Assembly (NCBI GenBank): GCA_015064285.1
Contig: SVSN01000003.1
Span: forward strand, 28,629 to 92,628
Reading direction: 5' to 3'
Source of the DNA: Oscillospiraceae bacterium
GTDB taxonomy: Bacteria > Bacillota > Clostridia > Oscillospirales > CAG-272
Length of the DNA: 64,000 nucleotides
Shown: in pieces, positions 1 through 64,000 of the stretch
Position numbering within the stretch: the stretch's first letter is position 1
How the letters are laid out: each line of letters opens with the position of its first letter
Notes under the pieces: model-generated
What the model was told of the DNA's origin: nothing
What the model saw: the letters and a program-made list of their open reading frames with translations, nothing else
Database searches by the model: none
Made by a program: the position numbers and the translations under genes

Positions 1-40
1 AACCTCTGACCTGTTACGTGATCAGAGGTTTTCGTTTTTT
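1..40 (+). terminator. Rho-independent terminator of a + strand gene lying upstream of the window
   Basis: aacctctga (1-9) is the exact reverse complement of tcagaggtt (22-30). It is followed by ttcgtttttt. Confidence 0.7.
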
Positions 41-112
41 ATAATATTTCTACCAATTATTCTTTGTGTTACCAGAAACTGCAAGGGAAACTGGACGGTA
101 AATTGAAATTTG

Positions 113-634
113 TCAATCGTTTCTTCCAGTGCCGTCAAATGCATTTCGCTCAACATAAGCCATCATTGTATTATTTCTCCAGGCGTGTCCTAACAATAGC
201 AACAACATAGCGGCTGCAGCGAGAATAGGTAATCTAAAAATAATACTCACTACAAGAACTGCGATAATTCCTATGCCCCAACAACTCATGGCTGCAATAT
301 GTTCTTTCAACCACTTTTTCTTAAAAAATGCTACCTTTTCCTGAAGAGTAAAGCTACTTACATTAACACCCTGCCTAAGATTTTCTTCTGCTGCGACTTT
401 GTAATCGTCTTGCGTTCGTCTCTTACCGTCCAAAAGCTCGTCGATCGTAACGCAAAACAGGTTACTCATAGATAACAGCATCTCAGACGGCGGCAAATAT
501 GTTCCTGTTTCCCAACGTGATATTGTTTTGTTTGTTACGCCTAATATTTCACCCAACTTTTCCTGAGAAAACTCGTGTTCTTTTCTAAGCTGCGCTATAA
601 ACTTTCCTATCTGAACTAAATCCATTTGATTCAC
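113..634 (-). CDS. XRE-family helix-turn-helix regulator with a C-terminal membrane segment
   Basis: The N-terminus IAQLRKEHEFSQEKLGEILGVTNKTISRWETG is a typical HTH_3 pattern. The C-terminal half is hydrophobic (IAAMSCWGIGIIAVLVVSIIFRLPILAAAAMLLLLL). Confidence 0.8.
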   Translation of the reverse strand: MNQMDLVQIGKFIAQLRKEHEFSQEKLGEILGVTNKTISRWETGTYLPPSEMLLSMSNLFCVTIDELLDGKRRTQDDYKVAAEENLRQGVNVSSFTLQEKVAFFKKKWLKEHIAAMSCWGIGIIAVLVVSIIFRLPILAAAAMLLLLLGHAWRNNTMMAYVERNAFDGTGRND

Positions 635-773
635 CTCCGAGAATAGTATAGCAAACTTTTCCTTTCATATCTTTACCATAAACAGCGAATGATTAGACAT
701 TGTATTTGAAATCGCATTTTGCTCGTCAGATTCTGATTCCCCGATGTATTATCCACAGTTCAGCAATACAATA

Positions 774-1919
774 TCAGATCAGGCCTTGTATTACAGGCTT
801 CATCCGGACAAATCGGTCGGCTTCTCCCACGGGATCCGTACACATGGTATACAGTCTGTCCGCTTTTTCCAGCCATGCATACTGCTTCTGTGCTTCCGGC
901 GGCAGCTTGTCCCGGTCGGCAGGTTTTGTCAGGATGGGAAATGCCGCTGTCTTCCGGCGCTCTTTCAGGTATTCTCTTCCCTTTGCATTGGCGGCCAAAA
1001 GTATCGTATATTCCGGTACAGGCAGCATATCCGGTTCCGGAACGGCAGTCATGGCGAACAAAGCGGTACGCCGGACTCTGGCGTCTGTGTATTTTCTGGT
1101 GGCGGCTCTTTCGAAAAAGTTCTCTCCGTCCGTACAGGCACCGGCTGTTTTCAGCAGTCTTCTGTACAGGCCGCTTTTTTCCCCGTTTTCCGCTTCTGCC
1201 GGAGCAAACAGACGAAAATACGTCCATGCCAGGGCAGCAAACCGGGACGGGCCGGTGAATACGGCATTCCGATACATCTCCGCCGTTTCTGCGGGGACAT
1301 AAGGCGTGATGTCTTCTCCTGCTGTCAGTTTTTCCCGGATTTTTGTGGCACTGATCACGGTTTCGGTATGCGGCGTACGTTTCAGAGGAGTCGGTGTGAT
1401 TCCGCATTTCTGCGCACGTATCTGACGCAGGTACCACACGGCCAGTTTGTCATTGGGTGCCAGGGAAAAACCGGCTTCTCTCGTCAGTCTGTCATGGAGA
1501 GCTGCCGCGCCCGTTTCGGGATCTGCCTTTTCAGCCGCCAGCATCTTTGTCCGGTACTCTGCCGAATCCATCCATTCCGCACAGGCATGCAGCATATCCC
1601 CTTCTCCCGTTTCACTGCCGAACGCGAGCACATCCGCGCCAAGACCTGCGGCTGCGGCAATCCCTCCGGCGGCAAAGGCTTCTCCCCCTGCGGCACACCA
1701 GGGATAGGGCAGTTCCACCACCAGATCCGCACCGTTTTCCAGCAGAATCCGTGCACGCGTGTATTTGTCCAGAACCGCCGGAATTCCCCGCTGGACGAAG
1801 TTTCCGCTCATGACAGCGGTGATAATTCCGTCATTTTGGGCGCGAACGGTATCAAAAAGGTATTTGTGCCCTCTGTGGAATGGGTTCGTTTCACAAATGA
1901 TGGCGGTATTTCGGGTCAT
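774..1919 (-). CDS. tmcAL: tRNA(Met) cytidine acetate ligase (YlbM/UPF0348 family nucleotidyltransferase)
   Basis: MTRNTAIICETNPFHRGHKYL...VMSGNFVQRG matches the NPFHxGH nucleotidyltransferase signature of TmcAL. The start is taken at the internal ATG 1919 rather than the ORF-track start 2009. Confidence 0.75.
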   Translation of the reverse strand: MTRNTAIICETNPFHRGHKYLFDTVRAQNDGIITAVMSGNFVQRGIPAVLDKYTRARILLENGADLVVELPYPWCAAGGEAFAAGGIAAAAGLGADVLAFGSETGEGDMLHACAEWMDSAEYRTKMLAAEKADPETGAAALHDRLTREAGFSLAPNDKLAVWYLRQIRAQKCGITPTPLKRTPHTETVISATKIREKLTAGEDITPYVPAETAEMYRNAVFTGPSRFAALAWTYFRLFAPAEAENGEKSGLYRRLLKTAGACTDGENFFERAATRKYTDARVRRTALFAMTAVPEPDMLPVPEYTILLAANAKGREYLKERRKTAAFPILTKPADRDKLPPEAQKQYAWLEKADRLYTMCTDPVGEADRFVRMKPVIQGLI

Positions 1920-1953
1920 TTTTTGTTTCTTCCTCTGAATCTGTAAAAACTTC

Positions 1954-1982
1954 TTGTAAATTCGGATGAAATCCTTTATAAT
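1954..1982 (+). promoter_or_regulatory. Sigma-70-type promoter for ackA
   Basis: TTGTAA (1954-1959), 17-nt spacer, TATAAT (1977-1982). It lies about 60 nt upstream of the ackA ATG. Confidence 0.55.
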
Positions 1983-2044
1983 TATATACGTTGTGCAATG
2001 TTTTGTCAAATATCATTTTAGAAATCTTTCGGAGGAAACTGTTC

Positions 2045-3259
2045 ATGAAAGTTCTTGTTGTAAACGCAGGGTCTTCTTCCCTGAAGTACCAGCTGTTTGA
2101 CACCGCTACCGAATCCGTTCTGGCCAAGGGTATCTGCGAACGTATCGGTATCGACGGCCGCCTGGAACACCGCAAGGGTGAAGACGGCGAAAAGCTGAAG
2201 GTGGAAATCCCCATGCCCGACCACGCTGTGGCCACCGAAATCGTTATCAAGTATCTGACCTGCGCTGAATACGGCGTTATCTCCAGCATGGATGAAATCG
2301 AAGCCATCGGTCACCGCGTTGTGCACGGCGGTCCTTACTTCTTCGAATCCGTTCTGCTGAACGACGATGTTCTGGCCAAGCTGGAACTGTGCCGCGACTT
2401 CGCTCCTCTGCACACCGGCGCTCACATCATGGGTATCCAGGGATGCAAGGCCGTTATGCCTGACAAGCCGCAGGTTCTGGTATTCGACACCGCTTTCCAC
2501 CAGACCATGCCCGAAGAAGCTTACACCTACGGTATCTCTGCTGAAATGGCTGAAAAGTATCACATCCGCCGTTACGGTGCGCACGGTACTTCCCACCGTT
2601 ATGTAGCCCGCGAAATGGCCAAGCTGCTGGACAAGCCCGTAGAAGAAACCAAGATCATCACCTGCCACATCGGCAACGGTTCCTCTATCTCCGCTGTTAA
2701 GGGCGGCAAGTGCATTGACACCTCCATGGGTCTGACTCCCCTGGAAGGCGTTATGATGGGTACCCGCTGCGGTTCCATCGACCCCGCTATCGTTCCCTTC
2801 CTGATGGAACGGGAAGGCTGGACTCCCGCACAGGCTGACGCTTACATGAACAAGCAGTGCGGTTTCCTGGGCGTATCCGGTATTTCCTCTGACAGCCGCG
2901 ATATCGAAGCTGCTATCCTGCAGGGCGACAAGAATGCTCACCGTGCAGCATTTACGCTGGCTTACCAGATCAAGAAGTACATCGGTTCCTACACCGCAGC
3001 CATGGACGGCGTTGACGCTATCGTATGGACTGCCGGTATGGGTGAAAACAACACCGAACTCCGTGAAAGAGCCTGCTCCGGTCTGGAATTCTTCGGTATC
3101 AAGATCGACAACGAACTGAACGCCAAGATCCACCACCAGCCCAACACTGTGGAAATCTCCACTGCCGATTCCAAGGTTAAGGTATACGTTCTGCCCACCA
3201 ACGAAGAGCTGATGATCGCTTCCGATACCGAAGAAATCGTTAAGAACCTGAACAAGTAA
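2045..3259 (+). CDS. ackA: Acetate kinase
   Basis: MKVLVVNAGSSSLKYQLFD is the canonical acetate kinase N-terminus, and the ORF has full length. The GGAGG RBS lies just upstream at about 2031-2035. Confidence 0.95.
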   Translation: MKVLVVNAGSSSLKYQLFDTATESVLAKGICERIGIDGRLEHRKGEDGEKLKVEIPMPDHAVATEIVIKYLTCAEYGVISSMDEIEAIGHRVVHGGPYFFESVLLNDDVLAKLELCRDFAPLHTGAHIMGIQGCKAVMPDKPQVLVFDTAFHQTMPEEAYTYGISAEMAEKYHIRRYGAHGTSHRYVAREMAKLLDKPVEETKIITCHIGNGSSISAVKGGKCIDTSMGLTPLEGVMMGTRCGSIDPAIVPFLMEREGWTPAQADAYMNKQCGFLGVSGISSDSRDIEAAILQGDKNAHRAAFTLAYQIKKYIGSYTAAMDGVDAIVWTAGMGENNTELRERACSGLEFFGIKIDNELNAKIHHQPNTVEISTADSKVKVYVLPTNEELMIASDTEEIVKNLNK

Positions 3260-3277
3260 TTCCATTACAATACAAAG

Positions 3278-3318
3278 CAAACCGTCCTGTTTTCCGACAG
3301 ACGGTTTGTTTTTGTTTC
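3278..3318 (+). terminator. Intrinsic terminator after ackA
   Basis: caaaccgtc (3278-3286) pairs with gacggtttg (3300-3308), followed by tttttgtttcg. Confidence 0.8.
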
Positions 3319-3434
3319 GTGGTGTTTTTTTACCATTCAAGGACTATTTTGACATGAATTACGGAACATCTATTGCATCCCCTGTATTTTTTTGATATAG
3401 TAGAAACACAAAGTTTTTGGCAAAAGGAGGCCGC

Positions 3435-4280
3435 ATGGAACTGTATCATCTGGATTTCCACTCCCTGCCTGTTATGACATACGCCATGTTTCATGAAACA
3501 GAGGCGTTGGATTTCCGGCACAAGCTGGATAAGCGTCATATCGAACTTGGATATATGCTGAAAGGATCAGGCACTGTGCAGGCGGAGGGCGGCAAGATTC
3601 TGCCGGTAACGCAGGACTGTGTCATAGTGGAAGTGCACGACCGTTATCACAGTTTCCGCTGTCAGAATTATCACAGCGAATACTGTATTCATTTCACTGT
3701 AAACTATTCCCTCCTGGAAGAAGGCGGCCTGATACTGCCCAGGGTTCTGCCGCTGAAAACACCTGACAACTCCATCCGGCAGAAATTCGCGGATCTGGCA
3801 GCTCAGTATGCAATGGTTTTGCGTTCTTCCTTGGCAGATGCCATGCTGCTGCAGCTGCTGGGAGACATCTCGGTTACTGCACAGCACCAGACAAAGGAAC
3901 AGGTCTACAGTCAGGCATGGTATGTGCAGCGCATCAAAAAATATGTGGCGGAGAATCTGGATTCCGGACTGCAGTTCTCCGATATCTCAGACCACCTGAA
4001 CATCACGCCAGCTTATCTCAGCCGTCTTTTTCACAAAGCCGAAGGAATCACGCTGATCACTTATATCAACCGGCTCCGTATGCAGAAGGTGGAAGATCTG
4101 GTTCTGCATCATAATCTCAGTCTGAAAGAAGCTGGAAATCTTGTGGGGCTGAACGATCCCAACTATGTGAGCCGTCTGTTCCGCCGTGTTAAAGGCTACA
4201 GCATCACCCAGCTCCGCCACCGGTACATCGAACAAACCTGCGGCATAAATAAATCGTCTAAAATTCCTGATAACACATAA
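3435..4280 (+). CDS. AraC-family transcriptional regulator (module 1)
   Basis: The C-terminal dual HTH (ITPAYLSRLFHKAEGITLITYINRLRMQKVEDLVL...SLKEAGNLVGLNDPNYVSRLFRRVKGYS) is AraC/XylS type. AGGAGG lies 4 nt before ATG 3435. Confidence 0.85.
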   Translation: MELYHLDFHSLPVMTYAMFHETEALDFRHKLDKRHIELGYMLKGSGTVQAEGGKILPVTQDCVIVEVHDRYHSFRCQNYHSEYCIHFTVNYSLLEEGGLILPRVLPLKTPDNSIRQKFADLAAQYAMVLRSSLADAMLLQLLGDISVTAQHQTKEQVYSQAWYVQRIKKYVAENLDSGLQFSDISDHLNITPAYLSRLFHKAEGITLITYINRLRMQKVEDLVLHHNLSLKEAGNLVGLNDPNYVSRLFRRVKGYSITQLRHRYIEQTCGINKSSKIPDNT

Positions 4281-4294
4281 AAGGAGAATATATT

Positions 4295-5779
4295 ATGAAA
4301 ATCTGCAAGATTACAACACTGCTTCTGCTGCTGTCCATGATCACCGGTATGGCAGCCGGATGCGGCGAAACCGTACAGGAAACAGAAACCTCTGCAGATA
4401 CTGCGGAAACGGAAACCGCACCGACAGAGACAGAACTTACCACCGCTTTACCGGCGGATCTGGATTTCGGCGGAGAATCCGTGACCATCCACGCCAGAGG
4501 AGATGACGACAGTTTTCTGGAAGTATATACGGAAGAACTGAACGGTGATGTACTCAACGACGCCATCTACAACCGTAACGCAGCCGTGGAAGAACTGCTG
4601 AACGTGGATATCATCGGGTACCGCGGCGGCGGCTGGCAGACCTATTATAACGGCAACAGCGACGTACCCAAAATCAAGGCATCCATTACCGCCGGCGACA
4701 ATGCATACCAGTGCATCTCAGGCTGGAACTCCCGTATTTCTTCCCTGGCTATGGAAGGCTATCTCCACGACCTGAATGACAAACCCTATCTGGATCTGGG
4801 ACAACCCTGGTGGAACCAGACCTCCAGAGAAGGACTGACGATCGTTGGAAAAAACTTCTTTGTCACCGGCGACATCAGCTTCCTGACAACTCTGGGCGGT
4901 TCCTATGTGCTGTTCCTCAATGATACTGTAGCGGAAAACTACGGCATCACTGGTCTTGTGGATACGGTTCTGGAAGGCAACTGGACCATGGATGCCATGA
5001 TCGAAGCAACTTCCAAGGTATACGATGACCTGGACGGTAACGGTACCATGAATGAAAGCGACCGGTACGGCTTTATCATCGACTACGATAACAGCGGCGA
5101 CTCCTTCTACACCTCCGCTGATATTCACCAGATCGACGTGGATGAAAAGGGATATCCCACCTTTGCACCTCAGCAGGAACGGGTAAGCACTCTCTGGGAC
5201 AAGCTTTCCGCCTATTATTATAACGGCAGTCTGGTAGGTTCCATGTACCAGAAAAGTGCAGACATCCAGTGTGATATGTTCAAGAACGGTCTGGCACTGA
5301 TGATCCAGAGAGAACTGGACAATGCGCGCACCTATTTCCGCGACATGGACGACAGCTTCACCATTCTGCCCTACCCCAAGCTGGATGCGCAGCAGGATCA
5401 GTACTATACCAATGCCACCACCGGCGTATCCATCTGGTGCGTTCCTGCCGACAACAAGGCTGTGGATACCGCCTGTGCTGTGATGGAAGCCATGGCGTAT
5501 GAAACCTGGAAGAACGTAACCCCCGCCTACTTTGAAACCTGTATGCAGGGAAAATACGCACGCAGCGAAGAAACCGTTGCCATGCTTGAACTCGTAAGAA
5601 ACGGTGTTGTGGTAACCCGTGAATATATCTACAGCCCCTATTTCGGTTCTGCTGAAAAGATTATCATGAAGCTCTCCGGCGACGAGAATCTGCAGATTGC
5701 ATCCTGGTATGCTTCTAATACACAGTCCATTGAACAAACGGTTGAAAACACTGTGGCTCTGCTGGAAGAAATGCAGTAA
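4295..5779 (+). CDS. Extracellular solute-binding-type lipoprotein (LplA/CUT1-like, paralog 1)
   Basis: Lipoprotein signal MKICKITTLLLLLSMITGMAAGC, followed by an acidic T/E-rich linker. The motifs NDAIYNRN, PWWNQ and DLDGNGTMNESDRYGF are recalled from large sugar-binding proteins. The family call is from memory and was not searched. Confidence 0.65.
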   Translation: MKICKITTLLLLLSMITGMAAGCGETVQETETSADTAETETAPTETELTTALPADLDFGGESVTIHARGDDDSFLEVYTEELNGDVLNDAIYNRNAAVEELLNVDIIGYRGGGWQTYYNGNSDVPKIKASITAGDNAYQCISGWNSRISSLAMEGYLHDLNDKPYLDLGQPWWNQTSREGLTIVGKNFFVTGDISFLTTLGGSYVLFLNDTVAENYGITGLVDTVLEGNWTMDAMIEATSKVYDDLDGNGTMNESDRYGFIIDYDNSGDSFYTSADIHQIDVDEKGYPTFAPQQERVSTLWDKLSAYYYNGSLVGSMYQKSADIQCDMFKNGLALMIQRELDNARTYFRDMDDSFTILPYPKLDAQQDQYYTNATTGVSIWCVPADNKAVDTACAVMEAMAYETWKNVTPAYFETCMQGKYARSEETVAMLELVRNGVVVTREYIYSPYFGSAEKIIMKLSGDENLQIASWYASNTQSIEQTVENTVALLEEMQ

Positions 5780-5797
5780 AAATACCCAAAAGACATG

Positions 5798-5827
5798 AAA
5801 CGTCCGACCTCTGCCGGGCGTTTTTTT
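5798..5827 (+). terminator. Probable intrinsic terminator after SBP paralog 1
   Basis: cgtccg (5801-5806) pairs with cgggcg (5815-5820), one G-U pair, followed by a run of seven T. Confidence 0.55.
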
Positions 5828-5896
5828 GCTGTCCGTTTCCATCATCGAATCTTTTGATAGATTTGGACATTTTTGATTTTTTCTGTACATACACAC

Positions 5897-5925
5897 TTGC
5901 AAAATCCCCGGTTATTTGCTATAGT
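5897..5925 (+). promoter_or_regulatory. Sigma-70-type promoter for AraC module 2
   Basis: TTGCAA (5897-5902), 17-nt spacer, TATAGT (5920-5925). Confidence 0.55.
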
Positions 5926-5959
5926 ATAGGTATACCGTACGTATTTTCGTACAAAGGAG

Positions 5960-6775
5960 ATGTTATCCATAGACTACCATCTTGATTTTCATGCTATACC
6001 GCAAGTAACATATTCTCATATTTATGAAGCTTCCTCAGTAGACTATACCCATATGCTCGGTGCAGATGTTGTTGAACTCTCGTATATTTATGAAGGATAT
6101 GTATATGCCCAGGCAGAAGGAGAGGACGAAATTTATCTTCCGGCAAACAGCGTTCTGGTGGAAGTGCATGACCGTTTGCACCGTGTATACTGTCCGGAGC
6201 ATTACAAGGAGGCCAACTGTATTTTCCGCGTACCTCTCACACAACTGCAGTCAGGGGGACTTGTGCTTCCCCGTTCGCTGACTCTGGATGGTCCGGACAA
6301 TCCGATCAGTCTGTATTTCCGTCAGATGGTAACACAGTTTGCTGCTGCACCGAATTCTCCCGCAACAACAGCCCTGCTTTTTCAGCTTCTGGGGGAGATT
6401 TCCGCAGCCGCCTGTGAACAGCATCTGAAAAAAACACTGGGCGGCGAGCTGCACGTCCGGAAAGCAAAAAAGTATGTGGCAGAGCATCTTCACATGCCCC
6501 TGCAGGCTATGGACGTAGCTGCAGCTCTGGACATATCCGCAAGTCATCCGAGCCGACTGTTCCGCCGGAACACCGGAATGACCCTGATCGGTTATATCAA
6601 CAGACTGCGGATGGAACGTGTAGAAAAGCTGATTCTTCTGCACAGTATGGATATCCGTTCCGCAGGAGAACAGGTGGGACTGTATGACCCTGCTTATGTC
6701 AGTCGGCTTTTTAAACGGATTATGGGATATTGTATCACAGATCTTCGGCAGAGCCATATACTTCATGGCAACTGA
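5960..6775 (+). CDS. AraC-family transcriptional regulator (module 2, paralog of 3435-4280)
   Basis: It aligns by eye with module 1 along its length (DYHLDFHAIPQVTY vs LYHLDFHSLPVMTY; LVEVHDRLHRVYC vs IVEVHDRYHSFRC; GYINRLRMERVEKL vs TYINRLRMQKVEDL). The start is uncertain because the SD abuts the ATG. Confidence 0.8.
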   Translation: MLSIDYHLDFHAIPQVTYSHIYEASSVDYTHMLGADVVELSYIYEGYVYAQAEGEDEIYLPANSVLVEVHDRLHRVYCPEHYKEANCIFRVPLTQLQSGGLVLPRSLTLDGPDNPISLYFRQMVTQFAAAPNSPATTALLFQLLGEISAAACEQHLKKTLGGELHVRKAKKYVAEHLHMPLQAMDVAAALDISASHPSRLFRRNTGMTLIGYINRLRMERVEKLILLHSMDIRSAGEQVGLYDPAYVSRLFKRIMGYCITDLRQSHILHGN

Positions 6776-6828
6776 ATCCTGCATACTATTATTTAATAAA
6801 TCAATTATATACAAGAAAGGAATCTCTC

Positions 6829-8313
6829 ATGAAAAAGCATCTTGCCACTCTGCTAGCTCTTCTGCTGGCTTCTTCTTCCCTGCTGGTATCCTGCGGGGGA
6901 GCGGAAAGTGCCGAAACAGAATCTGTAATCGATACTTCTCCTGCTGAAACCGAACCCGAAGACACGGCGCTGAAGAGTGCCCTTCCGGCAGATCTGGATT
7001 TTGACGGTGCCACTGTATTGATTCATGCCAGAGGTGATGACAACAGCTGGCTGGAGGTCCAGGCGGAGGAATCGACCGGCGAAGTTCTGAACGATTCCAT
7101 CTATAACCGCAACCTGAAAGTATCTGAACAGCTCAACGCGGATGTCCGTGGTTACCGTGGTCAGGGCTGGGCTACTTACTGGGATTCCACCAGCGATATC
7201 AACATGCTCAAGACCTCCATCACAGCCGGTGACAATGCTTTCCAGTGTATTGCCGGATGGAACACTTTCATTGTGCCGTTGGCGCTGGAAAACTATTTCC
7301 ATGATCTGTATGATGCTCCTTATCTGGATCTGGAAAAACCCTGGTGGAACCAATCTGCATCTCAGACGCTGACCATGGGTGGCAAACGCCATTTCGTTAC
7401 CGGCGATATCAGCATTCTGACCATGCTGGGCGGCGCTTATGTTATGTTTGCCAACGACAAAGTCGCTGAGGACAATGGTATCGGTTCCCTTGCTGATATG
7501 GTCAGAGAAGGAACCTGGACTATTGACAATATGAGAGCGATCACCCAGATCCTTTACAATGACCTGGACGGCAACGGAACCATGGACGACAAGGACAGCT
7601 ATGGATTCATTACCGACACCTATAACTCCGCCGACAGCTGGTACACGGCTGCCGATATCCATCAGATCGAGCTGGATGATACGGTCCTGCCTGTATTTGT
7701 TCCGCAGCAGGAAAAGGTTTCCGGTCTGATCGACAAGACCTTTGACTTCTGGCACAACGGCAGTGTTTCCGGCGCATACTGTACAGACGCAGATACCCAG
7801 TGTGTCATGTTCAAAAACAATCAGGCACTGCTGATCCAGCGGGAACTGGACAATGCGCGCACCTATTTCCGTGACATGGAAGACAGCTATACCCTGCTGC
7901 CGTTCCCCAAGTACGATGAACAGCAGGCAAACTACATTAGTGCTGCATATAACGGTGCCACCCTGTGGTGTGTTCCGGTTGACAACCCGGATGTGGACAT
8001 TGCCTGTGCCGTTATGGAAGCCCTGGCGTACGAGACCTTCACCAATGTAACCCCTGTATATTTTGAGACCTGTCTCCAGACAAAGGTTGCCCGAAACAAT
8101 GATACCATTGAAATGCTGACTATCATCCGTGACGGCTGTTGTCTGGACGTGGAATATCTGTACAACTCCGTTCTCGGCAAGACCAATCAGGTTATGCGTG
8201 ATCTTGTTGTTACCAAGAAGAGCAACAATGTGGCATCCTGGTATGCATCCAACGAACAGAAGATCCAATCCACCATTGAAACTACCATTGGCACACTGCA
8301 GGAGATGCACTAA
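6829..8313 (+). CDS. Extracellular solute-binding-type lipoprotein (paralog 2)
   Basis: Lipoprotein signal MKKHLATLLALLLASSSLLVSC. It is closely similar to paralog 1 (ALPADLDFDGATVLIHARGDD vs ALPADLDFGGESVTIHARGDD; LIQRELDNARTYFRDM is identical in both). Confidence 0.65.
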   Translation: MKKHLATLLALLLASSSLLVSCGGAESAETESVIDTSPAETEPEDTALKSALPADLDFDGATVLIHARGDDNSWLEVQAEESTGEVLNDSIYNRNLKVSEQLNADVRGYRGQGWATYWDSTSDINMLKTSITAGDNAFQCIAGWNTFIVPLALENYFHDLYDAPYLDLEKPWWNQSASQTLTMGGKRHFVTGDISILTMLGGAYVMFANDKVAEDNGIGSLADMVREGTWTIDNMRAITQILYNDLDGNGTMDDKDSYGFITDTYNSADSWYTAADIHQIELDDTVLPVFVPQQEKVSGLIDKTFDFWHNGSVSGAYCTDADTQCVMFKNNQALLIQRELDNARTYFRDMEDSYTLLPFPKYDEQQANYISAAYNGATLWCVPVDNPDVDIACAVMEALAYETFTNVTPVYFETCLQTKVARNNDTIEMLTIIRDGCCLDVEYLYNSVLGKTNQVMRDLVVTKKSNNVASWYASNEQKIQSTIETTIGTLQEMH

Positions 8314-8732
8314 TGGCGAGCGGAACCAACTACAATCTGATCGTTGTGTTTTCTCCGGATAAGACAAAACTGCTCATGTGCCGCCGGCTGAAGGAACCTT
8401 ACCTGGGTTTATCCAATTTTGTGGGCGGAAAGATTGAAGAAGGGGAAGACGGACTGGATGCTGCGTACCGGGAACTTTGTGAAGAGACCGCTGTGACCAG
8501 GGAGCAGATCCGGCTGACTCATCTGATGGACTTCTTTTATGTTCTGACTCCCTGCCGTGTGGAAGTATACGTTGGCAGACTGAAAGAAGATACAGCAGTT
8601 CACGGGGATGAAAACAAACTGTACTGGTCGGATCTGGAACATGATTTCTTTGACATGACAAAGTATGCCGGGGAAGGCAATATCGGACATATTCTGGAGC
8701 ATGTGAAGATGTATCCGGAGCTGCTGGACTGA
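8313..8732 (+). CDS. NUDIX hydrolase
   Basis: The Nudix box GGKIEEGEDGLDAAYRELCEETAV fits GX5EX7REUXEEXGU. The ATG overlaps the SBP stop codon as TAATG (8311-8315). Confidence 0.8.
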   Translation: MASGTNYNLIVVFSPDKTKLLMCRRLKEPYLGLSNFVGGKIEEGEDGLDAAYRELCEETAVTREQIRLTHLMDFFYVLTPCRVEVYVGRLKEDTAVHGDENKLYWSDLEHDFFDMTKYAGEGNIGHILEHVKMYPELLD

Positions 8733-8735
8733 CGC

Positions 8736-8781
8736 AAAAAAGCGTAAGATACCTGAAAACGGGTATGCTTACGCTTTTTCT
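8736..8781. terminator. Bidirectional terminator between the NUDIX gene and rqcH
   Basis: agcgtaag (8741-8748) pairs with cttacgct (8768-8775), with an inner atacc/ggtat pairing. An A-run precedes the hairpin and a T-run follows it. Confidence 0.75.
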
Positions 8782-8794
8782 TTTGTATGTGCGT

Positions 8795-10555
8795 TCAGCC
8801 CTTGCGCATCATGGCTTTCACGGCATTTTCGTCCGGAGTCACGTAGGCTGTCCAGTTGGTATAGTACACCACAAATCCCGGTTTGGCCCCTGCCGGCTTT
8901 TTGACCTGCCGTACTTTCAGATAGTCCACCGGCACCATCACACCGTCGGACGCTTTGGAGTTGTAGGCAGCAATCATAGCCGCTTCCGTAAACGCGGTTT
9001 CCGTGGGTTCCTCTTCCCCGTCCTTGCAGCAGAGCACCACATGGGAACCGGGCTGGTTTTTCACATGGAACCACCAGTCGTTCCGGTCAGCCAGCCGGGT
9101 CGTCAGATAATCGTTGGCAAGGTTATTGCGGCCGCAGTACACGGTGTATCCTTCACTGGTTTCGTATCTTTGTATGGAGGGGGCTTTATTTTTCTTTTCG
9201 GTATAATTTTTCATTTTGGAAGCATAGCCGGAGTGATACAGCTCGTCCCGGATCTCCATCATTTCCCGTTCGGTTTCGGCACGGCTCAGGGAGTCCAGAA
9301 CCGTATAGATATATGCCAGTTCTTCCTCTGCTTTTGCCAGCTGTTCGGTCAGATGCACCTTGGCAGCTTTGGATTTATTGTATTTTTTATAATACACCTG
9401 AGCGTTCTGGGAGGGGCTGAGCCGTTTGTCCAGGGGAATCTCGATGGTTTCACAGTCTTCGCTGTAATAATTCTCCAGCAGCACGGATTCCATCCCGCGT
9501 TTCAGCCGATAGATATTGGCTGTCAGCAGATCTCCCCACAGCTTGTATGTTTCCCCCTCTTCGCAGTCGGCCAGTTCTTCCTTCTGAATGGTCATCTTCC
9601 GGGTGATTCTGGCTTCCGCATTGGACAGCAGTTTGAAGATATCCCCTGCCCGTTTATGCAGCCTTTCCTCCCGGCTCCGTTCCTCGAAATACGCATCCAC
9701 CAGCGTACCGTAGGAAGGAAATATTTCCGTCGTGACAGGCGCACTGTACTGTGTCAGGGAAATAAAACCGTATTCCGTGGGTTTGCCGTCTTCGCCCCGT
9801 ACCAGAGTAGGTGTTCCCTCTCCGCTGCGGATGGTCTCCATCACATCGAAGAAATTTTGTGTCAGCGACCGCTCGCATTCTGCCATGGTGCCGCCGCTTC
9901 TGCCTGCGGAGCGATAAGCGATCTCTCTGGCAACCAGCGGTGCGATCCCGGCAAAATTGGCCATGATAAACTTCTCCGCCAGTCTTTCCGGTTCTGTGTC
10001 TGCTGCCAGCCGTTTGAATTCCCGTTCCTCCACCGTCAGAGGATCCAGTTTGTTCTGCCCCGGCGGCAGTTCATACTGCATACCGGAAAGCACCTGTCTT
10101 TTTTCGCTTGTGGTGAAATCGATGCTCTTCAGAACGCCGATGATCTTATCTTCTTTGGTGGTAATGATAATATTGCTGAATTTCCCCATGATTTCCGCAA
10201 TGATATGCTTCTGCGTGGGAAATCCCAGGTCATCGTGGGTATCAAAGGTCAGCCGCGCCGCCCGTTCAAATCCCAGCTGTGTCACTTCCGCCAGTCTTGC
10301 CCCGGTGAAGTGTTTCCGCAGCATCATACAGAACATAGGCGGTGTGGCGGGGTTTTCCGGTCTGGATCCGGTCAGATGCATTCTGGGACCTGCAGAACCG
10401 GCGGAGATCAGCAGTCTGTGTTCCCCCCCTGCCGCCCGGAGCACCAGTACAATTTCTTCTTTCCCCGGCTGATATATTTTATCCACTTTACCGCCTGCCA
10501 GGGTCTCATTCAGTTCCCGGACGATAAAGCTGAGCATACCGGCATCAAATGCCAT
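8795..10555 (-). CDS. rqcH: Ribosome quality-control protein RqcH (NFACT / FbpA family)
   Basis: MAFDAGMLSFIVRELNETLAGGKVDKIYQPGKEEIVLVLR is the typical NFACT-N start. The product is 586 aa with a C-terminal NFACT-R-like region (WFHVKNQPGSHVV). Confidence 0.85.
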   Translation of the reverse strand: MAFDAGMLSFIVRELNETLAGGKVDKIYQPGKEEIVLVLRAAGGEHRLLISAGSAGPRMHLTGSRPENPATPPMFCMMLRKHFTGARLAEVTQLGFERAARLTFDTHDDLGFPTQKHIIAEIMGKFSNIIITTKEDKIIGVLKSIDFTTSEKRQVLSGMQYELPPGQNKLDPLTVEEREFKRLAADTEPERLAEKFIMANFAGIAPLVAREIAYRSAGRSGGTMAECERSLTQNFFDVMETIRSGEGTPTLVRGEDGKPTEYGFISLTQYSAPVTTEIFPSYGTLVDAYFEERSREERLHKRAGDIFKLLSNAEARITRKMTIQKEELADCEEGETYKLWGDLLTANIYRLKRGMESVLLENYYSEDCETIEIPLDKRLSPSQNAQVYYKKYNKSKAAKVHLTEQLAKAEEELAYIYTVLDSLSRAETEREMMEIRDELYHSGYASKMKNYTEKKNKAPSIQRYETSEGYTVYCGRNNLANDYLTTRLADRNDWWFHVKNQPGSHVVLCCKDGEEEPTETAFTEAAMIAAYNSKASDGVMVPVDYLKVRQVKKPAGAKPGFVVYYTNWTAYVTPDENAVKAMMRKG

Positions 10556-10569
10556 GATCCGTTCCTCCG

Positions 10570-11316
10570 TCAGTCTTCAGTATCTTCTTCATCGTTTTCT
10601 CTGGTATAGTATACCATGGGCACCACCCGGCTGTAGAGGGCATATCCCACCCGTTCGGCAGTGCGGATAGATGGAAGATTGTCTTCGTCGCAAAGATATT
10701 TCACGCCTTTGCCTTTCTGCAGGTAATACCGGGTCAGCGCTGTGACACAGGCGGCACCATACCCTCGACAACGGTATTCTTCCCCGCATTCCACATTCAG
10801 CTCAATCCAGTCCAGACCGCCGGTGGTATCATTCTCTATGATATCGTTGACCGCAGCAAAGCACACGATTTTTCCGTTTTCCCGGATAACGGTCATGGCA
10901 TCGTCCGGGTTGGAGCCATCCATTTCAAAAGCATCCAGCTCCAGTTCCGCATCGGTTTCCCTGTCGGCATCGGTCAGAACAGTCAGTAGTTCTGCTTCCC
11001 GTTTCGCTTCCGGCAGATGTTCCAGATCAGCAGGTGTCAGACGGTACTCTCTGTGAGAGTGCATCATCATGTATCTGCTGTCGTAATCCAGAGATTCCAT
11101 GACGGGAGCCAGTTTGTCTGCCAGCCAGGCAAGGGCTTCTTCACAGAGCGGATCCGCCCACTTTTCTTCGAATTCCCGGGCCAGTTTCTCGCAGAAGGAG
11201 TACACCAGCAGATCCTTTCTGCCGTCGGCAAACACTGTGATCTGCACCGGTACCGCAATGTGGTAATGCTCCTCTATAATGGATTTTTCGAATTCGATAT
11301 CTTCCAGTCTGATCAT
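10570..11316 (-). CDS. GNAT-family acetyltransferase with an N-terminal domain of unknown function
   Basis: The C-terminal RCRGYGAACVTALTRYYLQKGKGVKYLCDEDNLPSIRTAERVGY resembles the GNAT acetyl-CoA binding motif (R/Q-x-x-G-x-G/A). Confidence 0.6.
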   Translation of the reverse strand: MIRLEDIEFEKSIIEEHYHIAVPVQITVFADGRKDLLVYSFCEKLAREFEEKWADPLCEEALAWLADKLAPVMESLDYDSRYMMMHSHREYRLTPADLEHLPEAKREAELLTVLTDADRETDAELELDAFEMDGSNPDDAMTVIRENGKIVCFAAVNDIIENDTTGGLDWIELNVECGEEYRCRGYGAACVTALTRYYLQKGKGVKYLCDEDNLPSIRTAERVGYALYSRVVPMVYYTRENDEEDTED

Positions 11317-11330
11317 GTTAATCCTTTCTC

Positions 11331-12137
11331 TCAGTCGTACAGTGCAGCTGCCTGTCCGTTGGCAATACAGATCACAAAATCCGCAGAAACTTCATCCAGT
11401 TTCCGTGCCGTTTCTTCCATGGATGGAAGGCCGAACAGGTTGGTCACATGGCGGTAATAATCATAAAACCAATCAATGCGCGAGGCAGGCAGGAAAGAAA
11501 ACCGTACCTCTTCCCCCACAAAGGGCAGATCAATATCCTGCCGCAGCTTATCTCCGGCGGGACAGTTGATGTATTTCATTTCGATGCAGAGTGCTCCGGT
11601 TTCCTCAAAAGCGCTGCGCTGTTCCATCATGGCATCTCTGTCCATCAGGATCAGGCTGCCTTCCGGTACACTGCCGCTCCGGTTCCATAATTCTACAGAG
11701 CACTTTTTCAGCGGCGGCTGGATATTGTTGATGGCGGAAACCGTGTCGGCAAAACTCAGCAGTATGGGCGGTAGATCCGGCGTCTCCAGAGGATTCTCCA
11801 TCCGCTGCCGGATACCGTCTACATACCGGGCATCCGTATCCATGAAAATCGTTTTGATATTATTATACTGCTTGATGAACCGGAACAGGTGCTGGAAAGC
11901 ATCATAGGACTGTACGACTTCGTAATCCATGCCCACAACTATGTAAGGTGCTTCCGCAGCAGGAAGACGCATATCAAAATACACGGTATAGGTGCCCTTG
12001 GTCTGGTATTCTTCCTCGCTGGCACGGAACAAAAGAGGATACAGAGAAAAGAGGCCCGCTTCCGTGAAGAAAAGCAGCATCACTCCCTGCAGCAGCGCCG
12101 CCGTGCAGAAAAATACGATCCATCGCTTGGTTTTCAT
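11331..12137 (-). CDS. Hypothetical membrane-anchored protein
   Basis: The long ORF has an N-terminal TM helix (WIVFFCTAALLQGVMLLFF) when started at the internal ATG 12137. No family was recognised. Confidence 0.5.
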   Translation of the reverse strand: MKTKRWIVFFCTAALLQGVMLLFFTEAGLFSLYPLLFRASEEEYQTKGTYTVYFDMRLPAAEAPYIVVGMDYEVVQSYDAFQHLFRFIKQYNNIKTIFMDTDARYVDGIRQRMENPLETPDLPPILLSFADTVSAINNIQPPLKKCSVELWNRSGSVPEGSLILMDRDAMMEQRSAFEETGALCIEMKYINCPAGDKLRQDIDLPFVGEEVRFSFLPASRIDWFYDYYRHVTNLFGLPSMEETARKLDEVSADFVICIANGQAAALYD

Positions 12138-12396
12138 TCCCGAATCTCCCATCACAGATTGATACTCTGTATTGTACTGTATTTCCGGAAAAAAATCTAT
12201 AGTTTTTTTTGAATAATTCTGTTTTGCCGGAAAAACGCTGCGAAAAAACGGTTCCATTTCCGCTTACCCTGTAGAAAGACCGAGATTATGAAAGAAAAAG
12301 TTACAAATATTCATAATTGGCAGTGGAATTACGGTTTGATTTATGCTATAATAGTATGGAATTTTTATTGTATAATCAGAATGGAGATTTATATAT

Positions 12397-14817
12397 ATGG
12401 CCCGTTTTATTGAAAAAGTGGAAAAACTTACCCTGCCGGTGATCCCGCTGCGGGGCATGGTGGCTTTTCCTTCCGTCCCAATCAATTTTGAACTGGAAAG
12501 GGATATGAGCAAAAAAGCCTGTGACGCGTCGCTGAACGCTGATATGTATGTTTTTCTGGTAGCCCAGAAAGATCTTCGCTGTGAAGTCCCGGAACGGAAA
12601 GATCTGTATACGGTAGGCTGCGTTGCAAAAATCAAACAGACCCTGAAAAAGCCGGACGGCAACATCCGCGTTGTGGCGGAAGGAATGTGCCGCGGGCATA
12701 TCTCCCAGATGTTTTCCGAGGACGGCTGCCTGTTCGCCGACATTATTTCCAAGACCATGACCGGTGAATCCGCAGCCACTGACATCAAGGCGGAAGCCCT
12801 GATCCGGGAACTGCTGAACACCATGGAAGGTATGATCCAGTATCTGCCTCCTGTTTCCGATGAATTTCTGATCGCCGCCCGTTCCATCACCAATCCCGGT
12901 CTGCTGGCGGACTTCATCGCTTCCAGCCTGTTCGTACGCTATGATGACAAGCAGCAGGTACTGGAAATGACCGACCCCACAAGACGGGTGGAAAAAGCGG
13001 TTGTGATCATGGAAAACGAGATCCGTCTCCTGGAAACCGAAATGGAGATCCACAAAAAGGTCAAGGAACAGATCGACGAAAACCAGAGAGATTATTACCT
13101 CCGGGAACAGCTCAAGGTCATTCAGAACGAGCTGGAAGAAGGCGATGATGACGATTATTACGGGAAGATCAAGAGAGCCAAACTGCCTCAGGAAGTGGAA
13201 GAAAAGCTGCTGAAGGAACTCTCCCGGCTGCAGAAATCTTCTTTCGGTTCTCCTGAAGCATCCGTACTGCGGAATTATCTGGACATCTGTCTGGATATTC
13301 CCTGGAACAAACGCACTGCGGACCGGGTGGATATTGATGCTGCCAGAAAAATTCTGGATGCGGATCACGACGGTCTGAAGAAAGTCAAGGAACGGCTGCT
13401 GGAGTACCTGGCAGTAAAGCAGCTAAATCCGGATCTGAAGCATCAGATTCTCTGTCTGGTAGGCCCTCCGGGTGTCGGCAAGACATCTCTCGCTTCCTCT
13501 ATTGCCCGGGCAATGAAGCGCAAATATGTACGCGTTTCCCTGGGCGGTGTTCGGGATGAATCCGATATCCGCGGACACAGAAAAACCTATGTGGCTTCCA
13601 TGCCCGGCCGTATCATCACAGCACTGACCCAGTGCGGCTCCATGAACCCGCTTATGCTGCTGGATGAAGTGGACAAAATGTGCTCTGACGCCCATGGGGA
13701 TCCTTCTTCTGCCCTGCTGGAAGTGCTGGATGCGGAACAGAACAAGGGATTCCGTGATCATTTCATTGAAATGCCTGTGGATCTGTCCGAGTGTTTCTTC
13801 ATTGCCACCGCCAACACGCTGGACACCATTCCCCGTCCTCTGATCGACCGTATGGAGATCATTGAACTGAACACATACACCCCTTCCGAAAAACTGTCCA
13901 TTGCAAAGAATCATCTGATCCCCAAGCAGCTGAAACGGCACGGTCTCAACAGACGGACTCTGAAGATCACAGACGATGCCATTGAAGAACTGATTCAGGG
14001 ATATACCCGCGAATCCGGTGTACGTACGTTGGAAAGAGAGATCGCTTCGCTCTGCCGTAAAGCAGCCAAGAAGATTGTAGAAGAAAATCTGAAGTCCGTT
14101 GTGGTGAACAGGGAGACCCTGAAAGCACTGCTGGGCGGCCGGAAGTTTATCGACGAAGGCATCTCCGGAAAAGCGGAAGTGGGCGTTACCAACGGGCTGG
14201 CATATACAGAAGTGGGCGGCGATCTGCTGAAAGTGGAAGCTCTGCCCATGCCCGGTACCGGCAAGATCGAACTGACCGGCACACTGGGGGATGTTATGAA
14301 AGAATCCGCCCATATTGCGGTCAGCTACATCCGTTCCCATGCCAAAGAACTGGGGATCGCCGAAGATTTCTATAAGACACAGGATATACATATCCACGTA
14401 CCGGAAGGTGCTGTGCCCAAGGACGGCCCCAGTGCCGGCGTGACTCTGACCACTTCTCTTGTCAGCGCTCTGTCCGGTATTCCGGTGCGCGGCGATATTG
14501 CCATGACCGGTGAGATCACCCTGACAGGACGTGTCATTCCCATCGGGGGACTCCGCGAAAAATCCACCGCTGCCTATACGGCCGGTATCCGTCATATCCT
14601 GATTCCCAGGGACAACGTAAAGGATCTGGAAGAAATCGATCCTGTGGTCAGAGAAGAAGTTATTTTCACGCCTGTATCCAAGGTTTCCGAGGTGCTGGAC
14701 ATTGCTCTGGTAAAGCCTTCCGCTCTGCCGCTGCCGAACAGTGAACTGCCCAAACCGGAAGAATCGGTTCCCGCAGTGGTAACCGGTACCGGTGAACCCA
14801 CATACACCGCATTATAA
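12397..14817 (+). CDS. lon: ATP-dependent Lon protease (LonA)
   Basis: The N-terminal LON domain reads [13 protein letters not shown]. The Walker A motif is GPPGVGKTS, and the catalytic serine motif is [10 protein letters not shown]. Confidence 0.95.
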
Positions 14818-14839
14818 TCACAGAAAACAGGTAAATACT

Positions 14840-15433
14840 ATGAAATGGAATCTGAACAACGCTGCGCTGCAGATGTCCGCCGGACTGCCGAAACAGTTTC
14901 CCGGTGACCGTCTGCCCCAGGTGGCCTTTTCCGGACGTTCCAATGTGGGCAAGAGTTCCCTGATCAACTCCCTTCTGAACCGGAAAAATCTGGCCAGAGT
15001 CAGCGGAGAACCCGGAAAAACCATCACGGTGAATTTCTATAACATCGATAAAAAGCTGTACCTGGTAGACCTTCCGGGATACGGTTATGCCAAGCGTACC
15101 AAAGAAGATCAGAAAAAATGGTCTTCTCTGACAGATGGGTACTTTACCAACAATCCCAATTTCGATTCGGTACGTCTGGTTTGTCAGCTTATCGACAGCC
15201 GGATCGGTCCCACAGATGACGACTGGGATATGCTGGAATATCTGACAGAAGCCCGGTGCAACTTTATTGTTGTAGGTACCAAATGCGATAAACTGAACCG
15301 CACGGAACGGAACGCCTTCGTGGATTTCATGAAGGAAAATATGCCGGAGGTTCCCTACATCCTGTACTCCGCCAAGGACGGTGAAGGCAGAGAGGATCTA
15401 TGGAAAGCCATCACCGAAGCGGTGCTCAACTGA
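14840..15433 (+). CDS. engB: Ribosome biogenesis GTPase EngB/YsxC
   Basis: The G1 motif is GRSNVGKSSLIN, and DLPGYGYA is also present. The lon-ysxC synteny is conserved. Confidence 0.9.
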   Translation: MKWNLNNAALQMSAGLPKQFPGDRLPQVAFSGRSNVGKSSLINSLLNRKNLARVSGEPGKTITVNFYNIDKKLYLVDLPGYGYAKRTKEDQKKWSSLTDGYFTNNPNFDSVRLVCQLIDSRIGPTDDDWDMLEYLTEARCNFIVVGTKCDKLNRTERNAFVDFMKENMPEVPYILYSAKDGEGREDLWKAITEAVLN

Positions 15434-15474
15434 ATTATCAATTCGAATACGGAAAGGATCTGCCATCGGCGGAC

Positions 15475-16782
15475 ATGAATCTTATGCTGCTGCATCCCTC
15501 TTTTGACGTAAATGAAAAGGGCCATCTGACCATCGGCGGTCTGGATACTTCTGCCCTCTCCGATACCTACGGTACCCCTGCCTATTATCTGGACATTGAT
15601 GCTGTGCGCGCTATGTGCCGGATGTACAAAAACAATTTCGAAACCTGTTTCGGCGGTGCTTCCACTCCCATTTATGCCGGTAAAGCGCTGTGCATCAAAA
15701 AGCTGTACAGCATCATCGCCGAAGAAGGACTGATGGCAGACTGTGTCTCTCCCGGAGAACTGCACACAGCCCATGCTGCCGGGTTCCCCATGGAAAAAGT
15801 TTTCTTCCACGGAAACAACAAAACCGACGCCGATCTCCGGTATGCGCTGGAACTGGGCGTAGGTCACATTGTTGTGGACGGTCTGGATGAGCTGAACGCG
15901 CTGAACCGCATTGCCGGCGAAATGGAAAAAAAGGCTGTGGTTCTGCTGCGGATCACCCCCGGCATCGACCCCCATACCCACCAGAAGATCATCACCGGGA
16001 ATGTGGATTCCAAGTTCGGGATGGCTATCCTCACCGGTCAGGCCATGGAATTTGTCAAAGCGGCTCTGGCGGCGGAACATCTCATACTGGATGGCTTCCA
16101 CTGTCACGTTGGTTCCCAGATTTTTGATATCGCACCCTTCCGGGAAGCGGCTGAGATCATGCTGGCGTTTGTTGCCCGTGTGCGCAGCGAATGCGGGTAT
16201 ATGGCCGGTATCCTGAACATCGGCGGCGGTTTCGGTGTGCGGTATACCGAAGAGGATCCGGAAATTGATTATGCTGCCAACATCAGAGCCCTTGGCGAAG
16301 AATTCGATGCCATCTGCGCAGAACTGAACATTCCCAAGCCGGCCATCATGATGGAACCGGGCCGGAGCATCGTAGCGGCTGCCGGTGCCACGGTATACAC
16401 CGTCGGTTCCGTAAAAACCGTTACCGGCTTCCGCAATTATGTTTCCGTGGACGGCGGCATGCCCGACAATCCCCGGTACACGCTGTACGGCTCCCGATAC
16501 ACCGTTGTGAACGCAGACAAAGCGGATGCGCCTGCGGATTATGAATGCACACTGGCCGGACGGTGCTGCGAAAGCGGTGACCTGCTGGCGGAGGGCATCT
16601 CCATTGCCAAGCCGGAAAGAGGTTCTCATCTGGCGGTGCTGGTGACCGGTGCGTACAATCATTCCATGGCTTCCAACTATAACCGGATTCCCCGTCCTCC
16701 GGTAATCTTTATCGAAAACGGACAGTCTTCCGTTGCTGTACGTCGTGAAACCTACGAGGATCTTCTGGCGCTGGAAGACTGA
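15475..16782 (+). CDS. lysA: Diaminopimelate decarboxylase
   Basis: YGTPAYYLD, NIGGGFG and the ESGD motif (CCESGDLL) are typical of the group IV PLP decarboxylase LysA. Confidence 0.85.
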   Translation: MNLMLLHPSFDVNEKGHLTIGGLDTSALSDTYGTPAYYLDIDAVRAMCRMYKNNFETCFGGASTPIYAGKALCIKKLYSIIAEEGLMADCVSPGELHTAHAAGFPMEKVFFHGNNKTDADLRYALELGVGHIVVDGLDELNALNRIAGEMEKKAVVLLRITPGIDPHTHQKIITGNVDSKFGMAILTGQAMEFVKAALAAEHLILDGFHCHVGSQIFDIAPFREAAEIMLAFVARVRSECGYMAGILNIGGGFGVRYTEEDPEIDYAANIRALGEEFDAICAELNIPKPAIMMEPGRSIVAAAGATVYTVGSVKTVTGFRNYVSVDGGMPDNPRYTLYGSRYTVVNADKADAPADYECTLAGRCCESGDLLAEGISIAKPERGSHLAVLVTGAYNHSMASNYNRIPRPPVIFIENGQSSVAVRRETYEDLLALED

Positions 16783-16804
16783 CAACCAGTAAGGAGGCTT
16801 TTGT

Positions 16805-17470
16805 TTGTCTGCTATCCTGCAATCCCTCAGGGATATTCTCTATACCCTGCCCTGTATTCTGCTGGCGCTGACCGTTCATGAAGTGGCTCATGGCTGGATG
16901 GCTATGAAGCTGGGCGATCCCACAGCCCGGAATCTGGGCCGGCTGACGCTCAATCCTCTGAAACATCTGGATCCGGTCGGTACCATCTGTATGGTCTTTT
17001 TCCACTTCGGATGGGCAAGACCGGTTCCCATCAATACACGGTATTTCAAAAAACCCCGCCGGGATATGGCGCTTTCGGCTCTGGCCGGGCCCGTGTCCAA
17101 CATCTGTATGGGTTTTCTTGGTGTACTTCTGTTCCAGATTTTTCTTACCGTCTTTCAGGCCCATCCCGCTCAGGGATTTTCGTTCAACATTCAGCTCTCT
17201 GTCCTGACGCTGCTGCAGTATTTTTACAGTCTCAATATTTCTCTGGCTGTATTCAATCTGATCCCCATCCCGCCGCTGGACGGTTCCCGGATTTTCCTGA
17301 CCTTCCTGCCGCCCCGGTATTACTTCGGGATCATGCAGTATGAACGGTATATCCAGTTCGGCCTGATGCTCTGTCTGTATATCGGACTGCTTGACAAACC
17401 GCTGCGGTTTCTGGTAAACGGACTGGCAACGCTGATCTTCCGTCTGGTAGAACTTTTGCCATTTATCTGA
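16805..17470 (+). CDS. Site-2 protease family (peptidase M50) membrane protein
   Basis: HEVAHGWMA (HExxH) and NLIPIPPLDGSRI (the LDG motif) are present. The protein is multi-pass hydrophobic and uses a TTG start. Confidence 0.8.
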   Translation: MSAILQSLRDILYTLPCILLALTVHEVAHGWMAMKLGDPTARNLGRLTLNPLKHLDPVGTICMVFFHFGWARPVPINTRYFKKPRRDMALSALAGPVSNICMGFLGVLLFQIFLTVFQAHPAQGFSFNIQLSVLTLLQYFYSLNISLAVFNLIPIPPLDGSRIFLTFLPPRYYFGIMQYERYIQFGLMLCLYIGLLDKPLRFLVNGLATLIFRLVELLPFI

Positions 17471-17471
17471 T

Positions 17472-18257
17472 ATGGAAAACATTCAATACAAGCTGGATCA
17501 GTTCGAGGGGCCGCTGGATCTGCTCCTGACCCTGATTCAGAAACATAAAATCAACATTGACGATATCCCTATTTCTCTGCTTTGCGAACAGTATATGACC
17601 TATATCCGGGCCAATCTGGATATGGGACTGGAAGTGGCTTCCGACTTTCTCTATATGGCCAGCGAGCTGATGCTGATCAAAAGCCGGATGCTTCTGCCCC
17701 GGAATCCGGAAACGGACGAAGACCCCAGAGATTCTCTGCGGGATACGGTGCTGGAATACCAGCGTGCCAAGCTGGCTGCCGCGGAGCTTTCCGATCTGTT
17801 CAGCCAATTCGGCGGCCGCATGATCAAAGAGCAGGACGACATCGCTCCGGATCGGTCGTTCGTGGCGGATCACAATATTGCCCTGCTGCAGGCGGCTTTG
17901 ATCCACGCTCTGACAGAAACCAAGACCGTTCCGGAAAACCGGGAAGCTGTGCTGGATCCCATTGTGCATCAGACCCATGTAGCGGTGCAAAGCGTGATGA
18001 TTCAGCTGCTTGACAAGCTGCAGGACGGGAATCCGGTGTATCTGGACGACTATTTTACACATTCCGCTTCCCGTTCGGAAATTATCGCTAAATTCTTGTC
18101 TATACTGGAACTGATGAAAACCCAGACGGTGGGACTGCCCGAAGAATACTGGGAAACCGGCGAAAGCGGCATCCTGCAGCTGTGCTGTCATATCCCCATG
18201 CTCCTTCTGCGGATGCCGGACAAGGAACAGCTGGCCGCTCTGGAAGAATATGCATAA
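17472..18257 (+). CDS. scpA: Segregation and condensation protein A
   Basis: LDQFEGPLDLLLTLIQKHKINIDDIPIS is the canonical ScpA N-terminus. Confidence 0.9.
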   Translation: MENIQYKLDQFEGPLDLLLTLIQKHKINIDDIPISLLCEQYMTYIRANLDMGLEVASDFLYMASELMLIKSRMLLPRNPETDEDPRDSLRDTVLEYQRAKLAAAELSDLFSQFGGRMIKEQDDIAPDRSFVADHNIALLQAALIHALTETKTVPENREAVLDPIVHQTHVAVQSVMIQLLDKLQDGNPVYLDDYFTHSASRSEIIAKFLSILELMKTQTVGLPEEYWETGESGILQLCCHIPMLLLRMPDKEQLAALEEYA

Positions 18258-18278
18258 TTTAAGTAAAAAGGACATTCG

Positions 18279-18998
18279 ATGGATACACATCTGCGTGAGG
18301 GGGACGGAGCCGCTGCTCTTTCCCCGGAAGAAAATTTTGCAATTCTGGAAGCCTGTCTGTTTGCGGCAGGTCATCCTCTGACTTATGAAAAACTGGCGGA
18401 AACCCTTTCCCTTTCCGTATCTGCCTGCAAAGACCTTGTAGAAAAGTGGAAACCGATCTACAACAGCTGCGACAGTCTTCCCCGCGGGATACTGCTTGTG
18501 ACGTTCCCGGACAGCTGTCAGCTTTGCACCCGGGAAGCGTACGGCGATTTTATCAAAGTGGCTCTGGGGATCCGGCGCAGCGGCAGTTTGTCCCAGTCGC
18601 TTCTGGAAGTGCTGGCTGTTATCGCTTACAACCAGCCTGCCACCCGTACTTTTGTGGATACGGTCCGTGGGGTGGATTCCTCATATGCGGTCAACGCCCT
18701 GATAGAAAAGAATCTGATCGAGCCCTGCGGCAAACTGGATGCCCCCGGCCGGCCGACGCTGTACCGTACGACGGAAGATTTTCTCAGGGTATTCGGACTG
18801 AACTCCCTGAGAGAGCTGCCTTCTGTGCAGGTGCGTAACGAAAACGGAGAAAAAGTAGAGATCGCTCCGGACACCTCCTTCCTGGATATGCCGGAAACAC
18901 AGGACGCCTCTGTTGCAAATCCGGAAACTGATGCACCGGCAGACAATACCATTCCCCCGGAAATACCGCATAGGAAAACGGAATCAGCAGAAAACTGA
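18279..18998 (+). CDS. scpB: Segregation and condensation protein B
   Basis: ILEACLFAAGHPLTYEKLA is present, the gene sits directly after scpA, and RGVDSSYAVNALIEKNLI is a winged-helix pattern. Confidence 0.85.
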   Translation: MDTHLREGDGAAALSPEENFAILEACLFAAGHPLTYEKLAETLSLSVSACKDLVEKWKPIYNSCDSLPRGILLVTFPDSCQLCTREAYGDFIKVALGIRRSGSLSQSLLEVLAVIAYNQPATRTFVDTVRGVDSSYAVNALIEKNLIEPCGKLDAPGRPTLYRTTEDFLRVFGLNSLRELPSVQVRNENGEKVEIAPDTSFLDMPETQDASVANPETDAPADNTIPPEIPHRKTESAEN

Positions 18999-19038
18999 CC
19001 TGCAGTTTCTGTTTTTCCGCCAACAAAGGAGGTGCGCC

Positions 19039-19740
19039 ATGGTTTTTCTGTGGATCCTTTTGGGATTGATACTTTTCATCGCCCTTCTGTGCGCGATACC
19101 GCTCCGGCTCCGCATCCGTCTGGATGAACAGTTCTCGCTGCTTGCCGGGATCGGGCCCCTGGTGCTCTTCCGGACACCCAAGCCTTTCAGACCTGTGGAT
19201 CTGCGGGATTTCACCTACCGGAAACACCGGAAACGGCTGCAGAAAGAACAGCAGGCAAAGCTGAAAAAGAAGCAGAAAAAGAAACGGCTGGAAGATAAAA
19301 AGCAGCAGAAGAAAAACACGGCTGCTGCCAAGGTGGGGGAGATCGAAAAAACAGCTGCCGAAGCCGGGAAAAAGGAAAACAAGCTGGAAGGGATCCTTTC
19401 TCTGGTCAGTTGTGTACTGGACGGTCTGCCCGGCTTATTCGGCGGCTTCAAATGCCGGATTTTCCTTCTGGATGTGACAGCAGGCGGCAAAGAAGCGGCA
19501 GATACAGCCAGGAATTTTGCCATCCTGTCTCAGTCTCTTGCCTATCTGCTGGAATTTCTGGACAACAAGACCCATTTTGTCCGTCCCCGTGAGAATACTG
19601 TTGCCATCCGGGCGGATTTTCTCCTTGCCAAAACCCGTGTCAAAGCGGATTTCTATCTGCAGATCCGCATCGGACAGATTCTGGGGACTGTTATCGGTAT
19701 TGCTTTTTCTTATATTAAGACCATGATTCGTGTTTCATAG
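19039..19740 (+). CDS. DUF2953/YtfI-like sporulation membrane protein
   Basis: The N-terminal TM helix is MVFLWILLGLILFIALLCAIPLRL, followed by a K/Q-rich linker. Its position immediately upstream of a ytfJ homolog matches the B. subtilis ytfIJ arrangement. AGGAGG precedes ATG 19039. Confidence 0.55.
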   Translation: MVFLWILLGLILFIALLCAIPLRLRIRLDEQFSLLAGIGPLVLFRTPKPFRPVDLRDFTYRKHRKRLQKEQQAKLKKKQKKKRLEDKKQQKKNTAAAKVGEIEKTAAEAGKKENKLEGILSLVSCVLDGLPGLFGGFKCRIFLLDVTAGGKEAADTARNFAILSQSLAYLLEFLDNKTHFVRPRENTVAIRADFLLAKTRVKADFYLQIRIGQILGTVIGIAFSYIKTMIRVS

Positions 19741-19757
19741 AAACGGAGGACTCTGAT

Positions 19758-20195
19758 ATGGCAGAAACCAATAAACTCAACGACATGAACAAGACTTCTC
19801 TGGACAGCATCCGCACCATGCTGGATGCCAACACCATCGTCGGCGATCCCATCACCACCGCAAACGGCACTACGATCATTCCGATTTCCAAGATTTCTGT
19901 AGCCTATGCTTCCGGCGGTGTGGATTACCTGAAAAAGGACGCGCCCGTATCCAACGGAAAGCCCGTTTACAATAATTTCGGCGGCGGCGGCGGTACCGGT
20001 GTTACTGTGACTCCGGTCGGTTTTCTGGTGATCTCCCCCGAAGGCGGTGTAAGCATGCTGAACGTGAACAGTCCTACTTCCGCACCGGTTACCGATCCGG
20101 TTTCCTCCGTTGTCGGCCTGATTGAACGCTCCCCCGAACTGATCGACAAAATCAAGGGAGCTCTTGGTAAAAAAGAAGAAGACAGCCAGATCTGA
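19758..20195 (+). CDS. ytfJ: GerW/YtfJ family sporulation protein
   Basis: IVGDPITTANGTTIIPISKISVAYASGG and GGGGGTGVTVTPVGFLVI are characteristic of YtfJ/GerW. Confidence 0.8.
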   Translation: MAETNKLNDMNKTSLDSIRTMLDANTIVGDPITTANGTTIIPISKISVAYASGGVDYLKKDAPVSNGKPVYNNFGGGGGTGVTVTPVGFLVISPEGGVSMLNVNSPTSAPVTDPVSSVVGLIERSPELIDKIKGALGKKEEDSQI

Positions 20196-20296
20196 CCTGA
20201 ATTACCGTCTTGCAGGCGGTATGGGCAGAATGCGTATGGTGCATACTACCGGCAGTTCCGATCCTGTTTCTGCAGGGTCTGCTGTAGGGAGGAATT

Positions 20297-21403
20297 ATGA
20301 AATCACGTATTCTGCCTTTTTGTCTGGTTTTCCTGCTGTTTGTTTCCTTTGCGGCTTTTCCAGTATCCGCTCTGCAGGTTTCTGCCCGTTCAGCCGTTCT
20401 TCTGGAATGCGCAGGGGGAAATGTAGTTTATGAACAGAACGGTTCGGCCCGTATGCCTATGGCCAGTACCACAAAAATCATGACTGCGCTGGTTGCCATT
20501 GAAGCCGGAGATCTTTCCCGGACATATGCCATACCGGCGGAAGCTGTGGGTGTGGAAGGTTCTTCCGTTTACCTGAAAGCCGGTGAGCACCTGACCCTGG
20601 AGGAGCTGCTGTATGCCGTTATGCTGGAAAGCGCCAATGATGCGGCTGCCGCTGTTGCCTGTATTGTGGGAGGCAGTGTGGAAGCATTTGCCAGCATGAT
20701 GAACGACAAAGCATCCTCACTGGGTCTTGCGGACACCCATTTCACCAACCCTCACGGTTTGGACGATGAAGCGCACTACACCACTGCCCTGGATCTGGCA
20801 AGGCTTACCGCATATGCACTGGCAAACCCGATCTTTGCAGAGATTGTTTCCACACAAAGGAAAACCATTCCGATGGATGACGGCGCAGGTACCCGTGTGC
20901 TGTCCAATCACAATCGTCTGCTGCGGCAATATGACGATGTTATCGGCGTAAAAACCGGATTCACCAGACACAGCGGCCGTTGTCTGGTTTCAGCAGCGGA
21001 GCAAGACAGTGTACGGCTGGTGGCTGTGACGCTCAATGCCCCGGATGACTGGCGGGATCACCGTGCGATGCTGGATTACGGTTTTTCCCGATACGAAACG
21101 GTCGTGCTGGCAAAACCCGGAGAGTTTACCGCAGCTCTTCCCTGCTCCGGTACGGATAGCGGTACTCTGACTGCCGTAAACCGGGAAGGACTTATTCTGG
21201 CGCTGCCCACCGGTACCGTCATTACCCATCTGATCGAGAGCCGCGGCATGTGGTTTGCTCCCGTAGAAGAAGGACAGATCGTCGGCCAGATACGTTTTTT
21301 TGCGGATGGACAGGAAATCGGTGTTCTGCCGCTTGTGGCTTCTGCTGCTGTGCCTGCACCTCCCCGCGTTCCGGGTCTTCTGGAAAGAATACTGAACTTT
21401 TAG
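20297..21403 (+). CDS. D-alanyl-D-alanine carboxypeptidase (peptidase S11, DacB/DacF-like)
   Basis: A signal peptide is present. The SxxK motif is MASTTKIMTA, the SxN motif is LESANDAA, and KTGFT is also present. Confidence 0.85.
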   Translation: MKSRILPFCLVFLLFVSFAAFPVSALQVSARSAVLLECAGGNVVYEQNGSARMPMASTTKIMTALVAIEAGDLSRTYAIPAEAVGVEGSSVYLKAGEHLTLEELLYAVMLESANDAAAAVACIVGGSVEAFASMMNDKASSLGLADTHFTNPHGLDDEAHYTTALDLARLTAYALANPIFAEIVSTQRKTIPMDDGAGTRVLSNHNRLLRQYDDVIGVKTGFTRHSGRCLVSAAEQDSVRLVAVTLNAPDDWRDHRAMLDYGFSRYETVVLAKPGEFTAALPCSGTDSGTLTAVNREGLILALPTGTVITHLIESRGMWFAPVEEGQIVGQIRFFADGQEIGVLPLVASAAVPAPPRVPGLLERILNF

Positions 21404-21439
21404 AAACCATTTTATTGAATCATACAGGAAACTATCATC

Positions 21440-22186
21440 ATGAGTGAAGAAATTCGACTGCAAAAATTTATCAGTGACTGTGGTATACTGTCCCGTCGTG
21501 CCGCTGAAGAGGAAATCAAAGCAGGGCATGTCACTGTCAACGGCGAAAAAGCGGAACTGGGTCAGAAAGTGGATCCCGTACACGATGTTGTCTGCCTTGG
21601 GCGAAAGCGGATCTGTATGCCCCTGGTGGACGGCAAACGGCAGTACACATACATTCTGCTCCACAAGCCGGTTGGATATGTAACTACCCTTTCGGATGAC
21701 CAGGGACGTCCCTCCATCGCCGAACTTCTGAAGGGGACAAAGATAAGACTGTACCCGGTAGGGCGTCTGGATATGTATTCCGACGGTCTTCTCCTTTGTA
21801 CCGATGACGGTGATCTGACCAACAGACTGACCCATCCTTCCCACACGGTGGAGAAGGTGTATCTGGCTACGCTGGCCGGGAAACTGACGGCGGAAGAAAT
21901 CCGTGCCCTCGGTGAACCGGTGGAAATCGACGGACGGATGACCCGGCCTGTGGAAACCCGGAAAATGGCGGAATGTACCGTAAATCAGAAGCCGGCGACT
22001 GTGGTACAGTTTATTCTGTTTGAAGGACGCAACCGGCAGATCCGGCGTATGTGTGAAGCCCATGAGCGGAAAGTGCTGGCACTGACCCGTATCCGTATGG
22101 GCAAGATCGAACTTGGAACACTGCCTGCCGGGAAATGGCGTTATCTGACCGAGGCGGAAATTGCTTATCTGAAAGACATCAAGTGA
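21440..22186 (+). CDS. Pseudouridine synthase (RsuA/RluB family) with an S4 domain
   Basis: The S4 start is IRLQKFISDCGILSRRAAEEEIKAGHVTVNG. The catalytic motif is VGRLDMYSDGLLL. Confidence 0.85.
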   Translation: MSEEIRLQKFISDCGILSRRAAEEEIKAGHVTVNGEKAELGQKVDPVHDVVCLGRKRICMPLVDGKRQYTYILLHKPVGYVTTLSDDQGRPSIAELLKGTKIRLYPVGRLDMYSDGLLLCTDDGDLTNRLTHPSHTVEKVYLATLAGKLTAEEIRALGEPVEIDGRMTRPVETRKMAECTVNQKPATVVQFILFEGRNRQIRRMCEAHERKVLALTRIRMGKIELGTLPAGKWRYLTEAEIAYLKDIK

Positions 22187-22195
22187 GGAAACAAT

Positions 22196-22627
22196 ATGTT
22201 CGTAATCAAACCTATAGACGATAAAAACATTCAGGAAGAACTTTGCGGCGTTTGTCAATGTGCGTATCTGGCAGAAGATTTTGCCTATTTTGCGGCGGAT
22301 CTGTCGGAGGACGGTTCCAAACTGCTGGGAATTCTGGGAATCTGTCAGTTTGCCCTGCAGGAAGACTGTGGGATCGTACACACGCTCCAGCCCATGCCGG
22401 GGACTTTTGATGAAGAAGTGATGATCATCATGATACGCACGGCTATGGAATTCGTACATCGCTGCGGCTGCAAAACCATGATACTGGCGGAAGGTGCCTG
22501 CGACACAGCCTTTGGTGAGAAGATCGGATTCCGGCTGACAGATGGACAATACCGTATCAATCTGGAGGAATTCTACAAGTCGCCCTGCTCTTTTCAGGCG
22601 AAACTGACGAAGAAAGATGAAAAGTAA
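22196..22627 (+). CDS. Hypothetical protein (possibly a degenerate GNAT-like fold)
   Basis: This is a 143-aa ORF tightly packed between rlu and glxK. No diagnostic motif was found. Confidence 0.4.
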   Translation: MFVIKPIDDKNIQEELCGVCQCAYLAEDFAYFAADLSEDGSKLLGILGICQFALQEDCGIVHTLQPMPGTFDEEVMIIMIRTAMEFVHRCGCKTMILAEGACDTAFGEKIGFRLTDGQYRINLEEFYKSPCSFQAKLTKKDEK

Positions 22628-23780
22628 GAAAATTCTGGTGATTCCGGATTCCTTTAAGGGAGCTCTGTCCGCTGCAGAAGCGGGCGAAGCTATGGCACGG
22701 GGGATCCGTCACGCACTGGCAGAACGGGAAATGACCAATGAAGTGCTTGTATTCCCTGCTGCTGACGGCGGAGAAGGCACGGCAGAAGCACTGGCCGCCG
22801 CCCTTCACGGAACGTTCCGTACCCTTCCTACCGTGGATCTGTTCGGACATCCCATGGAAGCCTTGTATGCCGAGCTGCCCGGAGAAATCCCCACAGCGGT
22901 ACTGGACATGGCTTCCTGCTGCGGAATCGGCTTTGCGAAACAGTACGGGCCGGATCCCATGAAAGCTTCCACCTTTGGTGTAGGACAAATGATCTGTCTG
23001 CTGGCGGATATGCGCTACCGGCGGATTCTGGTGGGTCTGGGCGGCAGCGGTACCAATGACGGCGGTATCGGTGCACTGGCAGCTCTGGGGGCGTATTTCC
23101 GGGATGAAGACAGCAGAATGCTGATCGGTGCTCACGGTGGACAGGTACTGGAACGGATTGCTTCCGTGGATGTTTCCGGGGTACACAAGCGGTTGTCCGG
23201 TGTGGAACTGGTGCTGCTGTATGATGTGGCAGTTCCGCTGACCGGGGAATCCGGTGCTACGCGGATGTTCGGCCGGCAGAAAGGCGCAACACCGGAACAG
23301 CTGGACAGACTCGAAGCCGGGATGTGCCGGTACGCGGAGGTTTTACGGCAAGACTATGGTGCTGTGCCGGATGTGGATGGTACCGGAGCGGCCGGTGGGC
23401 TTGGCTGCGGACTGCATCTGGCCGGAGGAAGACTCTGTCACGGAGCGAGTTATGTGCTGGATACACTGGGCATCCCAGCTCTGCTGCAGGATACGGCAAT
23501 TGTCTTTACGGGGGAAGGCAAGACGGATGTTCAGACTGCCAGAGGAAAGCTGCCGCATACAGTTGCTAAATATGCCGGAGCGGCCGGGGTACCCTGTGTG
23601 GACATCTGCGGACAGGCGGATCCGGTGGATGTGCTGTATGAAGACGGTATGACTGCCATTGTTTCCCTGGTGCACGGGTGCATTTCTGTGGAGGATTCCA
23701 TGGCACGTACAGCGGAACTGGCGGAAAAAGCGGCCTACAATCTCACCAGAGTGTGGCTTGCTGGTGTAAAGAATCCGTGA
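22617..23780 (+). CDS. glxK: Glycerate kinase
   Basis: ILVIPDSFKGALSAAEAGEAMARG and the GEGKTDVQTARGK motif are typical of the glycerate kinase family. Confidence 0.85.
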   Translation: MKSKKILVIPDSFKGALSAAEAGEAMARGIRHALAEREMTNEVLVFPAADGGEGTAEALAAALHGTFRTLPTVDLFGHPMEALYAELPGEIPTAVLDMASCCGIGFAKQYGPDPMKASTFGVGQMICLLADMRYRRILVGLGGSGTNDGGIGALAALGAYFRDEDSRMLIGAHGGQVLERIASVDVSGVHKRLSGVELVLLYDVAVPLTGESGATRMFGRQKGATPEQLDRLEAGMCRYAEVLRQDYGAVPDVDGTGAAGGLGCGLHLAGGRLCHGASYVLDTLGIPALLQDTAIVFTGEGKTDVQTARGKLPHTVAKYAGAAGVPCVDICGQADPVDVLYEDGMTAIVSLVHGCISVEDSMARTAELAEKAAYNLTRVWLAGVKNP

Positions 23781-23856
23781 TTTTTTATATTTTTTATATT
23801 TCAGGGAACAAAACAACGCATGATGTCGTCTAATCCGTAAAAAGGAGGATGGTATC

Positions 23857-24360
23857 ATGCGTTTTGTTGTTGCTTTACTGGCGATATTGTTAGTCACCGG
23901 ATGCACCTCATCTCTGGAAATTTCGGACTATGGGGAACATCAGGAGAATGGTGTGGTGGAACCGGTGGATCCGTCCGCGGCAGAAGAAACGACCGCACCG
24001 GCCGGATCGGTGGTAATGACTGCGGAGTTTCCGGAATACCCTGTGGGGACGAAAGAAATCACACTGATTTACACCTATGTGGGCGAACCGGGATATTCCG
24101 CATTCTACGGACCTTATTATTGGGAAGCGGAAGTATATGAAAACGGAAAATGGAGGAAGATCCCCTTCAGGCCCAATGAAACCATACCGGATCTTGGCGG
24201 TGAACTTGGCAGCTCGGTTCAATATCCGGAAAGCAGCGAGCAGTCCTGGACATATGAACTGACCCGGCTGGATTATGAATTCCATCCCGGCCGGTACCGG
24301 ATTCTGAAGGAGTTCGGCGGCGTGATGTATGCGGCGGAATTTGAGCTGGTGGAGGAATGA
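23857..24360 (+). CDS. Lipoprotein with an Ig-like domain of unknown function
   Basis: The lipobox is LLVTGC. The domain is shared with the N-terminal part of 24839-26101 (GRYRILKEFGGVMYAAEFEL vs GTYRVVKEISGEVYTAEFMI). Confidence 0.6.
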   Translation: MRFVVALLAILLVTGCTSSLEISDYGEHQENGVVEPVDPSAAEETTAPAGSVVMTAEFPEYPVGTKEITLIYTYVGEPGYSAFYGPYYWEAEVYENGKWRKIPFRPNETIPDLGGELGSSVQYPESSEQSWTYELTRLDYEFHPGRYRILKEFGGVMYAAEFELVEE

Positions 24361-24842
24361 AAATAATGCTGTATACGGAACGGTGTATCCTGGTGCCGCT
24401 TTCGCCAGAACATATTCCCGCCCTGCTCCCCCTTTTCACTTCCACGGAAGTACGGCAGTATCTTGGCGGAGCAATCTCATCGGAAGCAGCAGAAGAAAAG
24501 ATTCGTTTATGGATGATACAGAAACACAGTCGGTATTGGACAGTCTTTCTGAAAAATGGTGCCTGTATCGGGATTGCCGATCTGTCGCCACATCATGATC
24601 CGACAAAAACGGAATTATCATACCAGTTCCATCCGGCATACTGGGGGCAGGGGTATGCGTATGAAACGCTGTCTGCGATACTGGAATGGTGCCGGGGACG
24701 GTATTCCTCCGTGGTTTCGGAAACACAGGAGGCCAATGTACGTTCCTGTAGGCTTCTGGAAAAGTTGGGGTATCGGCTGATCGGGCGCCCTGAACGGTTT
24801 GGCGCGGTACAGAGACTTTATGAAAAGGAGATCACGGTATGA
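24357..24842 (+). CDS. GNAT-family N-acetyltransferase (RimJ/RimL-like)
   Basis: TERCILVPLSPEHIPALLPLF and WGQGYAYETLSAILEW are present. It has 4-nt ATGA overlaps with both neighbouring genes. Confidence 0.75.
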   Translation: MKIMLYTERCILVPLSPEHIPALLPLFTSTEVRQYLGGAISSEAAEEKIRLWMIQKHSRYWTVFLKNGACIGIADLSPHHDPTKTELSYQFHPAYWGQGYAYETLSAILEWCRGRYSSVVSETQEANVRSCRLLEKLGYRLIGRPERFGAVQRLYEKEITV

Positions 24843-26101
24843 AAGAATTGCTTTCATTACTGGCTTTGGCAGCACTGCTGACCGGTTGTACGCCCCTGTC
24901 GCCATCGCCTCACGGAGATGTACCAAAGAGTGACACGGTTACTATGTCCACCCAGTTTCCGGTGTATGACAAGGATATCGACCGGATTCAGGTGATCATT
25001 GAAAACGGCGGAGAAACAAATCTGAATTACGGTGTAGAATGGGCAATGGAAGTCCAGCAGGGGGGCAGCTGGAAACAGATTCCTTATGCGGAAGGTTACG
25101 CATGGATCCAGCCCCTGATTTCGCTGATGCCCGCTGGTACATACAGTTATTATGTATCCATGGATATGCTGGATTACGACCTGAAGGACGGTACATACCG
25201 GGTAGTAAAGGAAATCTCCGGCGAGGTGTATACGGCAGAGTTTATGATCGGGGAATCCACAGTATCGGCAGACAGTCCCTTTGGCTATGTGCCGCTGGAA
25301 GATCTGCCTGCAGTATACACTCGTGAAAATGCCGCTGCAGACGGCGTGGTACTGATGCATCCGGACGGGACTTTTGAAAACAGCGACAGGATGGAGACAT
25401 TCCTGAAGGACTATATCCGCGGGGTGGATACGCAGATCCGGTTTGCACATTATGAACCCGGTAATGAGAACGAACTGTCTCTGACCGATGTGACTGTGGA
25501 TCGCCGCCTCGGCAGTACACGGATCCGGCATACCTATGACTGTACCCGGGTGATCTGCTACAATCCCTACTCTTATACCCATTATCTGCGGTACATAACA
25601 GTGGATGATTTTGGTCGGTTCTGGCTCTCCAACACACTGGAAACCGCCGAACATTCCGAGAATTCCGAGCTGCTGTATGAAATAAGTGAATTCTTCGGGA
25701 AGTATTCTGACTGGGCGGATACTGTCAGAGAATACACCCTGTCCACTTACAACGGTATCGGCGCATGGTCGCCGGACGGACTGCGGCTTGTGGAATCCAG
25801 CCGGGATGATGTACTGCACTTCTATGTGAACATCCGTCATGCAGAAGGCGGCGAGATCGGATATACGGCTAATCTTCTGGATGTGAAACCGGCTGAGCGG
25901 ATCATCGATGTGGTCTGGCAGGACAATACTGTCGCGGTACTTGTCTGCAGCAATCAAATAGAGGGTGTACAATACTATGGCGGTGACGACACTTATACCT
26001 ATTGCTTTTATGACACAGAGTCGGAAGAGCTTCTCCGTACTGTTGTTTCCGCTGAGGAATACCGTTTCGATGAGAATAGGAATCTCATCATCCCCCAATG
26101 A
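24839..26101 (+). CDS. Lipoprotein of unknown function (N-terminal Ig-like domain plus a larger C-terminal region)
   Basis: The lipobox is LLTGC. The N-terminal domain is paralogous to 23857-24360. No motif was recognised in the C-terminal region with confidence. Confidence 0.55.
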   Translation: MKELLSLLALAALLTGCTPLSPSPHGDVPKSDTVTMSTQFPVYDKDIDRIQVIIENGGETNLNYGVEWAMEVQQGGSWKQIPYAEGYAWIQPLISLMPAGTYSYYVSMDMLDYDLKDGTYRVVKEISGEVYTAEFMIGESTVSADSPFGYVPLEDLPAVYTRENAAADGVVLMHPDGTFENSDRMETFLKDYIRGVDTQIRFAHYEPGNENELSLTDVTVDRRLGSTRIRHTYDCTRVICYNPYSYTHYLRYITVDDFGRFWLSNTLETAEHSENSELLYEISEFFGKYSDWADTVREYTLSTYNGIGAWSPDGLRLVESSRDDVLHFYVNIRHAEGGEIGYTANLLDVKPAERIIDVVWQDNTVAVLVCSNQIEGVQYYGGDDTYTYCFYDTESEELLRTVVSAEEYRFDENRNLIIPQ

Positions 26102-26157
26102 GCACAAAAAAGAACGCATCTCCTGCTGAAATCCCACGGGAAATGCGTTCTTTTGTT

Positions 26158-27330
26158 TTACAGACGGATTATATTCTCCGCATCATCAGGACTTGCGCAG
26201 CCTACACTTTTCAGCATCAGAGCTGCATACCGGTCAAATTCCGTGTGTTCAATCAGGCGGAACAGAGCTGCACACATATCGATCAGATCCTCTTCCCTGT
26301 CCTTGTCCGCCATCCATCCGATGGTCAGAAAACGCAGCAGCATATACACAGCACACAGCGCCGTATATTCCTGGGGCAGGCTTTCCGGTCGGTCCTGAAA
26401 AGGAAACTGCACAAAAAACATATGGTTCACCAGCATATGTTCAAAGAAGATTTCCCAGTCCGGAAATGTTTTTTCCAGATGTCCTCTGGCTTTCAGGTAC
26501 CGTTCCATACTGCCGTCATCTTCGCCGAAGTAAGACAGTGCCGCTTCGCCGTAATCGTGAATACTGTGATGACGCTTATCCAGGAGTGCTGTCAGTTTCT
26601 CCATCACCCAGAGTCCGGACTGCAGGTGTTCCTCATCCAGGTCAGCTGCTGCACCGGGCATTTTTTCATTCTCTTCTTCCAGAATGGCTTTCAGACCGGC
26701 TTCATCCCCGCTCTGCATAATCGTGTCCACTTTATTCATCTGGTACCCCAGCTGCAGGATACGTTCCGGCAGGGGCATGGTTCTGTCCTGCAGGATTCGG
26801 ATGAAATACTGCCGGATCTCCCATTCTTTGCCCATGGACATAAACCGGGCGGTTCGTTCCTCCAGAGCAGGCGGAACCAGTTTCAGTTCTTTTTCTATGA
26901 ATGTAATCGGCTCTTTTCTGTGCAGGAAAAGCTCCAGTACCGCTTCACAGCTGGCAGCACAGGAACACTCAAGCTTCCCCCTTTCCAGCCGGATTCCTCT
27001 GGGATACAGGCGGCAGATATCCGGCAGAACATGTTCTCCGATCTCCGCATGGAGAGAACAGCGGCCGTCTTCCATCCGCATGGGACAGTCGCCGTCGTAT
27101 CGGGGAGAAAACTGGGCATAATGCTCCGGAGACGGTCTGTCACACATATGGAGACCGCCGTCCAGCCGCCGACGCAGATCCGGAGAGCACTCCAGGCCCA
27201 GGAGGTCAAAATAGTTCTGCAGGGTTATGGAAACCGGCCAGCCCGTACAGCAGGCAGTGCGGCAGGCACCCATTTTACAGGAGAAATCAGGAAAATAATC
27301 GGGAATTCGAAAATAATGTGTTTCTATCAT
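26158..27330 (-). CDS. FliB-like / YkgJ-type Cys-cluster protein (the family is often annotated flagellin lysine-N-methylase)
   Basis: The N-terminus is FPDFSCKMGACRTACCTGWPVSI, followed by DGDCPMRMEDGRCSLH...CRLYPR. This is the CxxxCxxCC pattern of that family. No flagellar genes lie nearby. Confidence 0.55.
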   Translation of the reverse strand: MIETHYFRIPDYFPDFSCKMGACRTACCTGWPVSITLQNYFDLLGLECSPDLRRRLDGGLHMCDRPSPEHYAQFSPRYDGDCPMRMEDGRCSLHAEIGEHVLPDICRLYPRGIRLERGKLECSCAASCEAVLELFLHRKEPITFIEKELKLVPPALEERTARFMSMGKEWEIRQYFIRILQDRTMPLPERILQLGYQMNKVDTIMQSGDEAGLKAILEEENEKMPGAAADLDEEHLQSGLWVMEKLTALLDKRHHSIHDYGEAALSYFGEDDGSMERYLKARGHLEKTFPDWEIFFEHMLVNHMFFVQFPFQDRPESLPQEYTALCAVYMLLRFLTIGWMADKDREEDLIDMCAALFRLIEHTEFDRYAALMLKSVGCASPDDAENIIRL

Positions 27331-27705
27331 ACAGAAACTCCGCATGCACAAGGCGTAGAATAAACGATTTCTGCGGATACCTGCTCCTTTTCAGGTTGAT
27401 TATCAAATTGTCAGTTCCGTGTTTCCGATATCACCACAAAAAATCGCGGGAATAATTATAACAGAATCCCGTGTAAATTGCAAGATATTCTGTATATTTT
27501 TCCCTTTTGCACATAATTATTCACCCCACTTTTTTTCTTGTCAGTATTTTATATAAATTCACTCTGTCAAATTTTTCCGAAAAACCATGAAAATATGTCG
27601 CTTTTGCGGGATATACCGTTTTCACAAGGAAAAAAGTGTCTCCGAATCCGGGATTGTCCAAAATGAGGAAAGTGTCGAAAGATAATAAAATTCGTACCAA
27701 ACGCC

Positions 27706-27734
27706 TTGACATTCCGGTATGGCAGGTGTATAAT
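27706..27734 (+). promoter_or_regulatory. Consensus sigma-70 promoter for glnN
   Basis: TTGACA (27706-27711), exactly 17 nt of spacer, then TATAAT (27729-27734). It lies about 90 nt upstream of the glnN ATG. Confidence 0.7.
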
Positions 27735-27825
27735 GACTTCGTAATGCGGCATAGGCACGGGTAAGTCTCAGGTGCCCATGCTCTTTTTACTTTTTGACAT
27801 ATTTCTGTATAGAAGGAGACCGTTT

Positions 27826-29925
27826 ATGGCATCCGTTACCGAATACTTCGGCTGTCTTTCCTTTGACGATTCCGCCATGCGGGCCAGACTGCCCAAAGAT
27901 ACGTATAAATCTCTGAAAAAAACCATTGATGAAGGAAAATCTCTGGATATCAATGTAGCCAACATCGTTGCCAACGCCATGAAGGACTGGGCGATCGAAA
28001 AAGGCTGTACCCACTACACCCATTGGTTCCAGCCGCTGACCGGTGTGACTGCCGAGAAACATGACAGTTTTATTTCCCCTATCGGTGACGGCAATATCAT
28101 TATGGAATTTTCCGGTAAGGAACTGGTACGCGGGGAATCCGATGCTTCCAGTTTTCCCTCCGGTGGACTGCGGGCTACTTTTGAAGCCAGAGGATACACG
28201 GCATGGGACCCTACATCCTATGCATTCATCAAAGGAAAAACCCTGTGTATCCCAACCGCATTCTGCTCCTACGGCGGTGAAGCACTGGATAAAAAAACGC
28301 CCCTTCTCCGCTCTATGGATGCCATCAACCGTCAGGCCAAACGGATTCTGAAGCTGTTTGATCCCAACACCGATGTTGCCTGTATCCGTCCCAGCGTAGG
28401 TCCGGAACAGGAATACTTCCTGGTAGACGAGACCATGTACAACCGCCGGAAGGATCTTATCTTCACCGGCCGGACGCTGTTGGGTGCCAGACCGCCCAAG
28501 ACCCAGGAGATGGAAGACCATTATTTCGGTTCCATAAAGCCCAGGGTGGAAGCCTACATGCAGGAACTGGACGAGGAGCTTTGGAAGCTGGGGATCCTTG
28601 CCAAAACCAAACACAATGAAGCCGCTCCTGCCCAGCATGAACTGGCTCCGATATTCACACAGGTCAATATTTCCACCGACCACAACCAGCTGACCATGGA
28701 GATCATGCAGAAGGTTGCCAGAAAGCATGGTCTGGTTTGTCTGCTGCACGAAAAACCTTTCGCCGGTGTAGCCGGCAGCGGGAAGCACAACAACTGGTCC
28801 CTCTCCACCAACACCGGCATCAATCTGCTGACCCCCGGGGAAACACCGTACGAAAACGCACAGTTCCTGCTGTTTCTTTCTGCTGTGATCCAGGCTGTGG
28901 ACGATTATCAGGATCTTCTGCGTGTTTCTGTAGCTACTGCCGGAAACGACCATCGTCTGGGAGCTCTGGAAGCTCCGCCGGCGCTGGTGTCCATCTTCCT
29001 CGGAGATGAGCTCACCGCGATCCTGGAAGCGTTGGAATCCGGTACCCATTATGACCCGCTGGAAAAAACACAGCTGAAACTGGGAGTTCATGTACTGCCC
29101 AAGCTGCCTAAAGATGCCACGGACAGAAACCGTACCTCTCCTTTTGCCTTTACTGGAAATAAATTTGAATTCCGTATGCTGGGTTCCTCCAATTCCATTT
29201 CCGACACAAACGTGGTTCTGAATACTGCGGTTGCAGAATCACTCCGGCAGTTTGCCGACAAGCTGGAAGCCGCAGCGGATTTTGATGCTGCGCTGAACAA
29301 TCTGATCCGGGAAACTATCCGTGCCCATAAGCGTATCATATTCAACGGGAACGGTTATGATGATGCCTGGATACAGGAAGCAACGAAAGAAAGAGGCCTG
29401 CTTAACCTCCGTTCCACACCGGACTGCATGCCGTATATGCTCTCTGTCAAGAATCTGAAGCTCTTTGCCGATCATAAGGTTTTCACGGAAGCTGAAGTGG
29501 AGTCCCGATATGAGATCACGCTGGAGAATTACTGCAAAACCATCCATATCGAAGCGGCTACCATGATCGATATGGTACAGAAGGAGGTTCTCCCTGCTGT
29601 TATGGCCTATACAGGCAAAGTCTGCGAAACCGGCCTTGCCAAGAAGAATTTCTCTGCTGCCATGGACACATCCTATGAAGAAAAACTGGCCTCCAGACTG
29701 ACAGAGCTCACGCGGCTGACTGATGATGGTATCCGTGCTCTGGAGGCTGCTGTGACAGAAGTAGAAAACATCCGCAATCTGACCGACAAAGCATTCGCAT
29801 ACAAGGAAAAGATCTGTACCCGAATGGAAAGCCTCCGCAGTTACTGTGACGAAGCAGAATCCCTGACTGCCGGCAGCTGCTGGCCTTTCCCCACATATGC
29901 AGACCTTCTGTTTGGTGTACGATAA
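27826..29925 (+). CDS. glnN: Glutamine synthetase type III
   Basis: The roughly 700-aa size and the [21 protein letters not shown] and [10 protein letters not shown] motifs match GSIII (Bacteroides/Ruminococcus type). AAGGAG lies 9 nt before the ATG. Confidence 0.85.
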
Positions 29926-30006
29926 GCGGTTGCGCAAAGGTGCAGTATAAAAATACAGTATTTCTGGCTTTTATACAAATTTTTTCAACTTTTTTTGCAT
30001 CCCCCC

Positions 30007-30035
30007 TTGACAACATCGCTTTAGTGTGCTAAAAT
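30007..30035 (+). promoter_or_regulatory. Sigma-70 promoter of the Tyr-leader / symporter transcription unit
   Basis: TTGACA (30007-30012), 17-nt spacer ending in TGc (an extended -10), then TAAAAT (30030-30035). Confidence 0.65.
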
Positions 30036-30068
30036 ACCGTCAACACAGAAATGAAAGGGATACATGCC

Positions 30069-30122
30069 ATGATGTTCGCATACGCTGCATACTACTATTA
30101 TTATTACTATTACGTTTCATGA
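30069..30122 (+). CDS. Candidate regulatory leader peptide MMFAYAAYYYYYYYYVS
   Basis: The codons read directly are atg atg ttc gca tac gct gca tac tac tat tat tat tac tat tac gtt tca tga. AGGGA lies 8 nt upstream, between a promoter and a terminator. Confidence 0.6.
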   Translation: MMFAYAAYYYYYYYYVS

Positions 30123-30186
30123 TGTAATAGTGATTTGTGGTGCAGTAAATTTGCGACAGGTTATCCCGGCTTTACCTACGAACAAA

Positions 30187-30222
30187 ACGCACAGAATCAC
30201 AATCTGTGCGTTTTTATTTTTT
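30187..30222 (+). terminator. Intrinsic terminator in the 5' leader (attenuator) of the SSS transporter gene
   Basis: acgcacaga (30187-30195) is the exact reverse complement of tctgtgcgt (30203-30211). The loop is 7 nt and TTTTATTTTTT follows. The hairpin lies upstream of, not after, a gene. Confidence 0.8.
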
Positions 30223-30244
30223 CCAGCAGAAAGGACTTCTCGCT

Positions 30245-31822
30245 ATGTTTATCAAAATCTTGCTCCTCGTACTGTTCTTCGCGTCCATGATCGGTGTGGG
30301 CATTTACTGCCACCGCACTGCAGCCAATGTACAGGGATTTGTCCTGGGTGGTCGTTCGGTTGGTCCCTGGCTCACCGCTTTCGCCTATGGTACCTCCTAT
30401 TTCTCGGCTGTAATCTTCATCGGATATGCAGGACAGTTCGGTTGGAAATATGGCGTATCTGCAACATGGGTCGGTATCGGTAATGCCATTATCGGTTCTC
30501 TGCTTGCCTGGGTTCTGCTTGGCCGCCGTACCAGACTGATGACCCAGAAACTGGATTCCAAAACCATGCCTGAATATTTCGGTCAGCGGTTCTCCTCTCC
30601 GGTTCTCAAGATCGTGGCTTCTCTGATCGTTTTCATCTTCCTGATTCCCTACACCGCTTCTCTGTACAACGGTCTTTCCCGTCTGTTCACCATGGCCTTC
30701 GGTATTGACTACGCCTGGTGCGTTATCATCATGTCCATCCTGACCGGGATCTACGTTGTACTCGGCGGATATATGGCTACCGCTATCAATGACTTTATCC
30801 AGGGCTGCATCATGCTGGTGGGGATCGTCGTGGTAATCGCTGCTGTTCTGAATTCCAACGGTGGTTTCATGCAGTCTTTCATCAGCCTGTCTGAAATCAC
30901 TCATGAAACTGTACCGGAACTGAACGGCGCTTTCGTTTCCTTCCTTGGCCCGAAACCTCTGGAACTCCTCGGCGTTGTACTGCTGACCTCTCTCGGTACC
31001 TGGGGGCTGCCGCAGATGGTAGGTAAATTTTATGCCATCAAAAACGAATCTGCTATTTCCAAGGGTACCCTGATCTCCACGATTTTCGCTATTATTGTTG
31101 CCGGCGGCTGTTACTTCCTTGGAGGTTTCGGCAGACTGTACGGTGATGTAATTGAATATTCCGCTTCCGGCAGCCCTGTATATGACAGTATCGTCCCCTC
31201 CATGCTGGCAAGCCTGCCGGACTGGGTAATTGCGATCGTAATCGTACTGGTACTCTCTGCCTCCATGTCCACCCTGTCTTCTCTGGTTCTCACCTCCAGC
31301 TCTACCCTGACACTGGATATGATCGTTCCTTTGTCCAAGAAAAACATCAATGAAAAGCAGCAGATGTTCATCATCCGTGTACTGCTGATTGTATTTATCG
31401 TGATTTCCGCTGCCATCGCCATCATCCAGGCAAAATCCTCCGTTACCTTTATTGCACAGCTGATGGGTATTTCCTGGGGGGCACTGGCCGGTGCGTTCCT
31501 GGCACCCTACCTGTACAGCCTGTACTTCAAGAAAGTCACCAAGGCTTCTGTTTGGGTCAGCTTCATCGCAGGTGTTGCCATTATGACTGCCGACCTGATC
31601 TGCAATTTCACCGGCAATGTTTTCATCAGCCCTTACTTCACTTCCCCCATCAATGCCGGTGTTCTGGCAATGATTGTTGGTCTGGTTCTGGTACCTGTAG
31701 TCAGTCTCTTTACCCAAAAACCGGAACAGTCTCTCGTTGATGATATGTTCACCTGCTACAAGCAGACTGTTGTTGTCCACAGCGCTGTGGCTCTGGCTGA
31801 CGAAGAAGAAGATCACAAATAA
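30245..31822 (+). CDS. Sodium:solute symporter (SSS) family transporter
   Basis: The protein is about 525 aa and polytopic. The N-terminus is FVLGGRSVGPWLTAFAYGTSYFSAVIFIGYAG, and YTASLY and GGYMATAINDFIQG are typical of PutP/PanF-type SSS proteins. The start is set at ATG 30245, downstream of the terminator. Confidence 0.8.
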   Translation: MFIKILLLVLFFASMIGVGIYCHRTAANVQGFVLGGRSVGPWLTAFAYGTSYFSAVIFIGYAGQFGWKYGVSATWVGIGNAIIGSLLAWVLLGRRTRLMTQKLDSKTMPEYFGQRFSSPVLKIVASLIVFIFLIPYTASLYNGLSRLFTMAFGIDYAWCVIIMSILTGIYVVLGGYMATAINDFIQGCIMLVGIVVVIAAVLNSNGGFMQSFISLSEITHETVPELNGAFVSFLGPKPLELLGVVLLTSLGTWGLPQMVGKFYAIKNESAISKGTLISTIFAIIVAGGCYFLGGFGRLYGDVIEYSASGSPVYDSIVPSMLASLPDWVIAIVIVLVLSASMSTLSSLVLTSSSTLTLDMIVPLSKKNINEKQQMFIIRVLLIVFIVISAAIAIIQAKSSVTFIAQLMGISWGALAGAFLAPYLYSLYFKKVTKASVWVSFIAGVAIMTADLICNFTGNVFISPYFTSPINAGVLAMIVGLVLVPVVSLFTQKPEQSLVDDMFTCYKQTVVVHSAVALADEEEDHK

Positions 31823-31832
31823 GAATTTCCAT

Positions 31833-31871
31833 GTATCCGTCCGAAATATCCTCGGGCGGATACGCTTTTTT
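31833..31871 (+). terminator. Intrinsic terminator after the SSS transporter
   Basis: gtatccgtccga (31833-31844) pairs with tcgggcggatac (31852-31863), one G-U pair, followed by gctttttt. Confidence 0.8.
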
Positions 31872-31949
31872 CCGCCAAAAACAGTTCCCTTTCGTCTGCA
31901 TTTGTGATATAATGAAATCAAATCTACCCAGTATACGGAGGTTTCCTTT

Positions 31950-32645
31950 ATGAAGATTCATTTTCTCGGTACCGGTGCGGCAGACTGGGATATCAAAAAC
32001 CCCAATCCCACCAAAAATTTCCGTCGTTTTTCCAGTATCCTGGTGGACGATTCTCTCCTGGTTGATCCCGGTCCGTGTATCCGGGAGTTTATGACCACCT
32101 TTGCCTGTCCCGCACTCCTGGATAACTGCAGACACATCATCAACACCCATCGTCACGGTGACCACTTCCAGCAGGAAATGATCGATTCCCTGCCGGCCGG
32201 TCTTTTCCATCCGATGCACTCCGGCGAAACATTTGAAACCGAAGACCACATCATTTCCGCGTATGCAGCACATCACGGAACAGTCAAAGACGGTGTGCAT
32301 TTCGTTATCGAAAGCAAAGCGGACGGGAAGCGTTTCTTCTACGGCTGCGATGGTGCCTGGTTGTATTACGAAACTGCCTGGAGTCTGATGAAACAGAAAT
32401 TTGATCTGATGATCTTCGACTGTACCATCGGCGATCTGGCCGGTGACTACCGGATTTTCGAACATAATAATGTTGCCATGGTAGCTGAAATGAAAGCCAC
32501 TTTTCAGTCCCACGGATGCTGTAAACAGTTTATGGTCTCCCATATGGCCCGCACACTGCACCCGGCGACCCATGAGGAAGCGGCAGCGGTACTTGCAGGT
32601 TATGGTATCGATACTGCCTGGGACAACCGCATAGTGGTTCTGTAA
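31950..32645 (+). CDS. MBL-fold metallo-hydrolase
   Basis: The start is MKIHFLGTGAA, and the HxHxDH motif is NTHRHGDHF. Confidence 0.75.
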   Translation: MKIHFLGTGAADWDIKNPNPTKNFRRFSSILVDDSLLVDPGPCIREFMTTFACPALLDNCRHIINTHRHGDHFQQEMIDSLPAGLFHPMHSGETFETEDHIISAYAAHHGTVKDGVHFVIESKADGKRFFYGCDGAWLYYETAWSLMKQKFDLMIFDCTIGDLAGDYRIFEHNNVAMVAEMKATFQSHGCCKQFMVSHMARTLHPATHEEAAAVLAGYGIDTAWDNRIVVL

Positions 32646-32655
32646 TCCCATAAAA

Positions 32656-32692
32656 ACAGCCGTGGGCGGACTTATGGTTCCCTCACGGCTGT
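32656..32692. terminator. Hairpin between convergent genes (terminator for the marR-JAB operon on the minus strand)
   Basis: acagccgtg (32656-32664) pairs with cacggctgt (32684-32692). The T-run is present only in the minus-strand reading (complement of taaaaa 32651-32656). Confidence 0.6.
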
Positions 32693-33105
32693 AAATATGT
32701 GTATTCCATTTTGTGATTTACGATGATCTGTCCCAGAAATCTGGGCCTGTCAGGAAAACGTGCTGCCAGAATCTGATTGGTATGAAGATCTTCCGGCGAC
32801 GGTGCCGTACTGCAGGCTGCATGCGTATGTCCCACGAAGAAATAGGAAACACCTTCCATCTGGTAACGGATCTTCGCAGAAAGAAGATTTACCCGGTGAA
32901 GCATTCCCTCCGTCAGCTGCATGGAACGGATAAAATACCGGCTGCGGTTCAGAAATACGGCGTATGTCGTATCCTCCGGAGCCTTCCATAACCGGAACTG
33001 CATATAATACGCCATATACTCCGGGCAGAGAAAACGATTGTCTTCCGCATAACGCATCTCCAAATACGCAAGCAGCTCACTGTCCGGAAATATCGGTGAA
33101 GCCAT
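32683..33105 (-). CDS. JAB/MPN (JAMM) domain protein, RadC-like core
   Basis: GHTHAACSTAPSPEDL fits the JAMM metal motif HxH-x7-S-xx-D. The ATG lies 1 nt after the marR stop codon. Confidence 0.6.
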   Translation of the reverse strand: MASPIFPDSELLAYLEMRYAEDNRFLCPEYMAYYMQFRLWKAPEDTTYAVFLNRSRYFIRSMQLTEGMLHRVNLLSAKIRYQMEGVSYFFVGHTHAACSTAPSPEDLHTNQILAARFPDRPRFLGQIIVNHKMEYTYLQP

Positions 33106-33106
33106 C

Positions 33107-33604
33107 TCAGTTCTTTTCCCGTTCCTGACGGCAGAACTCAGCATCCTTCCGGAAAATCTCCGACAGAGTTACAACGCTCTGGCCCACTTTTTCTTTTTCT
33201 TCCTGGCTGAAATACTGCATCACCCGGAGCACTTCATGGATCAGTTCCCCGATCATGGTTTCCAGATATGCCATGCCCTGTTCGGTGATGGAAATATACA
33301 CCTGGCGGCGGTTTTCCCTGTTGTGGGTACGGATCACGTATTCCTTGTCTTCCAGATCATTTACAAGTTTGGTCAGCTGCTGTTTTGTGATACCCATTTC
33401 ATCCGCAAAACGGGTCATGGTGATCGGCTGGTTTTGGTATTTCCGGAGTGCATACAGCATGGAAAAACCATGGGAATTGGCCCTGTATTCATTGGTTTCG
33501 ATTTCGTGCCGGCGGATCAGGGCGTAATAATCCACCATAAAATTCAGGAAATCTCTTGCAACCTTAAAATCGGATGTATCCATCATTGCGGACATGACCT
33601 CCAA
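33107..33604 (-). CDS. MarR-family transcriptional regulator
   Basis: The winged HTH reads ITMTRFADEMGITKQQLTKLVNDLEDKEYVIRTHNRENRRQVYISITEQG. Confidence 0.85.
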   Translation of the reverse strand: MEVMSAMMDTSDFKVARDFLNFMVDYYALIRRHEIETNEYRANSHGFSMLYALRKYQNQPITMTRFADEMGITKQQLTKLVNDLEDKEYVIRTHNRENRRQVYISITEQGMAYLETMIGELIHEVLRVMQYFSQEEKEKVGQSVVTLSEIFRKDAEFCRQEREKN

Positions 33605-33875
33605 CTTTCTGTATACTGCAGTAAATCTGTCGTTTTCTGACAGATCTGAGAATGATTTTACAATTTATATTAGTATACCACAATCCAATACTATTGTCAA
33701 CACAAAACTGTTTCGGAACAAAAGGGACGGACAGCATCCGTATTCTGATATTCTCTTAAAATATGTTTAGTAATCCGGAACAGAAAATTCAAAAATTCTG
33801 CTATATTCCCGCCGGAAAATATGGTATACTGTATACAACATAAGTATTATATACACCTATGGGAGGAAATTACAT

Positions 33876-34394
33876 ATGCTGAAAAAACAAATACTGGCGG
33901 CTGTGCTGATGACCGGCGCTATTCTTCTGACAGGCTGCGGCGGCTCTGCGGGGGAGACAGCTGTTGACACGGATGAAGATGTAATCACCGAAACATTGCC
34001 CGAAGAAAACCAGTCCGATGAAAATGCGGATGAAACCAAGGAAGAAACCGAAACCAAAAAACAGCAGAGCACTTTCACAGAATTCCAGAAACTGACCATC
34101 ACCGAAGACGAAGCACCATATTATGACGCATCTCTGGGTGCGTTTGTCATTCGTTTCACCGATGAGAATGTACGGTATCTGGCAGATGACGCCTGCGGAA
34201 TCGGGATTTCCGGAGACGGCGAAGCGTATTCCATTGCCGGCACCATTGATATGACAGCCCATCCTGAGTTTGAAAACGGTGACTATTATACCGGTATCGT
34301 TGTGAAACCTTCCGAAGATGTTTATGAAGGAACGTATACCATCACCATTACCTTTGATTCTTACCTTGTTTCCTTCCCCTGTCGGATCAGCTGA
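33876..34394 (+). CDS. Small lipoprotein of unknown function
   Basis: The lipobox is ILLTGC, followed by an acidic linker. GGGAGG lies upstream. Confidence 0.6.
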   Translation: MLKKQILAAVLMTGAILLTGCGGSAGETAVDTDEDVITETLPEENQSDENADETKEETETKKQQSTFTEFQKLTITEDEAPYYDASLGAFVIRFTDENVRYLADDACGIGISGDGEAYSIAGTIDMTAHPEFENGDYYTGIVVKPSEDVYEGTYTITITFDSYLVSFPCRIS

Positions 34395-34400
34395 CAACAC

Positions 34401-34444
34401 AAAACGTACTGCATCATAACCGGATACAGTACGTTTTCTTTTTA
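34401..34444. terminator. Bidirectional terminator between the lipoprotein gene and radA
   Basis: aacgtactg (34403-34411) pairs with cagtacgtt (34427-34435), flanked by an A-run and a T-run. Confidence 0.75.
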
Positions 34445-35857
34445 TTCTGTTTCTGCCGCGTGAACATCTGGTTTGGCAAGCAGTCGTACGGCATCATAAA
34501 TCCCGCCCATCTGGATCAGGCTGACCTCATCCGGCATATCCTTTTTCAGAATGGTGCGTTTCGGAATGGCAATCTTGGTAAAACCAAGACGGCTGGATTC
34601 TTCCACTCTCTGTTCGATACCGGATACCGCCCGGAACTCGCCGGAAAGCCCCAGTTCTCCCATAGCTATCACATCCGGCGGAACGGGAATATCCCGCATG
34701 GACGATATCAGCGCCAGTGCAATGGCGGCATCCGCGGCAGGTTCATCGATCCGCAGACCGCCGATGACATTCAGATACACGTCACAGGAGCTAAAACGCA
34801 GGCCAAGCCGTTTCTCCAGCACGGCCAGAAGCAGATACATACGATTATAATCGATCCCATCCGCTGTCCGGCGGGGTGAATTGGAGCCGGTCGGTGTCAC
34901 CAGCGCCTGGATCTCGGCAATAATGGGGCGGGTTCCTTCCAGAATACAAACGGCGCAGGACCCGGAAATGCCGACAGGCCGTCCTTCCAGCAGCATAGAC
35001 GATGGATTCTCCACTTCTTCCAGCCCTTTGTCGGTCATTTCAAACACACCGATCTCGTTGGTACTGCCGTAACGGTTCTTGATTGCCCGGATGATCCTGT
35101 GGGACTGACGCCGTTCTCCTTCAAAGGACAAAACTGCATCCACCATATGTTCCAGTACCTTTGGTCCGGCAATGCCGCCTTCCTTGTTCACATGCCCCAC
35201 TATGATCACAGCAGCACCGTCTGATTTGGCTTTCCCGATCAGCACAGAAGCACATTCCCGCACCTGGGTTACACTACCCTGCAGGGAGGAGGAAAGGTCG
35301 GAGTACATGGTCTGTATGGAATCCACAATTACCACATCGGGTTTGATTCTCTCATATTCCGCCACAACGGCATGGATATTCACTTCCGTCAGGAGAAACA
35401 GTTTCTCTCCGTCTGCTCCCAGCCGTTCGGACCGGAGCTTGAGCTGCCCCTTGGATTCTTCACCCGACACATACAGGATCGTGGACTGATCCCCCAGTTT
35501 GCCGCACAGCTGCATCAGCAGAGTGGATTTCCCGATACCCGGTTCCCCTGCCAGCAGTACCACAGAACCGGTTACCAGGCCTCCGCCCAGCACACGGTTC
35601 AGTTCCCCGATTCCGGTATCCAGGCGCATATAATCCGGCGTTGTTATCTCCCGGAAGCGTACGGCTTTTTCCCGTTCTCCCTCCGGCGTCAGGGTACGGC
35701 GCCTGGCTTCGGCAGTTCTGGATGCCGGTTCGGGAATCTGGGTATATGTTTCTTCGGTAAAACTGTTCCATGCATTGCAGGAAGGACAGCGACCCATCCA
35801 TTTGGCGCTCTGGTAATCACATTCGCTGCACACATATACTTTTTTCGGCTGTTTCAT
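34442..35857 (-). CDS. radA: DNA repair protein RadA/Sms
   Basis: The zinc finger is CSECDYQSAKWMGRCPSCNAWNS. The Walker A motif is GEPGIGKST, the KNRYG motif is AIKNRYGSTNE, and a Lon-like C-terminal domain is present. Confidence 0.95.
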   Translation of the reverse strand: MKQPKKVYVCSECDYQSAKWMGRCPSCNAWNSFTEETYTQIPEPASRTAEARRRTLTPEGEREKAVRFREITTPDYMRLDTGIGELNRVLGGGLVTGSVVLLAGEPGIGKSTLLMQLCGKLGDQSTILYVSGEESKGQLKLRSERLGADGEKLFLLTEVNIHAVVAEYERIKPDVVIVDSIQTMYSDLSSSLQGSVTQVRECASVLIGKAKSDGAAVIIVGHVNKEGGIAGPKVLEHMVDAVLSFEGERRQSHRIIRAIKNRYGSTNEIGVFEMTDKGLEEVENPSSMLLEGRPVGISGSCAVCILEGTRPIIAEIQALVTPTGSNSPRRTADGIDYNRMYLLLAVLEKRLGLRFSSCDVYLNVIGGLRIDEPAADAAIALALISSMRDIPVPPDVIAMGELGLSGEFRAVSGIEQRVEESSRLGFTKIAIPKRTILKKDMPDEVSLIQMGGIYDAVRLLAKPDVHAAETE

Positions 35858-35889
35858 ATTGGCTCCTGTCACCGGACATACCGGTTATT

Positions 35890-36660
35890 TCATGATCCTT
35901 TGCTGGTTTTTTCCGCTTCCCAGCCTTCCGCCAGCGCGGCCGTCAGCACACAAGCCATCCGCTGTCTGTACTCCGGCGTATGCAGCAGCCGGAATTCCCC
36001 GGGATTGGAAAGAAAACCACATTCCACCAGCACTGCCGGTATCTGCAGACGGTGCAGCAGATAGATGGAAGAGGTGGCTTTTTTGATTTCGCGTTTGTTT
36101 TCCGGATCCAGAAAGGTTCTGCCGTAACTCTGCAGCAGGGATGCATATAGGCGACTTTCCTCCGTGTTTGGAGAATAGTATACCTGCAGACCCCTGCAGC
36201 CGGCGGACGGAAACTTGTTCATATGGATGCTGCAGAACAGCGCAGCGTCTGTTTCTTCCGCAAAACGCAGACGGTTCCGCAGGTCATATGTTTTCTTTTT
36301 TCCGCTGTATTCGTCCAGATCCCCGTACAGATCGTACAGCATCCGGTCTTCCGTTCTTGTCAGCACAGACGGATATCCAAGCAGATCCGCCGCCGCTTCC
36401 ATGGTCATGGCGATATCCAGATTGAAGAATTTTTCCGCAGTTCCGTCCTCTGCTTCCGCACCGCCGTCCTCCCCGCCATGGCCCGGATCCAGTACGAACA
36501 CCACGGCTTTTTCCGGAGATGCAGAGGCTGGGATATCCCCGGAAGCAGGCAGGATACCGGCAAACCATCCCACCGCAGCGGCACACCCCAGGGTCAGGGA
36601 CGCTGCCAGAACATACAGACTGATTGTCCGGATCGGGAATTTTTTTTGCAATATGGTCAC
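35890..36660 (-). CDS. cwlD: N-acetylmuramoyl-L-alanine amidase (CwlD-like, germination-specific type)
   Basis: An N-terminal TM helix is followed by LDPGHGGEDGGA, SIHMN and ECGFLSNPGE, which are Amidase_3 motifs. The size and the sporulation gene context fit CwlD. Confidence 0.7.
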   Translation of the reverse strand: MTILQKKFPIRTISLYVLAASLTLGCAAAVGWFAGILPASGDIPASASPEKAVVFVLDPGHGGEDGGAEAEDGTAEKFFNLDIAMTMEAAADLLGYPSVLTRTEDRMLYDLYGDLDEYSGKKKTYDLRNRLRFAEETDAALFCSIHMNKFPSAGCRGLQVYYSPNTEESRLYASLLQSYGRTFLDPENKREIKKATSSIYLLHRLQIPAVLVECGFLSNPGEFRLLHTPEYRQRMACVLTAALAEGWEAEKTSKGS

Positions 36661-36758
36661 ACTCCTTTTTGGACATATCCTATGCGGAAAGCAGCCGGAA
36701 TATGACCCGGGGAATGTGAGAAAACCCGCCGGTCGCCAGGACAGACGGGTCAGGTTTT

Positions 36759-37352
36759 TCAGGATTTCTTCTTCGGATCGGTTTCGTCCTTCTGCTTTTT
36801 CGGCGGGCTCAGTTCAAATATGGAAAACACCCGGCGATTGGTCAGGCCCATGTAGTAACCGAAAGTACAGGTAAACATGGCAGGCAGAACGACCAGCAGA
36901 TGCGCGATGGGATTATTGGGAGAATATGTCTGGATCAGCCCGATATACATGCCGTGCCACAGGCGTCCGATGGCATTGAATATGGCATACATATTTCCGG
37001 CCCATTCCATTTCAAACATACCGCCCTTTTTCCCGAAAATATATCCGATGATAATCAGCACGGCAAACAGGATGTTGGGAATGTTATGAAGCAGGCTCAT
37101 TTTCAGACCGTTCAGAGGCTGCCAGGCAGCTCTTCCCCCGTCAAACCGGATACGGTCCTGTCCGCCTTTTTCCCATACAACCATGTACAGAAGCATCAGG
37201 TAAAAACAAATGGCAAAGAGGCTTGTAAACAGTTTCAGCGTTTGATTGGAAGCAGCCGCTGCTGTGATCATCAGGCCCATTACCGCTGCGCCGAACTGAT
37301 TGAGGATCAGCTTGGTGACAATTCTTCCGTTTTCAGTCCAGAATTCACGCAT
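36759..37352 (-). CDS. Hypothetical polytopic membrane protein
   Basis: This is a 197-aa ORF with several hydrophobic helices and a K-rich C-terminus. No family was recognised. Confidence 0.5.
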   Translation of the reverse strand: MREFWTENGRIVTKLILNQFGAAVMGLMITAAAASNQTLKLFTSLFAICFYLMLLYMVVWEKGGQDRIRFDGGRAAWQPLNGLKMSLLHNIPNILFAVLIIIGYIFGKKGGMFEMEWAGNMYAIFNAIGRLWHGMYIGLIQTYSPNNPIAHLLVVLPAMFTCTFGYYMGLTNRRVFSIFELSPPKKQKDETDPKKKS

Positions 37353-37633
37353 AAATCTATAGAAAATCCTTTCTGTATCACACTGTACTGACCAGACATG
37401 CCTTGTTGCGGTTCGGTCAGAGAACTATGTATTATATTGTATTGTTATTTTGTTACGAAAACAAGTCATTTCCGCAAAATCAGCGAAAATTTACAAACTA
37501 TCCATGAAAAATGACATATTTGCGTTCTTTCCGGAAATCCGTCGGTGTTCCGGTATATTTATTTTTTTGCCGAAAAAATCCCAAAAGAACTACCACTTAC
37601 GCCGTTTTTATGATATAATAGTATGAAATCGAA

Positions 37634-38701
37634 TTGCAAAAGAAGGAAATACGTTTGGCCAGACCAAAAACTGATTATCGCCTGGGGCTGCCTGCCCTTG
37701 TGAAGGATTTTGCCACCTACAAACTGACCATCCAGGGATGCAGCGAAAAGACCGTCAAAGAATATCTGCTGGATCTGCGGACTTTCCTGCGGTATATGAC
37801 TGCCGTCCGGAAAGGTCAGCCTACCGAAGGAGAAGAATTTTCCAAGATCGACATCTCCGGACTGGACAGGGATTTTTTCGCATCTGTAACCACCGGAGAG
37901 ATCTACGATTTTCTCGGGTACGCCAGGAGAGACCGCGAAAACGAAAACAAATCCATGGCCAGAAAGCTCTCCGCCATCAAATCGTTCTATAAATATCTGA
38001 CCGTCAAGCTGATGTTGTTTGAGAACAATCCGGCTATCACCATAGAAACCCCAAAACAGAAGAAACAGCTTCCCAAGCATCTTTCCCTGACAGAAAGCGT
38101 TGACCTGCTGGAAGCGGTGGAGAGCGACCAGGATTCCAAATCCAAAGAACGGGACTTTGCCATTCTGACCCTGTTTCTGAACTGCGGAATGCGTCTTTCG
38201 GAGCTTGCCGGAATCAGTCTCCCGGATCTTGACACAGAGCTGCGGTCTCTGCGGGTCATGGGGAAAGGCTCCAAAGAACGGATCATTTACCTCAATGACG
38301 CCTGCCGGGATGCGCTGAACGCCTATCTCCCCAAACGGCTGGCAACGCCTACCAAGGGTGACAACGCCCTGTTTCTTTCCAACCGGAACCAACGCATCAG
38401 TGTAAAAACCGTACAGTGGATGGTTTACAAATATCTGAAATCCGCCGGGCTGGAATATAAGCACTACTCCACCCACAAACTGCGTCATACAGCTGCCACC
38501 CTGATGTACCAGACCGGCCAGGTGGACATCCGGGTTCTCAAGGATATCCTGGGCCACGAACAGCTGAACACCACCCAGATCTACACCCACGTTGCCAATG
38601 CGGACATGGAAGCCGCCATGGCTAAAAATCCCCTTGCCAATATAACCCGGGAAGAAATCAAAACCGGTGACCCCGCCGACGAAGATTCTGAAGAATCATA
38701 A
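37634..38701 (+). CDS. Tyrosine recombinase (XerC/XerD-like)
   Basis: The N-terminal SAM-like domain reads CSEKTVKEYLLDLRTFLRYM. The C-terminal catalytic motifs are HKLRHTAATLMY...LGHEQLNTTQIYTHV. The start is a non-ATG (TTG) as given by the ORF track. Confidence 0.8.
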   Translation: MQKKEIRLARPKTDYRLGLPALVKDFATYKLTIQGCSEKTVKEYLLDLRTFLRYMTAVRKGQPTEGEEFSKIDISGLDRDFFASVTTGEIYDFLGYARRDRENENKSMARKLSAIKSFYKYLTVKLMLFENNPAITIETPKQKKQLPKHLSLTESVDLLEAVESDQDSKSKERDFAILTLFLNCGMRLSELAGISLPDLDTELRSLRVMGKGSKERIIYLNDACRDALNAYLPKRLATPTKGDNALFLSNRNQRISVKTVQWMVYKYLKSAGLEYKHYSTHKLRHTAATLMYQTGQVDIRVLKDILGHEQLNTTQIYTHVANADMEAAMAKNPLANITREEIKTGDPADEDSEES

Positions 38702-38751
38702 ATACCTTTACAGTCTGTTATAAAATTTCATACACATAAAGGAGTTCCCCT

Positions 38752-40218
38752 ATGAACAAGCGCATCCTTCTGACCCTGCTGACAGCAGGACTGCTTCTTA
38801 CTTCCTGCGGAAATGCGGCCACCGTTACCGAAACAACAGACGAAACCGGCGACACAACTGTGGAACCCCCTGCGGAAACCGTTGACCCTATCGCTGAAGC
38901 CAAGAATGACTACTATTCTTCTATTGGTACTGTCTCTGCCCCCGGTGTGGAAATCATGTTCCTGTCGGAAACCGATGATGTAGCAGTGGAAGAAGAAACC
39001 GGCGAAAAGTTCAACGATGCTGTCTGGTACCGCAACATCGAAGTGGAAGACCGGCTGAACGTGAAAATTTCCCACGAAGCCCGCGACAACGACGGCTCTA
39101 CTGCCAAGACCCTGACCAATAATGTTCTGGCAGGCGACGGCACTTATGACGCTGCCACCGTATGGACCCATTATGCGGCTTCCATGATCGCTTCCAACAC
39201 CCTGCTGGATCTGAACACCATCCCCCATCTGCAGATGGACCAGAAATGGTGGAATCAGGTTGCCAACAAAAACATGAGCCTTGCCGGAAAGCAGTATGTT
39301 GCTCTGTCCTCCCTGAACCATTACGCCGACTCCGTTGCCGAAATGGTGATGATGAACAAGGATATGTGCATCAACTACAACATGGATATTCCCTATGATG
39401 CCGTCAAGGAAGGCAAGTGGACTTACGACATGATGTGGACCATGATGAATACCCTGCCCCAGGACTCCAACGGTGACGGGAACATGGACACCAGCGACAT
39501 CATCGGTCTCGTAACCCAGATGGCGGACATCGACGCTTCCATGGTATCCTGCGGGGTGGATTTCTTTGCCAAGAACGACAAGGACATTCCCGAATTCATT
39601 CTGAACAGTGAAATCAATGTAGACAAGTTCAACACCATCTTCAACATCTACAATGACAAGACCCGTACCGTTACCGTGCAGAAGGATATCAAAGAAGATC
39701 CCTGGCATTACTGGGAATTTAAGTTCAAGGAAGGCGAAGCTCTGTTCCTGATGAACTTCCCCTGCAACCTGTATGCGTTCGTGGAAATGGAACAGGATTT
39801 CAGCATTCTGCCCATGCCCAAGTATAACGAAGCCCAGGAAACCTACCGCACCATGACTTCTGTATGGTACACCAGTTGTATCGTAACCCCTAAGGTATTT
39901 GATGCAGATCCCGGTGATATCGGTCTGGTCATTGACGCCCTTTCCTTCCTGTCTTACGTGGATGTGGAACCCACCTTCGTAGCCGCTTATCTGGAACAGC
40001 GCTGGATCCGTGACCCCGAATCCGCCGAAATGATGACCATCGCTCTGGAAAACAAGTATTACGATCCCGGTTTCCTGATGAACTTCCAGTGGGGCACTGC
40101 CATCGGTATTCCTTCCAGTCTGGTTACTGCCGGTAAAGACAACTTTGTTTCCACCGTTGTCAGCAAGGCTGCTACCATTGAAAAGGCCATCGAAAAAACC
40201 ATCACCAACATAGAATAA
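38752..40218 (+). CDS. Extracellular solute-binding-type lipoprotein (paralog 3)
   Basis: The lipobox is LLLTSC, followed by a T/E-rich linker with PPAETVDP. It has the same architecture as paralogs 1 and 2 (NDAVWYRN, QKWWNQ, DSNGDGNMDTSD). Confidence 0.65.
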   Translation: MNKRILLTLLTAGLLLTSCGNAATVTETTDETGDTTVEPPAETVDPIAEAKNDYYSSIGTVSAPGVEIMFLSETDDVAVEEETGEKFNDAVWYRNIEVEDRLNVKISHEARDNDGSTAKTLTNNVLAGDGTYDAATVWTHYAASMIASNTLLDLNTIPHLQMDQKWWNQVANKNMSLAGKQYVALSSLNHYADSVAEMVMMNKDMCINYNMDIPYDAVKEGKWTYDMMWTMMNTLPQDSNGDGNMDTSDIIGLVTQMADIDASMVSCGVDFFAKNDKDIPEFILNSEINVDKFNTIFNIYNDKTRTVTVQKDIKEDPWHYWEFKFKEGEALFLMNFPCNLYAFVEMEQDFSILPMPKYNEAQETYRTMTSVWYTSCIVTPKVFDADPGDIGLVIDALSFLSYVDVEPTFVAAYLEQRWIRDPESAEMMTIALENKYYDPGFLMNFQWGTAIGIPSSLVTAGKDNFVSTVVSKAATIEKAIEKTITNIE

Positions 40219-40236
40219 TCCGCAACTGAGGTGAAC

Positions 40237-42513
40237 ATGAAGAATTACATTCTCCACCTGAACAAACCTGCCGGCCGCTGGGACGATGGTACCCCTCTGG
40301 GAAACGGCAGCCAGGGCATGATGCTGTGGGGCGCTCCCGCCGCTGAACAGATCACCCTGAACGAAGAAACCATCTGGTCCGGCGGTCCCATGAACACCCG
40401 TCAGGACGATTACCGCGCCATGATCGACCACACCAGGAAACTGTATCTGGAAGGCCGGGAATGGGAAATCGATCCCTATATCGACTCCCTTGGCAGCGAT
40501 CTGTTCTACCGGATCAAATCCTACGAATACGCGGGGAATCTCTGGGCATACATGGACGGCTTGGATGCTGCGCAAATCACCGACTATCACCGTGATCTGG
40601 ATCTGACAGACGGAAAAGCGGTTATCTCCTTCCGCAAAGATGGGGTTCTGTATACCCGTGAAGCCTTTTCCTCTCATGTATCCGGCCTGCAGTGTGTACG
40701 GTTCACCGCTGATGAACCCTTTGCGCTTCGGCTGGAATTCACCAGAGAATGCACGGACGTATTGGATTATAAAGAAGGCTGGATCGTAGCCCACTGTCAT
40801 ACTGCGTTCGGCGATAACAAATTCCGCGTCTGTGTCAAAGTGGAAACAAACGGCTCCCAGACTGTCAGCGAAAACGGACTGTGCATTGCCGATGCTGCTG
40901 AAGTGATTCTGTATATCGGGATCTTCACAGGGTTCCGTCATGACTGTCTTGAATCCGCTTCCGCTGCCGGGATGATGAAAGCTGCCAAAGGCTGGGATGC
41001 CCTGCTTGCGGAACACACTGATGATTTTTCTGCAATCATGGGTCGGTCTGATATTGACTTTACACCTTCCGCCGGGACAGACCTGAGCAGCTGCAGTGCT
41101 GCCGATCGTCTTCAGGCACTGAAAGATGACGAAAATGCAGAAGACCCGCAGCTTATCTCCCTTTACTACCAGTTCGGCAAATATCTGCTGGTTGCCTCCA
41201 GCCGTGAAGATACTCTGCCCGCCAATCTGCAGGGCGTCTGGTCCGAAGGGATGAATTCCCCCTGGAATGCCGACTACCACACCAACATCAACCTGCAGAT
41301 GAACTACTGGCACGCGGAAGAAGCAGGGCTTGGAGAATCCGTGCAGGCTCTGTTCACCTATATGAATGACTATCTCCTGCCCGGCGGCAAGCGTGTGGCG
41401 GCAGAAAATTACCACGCCCGCGGTATGGTTGTCCATCATGTCAGCGATATTTACGGTTTTGCGGCAGCAGCGGACGGCCCCTGGGGTATGTGGCCTATGG
41501 GCGGTGCCTGGCTGGCCTTCCATATGTGGGAACACTATCTCTATACCGGCGACAAAGAGTATCTGAAGAATACGGCATACGACTATATCCGGGAAAACGC
41601 ACTGTTCTTCATGGACATGCTCTTTGAAGACGGCAAGGGCGGCCTGCTTTCCGGTCCTTCCACTTCTCCCGAAAACCGCTTCTTTGTGACTGACGATGCA
41701 GGGGAAACCAAATCTGCGTACATCACTATGTCTCCTTCCATGGACACGGAAATCATCGGAGGACTGCTGCGGTTCTACAAGGAAACGGAAGAGATCCTGG
41801 GACTCCATCCGGAAGACGGTATCCTGGCCGGCGAAATGGCAGACAGACTCCCACCGCTGACCGTCGGCAAGCACGGTCAGCTGATGGAATGGGCCAGGGA
41901 CTACGACGAACCGGAACCGGGTCACAGACATGTTTCCCATGCTTTCGGTTTGTATCCTGCTGCCCAGATCACCCGTGCTACGCCCGAGCTGTTCAAGGCC
42001 ATTCGTGTTACCATGGACAGACGATTGGCTTCCGGCGGCGGACATACGGGCTGGAGCCGTGCATGGCTGATCAATATGTTCGCCAGACTGCGGGATGGTG
42101 AACATACATATAAAAACATCCGCGCTCTGTTCACCCAATCCACCCTGCCAAACCTGTTTGACGCCCATCCGCCCTTCCAGATTGACGGCAACTTCGGAGG
42201 TGCTGCCGGGATCGGAGAAATGGTTTTGCAGAGCCACGAAAAGTTCCTCTCTCTGCTACCTGCCCTGCCTGACAAACTGGCAAACGGTTCTTTCTCCGGT
42301 CTGCAGGCCAGAGGCGGATACACTGTGGATGCTTCCTGGACCGGCGGTATGGTCGATACTTTCCGTATCTATTCGGCCGACAACAGCGCTGCAGATGTGG
42401 AGCTTCCCGCAGCCGACGGCACTGTCTATATCTCTGAAGCAGGCACTGCGTATACTGTGAAAAACGGTATGCTACATCTCCCCGGCAATGCACTGCTGAC
42501 TAAGCAGAAATAA
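40237..42513 (+). CDS. Glycoside hydrolase family 95 protein (alpha-L-fucosidase-like), with no signal peptide
   Basis: The N-terminus W..GTPLGNGSQGMMLWGAPAAEQITLNEETIWSGGP is the GH95 N-terminal signature. LQGVWSEGMNSPWNADYHTNINLQMNYW also fits. The product is about 758 aa. Confidence 0.8.
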   Translation: MKNYILHLNKPAGRWDDGTPLGNGSQGMMLWGAPAAEQITLNEETIWSGGPMNTRQDDYRAMIDHTRKLYLEGREWEIDPYIDSLGSDLFYRIKSYEYAGNLWAYMDGLDAAQITDYHRDLDLTDGKAVISFRKDGVLYTREAFSSHVSGLQCVRFTADEPFALRLEFTRECTDVLDYKEGWIVAHCHTAFGDNKFRVCVKVETNGSQTVSENGLCIADAAEVILYIGIFTGFRHDCLESASAAGMMKAAKGWDALLAEHTDDFSAIMGRSDIDFTPSAGTDLSSCSAADRLQALKDDENAEDPQLISLYYQFGKYLLVASSREDTLPANLQGVWSEGMNSPWNADYHTNINLQMNYWHAEEAGLGESVQALFTYMNDYLLPGGKRVAAENYHARGMVVHHVSDIYGFAAAADGPWGMWPMGGAWLAFHMWEHYLYTGDKEYLKNTAYDYIRENALFFMDMLFEDGKGGLLSGPSTSPENRFFVTDDAGETKSAYITMSPSMDTEIIGGLLRFYKETEEILGLHPEDGILAGEMADRLPPLTVGKHGQLMEWARDYDEPEPGHRHVSHAFGLYPAAQITRATPELFKAIRVTMDRRLASGGGHTGWSRAWLINMFARLRDGEHTYKNIRALFTQSTLPNLFDAHPPFQIDGNFGGAAGIGEMVLQSHEKFLSLLPALPDKLANGSFSGLQARGGYTVDASWTGGMVDTFRIYSADNSAADVELPAADGTVYISEAGTAYTVKNGMLHLPGNALLTKQK

Positions 42514-42530
42514 TCGTATTCATACTGCTG

Positions 42531-42565
42531 AAAGGATCTGTTCCCTGTGACAGGTCCTTTTTATT
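42531..42565 (+). terminator. Intrinsic terminator after the GH95 gene
   Basis: aaaggatctgt (42531-42541) pairs with acaggtccttt (42550-42560), one G-U pair, followed by ttatt. Confidence 0.7.
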
Positions 42566-42685
42566 GCGTTACATATGTCATTTTGCCTCAATTTCTATTG
42601 ACTTTCCACATCAAACGCTGTATAATATGACTGAAACCATCCGGAGTATATGCTTATTTTTCAATTATCAACAGAGAGGTTTACC

Positions 42686-44185
42686 ATGAAAAAGAGAGTT
42701 CTTACACTGTTATTGGCAGCGTTCCTGCTTGTCCCTTCCATGATGGCCTGTGGGAATACTGCCTCTGCCCCCGACGAATCTGCAGCAGATACAGCAGCCG
42801 ATACCGCTCCTGCTGAAACCGAAGCGCTTTCCGATTACGATAAACGCCAGCTGGTTTCCGACGATCTGCCTGAGAGTGATTTCGGCGGACAGGCTTTCCG
42901 GGTACTGGTCAATGCTCCTACCGTGGAACAATACAGCGCCGTCACTTTTGAAATCATCGCAGATGAACTGACCGGGGACGCCTGCAACGATGCTGTGTAC
43001 AACCGTAACATTGACATTTGCGAACGGTTCAACGCCGCCATCACCATGAGCGAACTGAAAGAGCCCTGGATCGTCTGTAAGAACGCAGTAACCGCAGGGA
43101 CCGACGATTACGATCTGGTGGGTCTGTACAACTATATGTCCTACCAGGTGATCAATGCAAAGGCTCTGCTGAACTGGATGGAGATTCCCCACATCAACAT
43201 GGAAAAACCCTGGCACAACGCTCTTTCCAACAACAACGCCACCATCAACAACACACTGTACACCATCTGCTCTGACCTGTCCATCACTTCCATGACCTAT
43301 ACCTATGCCATCTTCTTCAATCAGCGGATTCTGGGGGATCAGGGGTACTCTGCGGAAGATATGTACAACATGGTTCGCGACGGTACCTGGACCATTGACA
43401 AGATGGACACTATGGTGGCAAGCATGTATGTGGACACCAACGGGGACGGTAAAGCAACCACCGAAGACAGTTACGGTTTCGGTTATAACCAGGTAAACCC
43501 CACCGATGTCTGGGCTGCCGCATTTGACCTGCCGCTGTGTTCTGTAACCGAAGATAATCAGATTGAAGTCAACTTCATGTCCGACAAGACCATGTCCATT
43601 CTGGAAAAGCTGATTTCTTTCCATTACGAAAACCCCGGTCAGGTTGTGCTGCCCACCCAGTATGATGAAGAAACCTATTTTCTGAATGCGCAGCTTGCTA
43701 TGGCTCCCATCCGTTTCCACGCCGCGTACAGCAAACTGCGGGATATGGATGACCCGTATTCCATGCTGCCCTGGCCCAAGTGGGATGAGAAACAGGAAGC
43801 CTACTACACCAACGCCGACGACAAGTTCACTGCGTTCGGTGTGCCGATCACCGCTTTCGGACAGATCGAATTTGTCGGTACCATTTTTGAAGCTCTCTGT
43901 GCGGAAAGCTACAAGAAAGTATATCCGGCATATTACGATATCGCTCTGAAAGGCAAGTATTCCACCGACTCCGGTACTGCTGAAATGGTGGATCTGATCA
44001 TGGCCGGACGTAACTTTGACTTCTCCTTCCAGTTCGGTGAATCTCACTTCCAGCGTCTGCCTTATCTGATCCGTGACCTGATTGTTGCCAAGAGCACCAA
44101 TCTGGCTTCCAAATGGGATTCCATCGAAAAGAAGATGTGGACTGCCATTGAAAAAGATCTGCTGCCGCTGTATGGTGTGGAATAA
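42686..44185 (+). CDS. Extracellular solute-binding-type lipoprotein (paralog 4)
   Basis: The lipobox is SMMAC, followed by a linker with APAETE. NDAVYNRN, KPWHN, DTNGDGKATTEDSYGF and KLRDMDDPYSMLPWPKWDE parallel the other paralogs. Confidence 0.65.
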   Translation: MKKRVLTLLLAAFLLVPSMMACGNTASAPDESAADTAADTAPAETEALSDYDKRQLVSDDLPESDFGGQAFRVLVNAPTVEQYSAVTFEIIADELTGDACNDAVYNRNIDICERFNAAITMSELKEPWIVCKNAVTAGTDDYDLVGLYNYMSYQVINAKALLNWMEIPHINMEKPWHNALSNNNATINNTLYTICSDLSITSMTYTYAIFFNQRILGDQGYSAEDMYNMVRDGTWTIDKMDTMVASMYVDTNGDGKATTEDSYGFGYNQVNPTDVWAAAFDLPLCSVTEDNQIEVNFMSDKTMSILEKLISFHYENPGQVVLPTQYDEETYFLNAQLAMAPIRFHAAYSKLRDMDDPYSMLPWPKWDEKQEAYYTNADDKFTAFGVPITAFGQIEFVGTIFEALCAESYKKVYPAYYDIALKGKYSTDSGTAEMVDLIMAGRNFDFSFQFGESHFQRLPYLIRDLIVAKSTNLASKWDSIEKKMWTAIEKDLLPLYGVE

Positions 44186-44205
44186 TCTCATAAATTTAAC
44201 CAAAA

Positions 44206-44236
44206 GACCGGAGTCTATGGGGCTCCGGTTTTCTGT
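44206..44236 (+). terminator. Intrinsic terminator after SBP paralog 4
   Basis: gaccggag (44206-44213) pairs with ctccggtt (44223-44230), followed by ttctgttt. Confidence 0.65.
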
Positions 44237-44245
44237 TTGGACATA

Positions 44246-44274
44246 TTGATTTCCCGGTTGTTTCATGGTATACT
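44246..44274 (+). promoter_or_regulatory. Sigma-70-type promoter for the ACT/UPF0210 gene pair
   Basis: TTGATT (44246-44251), 17-nt spacer, TATACT (44269-44274). Confidence 0.5.
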
Positions 44275-44318
44275 GTATGTATACGTTATGAATACATATA
44301 CACAGGAGTAATAAAGAC

Positions 44319-44588
44319 ATGAAAGCTATTGTTACCGTTGTAGGGTACGACACCGTCGGCATTCTGGCAAAAGTCAGTGCGGTATGCGCCGCCAACAATG
44401 CCAATATTATTGATGTGACCCAGTCTGTTCTGAAGGAAATGTTTACCATGGTTATGCTTATTGACATTTCCGAGCTGACGGACGACTTTGCCTCTCTGCA
44501 GCAGGCCCTCTTCACACTGGGCGACCAGATCGGTATGAAGATCCATGTGATGCACGAGGATATCTTCAACTCCATGCACCATATCTGA
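44319..44588 (+). CDS. ACT domain protein (UPF0237 family)
   Basis: MKAIVTVVGYDTVGILAKVSAVCAANNANIIDVTQSVL is the typical UPF0237 ACT start. It is paired with UPF0210, as in other Firmicutes. Confidence 0.8.
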   Translation: MKAIVTVVGYDTVGILAKVSAVCAANNANIIDVTQSVLKEMFTMVMLIDISELTDDFASLQQALFTLGDQIGMKIHVMHEDIFNSMHHI

Positions 44589-44624
44589 GCACGGACATTA
44601 TACGGAACAAAAGGTACATAGAAT

Positions 44625-45983
44625 ATGATCAACACAAAAGATATACTTGAAACAATCCGGATGATCGAAGATGAAAATCTGGACATCCGTACCATCACCA
44701 TGGGGCTTTCCCTTCTGGACTGTGCAGATGCGGATATTGACGTTTCCTGCCGCAAGATCTACGAAAAAATGACCCGTCAGGCAGAACGTCTGGTCCCTGT
44801 AGGGGAAGAAATTGAAAGAACATACGGGATTCCGATCATCAACAAACGGATATCCGTAACACCCATCGCACTTCTTACCGCAGTTTCCGGCGGTGATCCG
44901 GTTAAATATGCCAAGACCCTGGAAAAGGTTTCCCGGACGGTCGGTGTAAACTTTATCGGCGGTTTCAGTGCTCTGGTTCACAAGGGATTTGCCGCCGGTG
45001 ACCGGGAACTGATAGAAGCTATTCCGGAAGCGCTTGCTGTGACAGATCACGTATGCTCCTCCGTCAATGTCGGTTCCACCAAAGCCGGGATCAACATGGA
45101 CGCTGTCAAGCTGATGGGAGAAGCGGTAAAAAAAGCTGCTGAACTGACCAAAGACCGGAACTGTATCGGCCCTGCCAAACTGGTAGTATTCTGCAATGCA
45201 CCGGAAGACAACCCTTTTATGGCAGGTGCATTCCACGGTATCGGTGAGCCGGACTGTGTGATTCATGTAGGTGTATCCGGTCCCGGTGTGGTTCGTTCCG
45301 CACTGACCAAGTACCCGGATGCCAACCTTTCCGAAATTGCCGATGTGATCAAGAAGACCGCTTTCAAGATCACTCGTATGGGACAGCTTGTGGGTGCGGT
45401 AGCTTCCGAAAAGCTGGGTGTTCCCTTCGGCATTGTAGACCTTTCCCTGGCCCCCACACCGGCCGTAGGCGACTCTGTTGCACACATTCTGGAAGAAATG
45501 GGTCTGGAAATCTGCGGTACCCACGGAACCACGGCGGCGCTGGCTCTTCTGAACGATGCTGTCAAGAAAGGCGGCGTTATGGCTTCTTCTCACGTGGGCG
45601 GCCTTTCCGGAGCTTTTATACCTGTCTCTGAAGACGCAGGTATGATCCACGCAGCACGGACCGGGGATCTGACCATTGAAAAACTGGAAGCCATGACAGC
45701 GGTCTGCTCCGTTGGTCTGGATATGATCATCATTCCCGGCGAAACTTCCCCTGCCACGATCTCTGCCATTATTGCGGATGAAGCGGCTATCGGTATGGTC
45801 AACAGCAAGACCACTGCTGTCCGTGTGATTCCGGCTATCGGCAAACAGATCGGTGAAGAACTGGAATTCGGCGGACTCCTTGGCAGCGGGCCTATCATGC
45901 ATCTTCATAACGATAAATCCAGCCAGAAATTCATTGACCGCGGCGGACGGATTCCCGCTCCCATGCAGTCGCTTAAAAACTGA
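44625..45983 (+). CDS. UPF0210 (DUF711, PFL-like) family protein
   Basis: [27 protein letters not shown] is the conserved UPF0210 N-terminus. The product is 452 aa. Confidence 0.8.
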
Positions 45984-45996
45984 TATTCCATTCATG

Positions 45997-46040
45997 AAAA
46001 ATACCCGGCAACCATTGGCTGTCGGGTATTTTATGTTTTT
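45997..46040. terminator. Bidirectional terminator between convergent genes
   Basis: atacccggca (46001-46010) pairs with tgtcgggtat (46020-46029), flanked by AAAA and TTTT. Confidence 0.7.
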
Positions 46041-46044
46041 ATGC

Positions 46045-47106
46045 TTATTTGTCACCGGCAATGTATCTCTGATACCGCTTTTCCAGTTCTTCCATGGACA
46101 TTTCGTCCCGGCGCAGGAGAATACGGAACCGATATGTCAGTGTTGCCCCTTCTTCGATAGTCAGACCACCCTTGAAATGAAGGTTATTGGCAGCAAACAG
46201 ACCGTAGTCACGGACATGCCAAGTGGTAGGATACCGTTCATTCTCAATATGATCGTAGGCAGTGATACCGAAATAGCCAGCATCGATAGTACCGGCATAA
46301 TCGCACCATTCGGCTTCCTTGCTCCAGCATTCGCTTTCTCCGTGACCGCCGCGGGAGTTGGTGATCACGCCGCTGCCTTTGTCCGCACGCAGTTCATCAC
46401 GCATCCGGATTCCCAGAGGGCCGGCTTCTTTGGTAGGACCGAATTCCACTTTACCGCAGTCCGCCGTAAATGTAATTTCCATATCCAGCATCCGGCAGCT
46501 CTGAGACTGATTGTACATAGTATACCGGGTTGTTTCGTGCAGCAGGGGCTTTTCATCATGATCTGTCCACAGATTGGTTACTGTGAAAGAAGCCAGCGCC
46601 GCACCGCTGATCACGTTCTCGATCTTTTCTGTCCGGATGATGCCGCAGTCTGCCGGTTCGTTCCACAGATCCACACCATTGACATCGCCAACCGCCACGA
46701 AGATGGAGCGATGGTGGGGATGTTCCTTGGCTGTGAAATCCAGACGGGTGAACATATTGCCTTCGTCATCGGTCAGGGGGCCAAAATAGGGTTTATACAG
46801 GGCGGTATCCCAGCAGTAGCCGGCTACAGCCTTACCGCCGACAGCGATCGTCAGACGGCTTTCCGCTTCTTCCACCTGACAGGTGATGCTGTTCATGTTG
46901 CCGTATACCGGCGCCAGAGACAGTTCTTCTCCCTCTGCGGCTGTGATGATAACACAAACGGTGCCGCAGGGCAGGATCTGTGCAGGAAAATACCGTCCGT
47001 CTGTCGTGGAAAAACCGCAAAACGGCTTGTCCCCTGCCGGAATTTCAGCCTGCAGAAAAACAGGTTCTTCCTGCAGTGCTGTGAGTGCTTTGTATTGTAC
47101 AGTCAT
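46045..47106 (-). CDS. PmoA-like / DUF6807 family protein
   Basis: The family call is from memory of WHVRDYGLFAANN-type motifs and the frequent pairing with sugar-phosphate isomerase/epimerase genes. It was not verified. Confidence 0.5.
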   Translation of the reverse strand: MTVQYKALTALQEEPVFLQAEIPAGDKPFCGFSTTDGRYFPAQILPCGTVCVIITAAEGEELSLAPVYGNMNSITCQVEEAESRLTIAVGGKAVAGYCWDTALYKPYFGPLTDDEGNMFTRLDFTAKEHPHHRSIFVAVGDVNGVDLWNEPADCGIIRTEKIENVISGAALASFTVTNLWTDHDEKPLLHETTRYTMYNQSQSCRMLDMEITFTADCGKVEFGPTKEAGPLGIRMRDELRADKGSGVITNSRGGHGESECWSKEAEWCDYAGTIDAGYFGITAYDHIENERYPTTWHVRDYGLFAANNLHFKGGLTIEEGATLTYRFRILLRRDEMSMEELEKRYQRYIAGDK

Positions 47107-47107
47107 A

Positions 47108-47959
47108 TCAGTTCTCCTCTCTTGGAAACAGCTTACGCATATATGTCAGAACTTCCGGTACGTTTTTCTTGAAGTCCGGGAACGAACACTCGGCAGATAC
47201 ACCGCCTTCATAACCGGATCTAATCAGCGAAGCCGCAAAACGCTGGTTCAGGGTAATATCGCCGGTGGTAGGCTGACCGGGGCAGGTGCGGTCCGGTGCT
47301 TCCGCCATATGGCAGTGCAGCAGTCTGTCGCCGCAGTTTTCCACCGCTTCCGGGGGAGTTCCTTCTTCCGCCATATGGAAGGCATCCGCCAGCAGACGCA
47401 CGCCGGGACGGTTCAGGAGGCAAACTTCTTTGTCGCTTTCCGGCACGGTGCGGAACACATTGGTTTCTCTGGCCCGCAGAGGCTCGATCACAAGAGTAAC
47501 CCCTTTTTCTTCGCCGTAATCCGCAAAATAGTTCATGACACGACGCAGGTTGGCAAGACCTTCTTCCCTTTCCATACCTTCCGGAATGGATCGGGCGGCG
47601 CCGCTTCCGAATACAGCATATCGGATACCGAACCGGGACAGAACATCGATCAGGCGCTTTATGTACGCAGCAACAGCGTCCCAGTTTTCCCCGGGAGCCG
47701 CCAGTTTATAATTGGGAGAAAAGATACTGTTGACAGCGCGCAGACCCAGAGATGATTTCCGGTTTTCCGCTTCCAGCCAGTCCAGTTCTTCATCCGACAT
47801 GCCGGCCAGCATCAGCCCGCCGCATTCGGTAAAATCAAAGCCGCATTCCAGAACATAACGACATTTCGCCGCCAGCTGTTCCGCCGCAGACTGGGGCACT
47901 TCCGCAACCCCTTCCGGCATGAAAGACCCGCCGGGGATACAGCAGCCGAGTTTAATCAT
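47108..47959 (-). CDS. Sugar phosphate isomerase/epimerase (xylose isomerase-like TIM barrel)
   Basis: The family pattern is recognised by eye only: a 283-aa protein with MIKLGCC..., VTLVIEPL (E in a beta-strand), DAFHMAEE and HCHMAE, which are metal-ligand-like H/E residues. Confidence 0.65.
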   Translation of the reverse strand: MIKLGCCIPGGSFMPEGVAEVPQSAAEQLAAKCRYVLECGFDFTECGGLMLAGMSDEELDWLEAENRKSSLGLRAVNSIFSPNYKLAAPGENWDAVAAYIKRLIDVLSRFGIRYAVFGSGAARSIPEGMEREEGLANLRRVMNYFADYGEEKGVTLVIEPLRARETNVFRTVPESDKEVCLLNRPGVRLLADAFHMAEEGTPPEAVENCGDRLLHCHMAEAPDRTCPGQPTTGDITLNQRFAASLIRSGYEGGVSAECSFPDFKKNVPEVLTYMRKLFPREEN

Positions 47960-47977
47960 ATTGTTTTCCTCGCTTTC

Positions 47978-48670
47978 TCAGATGTAGGATCGATCCATCC
48001 CCACGGCCTTCAGAAATTCTCTGGCGATGATGGCACTGCCGATGGGGCCGGGATGCACTCTGTCCCAGGCAACACAGGAGGAATGACGATATACCAGATA
48101 CTCGTCAAAGGCCTGCTGTGTATTGACAAACACAGTATTGTATTTCTTGGCAACCTCTGCACAGATTCCCACATATTCATCAATGGCTGCACGCATACTG
48201 TCTTCCCTGTTGGACTCAATGTAGTACGGAGAAAGCAGAACCATTCCCTTTACCACAGGAAGAGTGCGTTCCATCATTTCGCAGAGATTCTGTTTGTATT
48301 CCGCTGCGAATACCTGTCTGGTAAGGATAGCCGGTGTAAAGAACCGCTGCCAGCAGTCATTCACGCCGATCATGACACTTACCCAGTCGGGCTTCAGATT
48401 CATAACATCGTTCTGCCATCGGTTCAGAAGATCTCTGCTGTTGTCTCCGCTGCAGCCGGTGTTGGAGATCCAATAGAGTCTGTCGGGATAGACTACATTC
48501 AGGATGTTTTCGATCTGGCGCACGTAGCCGTTTCCAACACCCTCCCACAGGCCTTCCCCGATGGGCCGTTTCCGTTCTGCATCTGTGACAGAATCCCCGG
48601 TAAAAACGATTCTGTCTCCGTTTTCAAAAAGCATAAGCGCCTCCCTGGATGGATCTGCCGCGTACAGCAT
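47978..48670 (-). CDS. SGNH/GDSL-family hydrolase
   Basis: Block I is IVFTGDSVTD, and the C-terminal WDRVHP is the DxxH block. Confidence 0.75.
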   Translation of the reverse strand: MLYAADPSREALMLFENGDRIVFTGDSVTDAERKRPIGEGLWEGVGNGYVRQIENILNVVYPDRLYWISNTGCSGDNSRDLLNRWQNDVMNLKPDWVSVMIGVNDCWQRFFTPAILTRQVFAAEYKQNLCEMMERTLPVVKGMVLLSPYYIESNREDSMRAAIDEYVGICAEVAKKYNTVFVNTQQAFDEYLVYRHSSCVAWDRVHPGPIGSAIIAREFLKAVGMDRSYI

Positions 48671-49013
48671 GATAAATCCATTTTTTGTTGTCTATATTAT
48701 ACCATAACCATCCGTAAAAACAATAGGAATTGTAAAATCCACGAGTTTTTTTTCATGTTTGTTTTTTCGCAGGACCACGCTTTTGCCCGCCTATATTAGT
48801 TTTGTTTCATTACATTTCAATTCTGTGTTAATTCATTCCACTATATGAAGTGTTTACATGCAATCACAACACTATATGTATTCAATCCGAAAAAAACGGC
48901 CAACCGATAGATTTCAGCACCGATTTCATGCAGCATACAGAATGACATGATATACTGCATCCATACAGAATTACCAGTTATTCCCATATATCTGACATAC
49001 GAGGATTCACATT

Positions 49014-49304
49014 ATGATACAGATACAACTGCAGCAGAAGCTATGTACCCAGACACTTCTTATCCCGGAAGTCGGTATTCTTACCTATATCCTCACTGAA
49101 GACACTCTGCCGGATGGTGTCCGTTATTACTCCGTCACCGTCCAGATCACAGATCCCTGCCGTGAAACCATTGTGCTGGACAAGCGGACAGTACGGGATA
49201 TTACCTGCGACAGGGATCTGGCGTTCTGCCTGTTCTGGAAAATCTGTCGCGGAAAAGTAACCCCTTGTACCCTTTTGGAAGTTCTGTCTGACCTGCTTCC
49301 ATAA
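49014..49304 (+). CDS. Hypothetical small protein upstream of comEC
   Basis: This is a 96-aa ORF with GAGGA upstream. No family was recognised. Confidence 0.4.
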   Translation: MIQIQLQQKLCTQTLLIPEVGILTYILTEDTLPDGVRYYSVTVQITDPCRETIVLDKRTVRDITCDRDLAFCLFWKICRGKVTPCTLLEVLSDLLP

Positions 49305-49388
49305 CCATGCGGAAAGCCACCCTTCTGTCTTGACAAATCTTTGGTTCCATGTTACACTTATAGGGATCTTACAGGCAGGAGGAAAAAC

Positions 49389-51812
49389 ATGGAACAACAG
49401 CCGTTTCTGCGTAACCATGTGTTTTCAGATCGTGTGCGCTCCATACTGATGCCTTTTTGCCGATTGCTGTCCCGCAGGAAAGCGACCGGCTTTTTTCTGT
49501 TGTATTGTATTACCGGCTGTCTGCTTGCTTACAGTACCTTTTTCTTTAGGATTCTGCTGCTTATTCTGTCCGGTGTACTGATTACAGGTGTCCTTTTGAT
49601 TGCCTGCCGGAAGCGGTTCTGGTATGCGGTGCTGCTTCCCGTTCTGCTGGGGATTTTCTGCGGTACCGGCAGTTCTCTGCTCCTCTTCGACGGTTATGCC
49701 GGACAGTATGAGGATCTGGCAAAGCAGGAGGCTGTTGTCGCTGTCCGCGGAGAAGTGACCGATGTTGTCTACACCAATGCCTATTCCGGGCGCTACATCT
49801 GCCGGATCACCGGTGACGGTCTGCCGTATTCCGTTGTTGTATCGTCCGAATCCCCCTCTTTTCAGGTCGGACAGATTCTGACGGGGGATATCGTATTCCG
49901 CCGCTGGGAAGACACCGATGATGGTTTCGATGAAAAACAGTATTACATGGGTCGTTCCGTTGTGGCTGCTGCGGAGGATATCAGCCTGCGGGAAACAGGC
50001 GAGAGCAGGCTCCGTCTTTCCACCTTCATACAGAACTGGAATCATTCTCTGTCTGCCAAAATATCCGCCCATGTCCGTAATGATGGTCTGCCGACGACCA
50101 TGCTTCTTGGAAACCGCGATACGCTGAGTGATACCATCCAGCGGGATTTCCGCAGACTGGGGATTCTGCATCTGCTGGCTGTCAGCGGCACACATTTTTC
50201 CATGCTGTCCGCCATGGCAGAACGGCTTTTGATCCGTTTTCGTGTCCGGCCGCAGCACCGTTGCTGGGTTCTGGGCATACTGTCTGTTTTCTATATGTTG
50301 CTGACAGGCATGTCCGCTTCCGTTCGCCGGGCAGGGCTTATGTTTCTCATTTCCCTTCTGTGCCGCAGTCTGGAGCTGAAAGTCCGTTATTTTTCTTCTC
50401 TGAACATTGCCTGCGGGCTGATTCTGCTGCTGGATCCCTTTGCGGTACTGGATATGGGTCTTCATCTGTCTTATCTGGCTATCTGCGGCTGTATTCTGAC
50501 CATACACCTGGAGAAAAACTGGTCTGCCTACCGCAGGCTGTGGAAAACCCCGGTACGGCTGGATGAGAACGGCAAACGGCTTCCCTCTCCCCGTGGATGG
50601 CGGCTGTACCTGTCTCCGCGGTATCTTGCCGGACGGGCCACTTCCATGCTGCTGCTCAATCTGATCGTCACCTGTCTGACACTGCCGCTGAGCTGGCTGT
50701 ATTTCGGGGAAATGTCTCTCCTTTCTCTCGTCAGCAATCTGTTCTATATACCCGCATCAGGACTGCTGCTGTTCCTTACGCTGGTCTATCTGTGCCTGTA
50801 CCCGCTGGGACTGTTTACAGTACCCCTTGCCGCCCTGTTGTCTGCCTATGCGGCATTTCTGGAGCTCCCGGCTTCTCTGTTGTCGTCCCTGCCTCATGTT
50901 TCCGTTTCTCTGGGATATCCCTTTATCCCGTTCTTTATGCTCCCTCTGGTGCTTTCGGTATGTACCCTGCCCCTGCAGAAACGGAAATTCCGGGGCCTGC
51001 TCTGTGTGTTCTGTCTGCTGCTGGCGATGAACAGCGCTGTTCTGGTATATGAAACGGCTGCTGCAGATCAGACCGTACTGGTATACCGCAGCGACAGGAC
51101 AAAGGAAGGATTTGTGGTGCGTTCCGCCGGAGAAGTTCTGCTGATCGATGTATCAGACGGCTCGTATAATTTTACAAGCCAGCTTCTGGCGGAGGCCAAA
51201 GAACTGTACGCCACGGAGATCGGCGGGTATATGGTCACACATTACCATAACCGCCACGCCGGTACTTTCCGGAAACTGAGCGACAACTGGATTGTACGGA
51301 AACTCTATCTGCCGGAACCCGTCACCGAGGAAGAAGAAGCTGTTTTCCTAAGTCTGCAGGAAGCCGCAACGGAAAAAGGAATCGAAACGGTACTCTTCCG
51401 TCGTGAAACCGTATTCGGTCATTTTTCCCTCTGTACAGGCGAACGGGTTTATCTCTCCCGTTCTTCCCACCCGGTTTCCGGATTCGTTATGGAAGCCGGT
51501 GGGGAAACCATGGTGTACGGCTCTTCCTCCTTTGCCGAAGGGGATCCGGAAATCCTGCGCCGGATGACAGAAGCCGATCTGTGCATTTTTGGCGCTCATA
51601 GTCCTGTAACCAAAAAGACCTTCGCACTGCCGCTTGTACGACAGCCAAAGGTCATTATCTGGAACGGAGATTCCGTCACTTATTTTGAAGGGACTTTCCC
51701 GGCAGCTCAGTTGGATCTGTTTTCCTGTACCCGGTTTCTGTACCGTTTCCCGGATGCTACAGTCCCAGCCGATGCCGGATATACAGCACCGCGATCCCCT
51801 GAAACACCATAA
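49389..51812 (+). CDS. comEC: DNA internalization competence protein ComEC/Rec2
   Basis: The protein is polytopic with a competence domain (LGILHLLAVSGTHFSML) and a C-terminal MBL-like domain (YMVTHYHNRHAG). AGGAGG precedes ATG 49389. Confidence 0.85.
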   Translation: MEQQPFLRNHVFSDRVRSILMPFCRLLSRRKATGFFLLYCITGCLLAYSTFFFRILLLILSGVLITGVLLIACRKRFWYAVLLPVLLGIFCGTGSSLLLFDGYAGQYEDLAKQEAVVAVRGEVTDVVYTNAYSGRYICRITGDGLPYSVVVSSESPSFQVGQILTGDIVFRRWEDTDDGFDEKQYYMGRSVVAAAEDISLRETGESRLRLSTFIQNWNHSLSAKISAHVRNDGLPTTMLLGNRDTLSDTIQRDFRRLGILHLLAVSGTHFSMLSAMAERLLIRFRVRPQHRCWVLGILSVFYMLLTGMSASVRRAGLMFLISLLCRSLELKVRYFSSLNIACGLILLLDPFAVLDMGLHLSYLAICGCILTIHLEKNWSAYRRLWKTPVRLDENGKRLPSPRGWRLYLSPRYLAGRATSMLLLNLIVTCLTLPLSWLYFGEMSLLSLVSNLFYIPASGLLLFLTLVYLCLYPLGLFTVPLAALLSAYAAFLELPASLLSSLPHVSVSLGYPFIPFFMLPLVLSVCTLPLQKRKFRGLLCVFCLLLAMNSAVLVYETAAADQTVLVYRSDRTKEGFVVRSAGEVLLIDVSDGSYNFTSQLLAEAKELYATEIGGYMVTHYHNRHAGTFRKLSDNWIVRKLYLPEPVTEEEEAVFLSLQEAATEKGIETVLFRRETVFGHFSLCTGERVYLSRSSHPVSGFVMEAGGETMVYGSSSFAEGDPEILRRMTEADLCIFGAHSPVTKKTFALPLVRQPKVIIWNGDSVTYFEGTFPAAQLDLFSCTRFLYRFPDATVPADAGYTAPRSPETP

Positions 51813-52074
51813 TCAGCGGGATCCCGAGCATAAATTTGATGTGTTTGGTTTTATGCCGGATTACATGCATGGTCAGATACATAGCCGCAGATCCGCCCAT
51901 GGCAGCCAGTATCAGCAATGTGGCTTCCGGAACGCGCCACGCACCGTTTCTGGCTTTTCGTTTGTCCGAAACGGTTACGATGACGGCGATCAGGGATATA
52001 ACCACCAGATACAGAATGCCGTATGGGATCAGGTCTGCTGCTGATTCCGGCGGGAATACAATCCATGTGTTCAT
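51757..52074 (-). CDS. DUF1294 membrane protein
   Basis: [42 protein letters not shown] is the DUF1294 signature. A 4-nt overlap with the rnhA stop codon indicates an operon. Confidence 0.75.
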
Positions 52075-52508
52075 CTGTATTTCTCCGCTTCTGCCTGTGC
52101 CATGGTATCACAGCGCTCGTTATACGGATGACCCGCGTGTCCCTTGACCCAAACAAAGGATACGGTATGTCCGGCACACAGCTCCAGCAGCCGCTCCCAC
52201 AGATCCGGATTCAGGGCAGGCGAACCGTCTCCTTTTTTCCAGCCCCGTTTTTTCCAGCCGGCTGCCCATCCCTTACCCATGCCATCGCATACATATCGGG
52301 AATCTGATGTCAGCACGACCCGGCAGGGTTCTTTCAGTGCTTCCAGCGCCCGGATCACTGCGGTCAGTTCCATCCGGTTGTTGGTGGTGTTGGCTTCACC
52401 GCCGCACAGCTCTTTTTCTTTTCCGTTATATACCAGCACGGCACCCCATCCTCCCGGTCCGGGATTCTGTTTACAGGAGCCGTCGGTGTAAATTTCCACT
52501 GTTTTCAT
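52071..52508 (-). CDS. rnhA: Ribonuclease HI
   Basis: [20 protein letters not shown]...[16 protein letters not shown]...SDSRYV carries the RNase H catalytic DEDD pattern. Confidence 0.9.
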
Positions 52509-52606
52509 TCTTCTGTCATCCTGTCTCTTTCTGGGCGTAAATCGCTATATCATTATAACAGTTTCCCGAAAGCTTGTCAAGCAGGTGACCGATCCGGAGG
52601 ACTCAC

Positions 52607-53791
52607 ATGTATTCACTGTTGATTGCCATTATTTATCTTGCGTTTATCAGCCTGGGGCTGCCCGACTCTCTGCTTGGTTCTGCCTGGCCGGTGATGCGGC
52701 TGGAACTGGGCGCTTCCCTTTCCATGCAGGGGCTTGTCTCCATGATCATCTGCGGCGGTACCATTCTGTCCAGTCTGGCCTCCGAACGGATCACCCGTAA
52801 ACTGGGAGCCGGCCTCACCACAGCTGTCAGTGTTGCCATGACTGCCGCTGCCTTATTCGGTTTTTCCTGTGCTTCTCAGTTCAGCCAGCTTTGTCTGTGG
52901 GCCATTCCCTACGGTTTGGGGGCAGGTGCTGTGGATGCTGCACTGAACAATTATGTGGCACTCCATTTTGCCGCACGGCATATGAGCTGGCTGCACTGTT
53001 TCTGGGGTGTCGGTGCTTCCATCAGTCCGTATATCATGCAGTATTGCCTTGCCGCCGAGCATCTGGGCTGGCAGGATGGCTATCAGACCGTTTCGATTCT
53101 GCAGATCGTGCTGACGGCTTGTCTCTTTCTGTCTCTGCCGCTCTGGAAGAAACGTACCGCTTCCGGATCTGCCGGGGAGAGTACACCGCCTGTGGGACTG
53201 CGCAAAGCTCTGGCAATTCCCGGTGTCCCCTGCATACTGACCGCCTTTTTCGGATATTGCGCCATGGAAGCAACCTCTATGTACTGGGCCTGCAGCTATC
53301 TGGTGGAATATCACGGACTGGCTCCGGATACCGCCGCAGGATACGGATCGCTTGTATATCTGGGTCTGACATTCGGCAGATTCCTGAACGGGTTTATTGC
53401 AGACCGTGCCGGCGACAAACTGCTTATACGGGCAGGTTCCTCCATTCTGCTCTTCGGTATTCTGCTGATCGGACTGCCCACCGGTTCCTGGGTATCCGCC
53501 GTGATCGGACTTGCCGTTGTGGGAATCGGCTGCGCACCTGTGTATCCCTGTATTATCCACAGTACCCCGGCCAACTTCGGTGAACAGAACTCCCAGGCAA
53601 TCGTGGGAATCCAGATGGCCAGCGCTTATGTGGGCAGCACATTCATTCCGCCGCTGTTTGGTTTTCTGGCACAGTATATCCATATCGGACTTTACCCCTG
53701 GTATCTGGCCGTGTTTGCGCTGCTTATGTTCTGGATGACAGAGCGTCTGAACCGGACAATGGACAACAAATCCTCCTCTGCCGTTTCGTAA
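52607..53791 (+). CDS. MFS transporter
   Basis: The 394-aa protein has about 12 hydrophobic helices, including the loop motif ERITRKLG between TM2 and TM3. Confidence 0.75.
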   Translation: MYSLLIAIIYLAFISLGLPDSLLGSAWPVMRLELGASLSMQGLVSMIICGGTILSSLASERITRKLGAGLTTAVSVAMTAAALFGFSCASQFSQLCLWAIPYGLGAGAVDAALNNYVALHFAARHMSWLHCFWGVGASISPYIMQYCLAAEHLGWQDGYQTVSILQIVLTACLFLSLPLWKKRTASGSAGESTPPVGLRKALAIPGVPCILTAFFGYCAMEATSMYWACSYLVEYHGLAPDTAAGYGSLVYLGLTFGRFLNGFIADRAGDKLLIRAGSSILLFGILLIGLPTGSWVSAVIGLAVVGIGCAPVYPCIIHSTPANFGEQNSQAIVGIQMASAYVGSTFIPPLFGFLAQYIHIGLYPWYLAVFALLMFWMTERLNRTMDNKSSSAVS

Positions 53792-53851
53792 AGGATATAT
53801 GCCTGCTGTCATTCCAGGATGCCAGTACCACTCCTCCGTCCCTATGCTCAT

Positions 53852-53878
53852 CTCCCCTGCTTCGGCGGGGGTTTTTCT
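53852..53878 (+). terminator. Intrinsic terminator after the MFS gene
   Basis: cccctgc (53854-53860), loop ttcg, gcggggg (53865-53871), then tttttc. Confidence 0.7.
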
Positions 53879-53992
53879 GTGCCCGTTTTTTCCGGTCATG
53901 CATACACTGAAATCGAGGCGCGGTGAATTGCCGTGTCCTGCCCTGCATGAAAAATATGGAATTACAATCAAAACAGGAGGTCAACACCTCAC

Positions 53993-54517
53993 ATGGAGCA
54001 CAGAAAAGAATACACCAGTCACCGGGATATGCTGGATGACGCCATGCTGCAGCGTATTCTGGCGGATATGACTGATGAAAGAGATGACACACGATTCTGC
54101 GGATGCATGTCTCACGGCGACTCTCGGTACCAATCTTCCCGCAGTGAAAGAACCGGCAATTCTCCCTGCGACAAAGGATGCGGCAGCGCCCGTCAGGCCT
54201 ATGAAAATCGGCAGAACCGTGGGAATTGCAAAATCTGCGATGAACGCCAGACCTGCGGCGATCACCACCCCCGCGGGGAATGGAACCCTGCAGAAAACGA
54301 TACCTGTCCGGACAAATATGACTGCGTATCCGGTCATTCGGCTTCCCTGCTCAGGGGATATCCGCTGGCCATGGTATATTCACCCAACCAGGAATGGGAA
54401 GGTATCCTGGAAGCCGAAGAAGCCCTTGACAGGGGAACCATTTTTACCGGTCTGCTCTTCCCCTGGTATCCTTCCCGCTGCAAAGACAACGGCGGATGCG
54501 GCTGCGGGAGGAACTGA
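53993..54517 (+). CDS. cotJA: CotJA-family spore coat protein with a long Cys-rich N-terminal extension
   Basis: The C-terminal LAMVYSPNQEWEGILEAEEALDRGTIFTGLLFPWY is the CotJA signature. The preceding 120 aa or so are rich in Cys, Arg and Asp. Confidence 0.7.
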   Translation: MEHRKEYTSHRDMLDDAMLQRILADMTDERDDTRFCGCMSHGDSRYQSSRSERTGNSPCDKGCGSARQAYENRQNRGNCKICDERQTCGDHHPRGEWNPAENDTCPDKYDCVSGHSASLLRGYPLAMVYSPNQEWEGILEAEEALDRGTIFTGLLFPWYPSRCKDNGGCGCGRN

Positions 54518-54520
54518 CGT

Positions 54521-54787
54521 ATGCATGATATGAATGAACAGAAAAGATTATTCCGGATGATCCAGCAGGTATCCTTTGTGCTGTATGAAACGGCTCTGTA
54601 TCTGGATACCCATCCCCACTGCCGTCCTGCGCTGGCGTATTTCAACAAGTACAATGCCAGACGCCGGGAACTGATGGAAAAGTATGAGTCCAAATATGGC
54701 CCACTGACCATGTACGGACAAAACTGCAGCAGCGACCACTGGCAGTGGGTGGAAACGCCCTGGCCCTGGGAATACGATTGCCAGTGA
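54521..54787 (+). CDS. cotJB: Spore coat protein CotJB
   Basis: LFRMIQQVSFVLYETALYLDTHPHCRPALAYFNKY is the CotJB signature. Confidence 0.85.
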   Translation: MHDMNEQKRLFRMIQQVSFVLYETALYLDTHPHCRPALAYFNKYNARRRELMEKYESKYGPLTMYGQNCSSDHWQWVETPWPWEYDCQ

Positions 54788-54805
54788 TGGGGAAAGGATC
54801 AATCT

Positions 54806-55420
54806 ATGTGGATTTATGAAAGAAAACTGCAGTACCCGGTGAAGATCAAGAATCCCAATCCGCTGTACGCAAAAATCATTATTTCGCAGCTGGGAGGGCC
54901 TGACGGAGAACTGGCTGCCTCCACCCGTTATCTGAGCCAGCGTTTCTCCATGCCCTATCGGGAAGTTTCCGGCATTCTGACGGATATCGGTACTGAAGAA
55001 CTGGCGCATGTGGAAATGGTAAGCGCCATTCTTTATCAGCTCACCCGGAATCTTTGTGAAGAAGAAATCAAGAAATCCGGGTTCGACACCTATTTTGTGG
55101 ATCATACCGCAGGTGTATATCCCATTGCTGCGTCCGGTGTTCCTTTCGACGCCAAATATATCGGTGTAAAGGGAGATGTTCTGGCGGATCTGAACGAAGA
55201 TCTGGCAGCAGAACAGAAAGCGCGTGTAACGTATGACAACCTGCTCCGACTGATAGATGACCGGGATGTCTGCGAACCGCTTTCTTTCCTACGTGAAAGA
55301 GAACTTGTGCATTACCAGCGCTTCGGTGATGCGCTCCGCATTGCGCAGGATCGGATGGATTCGCAGAACTTCTACGGATGGAATCCCGCATTTGACCGGA
55401 AGCCGGATTCACGGAAATAA
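54806..55420 (+). CDS. cotJC: Spore coat protein CotJC (manganese catalase family)
   Basis: MWIYERKLQYPVKIKNPNPLYAKIIISQLGGPDGELAASTRYLSQRF and EELAHVEM are present. Confidence 0.9.
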   Translation: MWIYERKLQYPVKIKNPNPLYAKIIISQLGGPDGELAASTRYLSQRFSMPYREVSGILTDIGTEELAHVEMVSAILYQLTRNLCEEEIKKSGFDTYFVDHTAGVYPIAASGVPFDAKYIGVKGDVLADLNEDLAAEQKARVTYDNLLRLIDDRDVCEPLSFLRERELVHYQRFGDALRIAQDRMDSQNFYGWNPAFDRKPDSRK

Positions 55421-55432
55421 TCCTGTATAACA

Positions 55433-55483
55433 AACAGGACTGCTATACTGGCAATACAGTACAGCAGTCCTGTTCCCTTTTTG
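55433..55483 (+). terminator. Intrinsic terminator after cotJC
   Basis: aacaggactgct (55433-55444) is the exact reverse complement of agcagtcctgtt (55463-55474). cccttttt follows. Confidence 0.8.
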
Positions 55484-55759
55484 TCAAGACTCCACCTGGC
55501 AGGATACAGGCAGAAGTGTATTTTGCACCAGGTGTTCTTGAGGATCACCTGTCCGATACTGTCTGTTGCGTGCTCCCGCAGGTCACTGCAGCATTCCATG
55601 CTTTCAAAGTTGGCTTTGGTTCCGAACTTGTTTTTGTTGCCGTCGCAAGAGCTGAACAGATCATACAGTTCTTAGGTATGAACATTGTATGCAACCGTTT
55701 CAGTATCATTTACTATTTACTTTAATTAAGCTGAATATACAGCATTTTTTCACAGAATG

Positions 55760-55788
55760 TTGCATTTCGGTCGGAAATGTGATATAAT
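55760..55788 (+). promoter_or_regulatory. Candidate sigma-70 promoter of the atp operon
   Basis: TTGCAT (55760-55765), 17-nt spacer, TATAAT (55783-55788). The -10 abuts the first ATG of the atpI-like ORF, so either this promoter or that start codon is wrong. Confidence 0.45.
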
Positions 55789-56214
55789 ATGATTTTGGGA
55801 ATACATTTCCTGCAACTTGTCATAATTACTGTAAAACCATTTTTTCAGTATACCAAAGGAGGCGTATTTTCTCTGGGTCTTTCTGTTACGGGAGCGCTTG
55901 TGACTTTTTTTACCGGTTTTTTGATTGCATACATCAACTACCTGATGATGAAAAAAGGCACCGACAAATCAGGTACCGCGGCCTTGCTTCTGCCTCTGCT
56001 CCGTACGCTGATCAGTGCGGGCTATCTGGTGGCTGTATTTTTTCTGGCCCCTCTCACGCCGTGCGATCCGATCTGGCTGCTGGCAGGTGCTGCGGCCGGG
56101 CTGACGCTTCCCATGTTCTTTTTCACGTTTCTTCTCATCCGGCAGCTGAAGCCTTCGGATGACAATCAAGAAACGGAGCATTCTGACAATTCTGACAAAG
56201 GAGGGGATGTTTAA
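55789..56214 (+). CDS. Small membrane protein upstream of atpB (AtpI/AtpZ-like); start uncertain
   Basis: The product is hydrophobic and sits in the position of atpI. AAAGGAGG at about 55855 suggests a more downstream, non-ATG start. Confidence 0.5.
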   Translation: MILGIHFLQLVIITVKPFFQYTKGGVFSLGLSVTGALVTFFTGFLIAYINYLMMKKGTDKSGTAALLLPLLRTLISAGYLVAVFFLAPLTPCDPIWLLAGAAAGLTLPMFFFTFLLIRQLKPSDDNQETEHSDNSDKGGDV

Positions 56215-56215
56215 A

Positions 56216-56893
56216 ATGGGAGAAAAATCCGAAGTGATCATTCCTCTGGGCGGGATTCTTGATATCACCGGAGAAGTCATTGCCATGTGGGTACTTCTGG
56301 CACTGATTACGGTACTTTCAATTCTGGCTACCCGGAATATGAAAGAACGGCCTGGCACATTCCAGAATCTGGTGGAAACCGGCGTTGAATATCTGGACAA
56401 CTTCTTCACCGGTATCATCGGAAAGCATCATACAAGGAAATACTTTTATTTTCTCGGCTCCCTGTTCATCTTCATTATTTTCGCAAACTATTCCGGACTC
56501 ATTCCCGGTGTGGGACTGACCCGGTATTTCAAGGCGCCGACTTCTTCCCTTTCCGTCACACTGGGGTTGGGGGTTGTAACCTTCTGTTTCCTGCAGATCT
56601 CGGGACTACGGGCAGGTGCCGGCCATTATTTCAAACGGTTTGTCAGCCCCATTGCTTTCATGCTGCCGCTGATGGTACTGGATGAATTCATCAAGCCCGC
56701 TTCTCTGGCACTCCGTCTGTTCGGCAACGTATTCGGAGAAGAAACCGTAACCCACAATCTGTATGACCTGCTGCCCATCGGCGCACCGGTTCTGATGATG
56801 GCGCTTTCCCTGCTGTTCTGTGCCATCCAGGCCGTAGTCTTCACCATGCTGACTTCCATTTATCTGGAAGAAGCCGTAGAAGTGGAAGACTGA
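56216..56893 (+). CDS. atpB: F0F1 ATP synthase subunit a
   Basis: LALRLFGNVFGEE carries the essential Arg motif of subunit a, and the protein is polytopic. The start is ATG 56216 (ATG 56207 is an alternative). Confidence 0.9.
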   Translation: MGEKSEVIIPLGGILDITGEVIAMWVLLALITVLSILATRNMKERPGTFQNLVETGVEYLDNFFTGIIGKHHTRKYFYFLGSLFIFIIFANYSGLIPGVGLTRYFKAPTSSLSVTLGLGVVTFCFLQISGLRAGAGHYFKRFVSPIAFMLPLMVLDEFIKPASLALRLFGNVFGEETVTHNLYDLLPIGAPVLMMALSLLFCAIQAVVFTMLTSIYLEEAVEVED

Positions 56894-56938
56894 TTCACCA
56901 CTGCCAATCTTTTCATATAATCAAAGGAGATTTATATC

Positions 56939-57169
56939 ATGGATAGTTCCGCTTACATCGCCATTGCCGCAGCCATTGCCATTGCTGTCAGCACCATTTT
57001 CCCTGCCATCGGTCAGGGTCTTGCCGCCAAAGCCGCTATGGAAAGTATCGCACGTCAGCCTGATGCCGCCAAGGATATTCGTTCCACACTGATCATCGCT
57101 CTTTCCCTGATGGAAGCACTGACCATTTACGGTCTGCTGATCGGCTTCATTCTGGCATCCAAGATCTGA
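56939..57169 (+). CDS. atpE: F0F1 ATP synthase subunit c
   Basis: This is a 76-aa hairpin protein with the IGQG...ARQP loop and a carboxylate in LMEALTIYGLLI. Confidence 0.9.
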   Translation: MDSSAYIAIAAAIAIAVSTIFPAIGQGLAAKAAMESIARQPDAAKDIRSTLIIALSLMEALTIYGLLIGFILASKI

Positions 57170-57179
57170 GGTAGCATAA

Positions 57180-57596
57180 ATGACCATTCAGCCTTCCATA
57201 CTTCTGTGGACGGTGATCACCTTCTGCCTGACGGTTTTTGTTCTGAACCGGTTTCTGTTCGGTCCCATGCTTGCTTTTATGGACAAGCGTCAGGAAAAAA
57301 TTGACAGAGCCGCCGCTCGGAAAGAAGAAAACGCCCGGCTTCTGGCAGAAGCGGAAGAAAAATTGGAACAGTTCCGGCGGGAAGAAGACAAACATCTTAC
57401 AGAACTTGCTGCCTCTGCTCTGACCAACGCCCGCCATGATGCGGAAACTCTGATCACCGTTACCCACCGCAAGCAGAATCAGAAACTGGATCTGCATGTA
57501 GCGGATCTGGAAACGGAATCCAAAGAAATTGAAAAAGTTCTCGACACCCAGTTAGACGACATGGCCAAGTGTTATGCCGACACGCTGTTGTCGTGA
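57180..57596 (+). CDS. atpF: F0F1 ATP synthase subunit b
   Basis: An N-terminal TM helix is followed by a charged helix (FMDKRQEKIDRAAARKEENARLLAEAEEKLEQ). Confidence 0.85.
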   Translation: MTIQPSILLWTVITFCLTVFVLNRFLFGPMLAFMDKRQEKIDRAAARKEENARLLAEAEEKLEQFRREEDKHLTELAASALTNARHDAETLITVTHRKQNQKLDLHVADLETESKEIEKVLDTQLDDMAKCYADTLLS

Positions 57597-57608
57597 TAAA
57601 GGAACGAA

Positions 57609-59837
57609 ATGCTGCATTTTGTTTATTCACTCATAAATTTTGCTCTTCTTTTATTGATTGTCTGGTTGATCGGACGGAAAATGATAGCCAATATATTCAT
57701 TGGACGCCAGGAAAAGATCAATCGCGCACTGGATGAAGCAGAGCGTCTGGAAACAGAAGAACCAACGCTCCCCGTTATACCGGAAAAATTCCGCGAAGAG
57801 CTGCCGGATACTGTAAAAGCAGAGATTGCCGAAATTCAGGAAGCTGCTGCAGAACACGTGGGTCATATGCAGCAGCAGACAGACGCCACCATCGAAAGTC
57901 TGCGCCGGGAAATGCTCCTGGACGTAAAGAGCCGTTACATCGATAAACTCGTGGATAAAGTGACTGCGATTGTGATCTCCGAACCTTTTCTGTCCGCTTT
58001 CCGCGCCAGAGAAAATGAGTTTACCGACAGAATCATAGAAACCATGACCCTTACCCCCGGGGATATAGCTTATCTGAAACGGCATGATGTACTGTATGTG
58101 ACCCTGACTTCCGCCTATAAGATGCCCCAGTCCATTGTGGATCGGATCGGTAAGCACGCCACTCAAATGCTTGACAAGGTTGGCGGTAAGCCATCTTACT
58201 GGGTCAAGGTGGATCCGGAACTGATTGCCGGTTTCCGTTTCCGTGTGGGGGATACTGTTTACGACTACACCCTTTCCGATCGTCTTTATCAGCTGCGGAA
58301 GCATCTGGAATCCAGAGAACTGCAGGGAGACGAAGACGCCGAAGCACTGATTGCCGATATGTTTGAAGATATCAGCGGTATGACAAACTCTCTCAGCGAA
58401 TTCCAGCTGGGCCGCGTTATCAGCATTTCCGATGGGATCTGCTGGCTGGACGGGCTTGCTGACATTATGTATGGGGAAGTTATCGAGTTTGAGTGCGGTG
58501 AAATGGGTATGGTGCTGGATATCGAACCTGACCGGATCGGCTGTATTGTCTACGGCCGGTATGAAAACATCGAAAGCGGCAGCCGGGTACGCCGTGTCGG
58601 CCGGATTGCCAGTGTACCGGTCGGAGACGAACTTCTCGGCCGTGTTGTGGATCCACTGGGCCGGGCACTGGACGGAAAAGGCCGTATCTGGACAAACGAA
58701 CGCCGTCCCATTGAGAACAAAGCCCCCTCCATTCCGGACAGAGCAGGTGTCTCCCGTCCCCTTCACACTGGGATCAAAGCGATTGATGCGCTGGTTCCCA
58801 TCGGAAGAGGGCAGCGTGAACTGATCATCGGCGACCGCCAAACCGGGAAAACTTCCATTGCGCTGGATGCCATCATCAACCAGAAAGGCACCGGAACCAT
58901 CTGTATTTACGTAGCTATAGGCCAGAAAGACACTACGATCGCCGACATCCGTGAAAAGCTGACCAAGTATGGTGCCATGCCTTATACCACGTTGGTATGT
59001 GCTCCCGCTTCCGTTTCCGCTTCCATCCAGTACATTGCGCCGTTCGCCGGTGCTGCCATGGCAGAATACTTCATGTATCAGGGACGGGATGTGCTGATCG
59101 TGTACGACGACCTTTCCAAGCATGCCGTGGCGTATCGTGAACTCTCCCTTCTGCTGCATCGTCCTTCCGGCCGTGAAGCCTATCCCGGGGATGTGTTCTA
59201 TCTCCACGCCAGACTGTTGGAAAGAGCGGCACAGCTGTCTGCTGAAAACGGCGGCGGTTCCATCACCGCCCTGCCAATTATTGAAACGCAGGCAGGGGAT
59301 ATTTCCGCTTATATTCCCACCAATGTCATTTCCATCACGGATGGTCAGATTTTTCTGGATGCCGACCTGTTCAACGAAGGTCAGCGGCCCGCTGTCAACG
59401 TGGGGCTTTCTGTCTCCCGTGTAGGCAGTGCCGCCCAGACCAAACTGATGAAACAGGTTTCCGGCAGACTGCGTATGGATCTGGCACAGTACAGAGAGCT
59501 GGTAGGTTTTACCCAGTTCGGTTCCGATGTTGACGCTTCTACCAAAAAGGTACTGGAATCCGGCAAACGAATGATGGCTGCCCTTCTGCAGAACCGGTAT
59601 GCTCCCCTGCCCGACTGGGAACAGGCACTTCTGCTGTTCGCTGTATCGGAAGGTTATGCTGCTTCTGTGGATCCTTCCGGCATCGAAATGTGGGGTACCT
59701 ATCTTGCCAACCATATGGAAATCCGGTATCCTGCTCTGGCTGATATTCTGAAGTCCGGCCGCAAGCTGGACGATACAGAAAAGGAACGCCTGAAGGAAGC
59801 CATTGCTGCTTATGTGACAGACTGTGAGGTAGCGTAA
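57609..59837 (+). CDS. atpA: Fused b-like / delta (OSCP)-like / alpha subunit of F1F0 ATP synthase (742 aa)
   Basis: This is one uninterrupted frame. The N-terminal TM helix plus RQEKINRALDEAERLE is b-like. VKVDPELIAGFRFRVGDTVYDYTLSDRLYQLRKHL is the delta C-terminal signature. From GRVISISDGICWLDGL onward it is a complete alpha subunit with Walker A GDRQTGKTS. Confidence 0.8.
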   Translation: MLHFVYSLINFALLLLIVWLIGRKMIANIFIGRQEKINRALDEAERLETEEPTLPVIPEKFREELPDTVKAEIAEIQEAAAEHVGHMQQQTDATIESLRREMLLDVKSRYIDKLVDKVTAIVISEPFLSAFRARENEFTDRIIETMTLTPGDIAYLKRHDVLYVTLTSAYKMPQSIVDRIGKHATQMLDKVGGKPSYWVKVDPELIAGFRFRVGDTVYDYTLSDRLYQLRKHLESRELQGDEDAEALIADMFEDISGMTNSLSEFQLGRVISISDGICWLDGLADIMYGEVIEFECGEMGMVLDIEPDRIGCIVYGRYENIESGSRVRRVGRIASVPVGDELLGRVVDPLGRALDGKGRIWTNERRPIENKAPSIPDRAGVSRPLHTGIKAIDALVPIGRGQRELIIGDRQTGKTSIALDAIINQKGTGTICIYVAIGQKDTTIADIREKLTKYGAMPYTTLVCAPASVSASIQYIAPFAGAAMAEYFMYQGRDVLIVYDDLSKHAVAYRELSLLLHRPSGREAYPGDVFYLHARLLERAAQLSAENGGGSITALPIIETQAGDISAYIPTNVISITDGQIFLDADLFNEGQRPAVNVGLSVSRVGSAAQTKLMKQVSGRLRMDLAQYRELVGFTQFGSDVDASTKKVLESGKRMMAALLQNRYAPLPDWEQALLLFAVSEGYAASVDPSGIEMWGTYLANHMEIRYPALADILKSGRKLDDTEKERLKEAIAAYVTDCEVA

Positions 59838-62110
<2,273 letters not shown>

Positions 62111-62111
62111 T

Positions 62112-62420
62112 ATGGAAAATATGATCACACTGACCATTGTCACACCGGAGGGCAGCAATACCGTCATCCAGTGTGACTCGGTACGGCTTACCATTGCTGA
62201 TGGGATCCGAAAAAAAAATGCCGGCGGCAGTTTCGGGATCCGTAAAGGGCACGCAGATGCACTGCTTGCCATCGCAGAAGGGCCTGTCAAAGCACTGGTG
62301 AACGGTGAAACCGTATTCGAGTGCACCACAGGTCCGGGATTTGCTTCTGTTTCCGGCAAGAATACCGTTTCTGTACTGACCGACAGATTAACGATCCTGA
62401 AAGACTGTCCAAAGCCATGA
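62112..62420 (+). CDS. atpC: F0F1 ATP synthase subunit epsilon (short form, 102 aa)
   Basis: LTIVTPEG...RLTIADG..GIRKGHADALLAI matches the epsilon beta-sandwich. The gene ends without the usual C-terminal helical hairpin. Confidence 0.8.
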   Translation: MENMITLTIVTPEGSNTVIQCDSVRLTIADGIRKKNAGGSFGIRKGHADALLAIAEGPVKALVNGETVFECTTGPGFASVSGKNTVSVLTDRLTILKDCPKP

Positions 62421-62505
62421 ATGTCGTTATTCTGTCCTTACTCTGCCAGATAAGAGATATTCCGCTGGTTCAGAATGCTTCTTTTTTGACAGATCCCCAT
62501 AATCA

Positions 62506-62550
62506 GATAATCCTTTACATGCCCGGATATGGTTGTAAAGGATTATTTTT
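62506..62550 (+). terminator. Intrinsic terminator of the atp operon
   Basis: ataatcctttaca (62506-62518) is the exact reverse complement of tgtaaaggattat (62533-62545). ttttta follows. Confidence 0.8.
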
Positions 62551-62877
62551 ATATCTTAAAGCTTGTGCCCGGTACAACAAGTTCTCCGGAACTGAATTGT
62601 ATGCTGGTGCTCTTTATCTATAAACCTTCCCCCTTTGCCTGGGAACACACAAAAATTTGCATGATATCCCATTAAATCACTTGGTTTCCTTCCATTTTTC
62701 CATTATTTACTCCGAAACAAACATATGCTGCAAATTTTTGTGAATATCCCTATCAATTTTTGAGGTGGACATTGGTACAGAGATGTGATATGATAATACT
62801 ATCCAAAATATAATACCCTTATATTTTTATTTCTTCATAACAACCCGTAGATTTTAACCTTCTGAAGGGGGGCAGAT

Positions 62878-63744
62878 ATGTTTCATCAAAAAGGATATGA
62901 AGATTGTGTACCATATCTGTATACAGTTCATCCGGGTAAATTTACCTATCCTTCCCATTGGCATATTGAAATTGAGTTCTGTTACTGCTTTCAGGGAAGC
63001 ATTTTATGCACCGTATCGGATATCCGGTATCCGCTGCAGGCAGGAGATCTGCTGATCATCAACAGCTGTGAAGGACACGAATACCAGGGAATTTCCGAGG
63101 ATGCCAGAGGTCTTTCTCTGAAGCTGGGACATGAGTTTCTGGGAGATGAATTTTATACACTTGCTTCAGGAGTTTCCTCCGAACGTATTCTCCACCTGCA
63201 GGATCCTGTACTTCCGATGAAATATCACTGTATCCGGGAGCAGCTGGATATTCTCACTGAGTACCATCCGAAGAGAAACCGGAATCGCTGGCTTGTCTAT
63301 TCGGCTATCTACAGATTCATGCATGAAGTCAGACATCTGCTGGCATTTGAAAAGAATGCAGTTCCACTGGGGCTGGAAAACAAAAGAAAACAGGTATACA
63401 GCATTCTTGATGCAGTTTCGTATATCAGCCAGCACTACACAGAAAAAATCACGCTGGAAGATATTGCCGCCGTTCAAAAATACGAAATCAGCAGTTTCTG
63501 CCGTTTGTTCCGCACAGTTATGGGTGTAACACCTCACAGTTACCTGCTGCAGTACCGTATAAAGAACGCACAAAAACTGCTGGCCGCCACCGATCTTCCC
63601 ATTAACCGGATCGGTGAGGAATGCGGTATCCCGGATGCGAAATCCTTTTCCAGAATTTTCAAACAGTATACCGATAAGACACCATCCCAATACCGGACCT
63701 GGGCACGGCTGCAGCCTGAATATGAACAACAACAGAAACAGTAA
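62878..63744 (+). CDS. AraC-family transcriptional regulator (module 3)
   Basis: The N-terminal region is cupin-like (YPSHWHIEIEFCYC). The C-terminal dual HTH reads ISSFCRLFRTVMGVTPHSYLLQYRIKNAQKLL...INRIGEECGIPDAKSFSRIFKQYTDKTP. Confidence 0.85.
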   Translation: MFHQKGYEDCVPYLYTVHPGKFTYPSHWHIEIEFCYCFQGSILCTVSDIRYPLQAGDLLIINSCEGHEYQGISEDARGLSLKLGHEFLGDEFYTLASGVSSERILHLQDPVLPMKYHCIREQLDILTEYHPKRNRNRWLVYSAIYRFMHEVRHLLAFEKNAVPLGLENKRKQVYSILDAVSYISQHYTEKITLEDIAAVQKYEISSFCRLFRTVMGVTPHSYLLQYRIKNAQKLLAATDLPINRIGEECGIPDAKSFSRIFKQYTDKTPSQYRTWARLQPEYEQQQKQ

Positions 63745-63762
63745 TTGATTTGGAGGAACCAT

Positions 63763-64000
63763 ATGACCTACAAAAAGTTATTTTCACTTCTTCTCGCCGG
63801 CACAATGCTCACTCCTCTGAGCAGCTGCGGCGATTCCACATCCACAGAAACCCAGCCCGAAATCCTGGAAACCGAACCTGCGGAAACCGAATATGTCCCC
63901 ACCATTGCCGAAACACTGGCAGAAAAATATGCGGACACAGACTATGGCGGATGCACTTTCCGGATCATGAACCACGCCCCCGGTCAGTTCTTCTACTATA
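63763..64000 (+). CDS. Extracellular solute-binding-type lipoprotein (paralog 5, truncated by the window end)
   Basis: Hand translation gives MTYKKLFSLLLAGTMLTPLSSCGDSTSTETQPEILETEPAETEYVP...DYGGCTFRIMNH. It has a lipobox, the PAETE linker and the same start of the mature domain as paralogs 1-4. GGAGG precedes the ATG. Confidence 0.6.
   Translation, partial: MTYKKLFSLLLAGTMLTPLSSCGDSTSTETQPEILETEPAETEYVPTIAETLAEKYADTDYGGCTFRIMNHAPGQFFYY

Follow-up and report, generated by a model that had tools for sequence, protein, structure and literature searches.

The gene at positions 30245–31822 of the 64-kb window, i.e., of the whole stretch of DNA that was analysed, encodes a 525-aa sodium:solute symporter (SSS) and is preceded by a leader region, upstream of which lies a gene for a type III glutamine synthetase. 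All features described here are on the plus strand. The SSS protein matches PF00474 along the complete profile (positions 1–406 of 406; 195 bits, E = 2.3e-57) and scores slightly below the cutoff of the TIGR00813 superfamily model (168 vs. 184 bits). Assignments to the NCBIfam equivalogs PutP (proline; 210.2 bits vs. a cutoff of 515.5) and PanF (pantothenate; 153.7 bits vs. a cutoff of 328) were rejected, and given these sub-cutoff scores the protein is, by profile comparison, a distinct, uncharacterised subfamily. Close homologs occur in Clostridia, Oscillospiraceae and Bacteroidales MAGs; no close solved structure was found for the protein. The transporter has its own Shine-Dalgarno motif (AAGGA, 30231–30235), located 9 nt before the ATG at 30245. 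A terminator with a 13-bp stem and a T run (31832–31871) lies directly past the gene; the unit is monocistronic.

The leader begins with a near-consensus sigma-70-type promoter (30007–30035) composed of a −35 element TTGACA (30007–30012), a 17-nt spacer and an extended −10 element TGcTAAAAT (30027–30035). With 11 of 12 consensus positions plus the TG, it was the top-scoring site between 29000 and 33000 in a promoter scan, and transcription would start near 30042. A Shine-Dalgarno motif AGGGA (30056–30060) is found 8 nt before an ATG at 30069, which opens a mini-ORF of 17 codons ending in TGA (30069–30122, stop codon at 30120–30122; UGA in the RNA) with the predicted translation MMFAYAAYYYYYYYYVS. 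Its codons read atg, atg, ttc, gca, tac, gct and gca, then tac, tac, tat, tat, tat, tac, tat and tac, and finally gtt, tca and tga. Thus, 9 of the 17 codons specify Tyr (4 TAT and 5 TAC), one at 30081–30083 and the other eight in an uninterrupted run at 30090–30113, the putative sensing element. All three elements had been read from the sequence in the original prediction (the promoter with its TG, the Shine-Dalgarno motif and the 17-codon ORF with eight consecutive Tyr codons), and each was recovered at the positions claimed for it. A run of at least four consecutive TAY codons is unique to the leader within the window, shuffled sequences being expected to yield 0.02 matches; the background of runs of at least three is 0.032 per kb. 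A further in-frame ATG is present at 30051, where it lacks a Shine-Dalgarno motif.

The leader can adopt alternative pairings. Region 1 (30084–30116) provides the 5′ strand of a first hairpin through the last Tyr codons plus GTT (30103–30116) and through GCTGC and ACTAC in 30084–30095. Region 2 (30121–30146), which holds the invariant AGTGATTT...TGC, pairs either with region 1 (via 30121–30134 and 30137–30146) or with region 3 (via 30130–30136 and 30140–30143). Region 3 (30187–30200) is the 5′ arm and loop of an intrinsic terminator and carries the invariant GCAC and the nearly invariant AATCAC. The terminator (30184–30222) has a 12-bp stem (30184–30195/30203–30214), a 7-nt loop and a T tract that stops 22 nt before the transporter ATG. 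The core of the 1:2 hairpin comprises 14 bp between the last Tyr codons and the segment behind the stop codon (30103–30116 with 30121–30134), so that the pairing claimed earlier for these segments is real and longer than proposed; the claimed terminator is likewise present. The predicted leader fold was better than any of 200 shuffled sequences (z = −5.2), and the 1:2 hairpin (30084–30146) has a computed energy of −22.8 kcal/mol.

For the competing 2:3 pairing, the original prediction had invoked tgatt and tgtg. An alternative pairing exists, yet not exactly in that register: the best antiterminator joins 30130–30136 with 30194–30200 and 30140–30143 with 30189–30192, and its GUGAUUU begins 7 nt past the leader stop codon. 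The mutually exclusive helices expected for an attenuator were obtained, the 1:2 and 3:4 helices both being contained in the minimum-free-energy fold and the 2:3 helix appearing in truncated folds but not at equilibrium with the full terminator. The antiterminator is weaker than the terminator (−13.6 vs. −15.4 kcal/mol), and at equilibrium, folding of the entire leader with a ribosome masked in place still gave the terminator and not the antiterminator. An attenuator built on these helices would work only kinetically.

Conservation of the leader among orthologous transporter genes

We compared 17 distinct orthologous leaders, 12 from close orthologs with 74–92% SSS identity (among them loci L161, L164–L167, L169, L170 and L172–L175) and five from more distant ones with 66–72% identity (L102, L001, L004/L099, L005 and L042). 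The expectation of the original prediction that orthologs would keep the Tyr-run mini-ORF and the terminator was borne out in all 12 distinct orthologs sampled at ≥74% identity. These 12 also share the promoter and the 1:2 hairpin, and most have a Shine-Dalgarno motif; promoter, mini-ORF, 1:2 hairpin and terminator are likewise present in the five distant leaders (5/5). By-eye inspection places a TTGACA-17-TGnTAnnnT promoter at the same relative position in those orthologous leaders that were viewed in this way. Also by inspection, we judge that the helix sequences of L001, L005 and L042, one of which is from Bacteroidales, differ from the core type.

An in-frame ATG with a Tyr-rich mini-ORF was found in 17/17 leaders. 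The ORFs contain 4–9 Tyr codons, the runs measure 5 to 8 codons with TAT and TAC interchanging, and the repeat TATTAC is conserved in the ORF frame of all 13 core leaders. Read by eye, a Shine-Dalgarno-like motif lies 7–11 nt before the ATG in approximately 14 of the 16 Firmicute-type leaders, whereas L166 and L173 lack a well-placed one for the Tyr frame. Every leader has a terminator with a T tract, the energies lying between −10 and −20 kcal/mol (17/17), and all share the fold consisting of a long hairpin between the ORF and the post-stop segment followed by the terminator (17/17). In L005, the loop of the 1:2 hairpin leaves the six Tyr codons unpaired, and these still form a Tyr run; because the run is conserved although unpaired, we count it as evidence for a coding run.

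The antiterminator was recovered in 16 of the 17 leaders when the folded stretch began at the stop codon and ended with the terminator loop, and in L005 it appears when folding starts behind a ribosome stalled in the Tyr run. The median z-score of the antiterminator duplex was −2.6 relative to dinucleotide shuffles. GUGAU starts 2–10 nt after the stop codon in 13/13 core leaders, and in L001 the stop codon itself is within the antiterminator strand. The stop codons are thus positioned such that a terminating ribosome would be predicted to occlude region 2.

Covariation and alternative roles of the leader

In alignment A3, 89.7% of the positions of the terminated-state structure can pair, compared with 35–51% in slid controls, and compensatory changes were observed at nine pairs. 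The covariation score of 0.215 (vs. 0.107 in shuffles) was reached by 0 of 500 shuffles, although the 13 core leaders are mutually related and the combined statistics are therefore inflated. Both the 1:2 hairpin and the terminator stem covary among orthologs. The antiterminator behaves differently: among the 13 core leaders it is 93.8% paired overall and 100% in helix 1 (11–48% when slid), with no compensatory changes and only three one-sided changes from U-A to U.G. Being invariant within the core family, it draws its support from conservation and from compatible changes, and none from compensatory ones. The near-invariance of the loop AAUCAC beside a covarying stem further indicates that a terminator alone is insufficient as an explanation.

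Conservation of the last Tyr codons reflects in part a constraint on the RNA, since these codons are also structurally constrained. The last three to four of them form one strand of a 13–14-bp helix, and two compensatory changes preserve this helix at the expense of a Tyr codon (TAT to TTT in L166, A-U to U-A; TAC to TCC in L167, A-U to C-G). It could be argued from this that the leader is a structured RNA sensing something other than tRNA-Tyr charging, e.g., a small-molecule riboswitch or a protein or tRNA target, in which the TAT/TAC repeats serve only as a helix strand and the mini-ORF is incidental. Invariant or nearly invariant segments such as AGUGAUUU and AAUCAC are indeed often ligand- or protein-binding sites. 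However, the mutual complementarity of the invariant segments is accounted for by the antiterminator, and Tyr codons located 5′ of the helix, which the predicted fold leaves unpaired, are kept as Tyr with synonymous variation. Moreover, L001, L005 and L042 have differing helices and still carry in-frame Tyr runs, with Shine-Dalgarno motifs in L001 and L042. The architecture is a plain long hairpin plus terminator, lacking a large conserved junction or pocket, and no Rfam family, including the T-box, matches the locus even at E ≤ 10. We therefore consider an RNA sensor of this kind very improbable.

Conservation of the ORF together with its Shine-Dalgarno motif, and the recurrence of a hydrophobic/aromatic motif F-A-Y-A-Y(n)-F in the core type, would also be compatible with a micropeptide rich in Tyr that has a function of its own, be it as a membrane peptide, as the precursor of a modified peptide or as a partner for the transporter; the hairpin and terminator would then do no more than end or stabilise its transcript. 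Yet outside the Tyr run the peptides are wholly different between leader types (MLHCRKYYYRLYLNR, MTTISHTASYYYYYYRTPLWGWEVYV and MEHLRRNNDYRYYYPYFQVNK), their length and C-termini vary, and the FAYA motif overlaps the covarying RNA helix (TTCGCA/TGCGAA, xTGCAx). No adjacent modification enzymes were encoded at the inspected ortholog loci. Conserved, mutually exclusive pairings with a terminator would be left unexplained, which makes a micropeptide extremely unlikely.

Proposed attenuation mechanism

We propose, with a probability of roughly 80%, that the leader acts as a ribosome-mediated (leader-peptide) transcription attenuator through which the availability of charged tRNA-Tyr controls the monocistronic SSS gene. 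The sequence-level requirements of a classical attenuator are all present, in agreement with the layout claimed in the original prediction, and their retention in orthologous leaders supports this interpretation; by sequence, the leader appears to be a real member of the leader-peptide attenuator class. Translation of the leader ORF, stalling, synchrony between RNA polymerase and ribosome, and the response to tyrosine are steps that we infer.

According to the model, transcription would start near 30042 from the strong, apparently constitutive promoter, and a ribosome would load on the 17-codon leader ORF. When Tyr-tRNA(Tyr) is plentiful, the ribosome would translate all eight Tyr codons, reach the UGA at 30120–30122 and cover the start of region 2. 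Following its release, region 2 would snap back on the Tyr-codon strand to give the 1:2 hairpin, and with this hairpin in place the terminator (3:4) would form and RNA polymerase would halt in the T tract at approximately 30215–30222. When Tyr-tRNA(Tyr) is scarce, the ribosome would stall in the Tyr run and mask region 1, leaving region 2 free as region 3 emerges. In the stalled state, GUGAUUU (30130–30136) would pair with GAAUCAC (30194–30200) and GUGC (30140–30143) with GCAC (30189–30192), and this antiterminator would sequester the 5′ arm of the terminator and permit read-through into the transporter gene. If no translation occurred at all, 1:2 and 3:4 would both form (super-attenuation). 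Transcription and translation are reported to be uncoupled in Bacillus subtilis; were the same true of these Clostridia, polymerase and ribosome would have to be synchronised by a pause.

Gene neighbourhoods and the transported substrate

Of the 176 family loci, 21 have a paaK-like gene no more than 3 kb away from the SSS gene, in 18 cases on the same strand. The gene order SSS-iorA-iorB-paaK occurs in L017 and L020; in L078 iorA is annotated and the same layout was inferred from spacing. The alpha subunit (IOR) scores above its equivalog cutoff in all three. Further arrangements are iorB-paaK-ACT-SSS and paaK-ACT-SSS. Among the Tyr-leader loci only L166 is linked to paaK, with the Tyr leader and SSS gene followed after 17 nt by paaK and then by ACT; the neighbours at the other Tyr-leader loci are unrelated, and no paaK-like gene was found in the 64-kb window. 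Tyr-leader loci and paaK-linked loci form one cluster at 70% identity.

Recurrence of the SSS family with genes for indolepyruvate:ferredoxin oxidoreductase and phenylacetate-CoA-ligase-like proteins points to tyrosine or an aryl acid. Judging from this synteny, the transporter probably takes up either tyrosine itself or an aryl acid from which tyrosine could be made, e.g., 4-hydroxyphenylacetate, which fits the earlier suggestion of "tyrosine or a tyrosine precursor". Gene order suggests that 4-hydroxyphenylacetate would be activated by the PaaK-like ligase and then reductively carboxylated by indolepyruvate:ferredoxin oxidoreductase. It is conceivable, and we advance this tentatively, that the Tyr leader is the signature of an aryl-acid salvage route which anaerobes of gut and rumen switch on under tyrosine starvation, and in which the SSS protein would import 4-hydroxyphenylacetate (and perhaps phenylacetate), the PaaK-like enzyme would activate it and IOR would reductively carboxylate the product to 4-hydroxyphenylpyruvate for tyrosine synthesis.

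The neighbourhoods also bear on what the leader peptide reports. The same architecture would serve an attenuator that responds to general slowing of translation or to the state of tRNA-Tyr (queuosine at position 34, or antibiotic stalling as in erm/cat) and not to tyrosine supply. UAU and UAC are read by queuosine-modified tRNA, the modification at position 34 affects NAY decoding, and the mixture of 4 TAT and 5 TAC would feel differences in decoding. A queuosine or general sensor should, however, tolerate His, Asn, Asp or any slow codons, whereas 17/17 leaders enrich Tyr specifically. Furthermore, the cargo family is linked to enzymes of aromatic 2-oxoacids and aryl acids and not to queuosine salvage or resistance, and no resistance gene was found nearby, in the window or at the inspected ortholog loci. 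Such a sensor is thus very improbable, and we retain tyrosine supply as the probable signal.

Comparison with known leader systems

Like the Tyr leader, the classical enterobacterial attenuators (pheA/pheL, hisL, trpL, leuL, thrL, ilvL) have a constitutive promoter, a short ORF in which codons for a single amino acid follow one another, mutually exclusive 1:2, 2:3 and 3:4 helices, a stop codon at which a terminating ribosome would mask region 2 and, ahead of the gene, an intrinsic terminator. The long homopolymeric run is most like those of hisL, which has 7 His codons, and pheL. The mechanism of these attenuators has been reviewed (PMC9413887, PMC11802643). The Tyr leader differs from them in its codon, in its cargo (a single transporter gene instead of a biosynthetic operon), in its hosts (uncultured, Oscillospiraceae-like Clostridia and one Bacteroidales MAG) and in having no sequence or covariance-model similarity to them. 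Among Rfam leader families, the best score at the locus was that of Thr_leader (16.9 bits vs. a gathering score of 55); the trpB motif reached 26.1 vs. 59 and covered only the terminator, and no Rfam family matched at gathering score anywhere in the 64-kb window.

The original prediction considered this layout unusual for a Firmicute, which was overstated. Leaders rich in His have been predicted upstream of hisS/hisZ in Bacilli (PMC2965389) and in the B. cereus group, Peptostreptococcaceae and Erysipelotrichales (PMC9413887), i.e., in Bacilli, Clostridia and Erysipelotrichales, and a leucine-rich attenuator peptide of S. aureus is the subject of PMC5794164. Ribosome-dependent attenuation is therefore not foreign to Firmicutes. 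These leaders share mechanism and phylum with the Tyr leader but sense His or Leu and control biosynthetic or tRNA-synthetase genes, not a transporter.

No Tyr-specific leader-peptide attenuator was found described in the literature searched. In Corynebacterium glutamicum, the aroR leader peptide encoded ahead of aroF likewise contains Tyr and attenuates an aromatic amino-acid gene; it contains Phe-Tyr-Phe and, according to the summary of Neshat et al. 2014 in PMC11802643, is reported to respond to Phe limitation, Tyr availability being without effect. It differs in its single Tyr flanked by Phe codons, in its biosynthetic cargo and in belonging to Actinobacteria. For tyrosine genes, the control at the RNA level that is cited is the T-box (PMC1262725, PMC2494555). 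Tyr T-box leaders of tyrS and Tyr-related transporters in Firmicutes follow the same logic, uncharged tRNA-Tyr leading to antitermination of a Tyr-supply gene, but bind the tRNA directly and need no translation, unlike the proposed Tyr leader. No T-box was detected at the locus (E ≤ 10), in the window (gathering score) or upstream of 20 orthologs (L001–L020).

Leader ORFs rich in codons of one amino acid also govern read-through into transporter genes in the case of Salmonella mgtL/mgtP, in which proline-codon ORFs control Mg2+ transporter genes. There, the amino-acid signal acts alongside other inputs, termination depends on Rho or is linked to a riboswitch, and the transported substrate is unrelated to the amino acid sensed. 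A parallel to the SSS-paaK synteny is offered by the phenylacetate permease PaaL/PhaJ, an SSS-family member. In the paa clusters of Pseudomonas it is encoded beside the phenylacetate-CoA ligase gene (PMC3224230). This likeness is one of gene order, and PaaL/PhaJ differs in serving aerobic catabolism under sigma-54 and PaaX control.

Implications

If the proposed attenuator is correct, tyrosine would join the short list of amino acids sensed by leader-peptide attenuation; in a comparative study from 2005, tyrosine genes were listed as RNA-controlled by T-boxes (PMC1262725). The leader would provide a regulatory label for an uncharacterised SSS subfamily found widely among Clostridia and Bacteroidales of the gut and rumen. 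Control by tyrosine starvation, combined with the recurrent iorAB-paaK-ACT neighbourhood, leads to a specific, testable substrate hypothesis, i.e., tyrosine or 4-hydroxyphenylacetate. It is an old observation that rumen anaerobes make aromatic amino acids from aryl acids, and the substrate hypothesis ties the transporter to this type of synthesis. With approximately 180 nt the Tyr leader is compact and might find use in anaerobes as a reporter or genetic part that responds to tyrosine. That it is conserved speaks for ribosome-polymerase timing being exploitable in Clostridia, a point currently debated for Firmicutes. Should the salvage pathway hold as well, the leader would be the first Tyr-specific leader-peptide attenuator, would have originated, or been reconstructed, in four or more sequence types from two phyla, and its conservation would imply synchrony between RNA polymerase and the lead ribosome in these Clostridia.

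A candidate tyrosine attenuator upstream of the symporter gene

Reading the sequence directly, we found all leader elements of the original prediction in place. A promoter with an 11/12 match and a TG extension (TTGACA at 30007-30012, a 17-nt spacer and TGcTAAAAT ending at 30035) is the top-scoring site of a promoter scan within 29000-33000. It is followed by an AGGGA Shine-Dalgarno (SD) sequence at 30056-30060, 8 nt before the ATG at 30069, and by a leader ORF (30069-30122) that encodes MMFAYAAYYYYYYYYVS and contains eight consecutive Tyr codons at 30090-30113. A second in-frame ATG, at 30051, lacks an SD and would be only ~9 nt away from the presumed start of transcription. The 64-kb window has no other run of four or more TAY codons, against a chance expectation of 0.02. 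The leader RNA has a predicted folding energy of -61.7 kcal/mol (z = -5.2), equalled by none of 200 shuffles, and carries a 12-bp terminator (30184-30214, -15.4 kcal/mol) with a T tract to 30222. The leader is flanked upstream by a gene for a type III glutamine synthetase (27772-29925) and downstream by the sodium:solute symporter (SSS) gene (PF00474, 525 aa, 30245-31822), which has its own terminator at 31832-31864. The minus strand of the locus holds only short spurious ORFs and a shadow ORF of the transporter gene.

The reading best supported by these sequence features is a ribosome-mediated attenuator of the classical kind whose regulatory amino acid is Tyr, for which we infer translation, stalling, polymerase pausing and a response of the leader to tyrosine. 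With ample Tyr-tRNA, the ribosome would get to the stop codon and block region 2, the segment just after the stop; upon its release, the hairpin between the Tyr-codon strand (region 1) and region 2 would re-form, the terminator arms (regions 3 and 4) would pair, and transcription would stop at around 30215-30222. With scarce Tyr-tRNA, the ribosome would stall in the Tyr run and cover region 1, region 2 would then capture region 3 as an antiterminator, and transcription would proceed into the transporter gene. Early stalls would free the xUGCAx part of region 2 and later stalls all of it. A graded response would be expected of an eight-codon run that has just its last three or four codons inside the core helix.

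Conservation of the leader among orthologs

Close homologs of the transporter are numerous among uncultured animal-gut Clostridia, Oscillospiraceae/Ruminococcaceae and Bacteroidales. Scans of genome and metagenome collections gave at least 160 loci, with 61-74% SSS identity among the matches listed, and closer orthologs were retrieved singly, picked from 12 different clusters at 85% identity. Conservation of the Tyr-run mini-ORF and terminator, on which the original prediction depended, was borne out in 12/12 distinct orthologs at ≥74% identity, all with the same layout of a TTGACA-17-TGnTAnnnT promoter, Tyr-run mini-ORF, hairpin and terminator, and most with an SD. Among the peptides that these leaders encode are MKFAFAAYYYYYYYVS, MMFALSAQFYYYYYYVR, MRIHNFAFEYLYYYYYFFTRR, MKKNACYYAYAYYFYFTRFKK, MNRIVFAYAYYYYYSTK and MFTLAYAYYYYYYYYA as well as MTQFSVYAYYYYYYYFTRR, MANRNFVFAYYYYYYYFDKR, MLNSVFAFAYYYYYYFG, MNSFTFAYVYYYYYFLTK and MFLESARYYYYYCLEK. 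Tyr-run leaders also precede the SSS gene at five loci of 66-72% identity, one of the core type (L102) and four divergent (L001, MRTCFVYLAYYYRAYYVSGVI; L004, MLHCRKYYYRLYLNR; L005, MTTISHTASYYYYYYRTPLWGWEVYV; L042, MEHLRRNNDYRYYYPYFQVNK). In the fetched DNA, (TAY)≥3 runs have a background rate of 0.032 per kb per strand. Below 66% identity, a Tyr-run leader was found at 0/118 loci among the matches listed, and leaders enriched in other amino acids were found upstream of none of 176 loci among the matches listed.

The divergent leader L005 comes from a Bacteroidales MAG, where a Tyr6 leader ORF without an SD and a terminator (2811-2946) precede the orthologous SSS gene. Judged by eye, its promoter is Bacteroidetes-style, TAnnTTTG-type in appearance, and its helix sequences are unlike those of the Clostridial leaders. 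The SSS proteins of the two phyla are 70-73% identical, which suggests that the gene passed horizontally between them.

Several further observations concern the leaders and their surroundings. Phe codons stand beside the Tyr run (30075-30116 in the window) in most leaders, as in F-A-Y-A...YYYYY-F or the YYFYF of L166; they could confer some phenylalanine sensitivity or merely reflect paired UU/AA nucleotides. At the L173 locus (2762-2836), the Tyr run is also covered in a different frame by an ORF (MNKYHAEFCICICILLLLLLWMKR) that turns it into a run of Leu and whose ATG has AAAGG nearby; the ATG of the Tyr frame has no good SD. The glutamine synthetase gene adjoins the Tyr-leader SSS gene in the window and also at L161, L164, L167/L168 and L173, with an NYN-domain gene between the two in L164. 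Within its coding region in the window lies an inverted repeat with 8-9-bp arms (GCCUCCAG...CUGGAGGC, 29689-29747), which matches a frameshift-element model weakly and below threshold (23.6 bits vs 45).

Two other candidates were set aside. LLTLLLLCV "Leu-run" mini-ORFs before more distant SSS genes proved to be translations of a conserved promoter. Its conserved spacer, CTTGACTTTATTGCTTTTATGCGTTA(C/A)A(C/G)T, lies ~60-110 nt upstream of the SSS start at six loci of ~63-66% identity (L054, L055, L057, L058, L076 and L128) that have neither leader ORF nor terminator, and may be the operator of a protein regulator. A search of viral contigs with the region-2/loop signature gave 120 matches with no Tyr-leader context and one incidental TAY run, which we take as chance.

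Alternative structures of the leader RNA

In all 17 distinct leaders, the untranslated RNA is predicted to fold into one long imperfect hairpin and a separate terminator. The hairpin pairs the ORF, including the last Tyr codons, with the segment directly 3' of the stop codon; in the window it comprises 30103-30116/30121-30134 (14 bp), 30091-30095/30137-30141 and 30084-30088/30142-30146, altogether -22.8 kcal/mol over 30084-30146. On a structure-anchored alignment of the 13 core leaders (A3), the hairpin-plus-terminator structure is 89.7% paired, against 35-51% in slid registers, and shows compensatory changes at nine pairs. The covariation score of 0.215 (0.107 in shuffles) was reached by 0/500 shuffles, and RNAalifold independently found the xUGCAx helix with covariation.

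In the Tyr helix, two compensatory changes preserve the base pair at the cost of a Tyr codon, TAT to TTT in L166 (A-U to U-A) and TAC to TCC in L167 (A-U to C-G), which places the last Tyr codons under structural as well as coding constraint. Pairing preserved in this way would also be compatible with an RNA-only sensor. The upstream Tyr codons, however, are unpaired in the predicted fold and are still Tyr, with interchange of TAT and TAC, and in L005 the entire run lies within the hairpin loop. These features speak for conservation of the run at the codon level, and we consider an RNA-only sensor less likely than the Tyr attenuator. Conserved codons might instead belong to a functional micropeptide or to a sensor of general translation or queuosine status; both are likewise less likely readings.

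The original prediction had proposed mutually exclusive helices. The ORF/post-stop hairpin and the terminator both appear in the full-length leader, but the antiterminator appears only in truncated folds: at equilibrium, with a ribosome footprint masked on the complete leader, the terminator was always retained and no antiterminator formed. The switch must therefore be kinetic, as is also required in classical attenuators, and the antiterminator was accordingly assessed in truncated, co-transcriptional folds running from the stop codon to the terminator loop, i.e., the RNA present before the terminator 3' arm. In these, region 2 pairs with region 3 in 16/17 leaders; in the remaining one, L005, the pairing forms when the fold begins behind a ribosome that has stalled on the Tyr codons. 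The window antiterminator (GUGAUUU 30130-30136/GAAUCAC 30194-30200 and GUGC 30140-30143/GCAC 30189-30192) has -13.6 kcal/mol, and the median z-score of the duplex is -2.6 relative to dinucleotide shuffles. Among the divergent leaders, the pairing recurs with other sequences in L001 (p = 0.014), L042 (p = 0.004) and L005 (p = 0.04, mononucleotide shuffles), and falls short of significance in L004 (p = 0.28).

The core-type antiterminator is 93.8% intact overall and 100% in helix 1 (11-48% when slid). It is invariant save for three one-sided changes from U-A to U.G, and thus offers no covariation. The terminator loop AAUCAC is almost invariant in the core type while the surrounding stem covaries, which is explained by the antiterminator and not by a bare terminator. 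The antiterminator strand begins 2-10 nt 3' of the stop codon in 13/13 core leaders, by our own estimate inside the footprint of a terminating ribosome.

The SD region can pair with a downstream pyrimidine-rich segment (GGGAUA/UAUCCC, 30057-30062/30162-30167 in the window; GGAAAAAC with GGUUUUUC in L161, 2808-2816), which might limit re-initiation. As a general feature, an SD-sequestering helix was rejected, being no better than shuffles across 16 leaders (median p = 0.31).

Relation to known regulatory leaders

The leader matched no Rfam family, even at E ≤ 10; the best scores were 26 bits for the trpB motif (gathering score 59), to the terminator part only, and 16.9 bits for Thr_leader (gathering score 55). 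The whole 64-kb window contained no Rfam family at gathering score and no tRNA genes, and a search of 20 ortholog loci returned nothing upstream of the SSS genes. By these searches the element lies outside every Rfam leader family and outside the T-box family. Unrelated to the Tyr leader, the flanks of fetched loci gave a RAGATH-18 RNA match (L019, 5580-5640, minus strand) and a tmRNA gene (L001, 7314-7575).

At the sequence level, the element has every feature that defines the leader-peptide attenuator class. Together with the conserved, alternative pairings in orthologous leaders, this supports the proposed tyrosine-sensing attenuator. The accompanying view that such attenuation is unusual in a Firmicute is overstated: there are predictions of His leaders for Bacilli (PMC2965389) and for the B. 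cereus group, Peptostreptococcaceae and Erysipelotrichales (PMC9413887), and a paper on S. aureus names a leucine-rich attenuator peptide in its title (PMC5794164). For tyrosine, the known control at the RNA level is by T-boxes, according to the literature searched (PMC1262725). A single leader with a Tyr codon turned up there, aroR of C. glutamicum (Phe-Tyr-Phe), which is reported to respond to Phe and not to Tyr (PMC11802643). Neither a Tyr-run leader attenuator nor an SSS transporter for tyrosine or hydroxyphenylacetate was found in the full-text literature searched, which covers few subscription journals.

Gene neighbourhoods and transporter substrate

The transporter is a full-length SSS member that scores far under the PutP and PanF equivalog cutoffs. 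Its only relatives among solved structures are distant ones of the SGLT, vSGLT and SiaT type, so that nothing was learned from them about the substrate. A phenylacetate-CoA-ligase-like gene (paaK) lies within 3 kb in 21/176 family loci among the matches listed, on the same strand in 18; the encoded proteins score 466-559 bits on TIGR02155, under its cutoff of 646. In Clostridia and Bacteroidales alike, the SSS family recurs in varying order with the indolepyruvate:ferredoxin oxidoreductase (IOR) genes iorA and iorB, this ligase-like gene and a gene for a small ACT-domain protein; L006 (1226-2967) is one of the loci with this association. The order is SSS-iorA-iorB-paaK in L017 (4588-6893) and L020 (4554-6883), where the ORFs are annotated, and the spacing is the same in L078 (4568-6310), where only iorA is annotated. 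The IOR alpha matches at these three loci score 713-727 bits (cutoff 651), and the L020 iorA ORF overlaps the SSS stop codon if called from its first possible start codon. L140 (11-2302) has the order iorB-paaK-ACT-SSS, and six Bacteroidales-like loci have paaK-ACT-SSS. In L166 (4596-6362), a Tyr leader and SSS gene are followed after 17 nt by paaK-ACT.

At most Tyr-leader loci, as in the window, the SSS gene is monocistronic with unrelated neighbours; in the flanks of L102 and the four divergent loci, six Pfam-matched ORFs are unrelated housekeeping genes and four ORFs matched nothing. Since the Tyr-leader and paaK-linked loci fall in one cluster at 70% identity, their transporters probably share a substrate class. 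Rumen bacteria build Phe, Tyr and Trp from phenylacetate, 4-hydroxyphenylacetate and indoleacetate. In Methanococcus maripaludis, indolepyruvate:ferredoxin oxidoreductase is reported to support the conversion of aryl acids to aromatic amino acids (Porat et al., cited in PMC4162585). The synteny fits either import of aryl acids for anabolism or import of aromatic amino acids for catabolism. Combined with the presumed induction by tyrosine starvation, it makes tyrosine itself and 4-hydroxyphenylacetate the joint leading candidates.

Overall, this is a real, conserved cis-regulatory element that would add Tyr to the leader-peptide attenuators, with an unusual cargo. Its proposed mechanism is that of the textbook; new are the predicted specificity for tyrosine, the reappearance of the design in several leader types and in two phyla, and a possible connection with the metabolism of aryl acids. 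The Tyr leader also provides a useful functional clue for an uncharacterised transporter family.

What the first reader, a model, noticed from the sequence alone, without database searches (positions are those of the whole stretch)
57609..59837. ATP synthase with a covalent b-like / delta-like / alpha fusion and no separate atpH
The operon order is (atpI-like)-atpB-atpE-atpF-[742-aa ORF]-atpG-atpD-atpC, and no standalone delta gene is present. The 742-codon frame is uninterrupted. Residues 1 to about 50 resemble a second b subunit (TM helix LINFALLLLIVWLIG, then RQEKINRALDEAERLE). Residues about 125-235 carry the C-terminal OSCP/delta signature (VTLTSAYKMPQSIVDRIGKHATQML...VKVDPELIAGFRFRVGDTVYDYTLSDRLYQLRKHL). 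After the linker SRELQGDEDAE a complete alpha subunit follows (EALIADMFEDISG...GRVISISDGICWLDGL, Walker A GDRQTGKTS). b-delta fusions are known from mycobacteria. Fusing that element onto alpha, however, would attach a stalk or membrane anchor to each of the three alpha copies, unless there is processing or internal initiation. I see no SD before the internal Met codons near 58355-58380. The usual delta N-terminal bundle that grips alpha N-termini appears absent or very short. This suggests the covalent link replaces that interaction.
Basis: partly seen in the sequence, partly recalled or inferred. Interest (0 to 1): 0.7.

Follow-up and report, generated by a model that had tools for sequence, protein, structure and literature searches.

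The report
Natural b-delta-alpha fused ATP synthase subunit
In a large group of uncultured gut and rumen Clostridia, the only alpha-subunit gene of the ATP synthase is fused to a membrane-anchored stalk arm (b) and the C-terminal half of delta, so each of the three alpha copies should carry its own stalk, matching a design engineered in 2025 that gave a three-stalk enzyme using about twice as many protons per ATP.

Summary
[quoted passage not shown] It sits in a canonical F-type operon: atpI-like, a, c, b', fusion, gamma, beta, epsilon. No delta gene or second alpha is present.

It is not an artefact. The identical protein occurs on 12 independent contigs. More than 120 protein clusters and at least 510 species genomes of uncultured gut and rumen Clostridia carry the module. 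All 80 inspected loci show the same collinear fusion and operon. No internal start codon is conserved.

The closest solved structure is 9jc1, the engineered Bacillus PS3 deltaDeltaN-alpha fusion of Ueno et al. 2025. [quoted passage not shown] The same paper briefly noted natural delta-alpha fusions in Acidaminococcus.

The best reading is a natural multi-stalk F-ATP synthase in which each alpha carries a b arm that pairs with free b'. The stalk number, a-subunit number and ion/ATP ratio are inferred, not shown. The added b fusion appears undescribed, so I rate this a new variant of a known kind with high interest.

The parts
55789..56214 (+). atpI-like small membrane protein (141 aa), first gene of the operon
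   Evidence: ORF and called gene. It has no Pfam or NCBIfam family. A homolog lies upstream of atpB in nearly all 80 related loci.
56216..56893 (+). atpB, Fo subunit a (225 aa); single copy
   Evidence: PF00119 ATP-synt_A, 156 bits. Gene call in L001.
56939..57169 (+). atpE, Fo subunit c (76 aa)
   Evidence: PF00137 ATP-synt_C, 63.8 bits.
57180..57596 (+). atpF, free b/b' subunit (138 aa); presumed coiled-coil partner of the fused b arm
   Evidence: PF00430 covers 7-137 of the protein (49.2 bits). The best NCBIfam hit is subunit B' PRK08476. It is 138-145 aa in most related loci. It is only weakly similar to the fused b arm (33% over 54 aa).
57598..57603 (+). Shine-Dalgarno-like AAGGAA before the fusion gene's ATG (AGGA core 5 nt upstream)
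   Evidence: Read directly from the sequence.
57609..59837 (+). whole fused gene: b - delta(C-terminal domain) - alpha, 742 aa, 82.4 kDa
57609..58028 (+). b-subunit part, residues ~1-140: TM helix 2-20, helix 22-49, Pro-rich break 50-66, long helix 67-122
   Evidence: PF00430. Family-profile positions 3-138 align with whole b subunits of PS3, Acinetobacter and chloroplast. Mean hydropathy of residues 4-22 is 2.38. Secondary structure from the AF2 model.
58071..58313 (+). delta/OSCP C-terminal domain only, residues ~155-235 (four strands plus two helices); no delta N-terminal bundle
   Evidence: PF00213 matches profile positions 98-172 of 172. The family profile aligns to PS3 delta 113-176/178, E. 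coli delta 108-175/177 and bovine OSCP 115-186/190. The AF2 model has E161-168, H174-189, E194-201, E209-213, E216-219, H222-234.
58314..58331 (+). very short delta-to-alpha linker, residues ~236-241 (SRELQG); fixed length across the family
   Evidence: Alignment of 134 homologs shows no indels in this region. The boundaries come from atpA model coordinates and the delta alignments.
58332..59837 (+). complete F1 alpha subunit, residues ~242-742, including its N-terminal helix (244-257) and the Walker A motif GDRQTGKTS
   Evidence: TIGR00962 scores 710.5 bits against a cutoff of 484. PDB alpha chains match at E about 1e-160 to 1e-181. Mean identity to 120 full-length homologs is 79%.
59838..60671 (+). 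atpG, gamma (277 aa); its start abuts the fusion gene's stop
   Evidence: PF00231, 155.7 bits.
60713..62110 (+). atpD, beta (465 aa)
   Evidence: PF00006, PF02874 and PF22919.
62112..62420 (+). atpC, short epsilon (102 aa) lacking the C-terminal helical domain
   Evidence: Only PF02823 (the beta-sandwich) is found. NCBIfam epsilon models match positions 1 to ~87 only. Gene call.

Best explanation
The gene encodes a single 82-kDa polypeptide made of three parts. [quoted passage not shown] It is the only alpha gene in an otherwise complete F-type operon that has no delta gene. Every one of the three alpha positions in the alpha3beta3 head therefore carries its own delta-C cap and its own b arm reaching the membrane.

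Each arm most likely pairs with one copy of the free b' subunit (AtpF, 138 aa, about the same length as the arm) to form a heterodimeric b/b' peripheral stalk. That gives up to three stalks arranged with threefold symmetry, instead of the single stalk of ordinary F-ATP synthases.

The engineered Bacillus PS3 deltaDeltaN-alpha enzyme and the natural two-stalk Chloroflexus enzyme both show that each stalk can hold its own a subunit against the c-ring. By that analogy, more than one ion would cross per c subunit per turn. The ion/ATP ratio would rise, allowing ATP synthesis at low ion-motive force, or low-gear pumping when the enzyme runs in reverse.

Shown here: the domain architecture, the absence of delta-N, the absence of delta and second-alpha genes from the operon and its flanks, conservation across hundreds of species, and collinearity with the engineered fusion. 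Inferred: that the protein stays uncleaved, that b' pairs with each arm, and the numbers of stalks and a subunits, the ion/ATP ratio and the physiological direction.
For: The b part spans profile positions 3-138. Only the delta C-domain is found, at 155-233. Nothing aligns to delta-N.

The fusion is real and under selection. The identical protein is on 12 contigs from separate ENA and JGI samples. More than 120 clusters of 731-754 aa share 65-94% identity. Deeper branches at 26-39% N-terminal identity have the same Pfam architecture. At least 510 species-representative genomes were hit. Of the 80 kept loci, 76 have an intact ORF of 731-790 aa. The other four are explained by contig ends, N-masking, or one stop inside the alpha barrel.

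The operon atpI-a-c-b'-fusion-gamma-beta-epsilon is conserved, with no free delta or second alpha within +/-10 kb or in the window.

The linker has a fixed length. M251 and M258 are not conserved. Five of 71 loci have no ATG, GTG or TTG in the linker at all. No promoter-like site lies inside the b-deltaC part.

The engineered precedent is PDB 9jc1 chain I. It aligns collinearly across the delta-C to alpha junction, query 200-689 to chain 40-528. Chains I, K and J of 9jc1 are the three best Foldseek hits in the PDB for the AF2 model, with 573-576 aligned columns against 470-506 for ordinary alpha. Ueno et al. (PMC12229609) showed that this design yields up to three stalks and three a subunits and an H+/ATP ratio of 5.8 against 3.0. 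They conclude that delta-N is what limits the stalk number to one. Zhang et al. (PMC12002316) show that a natural F-type enzyme can carry two stalks and two a subunits.

The gene fusion forces equimolar synthesis of b-deltaC and alpha, three of each per F1, whereas a one-stalk enzyme needs 1:3. This last point is inference.
Against: There is no protein-level evidence: no proteomics, purification or structure for any member, and all 80 inspected genomes are uncultured MAGs. Proteolytic cleavage in the conserved linker cannot be excluded from sequence. Whole genomes were not searched, so a distant second atpA or atpH is not excluded. The operon has one a gene, so the a-subunit number depends on unknown expression levels. 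In the engineered enzyme the average was about two stalks, and stalks were partly lost on cryo-EM grids. The fused b arm has a conserved Pro-rich break (residues 50-66) with no counterpart in b', so it is uncertain how well the two form a continuous coiled coil. The monomer AF2 model (pLDDT 76) says nothing about assembly.
Confidence: 0.6

Rival explanations
1. Three arms, one working stalk. The fusion protein is incorporated uncleaved at all three alpha positions, but only one arm engages b' and the single a subunit. The other two arms are idle membrane tethers, or serve assembly and stability. The ion/ATP ratio is the ordinary c-ring size divided by 3.
For: The operon has one a gene and one b' gene, with no sign of elevated dosage. 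In the engineered enzyme occupancy was incomplete, about two stalks on average. The stalk helix (67-140) and the Pro loop are the least conserved regions, about 30% identity.
Against: In the engineered enzyme and in Chloroflexus, each extra stalk did recruit its own a subunit from the same single a gene. The TM and membrane-proximal part of the arm is well conserved (55% mean identity; Y6, N10, F11, L14, R23 and K24 nearly invariant), as expected if it makes specific contacts. Two free TM helices orbiting a rotating c-ring have no evident benefit.
Confidence: 0.2
2. The fusion is a precursor or dual-product gene. Site-specific proteolysis in the linker, or internal translation initiation, releases normal ~55-kDa alpha and a ~28-kDa b-deltaC protein. 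The mature enzyme then resembles an N-ATPase-like F-type with a long b and no delta.
For: Free-standing b-deltaC subunits of 246-249 aa exist elsewhere and best match the N-ATPase b and long-b models, so such a subunit can work unfused. The region around the junction has a conserved motif, LEKRxLxG[DN]E[DT]AE, that could in principle be a cleavage site. Some relatives have an ATG 8 codons before the barrel with GAGG 11 nt upstream.
Against: No start codon position is conserved, and 5 of 71 loci have none in the linker. The window's own in-frame ATGs lack an SD, and no internal promoter-like site is present. The conserved GDEDAE aligns with the normal N-terminus of alpha (atpA model positions ~9-13), which explains its conservation without invoking a protease. 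Even if the protein were cleaved, b-deltaC and alpha would still be made 1:1 and delta-N would still be missing, so multiple stalks would still be expected. None of the 80 species has split the gene at the junction.
Confidence: 0.15
3. Artefact or pseudogene. A missed stop or frameshift in the assembly joins separate b-delta and alpha genes, or this copy is not expressed.
For: None was found. Two of the 80 related loci have a broken frame (L065, L079).
Against: The identical 742-aa product is called on 12 contigs from independent samples. 76 of 80 species have an intact ORF. The two broken ones are an N-masked stretch and a single stop inside the alpha barrel, neither at the junction. The linker has a fixed length in 134 sequences. 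Strong purifying selection acts on all parts. The gene has a good SD and is tightly packed with atpG.
Confidence: 0.01

Closest known systems
Engineered deltaDeltaN-alpha fused FoF1 of Bacillus PS3 (Ueno et al., Nat Commun 2025, PMC12229609; PDB 9jc1), and the natural delta-alpha fusions that paper notes in Acidaminococcus fermentans (UniProt D2RLW6) and in G4Q3K6 and A0A1I2C5T3
   Same: Delta lacks its N-terminal domain. The delta C-terminal domain is joined by a very short linker to the alpha N-terminus at essentially the same boundaries: PS3 delta 105-178 was kept in the design, and here the match runs to PS3 delta 113-176. There is no separate delta. 9jc1 chains are the best structural and near-best sequence matches in the PDB. 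Epsilon also lacks its C-terminal domain, naturally here and by design there.
   Different: Here a complete b subunit with its TM anchor is additionally fused upstream, so one helix of each stalk is part of the alpha polypeptide and the partner is a distinct b'. The engineered enzyme uses free b2 homodimers. The paper describes the Acidaminococcus proteins only as deltaDeltaN-alpha. I could not retrieve them, so whether they also carry the b part is unknown. Nothing about assembly or H+/ATP has been measured for any natural member.
Mycobacterial/actinobacterial b-delta fusion (AtpFH, ~445 aa; PDB 7jg5_d, 8j0s_d) paired with a free b (AtpF)
   Same: One of the two stalk helices is covalently continuous with delta, and the partner is a separate, shorter b-type subunit. 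The window's N-terminal part hits these chains at the b TM region and the delta C-end.
   Different: The mycobacterial protein keeps the full delta with its N-terminal domain, is not fused to alpha, and is present once per complex (one stalk). PRK13428 scores 30 bits against a cutoff of 328.
Long b subunit of N-ATPases and related 'long b' F-type subunits (TIGR03321, PRK14474), in enzymes that lack delta
   Same: The module is the same: a b subunit followed directly by a delta-C-like domain, with no delta-N. Standalone proteins of 246-249 aa with this module are distant hits of the window's N-terminal part. PMC5706428 states that N-ATPases lack delta and have a longer b.
   Different: Those subunits are free-standing and not fused to alpha. 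The N-ATPase operon order (beta-epsilon-...-a-c-b-alpha-gamma) and its alpha model are not matched here: TIGR03324 scores 585 against a cutoff of 750.5, and TIGR03321 scores 25.8 against 224.7.
Two-stalk F1Fo of Chloroflexus aurantiacus (Zhang et al., PNAS 2025, PMC12002316)
   Same: It is a natural F-type enzyme with more than one peripheral stalk and more than one a subunit, attributed to a reduced delta N-domain.
   Different: There the deltas are separate subunits with a shortened N-domain that dimerises, giving two b2 stalks. No fusion is involved. Here delta-N is absent altogether and the attachment is covalent, which would allow three stalks.

Membership tests
F-type ATP synthase alpha subunit (AtpA, TIGR00962 / PF02874+PF00006+PF00306) | Scores above the curated equivalog cutoff over the full length of the model | tested here: met
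   710.5 bits against a cutoff of 484.45; residues 253-737 match model positions 13-499 of 503.
F-type ATP synthase alpha subunit (AtpA, TIGR00962 / PF02874+PF00006+PF00306) | Beta-barrel, nucleotide-binding and C-terminal domains, with a Walker A motif | tested here: met
   PF02874 268-331, PF00006 388-603, PF00306 610-734. GDRQTGKTS is present.
F-type ATP synthase alpha subunit (AtpA, TIGR00962 / PF02874+PF00006+PF00306) | Encoded in an F-type atp operon just upstream of gamma and beta | tested here: met
delta / OSCP subunit (PF00213, TIGR01145) | C-terminal alpha/beta domain that binds the b C-terminus | tested here: met
   PF00213 scores 38.9 bits (cutoff 22.3) on residues 157-233. The family profile aligns to the C-domains of solved delta/OSCP chains. 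The AF2 model has four strands plus two helices.
delta / OSCP subunit (PF00213, TIGR01145) | N-terminal helical bundle that sits on the F1 crown and binds alpha N-termini | tested here: not met
   Pfam profile positions 1-97 are unmatched. No solved delta/OSCP chain aligns before its residue ~87-115. Residues 3-138 align to b subunits instead. TIGR01145 scores 25 bits against a cutoff of 57.5.
b / b' subunit (PF00430) | N-terminal TM helix followed by a long stalk helix of b-subunit length | tested here: met
   PF00430 scores 31.6 bits (cutoff 28) in the window protein. In relatives the match extends to residues 3-125. Profile positions 3-136 align to PS3 b residues 11-155 of 168. Hydropathy is 2.38 for residues 4-22.
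Natural/engineered deltaDeltaN-alpha fusion (Ueno et al. 2025) | Delta N-domain deleted and the delta C-domain joined through a short linker to the alpha N-terminus in one polypeptide | tested here: met
   Collinear alignment with 9jc1_I, query 200-689 to chain 40-528. Chains I, K and J of 9jc1 are the top Foldseek hits. The linker is about 5 residues.
Natural/engineered deltaDeltaN-alpha fusion (Ueno et al. 2025) | No separate delta gene and no unfused alpha gene | tested here: inconclusive
   Both are absent from the operon, from the 64-kb window and from +/-10 kb in 80 species. Whole genomes could not be searched.
Natural/engineered deltaDeltaN-alpha fusion (Ueno et al. 2025) | The assembled enzyme has more than one peripheral stalk and more than one a subunit, and a raised H+/ATP ratio | not testable with these tools
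   This needs purification, cryo-EM and a pmf/deltaG equilibrium assay.
Natural/engineered deltaDeltaN-alpha fusion (Ueno et al. 2025) | Stalks made of free b2 homodimers | tested here: not met
   One b is fused to the alpha polypeptide, and the only free b-type gene is b' (138 aa), which is only 33% identical to the fused arm over 54 aa.
Mycobacterial-type b-delta fusion (AtpFH, PRK13428) | b fused to a full-length delta including delta-N, as a free-standing ~445-aa subunit | tested here: not met
   PRK13428 scores 30 bits against a cutoff of 328. Delta-N is absent, and the protein continues into alpha.
N-ATPase (alternate F1F0) | Operon order beta-epsilon-(Q,R)-a-c-b-alpha-gamma and N-ATPase-specific subunit models | tested here: not met
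   The order here is a-c-b'-fusion-gamma-beta-epsilon. TIGR03324 alpha scores 585.1 against 750.5, and TIGR03321 b scores 25.8 against 224.7.
Chloroflexus-type two-stalk F1Fo | Separate delta subunits with a shortened N-domain that dimerise on the F1 crown | tested here: not met
   There is no separate delta and no delta-N of any length.

The most novel reading that the evidence does not exclude
Hundreds of species of gut and rumen Oscillospirales-type Clostridia run a naturally threefold-symmetric F-type ATP synthase. It would have three peripheral stalks, each built from an alpha-borne b arm plus b', and three a subunits around one c-ring. The ion/ATP ratio would then approach the c-ring number (about 10 or more) rather than one third of it. 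That would be the lowest-gear rotary ATP synthase known, an adaptation to the very small ion-motive forces of fermentative life. It would also show that nature evolved the design that was presented in 2025 as an engineering approach differing from nature's.
Probability: 0.35. Interest if true: 0.9.

Novelty: new variant of a known kind. Interest (0 to 1): 0.8.

Why it matters
Textbook F-type ATP synthases have a single peripheral stalk and a single a subunit, and the ion/ATP ratio has been thought to vary only through c-ring size. In 2025 an engineered delta(-N)-alpha fusion broke that rule, and a two-stalk Chloroflexus enzyme was solved.

The present locus shows that a large, ecologically important group of uncultured gut and rumen Clostridia has hard-wired an even more extreme form of the engineered design into its only atp operon. 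Each alpha subunit is covalently linked to delta-C and to a membrane-anchored b arm.

If the enzyme assembles as the architecture implies, the bioenergetic gear ratio, and with it the minimum ion-motive force for ATP synthesis and the ATP cost of maintaining a membrane potential, differs in these fermenters from what metabolic models assume. It also gives experimenters a natural operon to express and solve.

On the practical side, current annotation labels these 82-kDa proteins simply as 'F0F1 ATP synthase subunit alpha' or 'subunit delta, partial'. That hides the feature and makes the genomes look as if they lack atpH.

Tried and rejected
1. Assembly or sequencing artefact: rejected. The exact protein is on 12 independent contigs, and the frame is intact in 76 of 80 species. 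The two broken loci are an N-masked stretch and a stop inside the alpha barrel.

2. Conserved internal initiation: rejected as a general mechanism. There is no conserved Met, 5 of 71 loci have no start codon in the linker, the window's ATGs have no SD, and no internal promoter-like site is present. My crude SD control at annotated ORF starts was weak (30 of 71), because the first start codon of an ORF is not always the true start. I therefore rely on the absence or scatter of start codons, not on SD counts.

3. N-ATPase membership: rejected on operon order and model scores.

4. Hidden delta N-domain in residues 50-157: rejected. That stretch aligns to b subunits, and the AF2 model gives one 56-residue helix rather than a bundle.

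5. I tried to find out whether the published Acidaminococcus fusion (D2RLW6) also carries the b part. The AFDB Foldseek library was unavailable. The most divergent branch I could name (P0059) turned out to be Firmicutes CAG:555/Oscillospiraceae. Cluster look-ups of other distant hits gave no names. This question stays unresolved.

6. Close natural 'split' relatives: the ~255-266-aa hits are contig-end fragments that run into alpha sequence, not free b-deltaC genes. Only distant N-ATPase-like long b subunits are truly free-standing.

7. The 1,025-codon antisense ORF under the gene is a codon-bias shadow, not a gene.

8. Literature searches for a described b-delta-alpha triple fusion found none in the open-access library. 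Subscription journals were not covered.
Full report
OBSERVATION

The window has an uninterrupted 742-codon ORF at 57609-59837 (+). An AGGA Shine-Dalgarno core lies 5 nt before its ATG, and its stop codon abuts the atpG start.

Pfam places ATP-synt_B at residues 4-49 (31.6 bits, cutoff 28). OSCP falls at 157-233 but covers only profile positions 98-172 of 172 (38.9 bits, cutoff 22.3). The three alpha/beta-family domains fall at 268-331, 388-603 and 610-734. NCBIfam's atpA equivalog scores 710.5 bits (cutoff 484) over residues 253-737, equal to model positions 13-499 of 503.

The surrounding genes are an atpI-like ORF, atpB (a), atpE (c), atpF (a 138-aa b/b'), then the fusion, atpG, atpD and a 102-aa atpC. 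No other alpha-like or delta-like sequence exists in the 64-kb window.

ANATOMY

A profile built from 23 diverse N-terminal parts (A3) was searched against all PDB chains. It splits the first 240 residues cleanly in two:
- Positions 3-138 align with whole b subunits, for example Bacillus PS3 b residues 11-155 of 168 and Acinetobacter b 11-154 of 156.

Nothing aligns to a delta N-terminal domain.

The AlphaFold2 model (134-sequence alignment, mean pLDDT 76) agrees with this split:
- TM helix 2-20 and helix 22-49
- a Pro-rich break at 50-66
- one 56-residue helix at 67-122, followed by short connector helices
- a four-strand, two-helix domain at 161-234, which is the delta-C fold as described for Chloroflexus
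- about five linker residues
- the alpha N-terminal helix at 244-257, then the alpha body

The conserved 'GDEDAE' after the linker corresponds to the normal N-terminus of alpha (atpA model positions ~9-13). The real linker is therefore only about SRELQ(G). The polypeptide is b (complete), then delta-C, then alpha (complete), with a mass of 82.4 kDa.

IS IT REAL?

The identical 742-aa product is called on 12 contigs from separate ENA and JGI metagenomes.

A search with the whole protein returns at least 120 distinct 90%-identity clusters of 731-754 aa at 65-94% identity, all with the same Pfam set. NCBI names them merely 'F0F1 ATP synthase subunit alpha' in Ruminococcaceae and Clostridia MAGs.

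An exhaustive phmmer search of residues 1-244 against 1.84 billion representatives finds only 163 proteins at E <= 1e-3. These include deeper full-length branches (P0022 745 aa, P0037 751, P0059 753, P0062 724; 26-39% identity) with the same b + OSCP-C + alpha architecture. The P0059 branch is again uncultured Firmicutes/Oscillospiraceae.

Nearly all of the 80 best are uncultured gut or rumen Clostridia, labelled Acutalibacteraceae, Oscillospiraceae, 'Ruminococcus sp.' or Eubacteriales. One contig carries an 'Alloprevotella sp.' title and is probably mis-binned.
- 76 of the 80 carry an intact ORF of 731-790 aa.
- Three are cut by a contig or locus end.
- One (L065) is interrupted by a masked run of N.
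- One (L079) has a single stop inside the alpha barrel.

None is split at the delta/alpha junction.

The operon atpI-like, a, c, b', fusion, gamma, beta, epsilon is the same wherever the flanks are present. No free delta or second alpha lies within +/-10 kb.

INTERNAL START OR PROCESSING?

Across 134 sequences the linker has a fixed length with no frame breaks. The window's two in-frame Met codons (M251, M258) are replaced by I, L, V, T, A, Q or R in many relatives.

In 71 analysed loci the in-frame ATG, GTG and TTG codons between delta-C and the alpha barrel are scattered, and five loci have none at all. The window's ATGs have no SD. No promoter-like site lies inside the b-deltaC part. Internal initiation is therefore not a conserved feature.

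Proteolysis cannot be tested from sequence. Even a cleaved product would be made 1:1 with alpha and would still lack delta-N.

WHAT IS KNOWN

Ueno et al. (Nat Commun 2025, PMC12229609) deleted residues 2-104 of Bacillus PS3 delta and fused residues 105-178 to the alpha N-terminus through a short linker. [quoted passage not shown] Its H+/ATP ratio was 5.8 against 3.0 for wild type. The authors conclude that delta-N is what restricts F-type enzymes to one stalk. In one paragraph they note natural delta-alpha fusions lacking delta-N in Acidaminococcus fermentans (D2RLW6) and two other UniProt entries.

The engineered chain (PDB 9jc1_I) aligns collinearly with the window protein through the junction, query 200-689 to chain 40-528. 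The three 9jc1 fusion chains are the three best Foldseek matches in the whole PDB.

Zhang et al. (PNAS 2025, PMC12002316) solved a natural Chloroflexus F1Fo with two stalks and two a subunits, built on a dimer of deltas with a shortened N-domain.

Mycobacterial b-delta fusions keep the full delta and occur once per complex. The window's N-terminal part hits them only at the b TM region and the delta C-end.

Free-standing b + delta-C subunits of about 246-249 aa also exist. They best match the N-ATPase and 'long b' models. N-ATPases are known to lack delta and to have a longer b (PMC5706428).

MECHANISM PROPOSED

This is the only alpha gene of a complete F-type operon with no delta. Each of the three alpha positions therefore carries a delta-C cap and a membrane-anchored b arm.

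The free b' is about the same length as the fused arm. It is only distantly similar to it, as in the b/b' heterodimers of cyanobacteria and the b plus b-delta pair of mycobacteria. I infer three b/b' stalks. By analogy with the two experimental systems, I also infer recruitment of more than one a subunit and a raised ion/ATP ratio.

The architecture and its conservation are shown here. Assembly state, a-subunit number, ion specificity and physiological direction are inferred. The main rivals are idle extra arms with a single a subunit, and post-translational cleavage. Artefact is excluded.

NOVELTY

The delta(-N)-alpha principle, and the existence of some natural fusions, were published in 2025. 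No natural member has been characterised.

The additional fusion of a whole b subunit and the reliance on a separate b' were not found in the searchable literature. The same holds for the wide distribution in uncultured gut and rumen Clostridia. Public annotation does not flag any of this either.

I could not retrieve the Acidaminococcus sequences. Whether they share the b part remains open. I therefore rate this a new variant of a known kind, of high interest.

Noticed in passing
window 62112-62420 (+); also L007-L086: Epsilon is only 102 aa and matches epsilon models at positions 1 to ~87 only, so the C-terminal (inhibitory) helical domain is missing. Short epsilon ORFs (about 90-117 aa by crude ORF calling) occur in nearly all related loci. 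The engineered multi-stalk enzyme also used an epsilon lacking its C-terminal domain.
   Followed up: partly
window 57651-60728 (-): A 1,025-codon ORF lies antisense to the fusion gene and atpG. It is a shadow of codon bias. TTA, CTA and TCA codons, which read as stops on the opposite strand, are almost absent from all genes in the window, and only two occur in fusion+atpG (57627, 57651). Other long ORFs without Pfam hits, such as 38728-42237 (-), may be shadows too.
   Followed up: yes
window 57756-57806 (residues 50-66 of the fusion): The fused b arm has a Pro-rich break (TEEPTLPVIPEKFREELPDTV; P55 and P58 nearly invariant in 134 homologs) between the membrane-proximal helix and the long stalk helix. 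The free b' has no counterpart, and the divergent P0059 branch has a continuous Ala-rich helix instead. It may be a hinge; its role is unknown.
   Followed up: no
window 55789-56214 (+): The 141-aa hydrophobic ORF upstream of atpB has no Pfam or NCBIfam family, yet a homolog sits in the same position in nearly all 80 related loci. It is probably a divergent AtpI/AtpZ-type assembly factor.
   Followed up: partly
window 56939-57169 (+): The c subunit's ion-binding region (GQG ... LSLMEALTIYG) resembles, from my memory, the H+-type site of chloroplast and cyanobacterial c subunits and lacks the Ser/Thr of Na+ sites. Helix 1 is Ala-rich (AIAAAIAIAVS) rather than GxGxGxG. Ring size and ion specificity were not tested.
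   Followed up: no
L065 (CAVEPP010000063.1) and L079 (JAZOAX010000210.1): L065 is titled 'Alloprevotella sp.' but carries this Clostridia-type operon, so the contig is probably mis-binned. Its frame break is a masked run of N. L079 has a single in-frame stop inside the alpha beta-barrel (ADIM*GEVVEF), which is either a sequencing error or a recent pseudogene.
   Followed up: partly
window ~53993-55420 (+), upstream of the operon: CotJA, CotJB and CotJC (Mn-catalase-type) spore-coat genes and ComEC lie just upstream, according to the gene table of the identical contig. The host is therefore a spore-forming Firmicute. Elsewhere in the window are a Lon protease (12397-14817) and a type III glutamine synthetase (27772-29925).
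   Followed up: partly
P0079, P0097, P0083 (distant hits, not in the window): Free-standing proteins of 246-249 aa with ATP-synt_B plus the OSCP C-half match the N-ATPase b model (TIGR03321) and the long-b model (PRK14474) end to end but below the cutoffs. The delta-C-like end of these 'long b' subunits seems under-appreciated and may be the evolutionary source of the module.
   Followed up: partly
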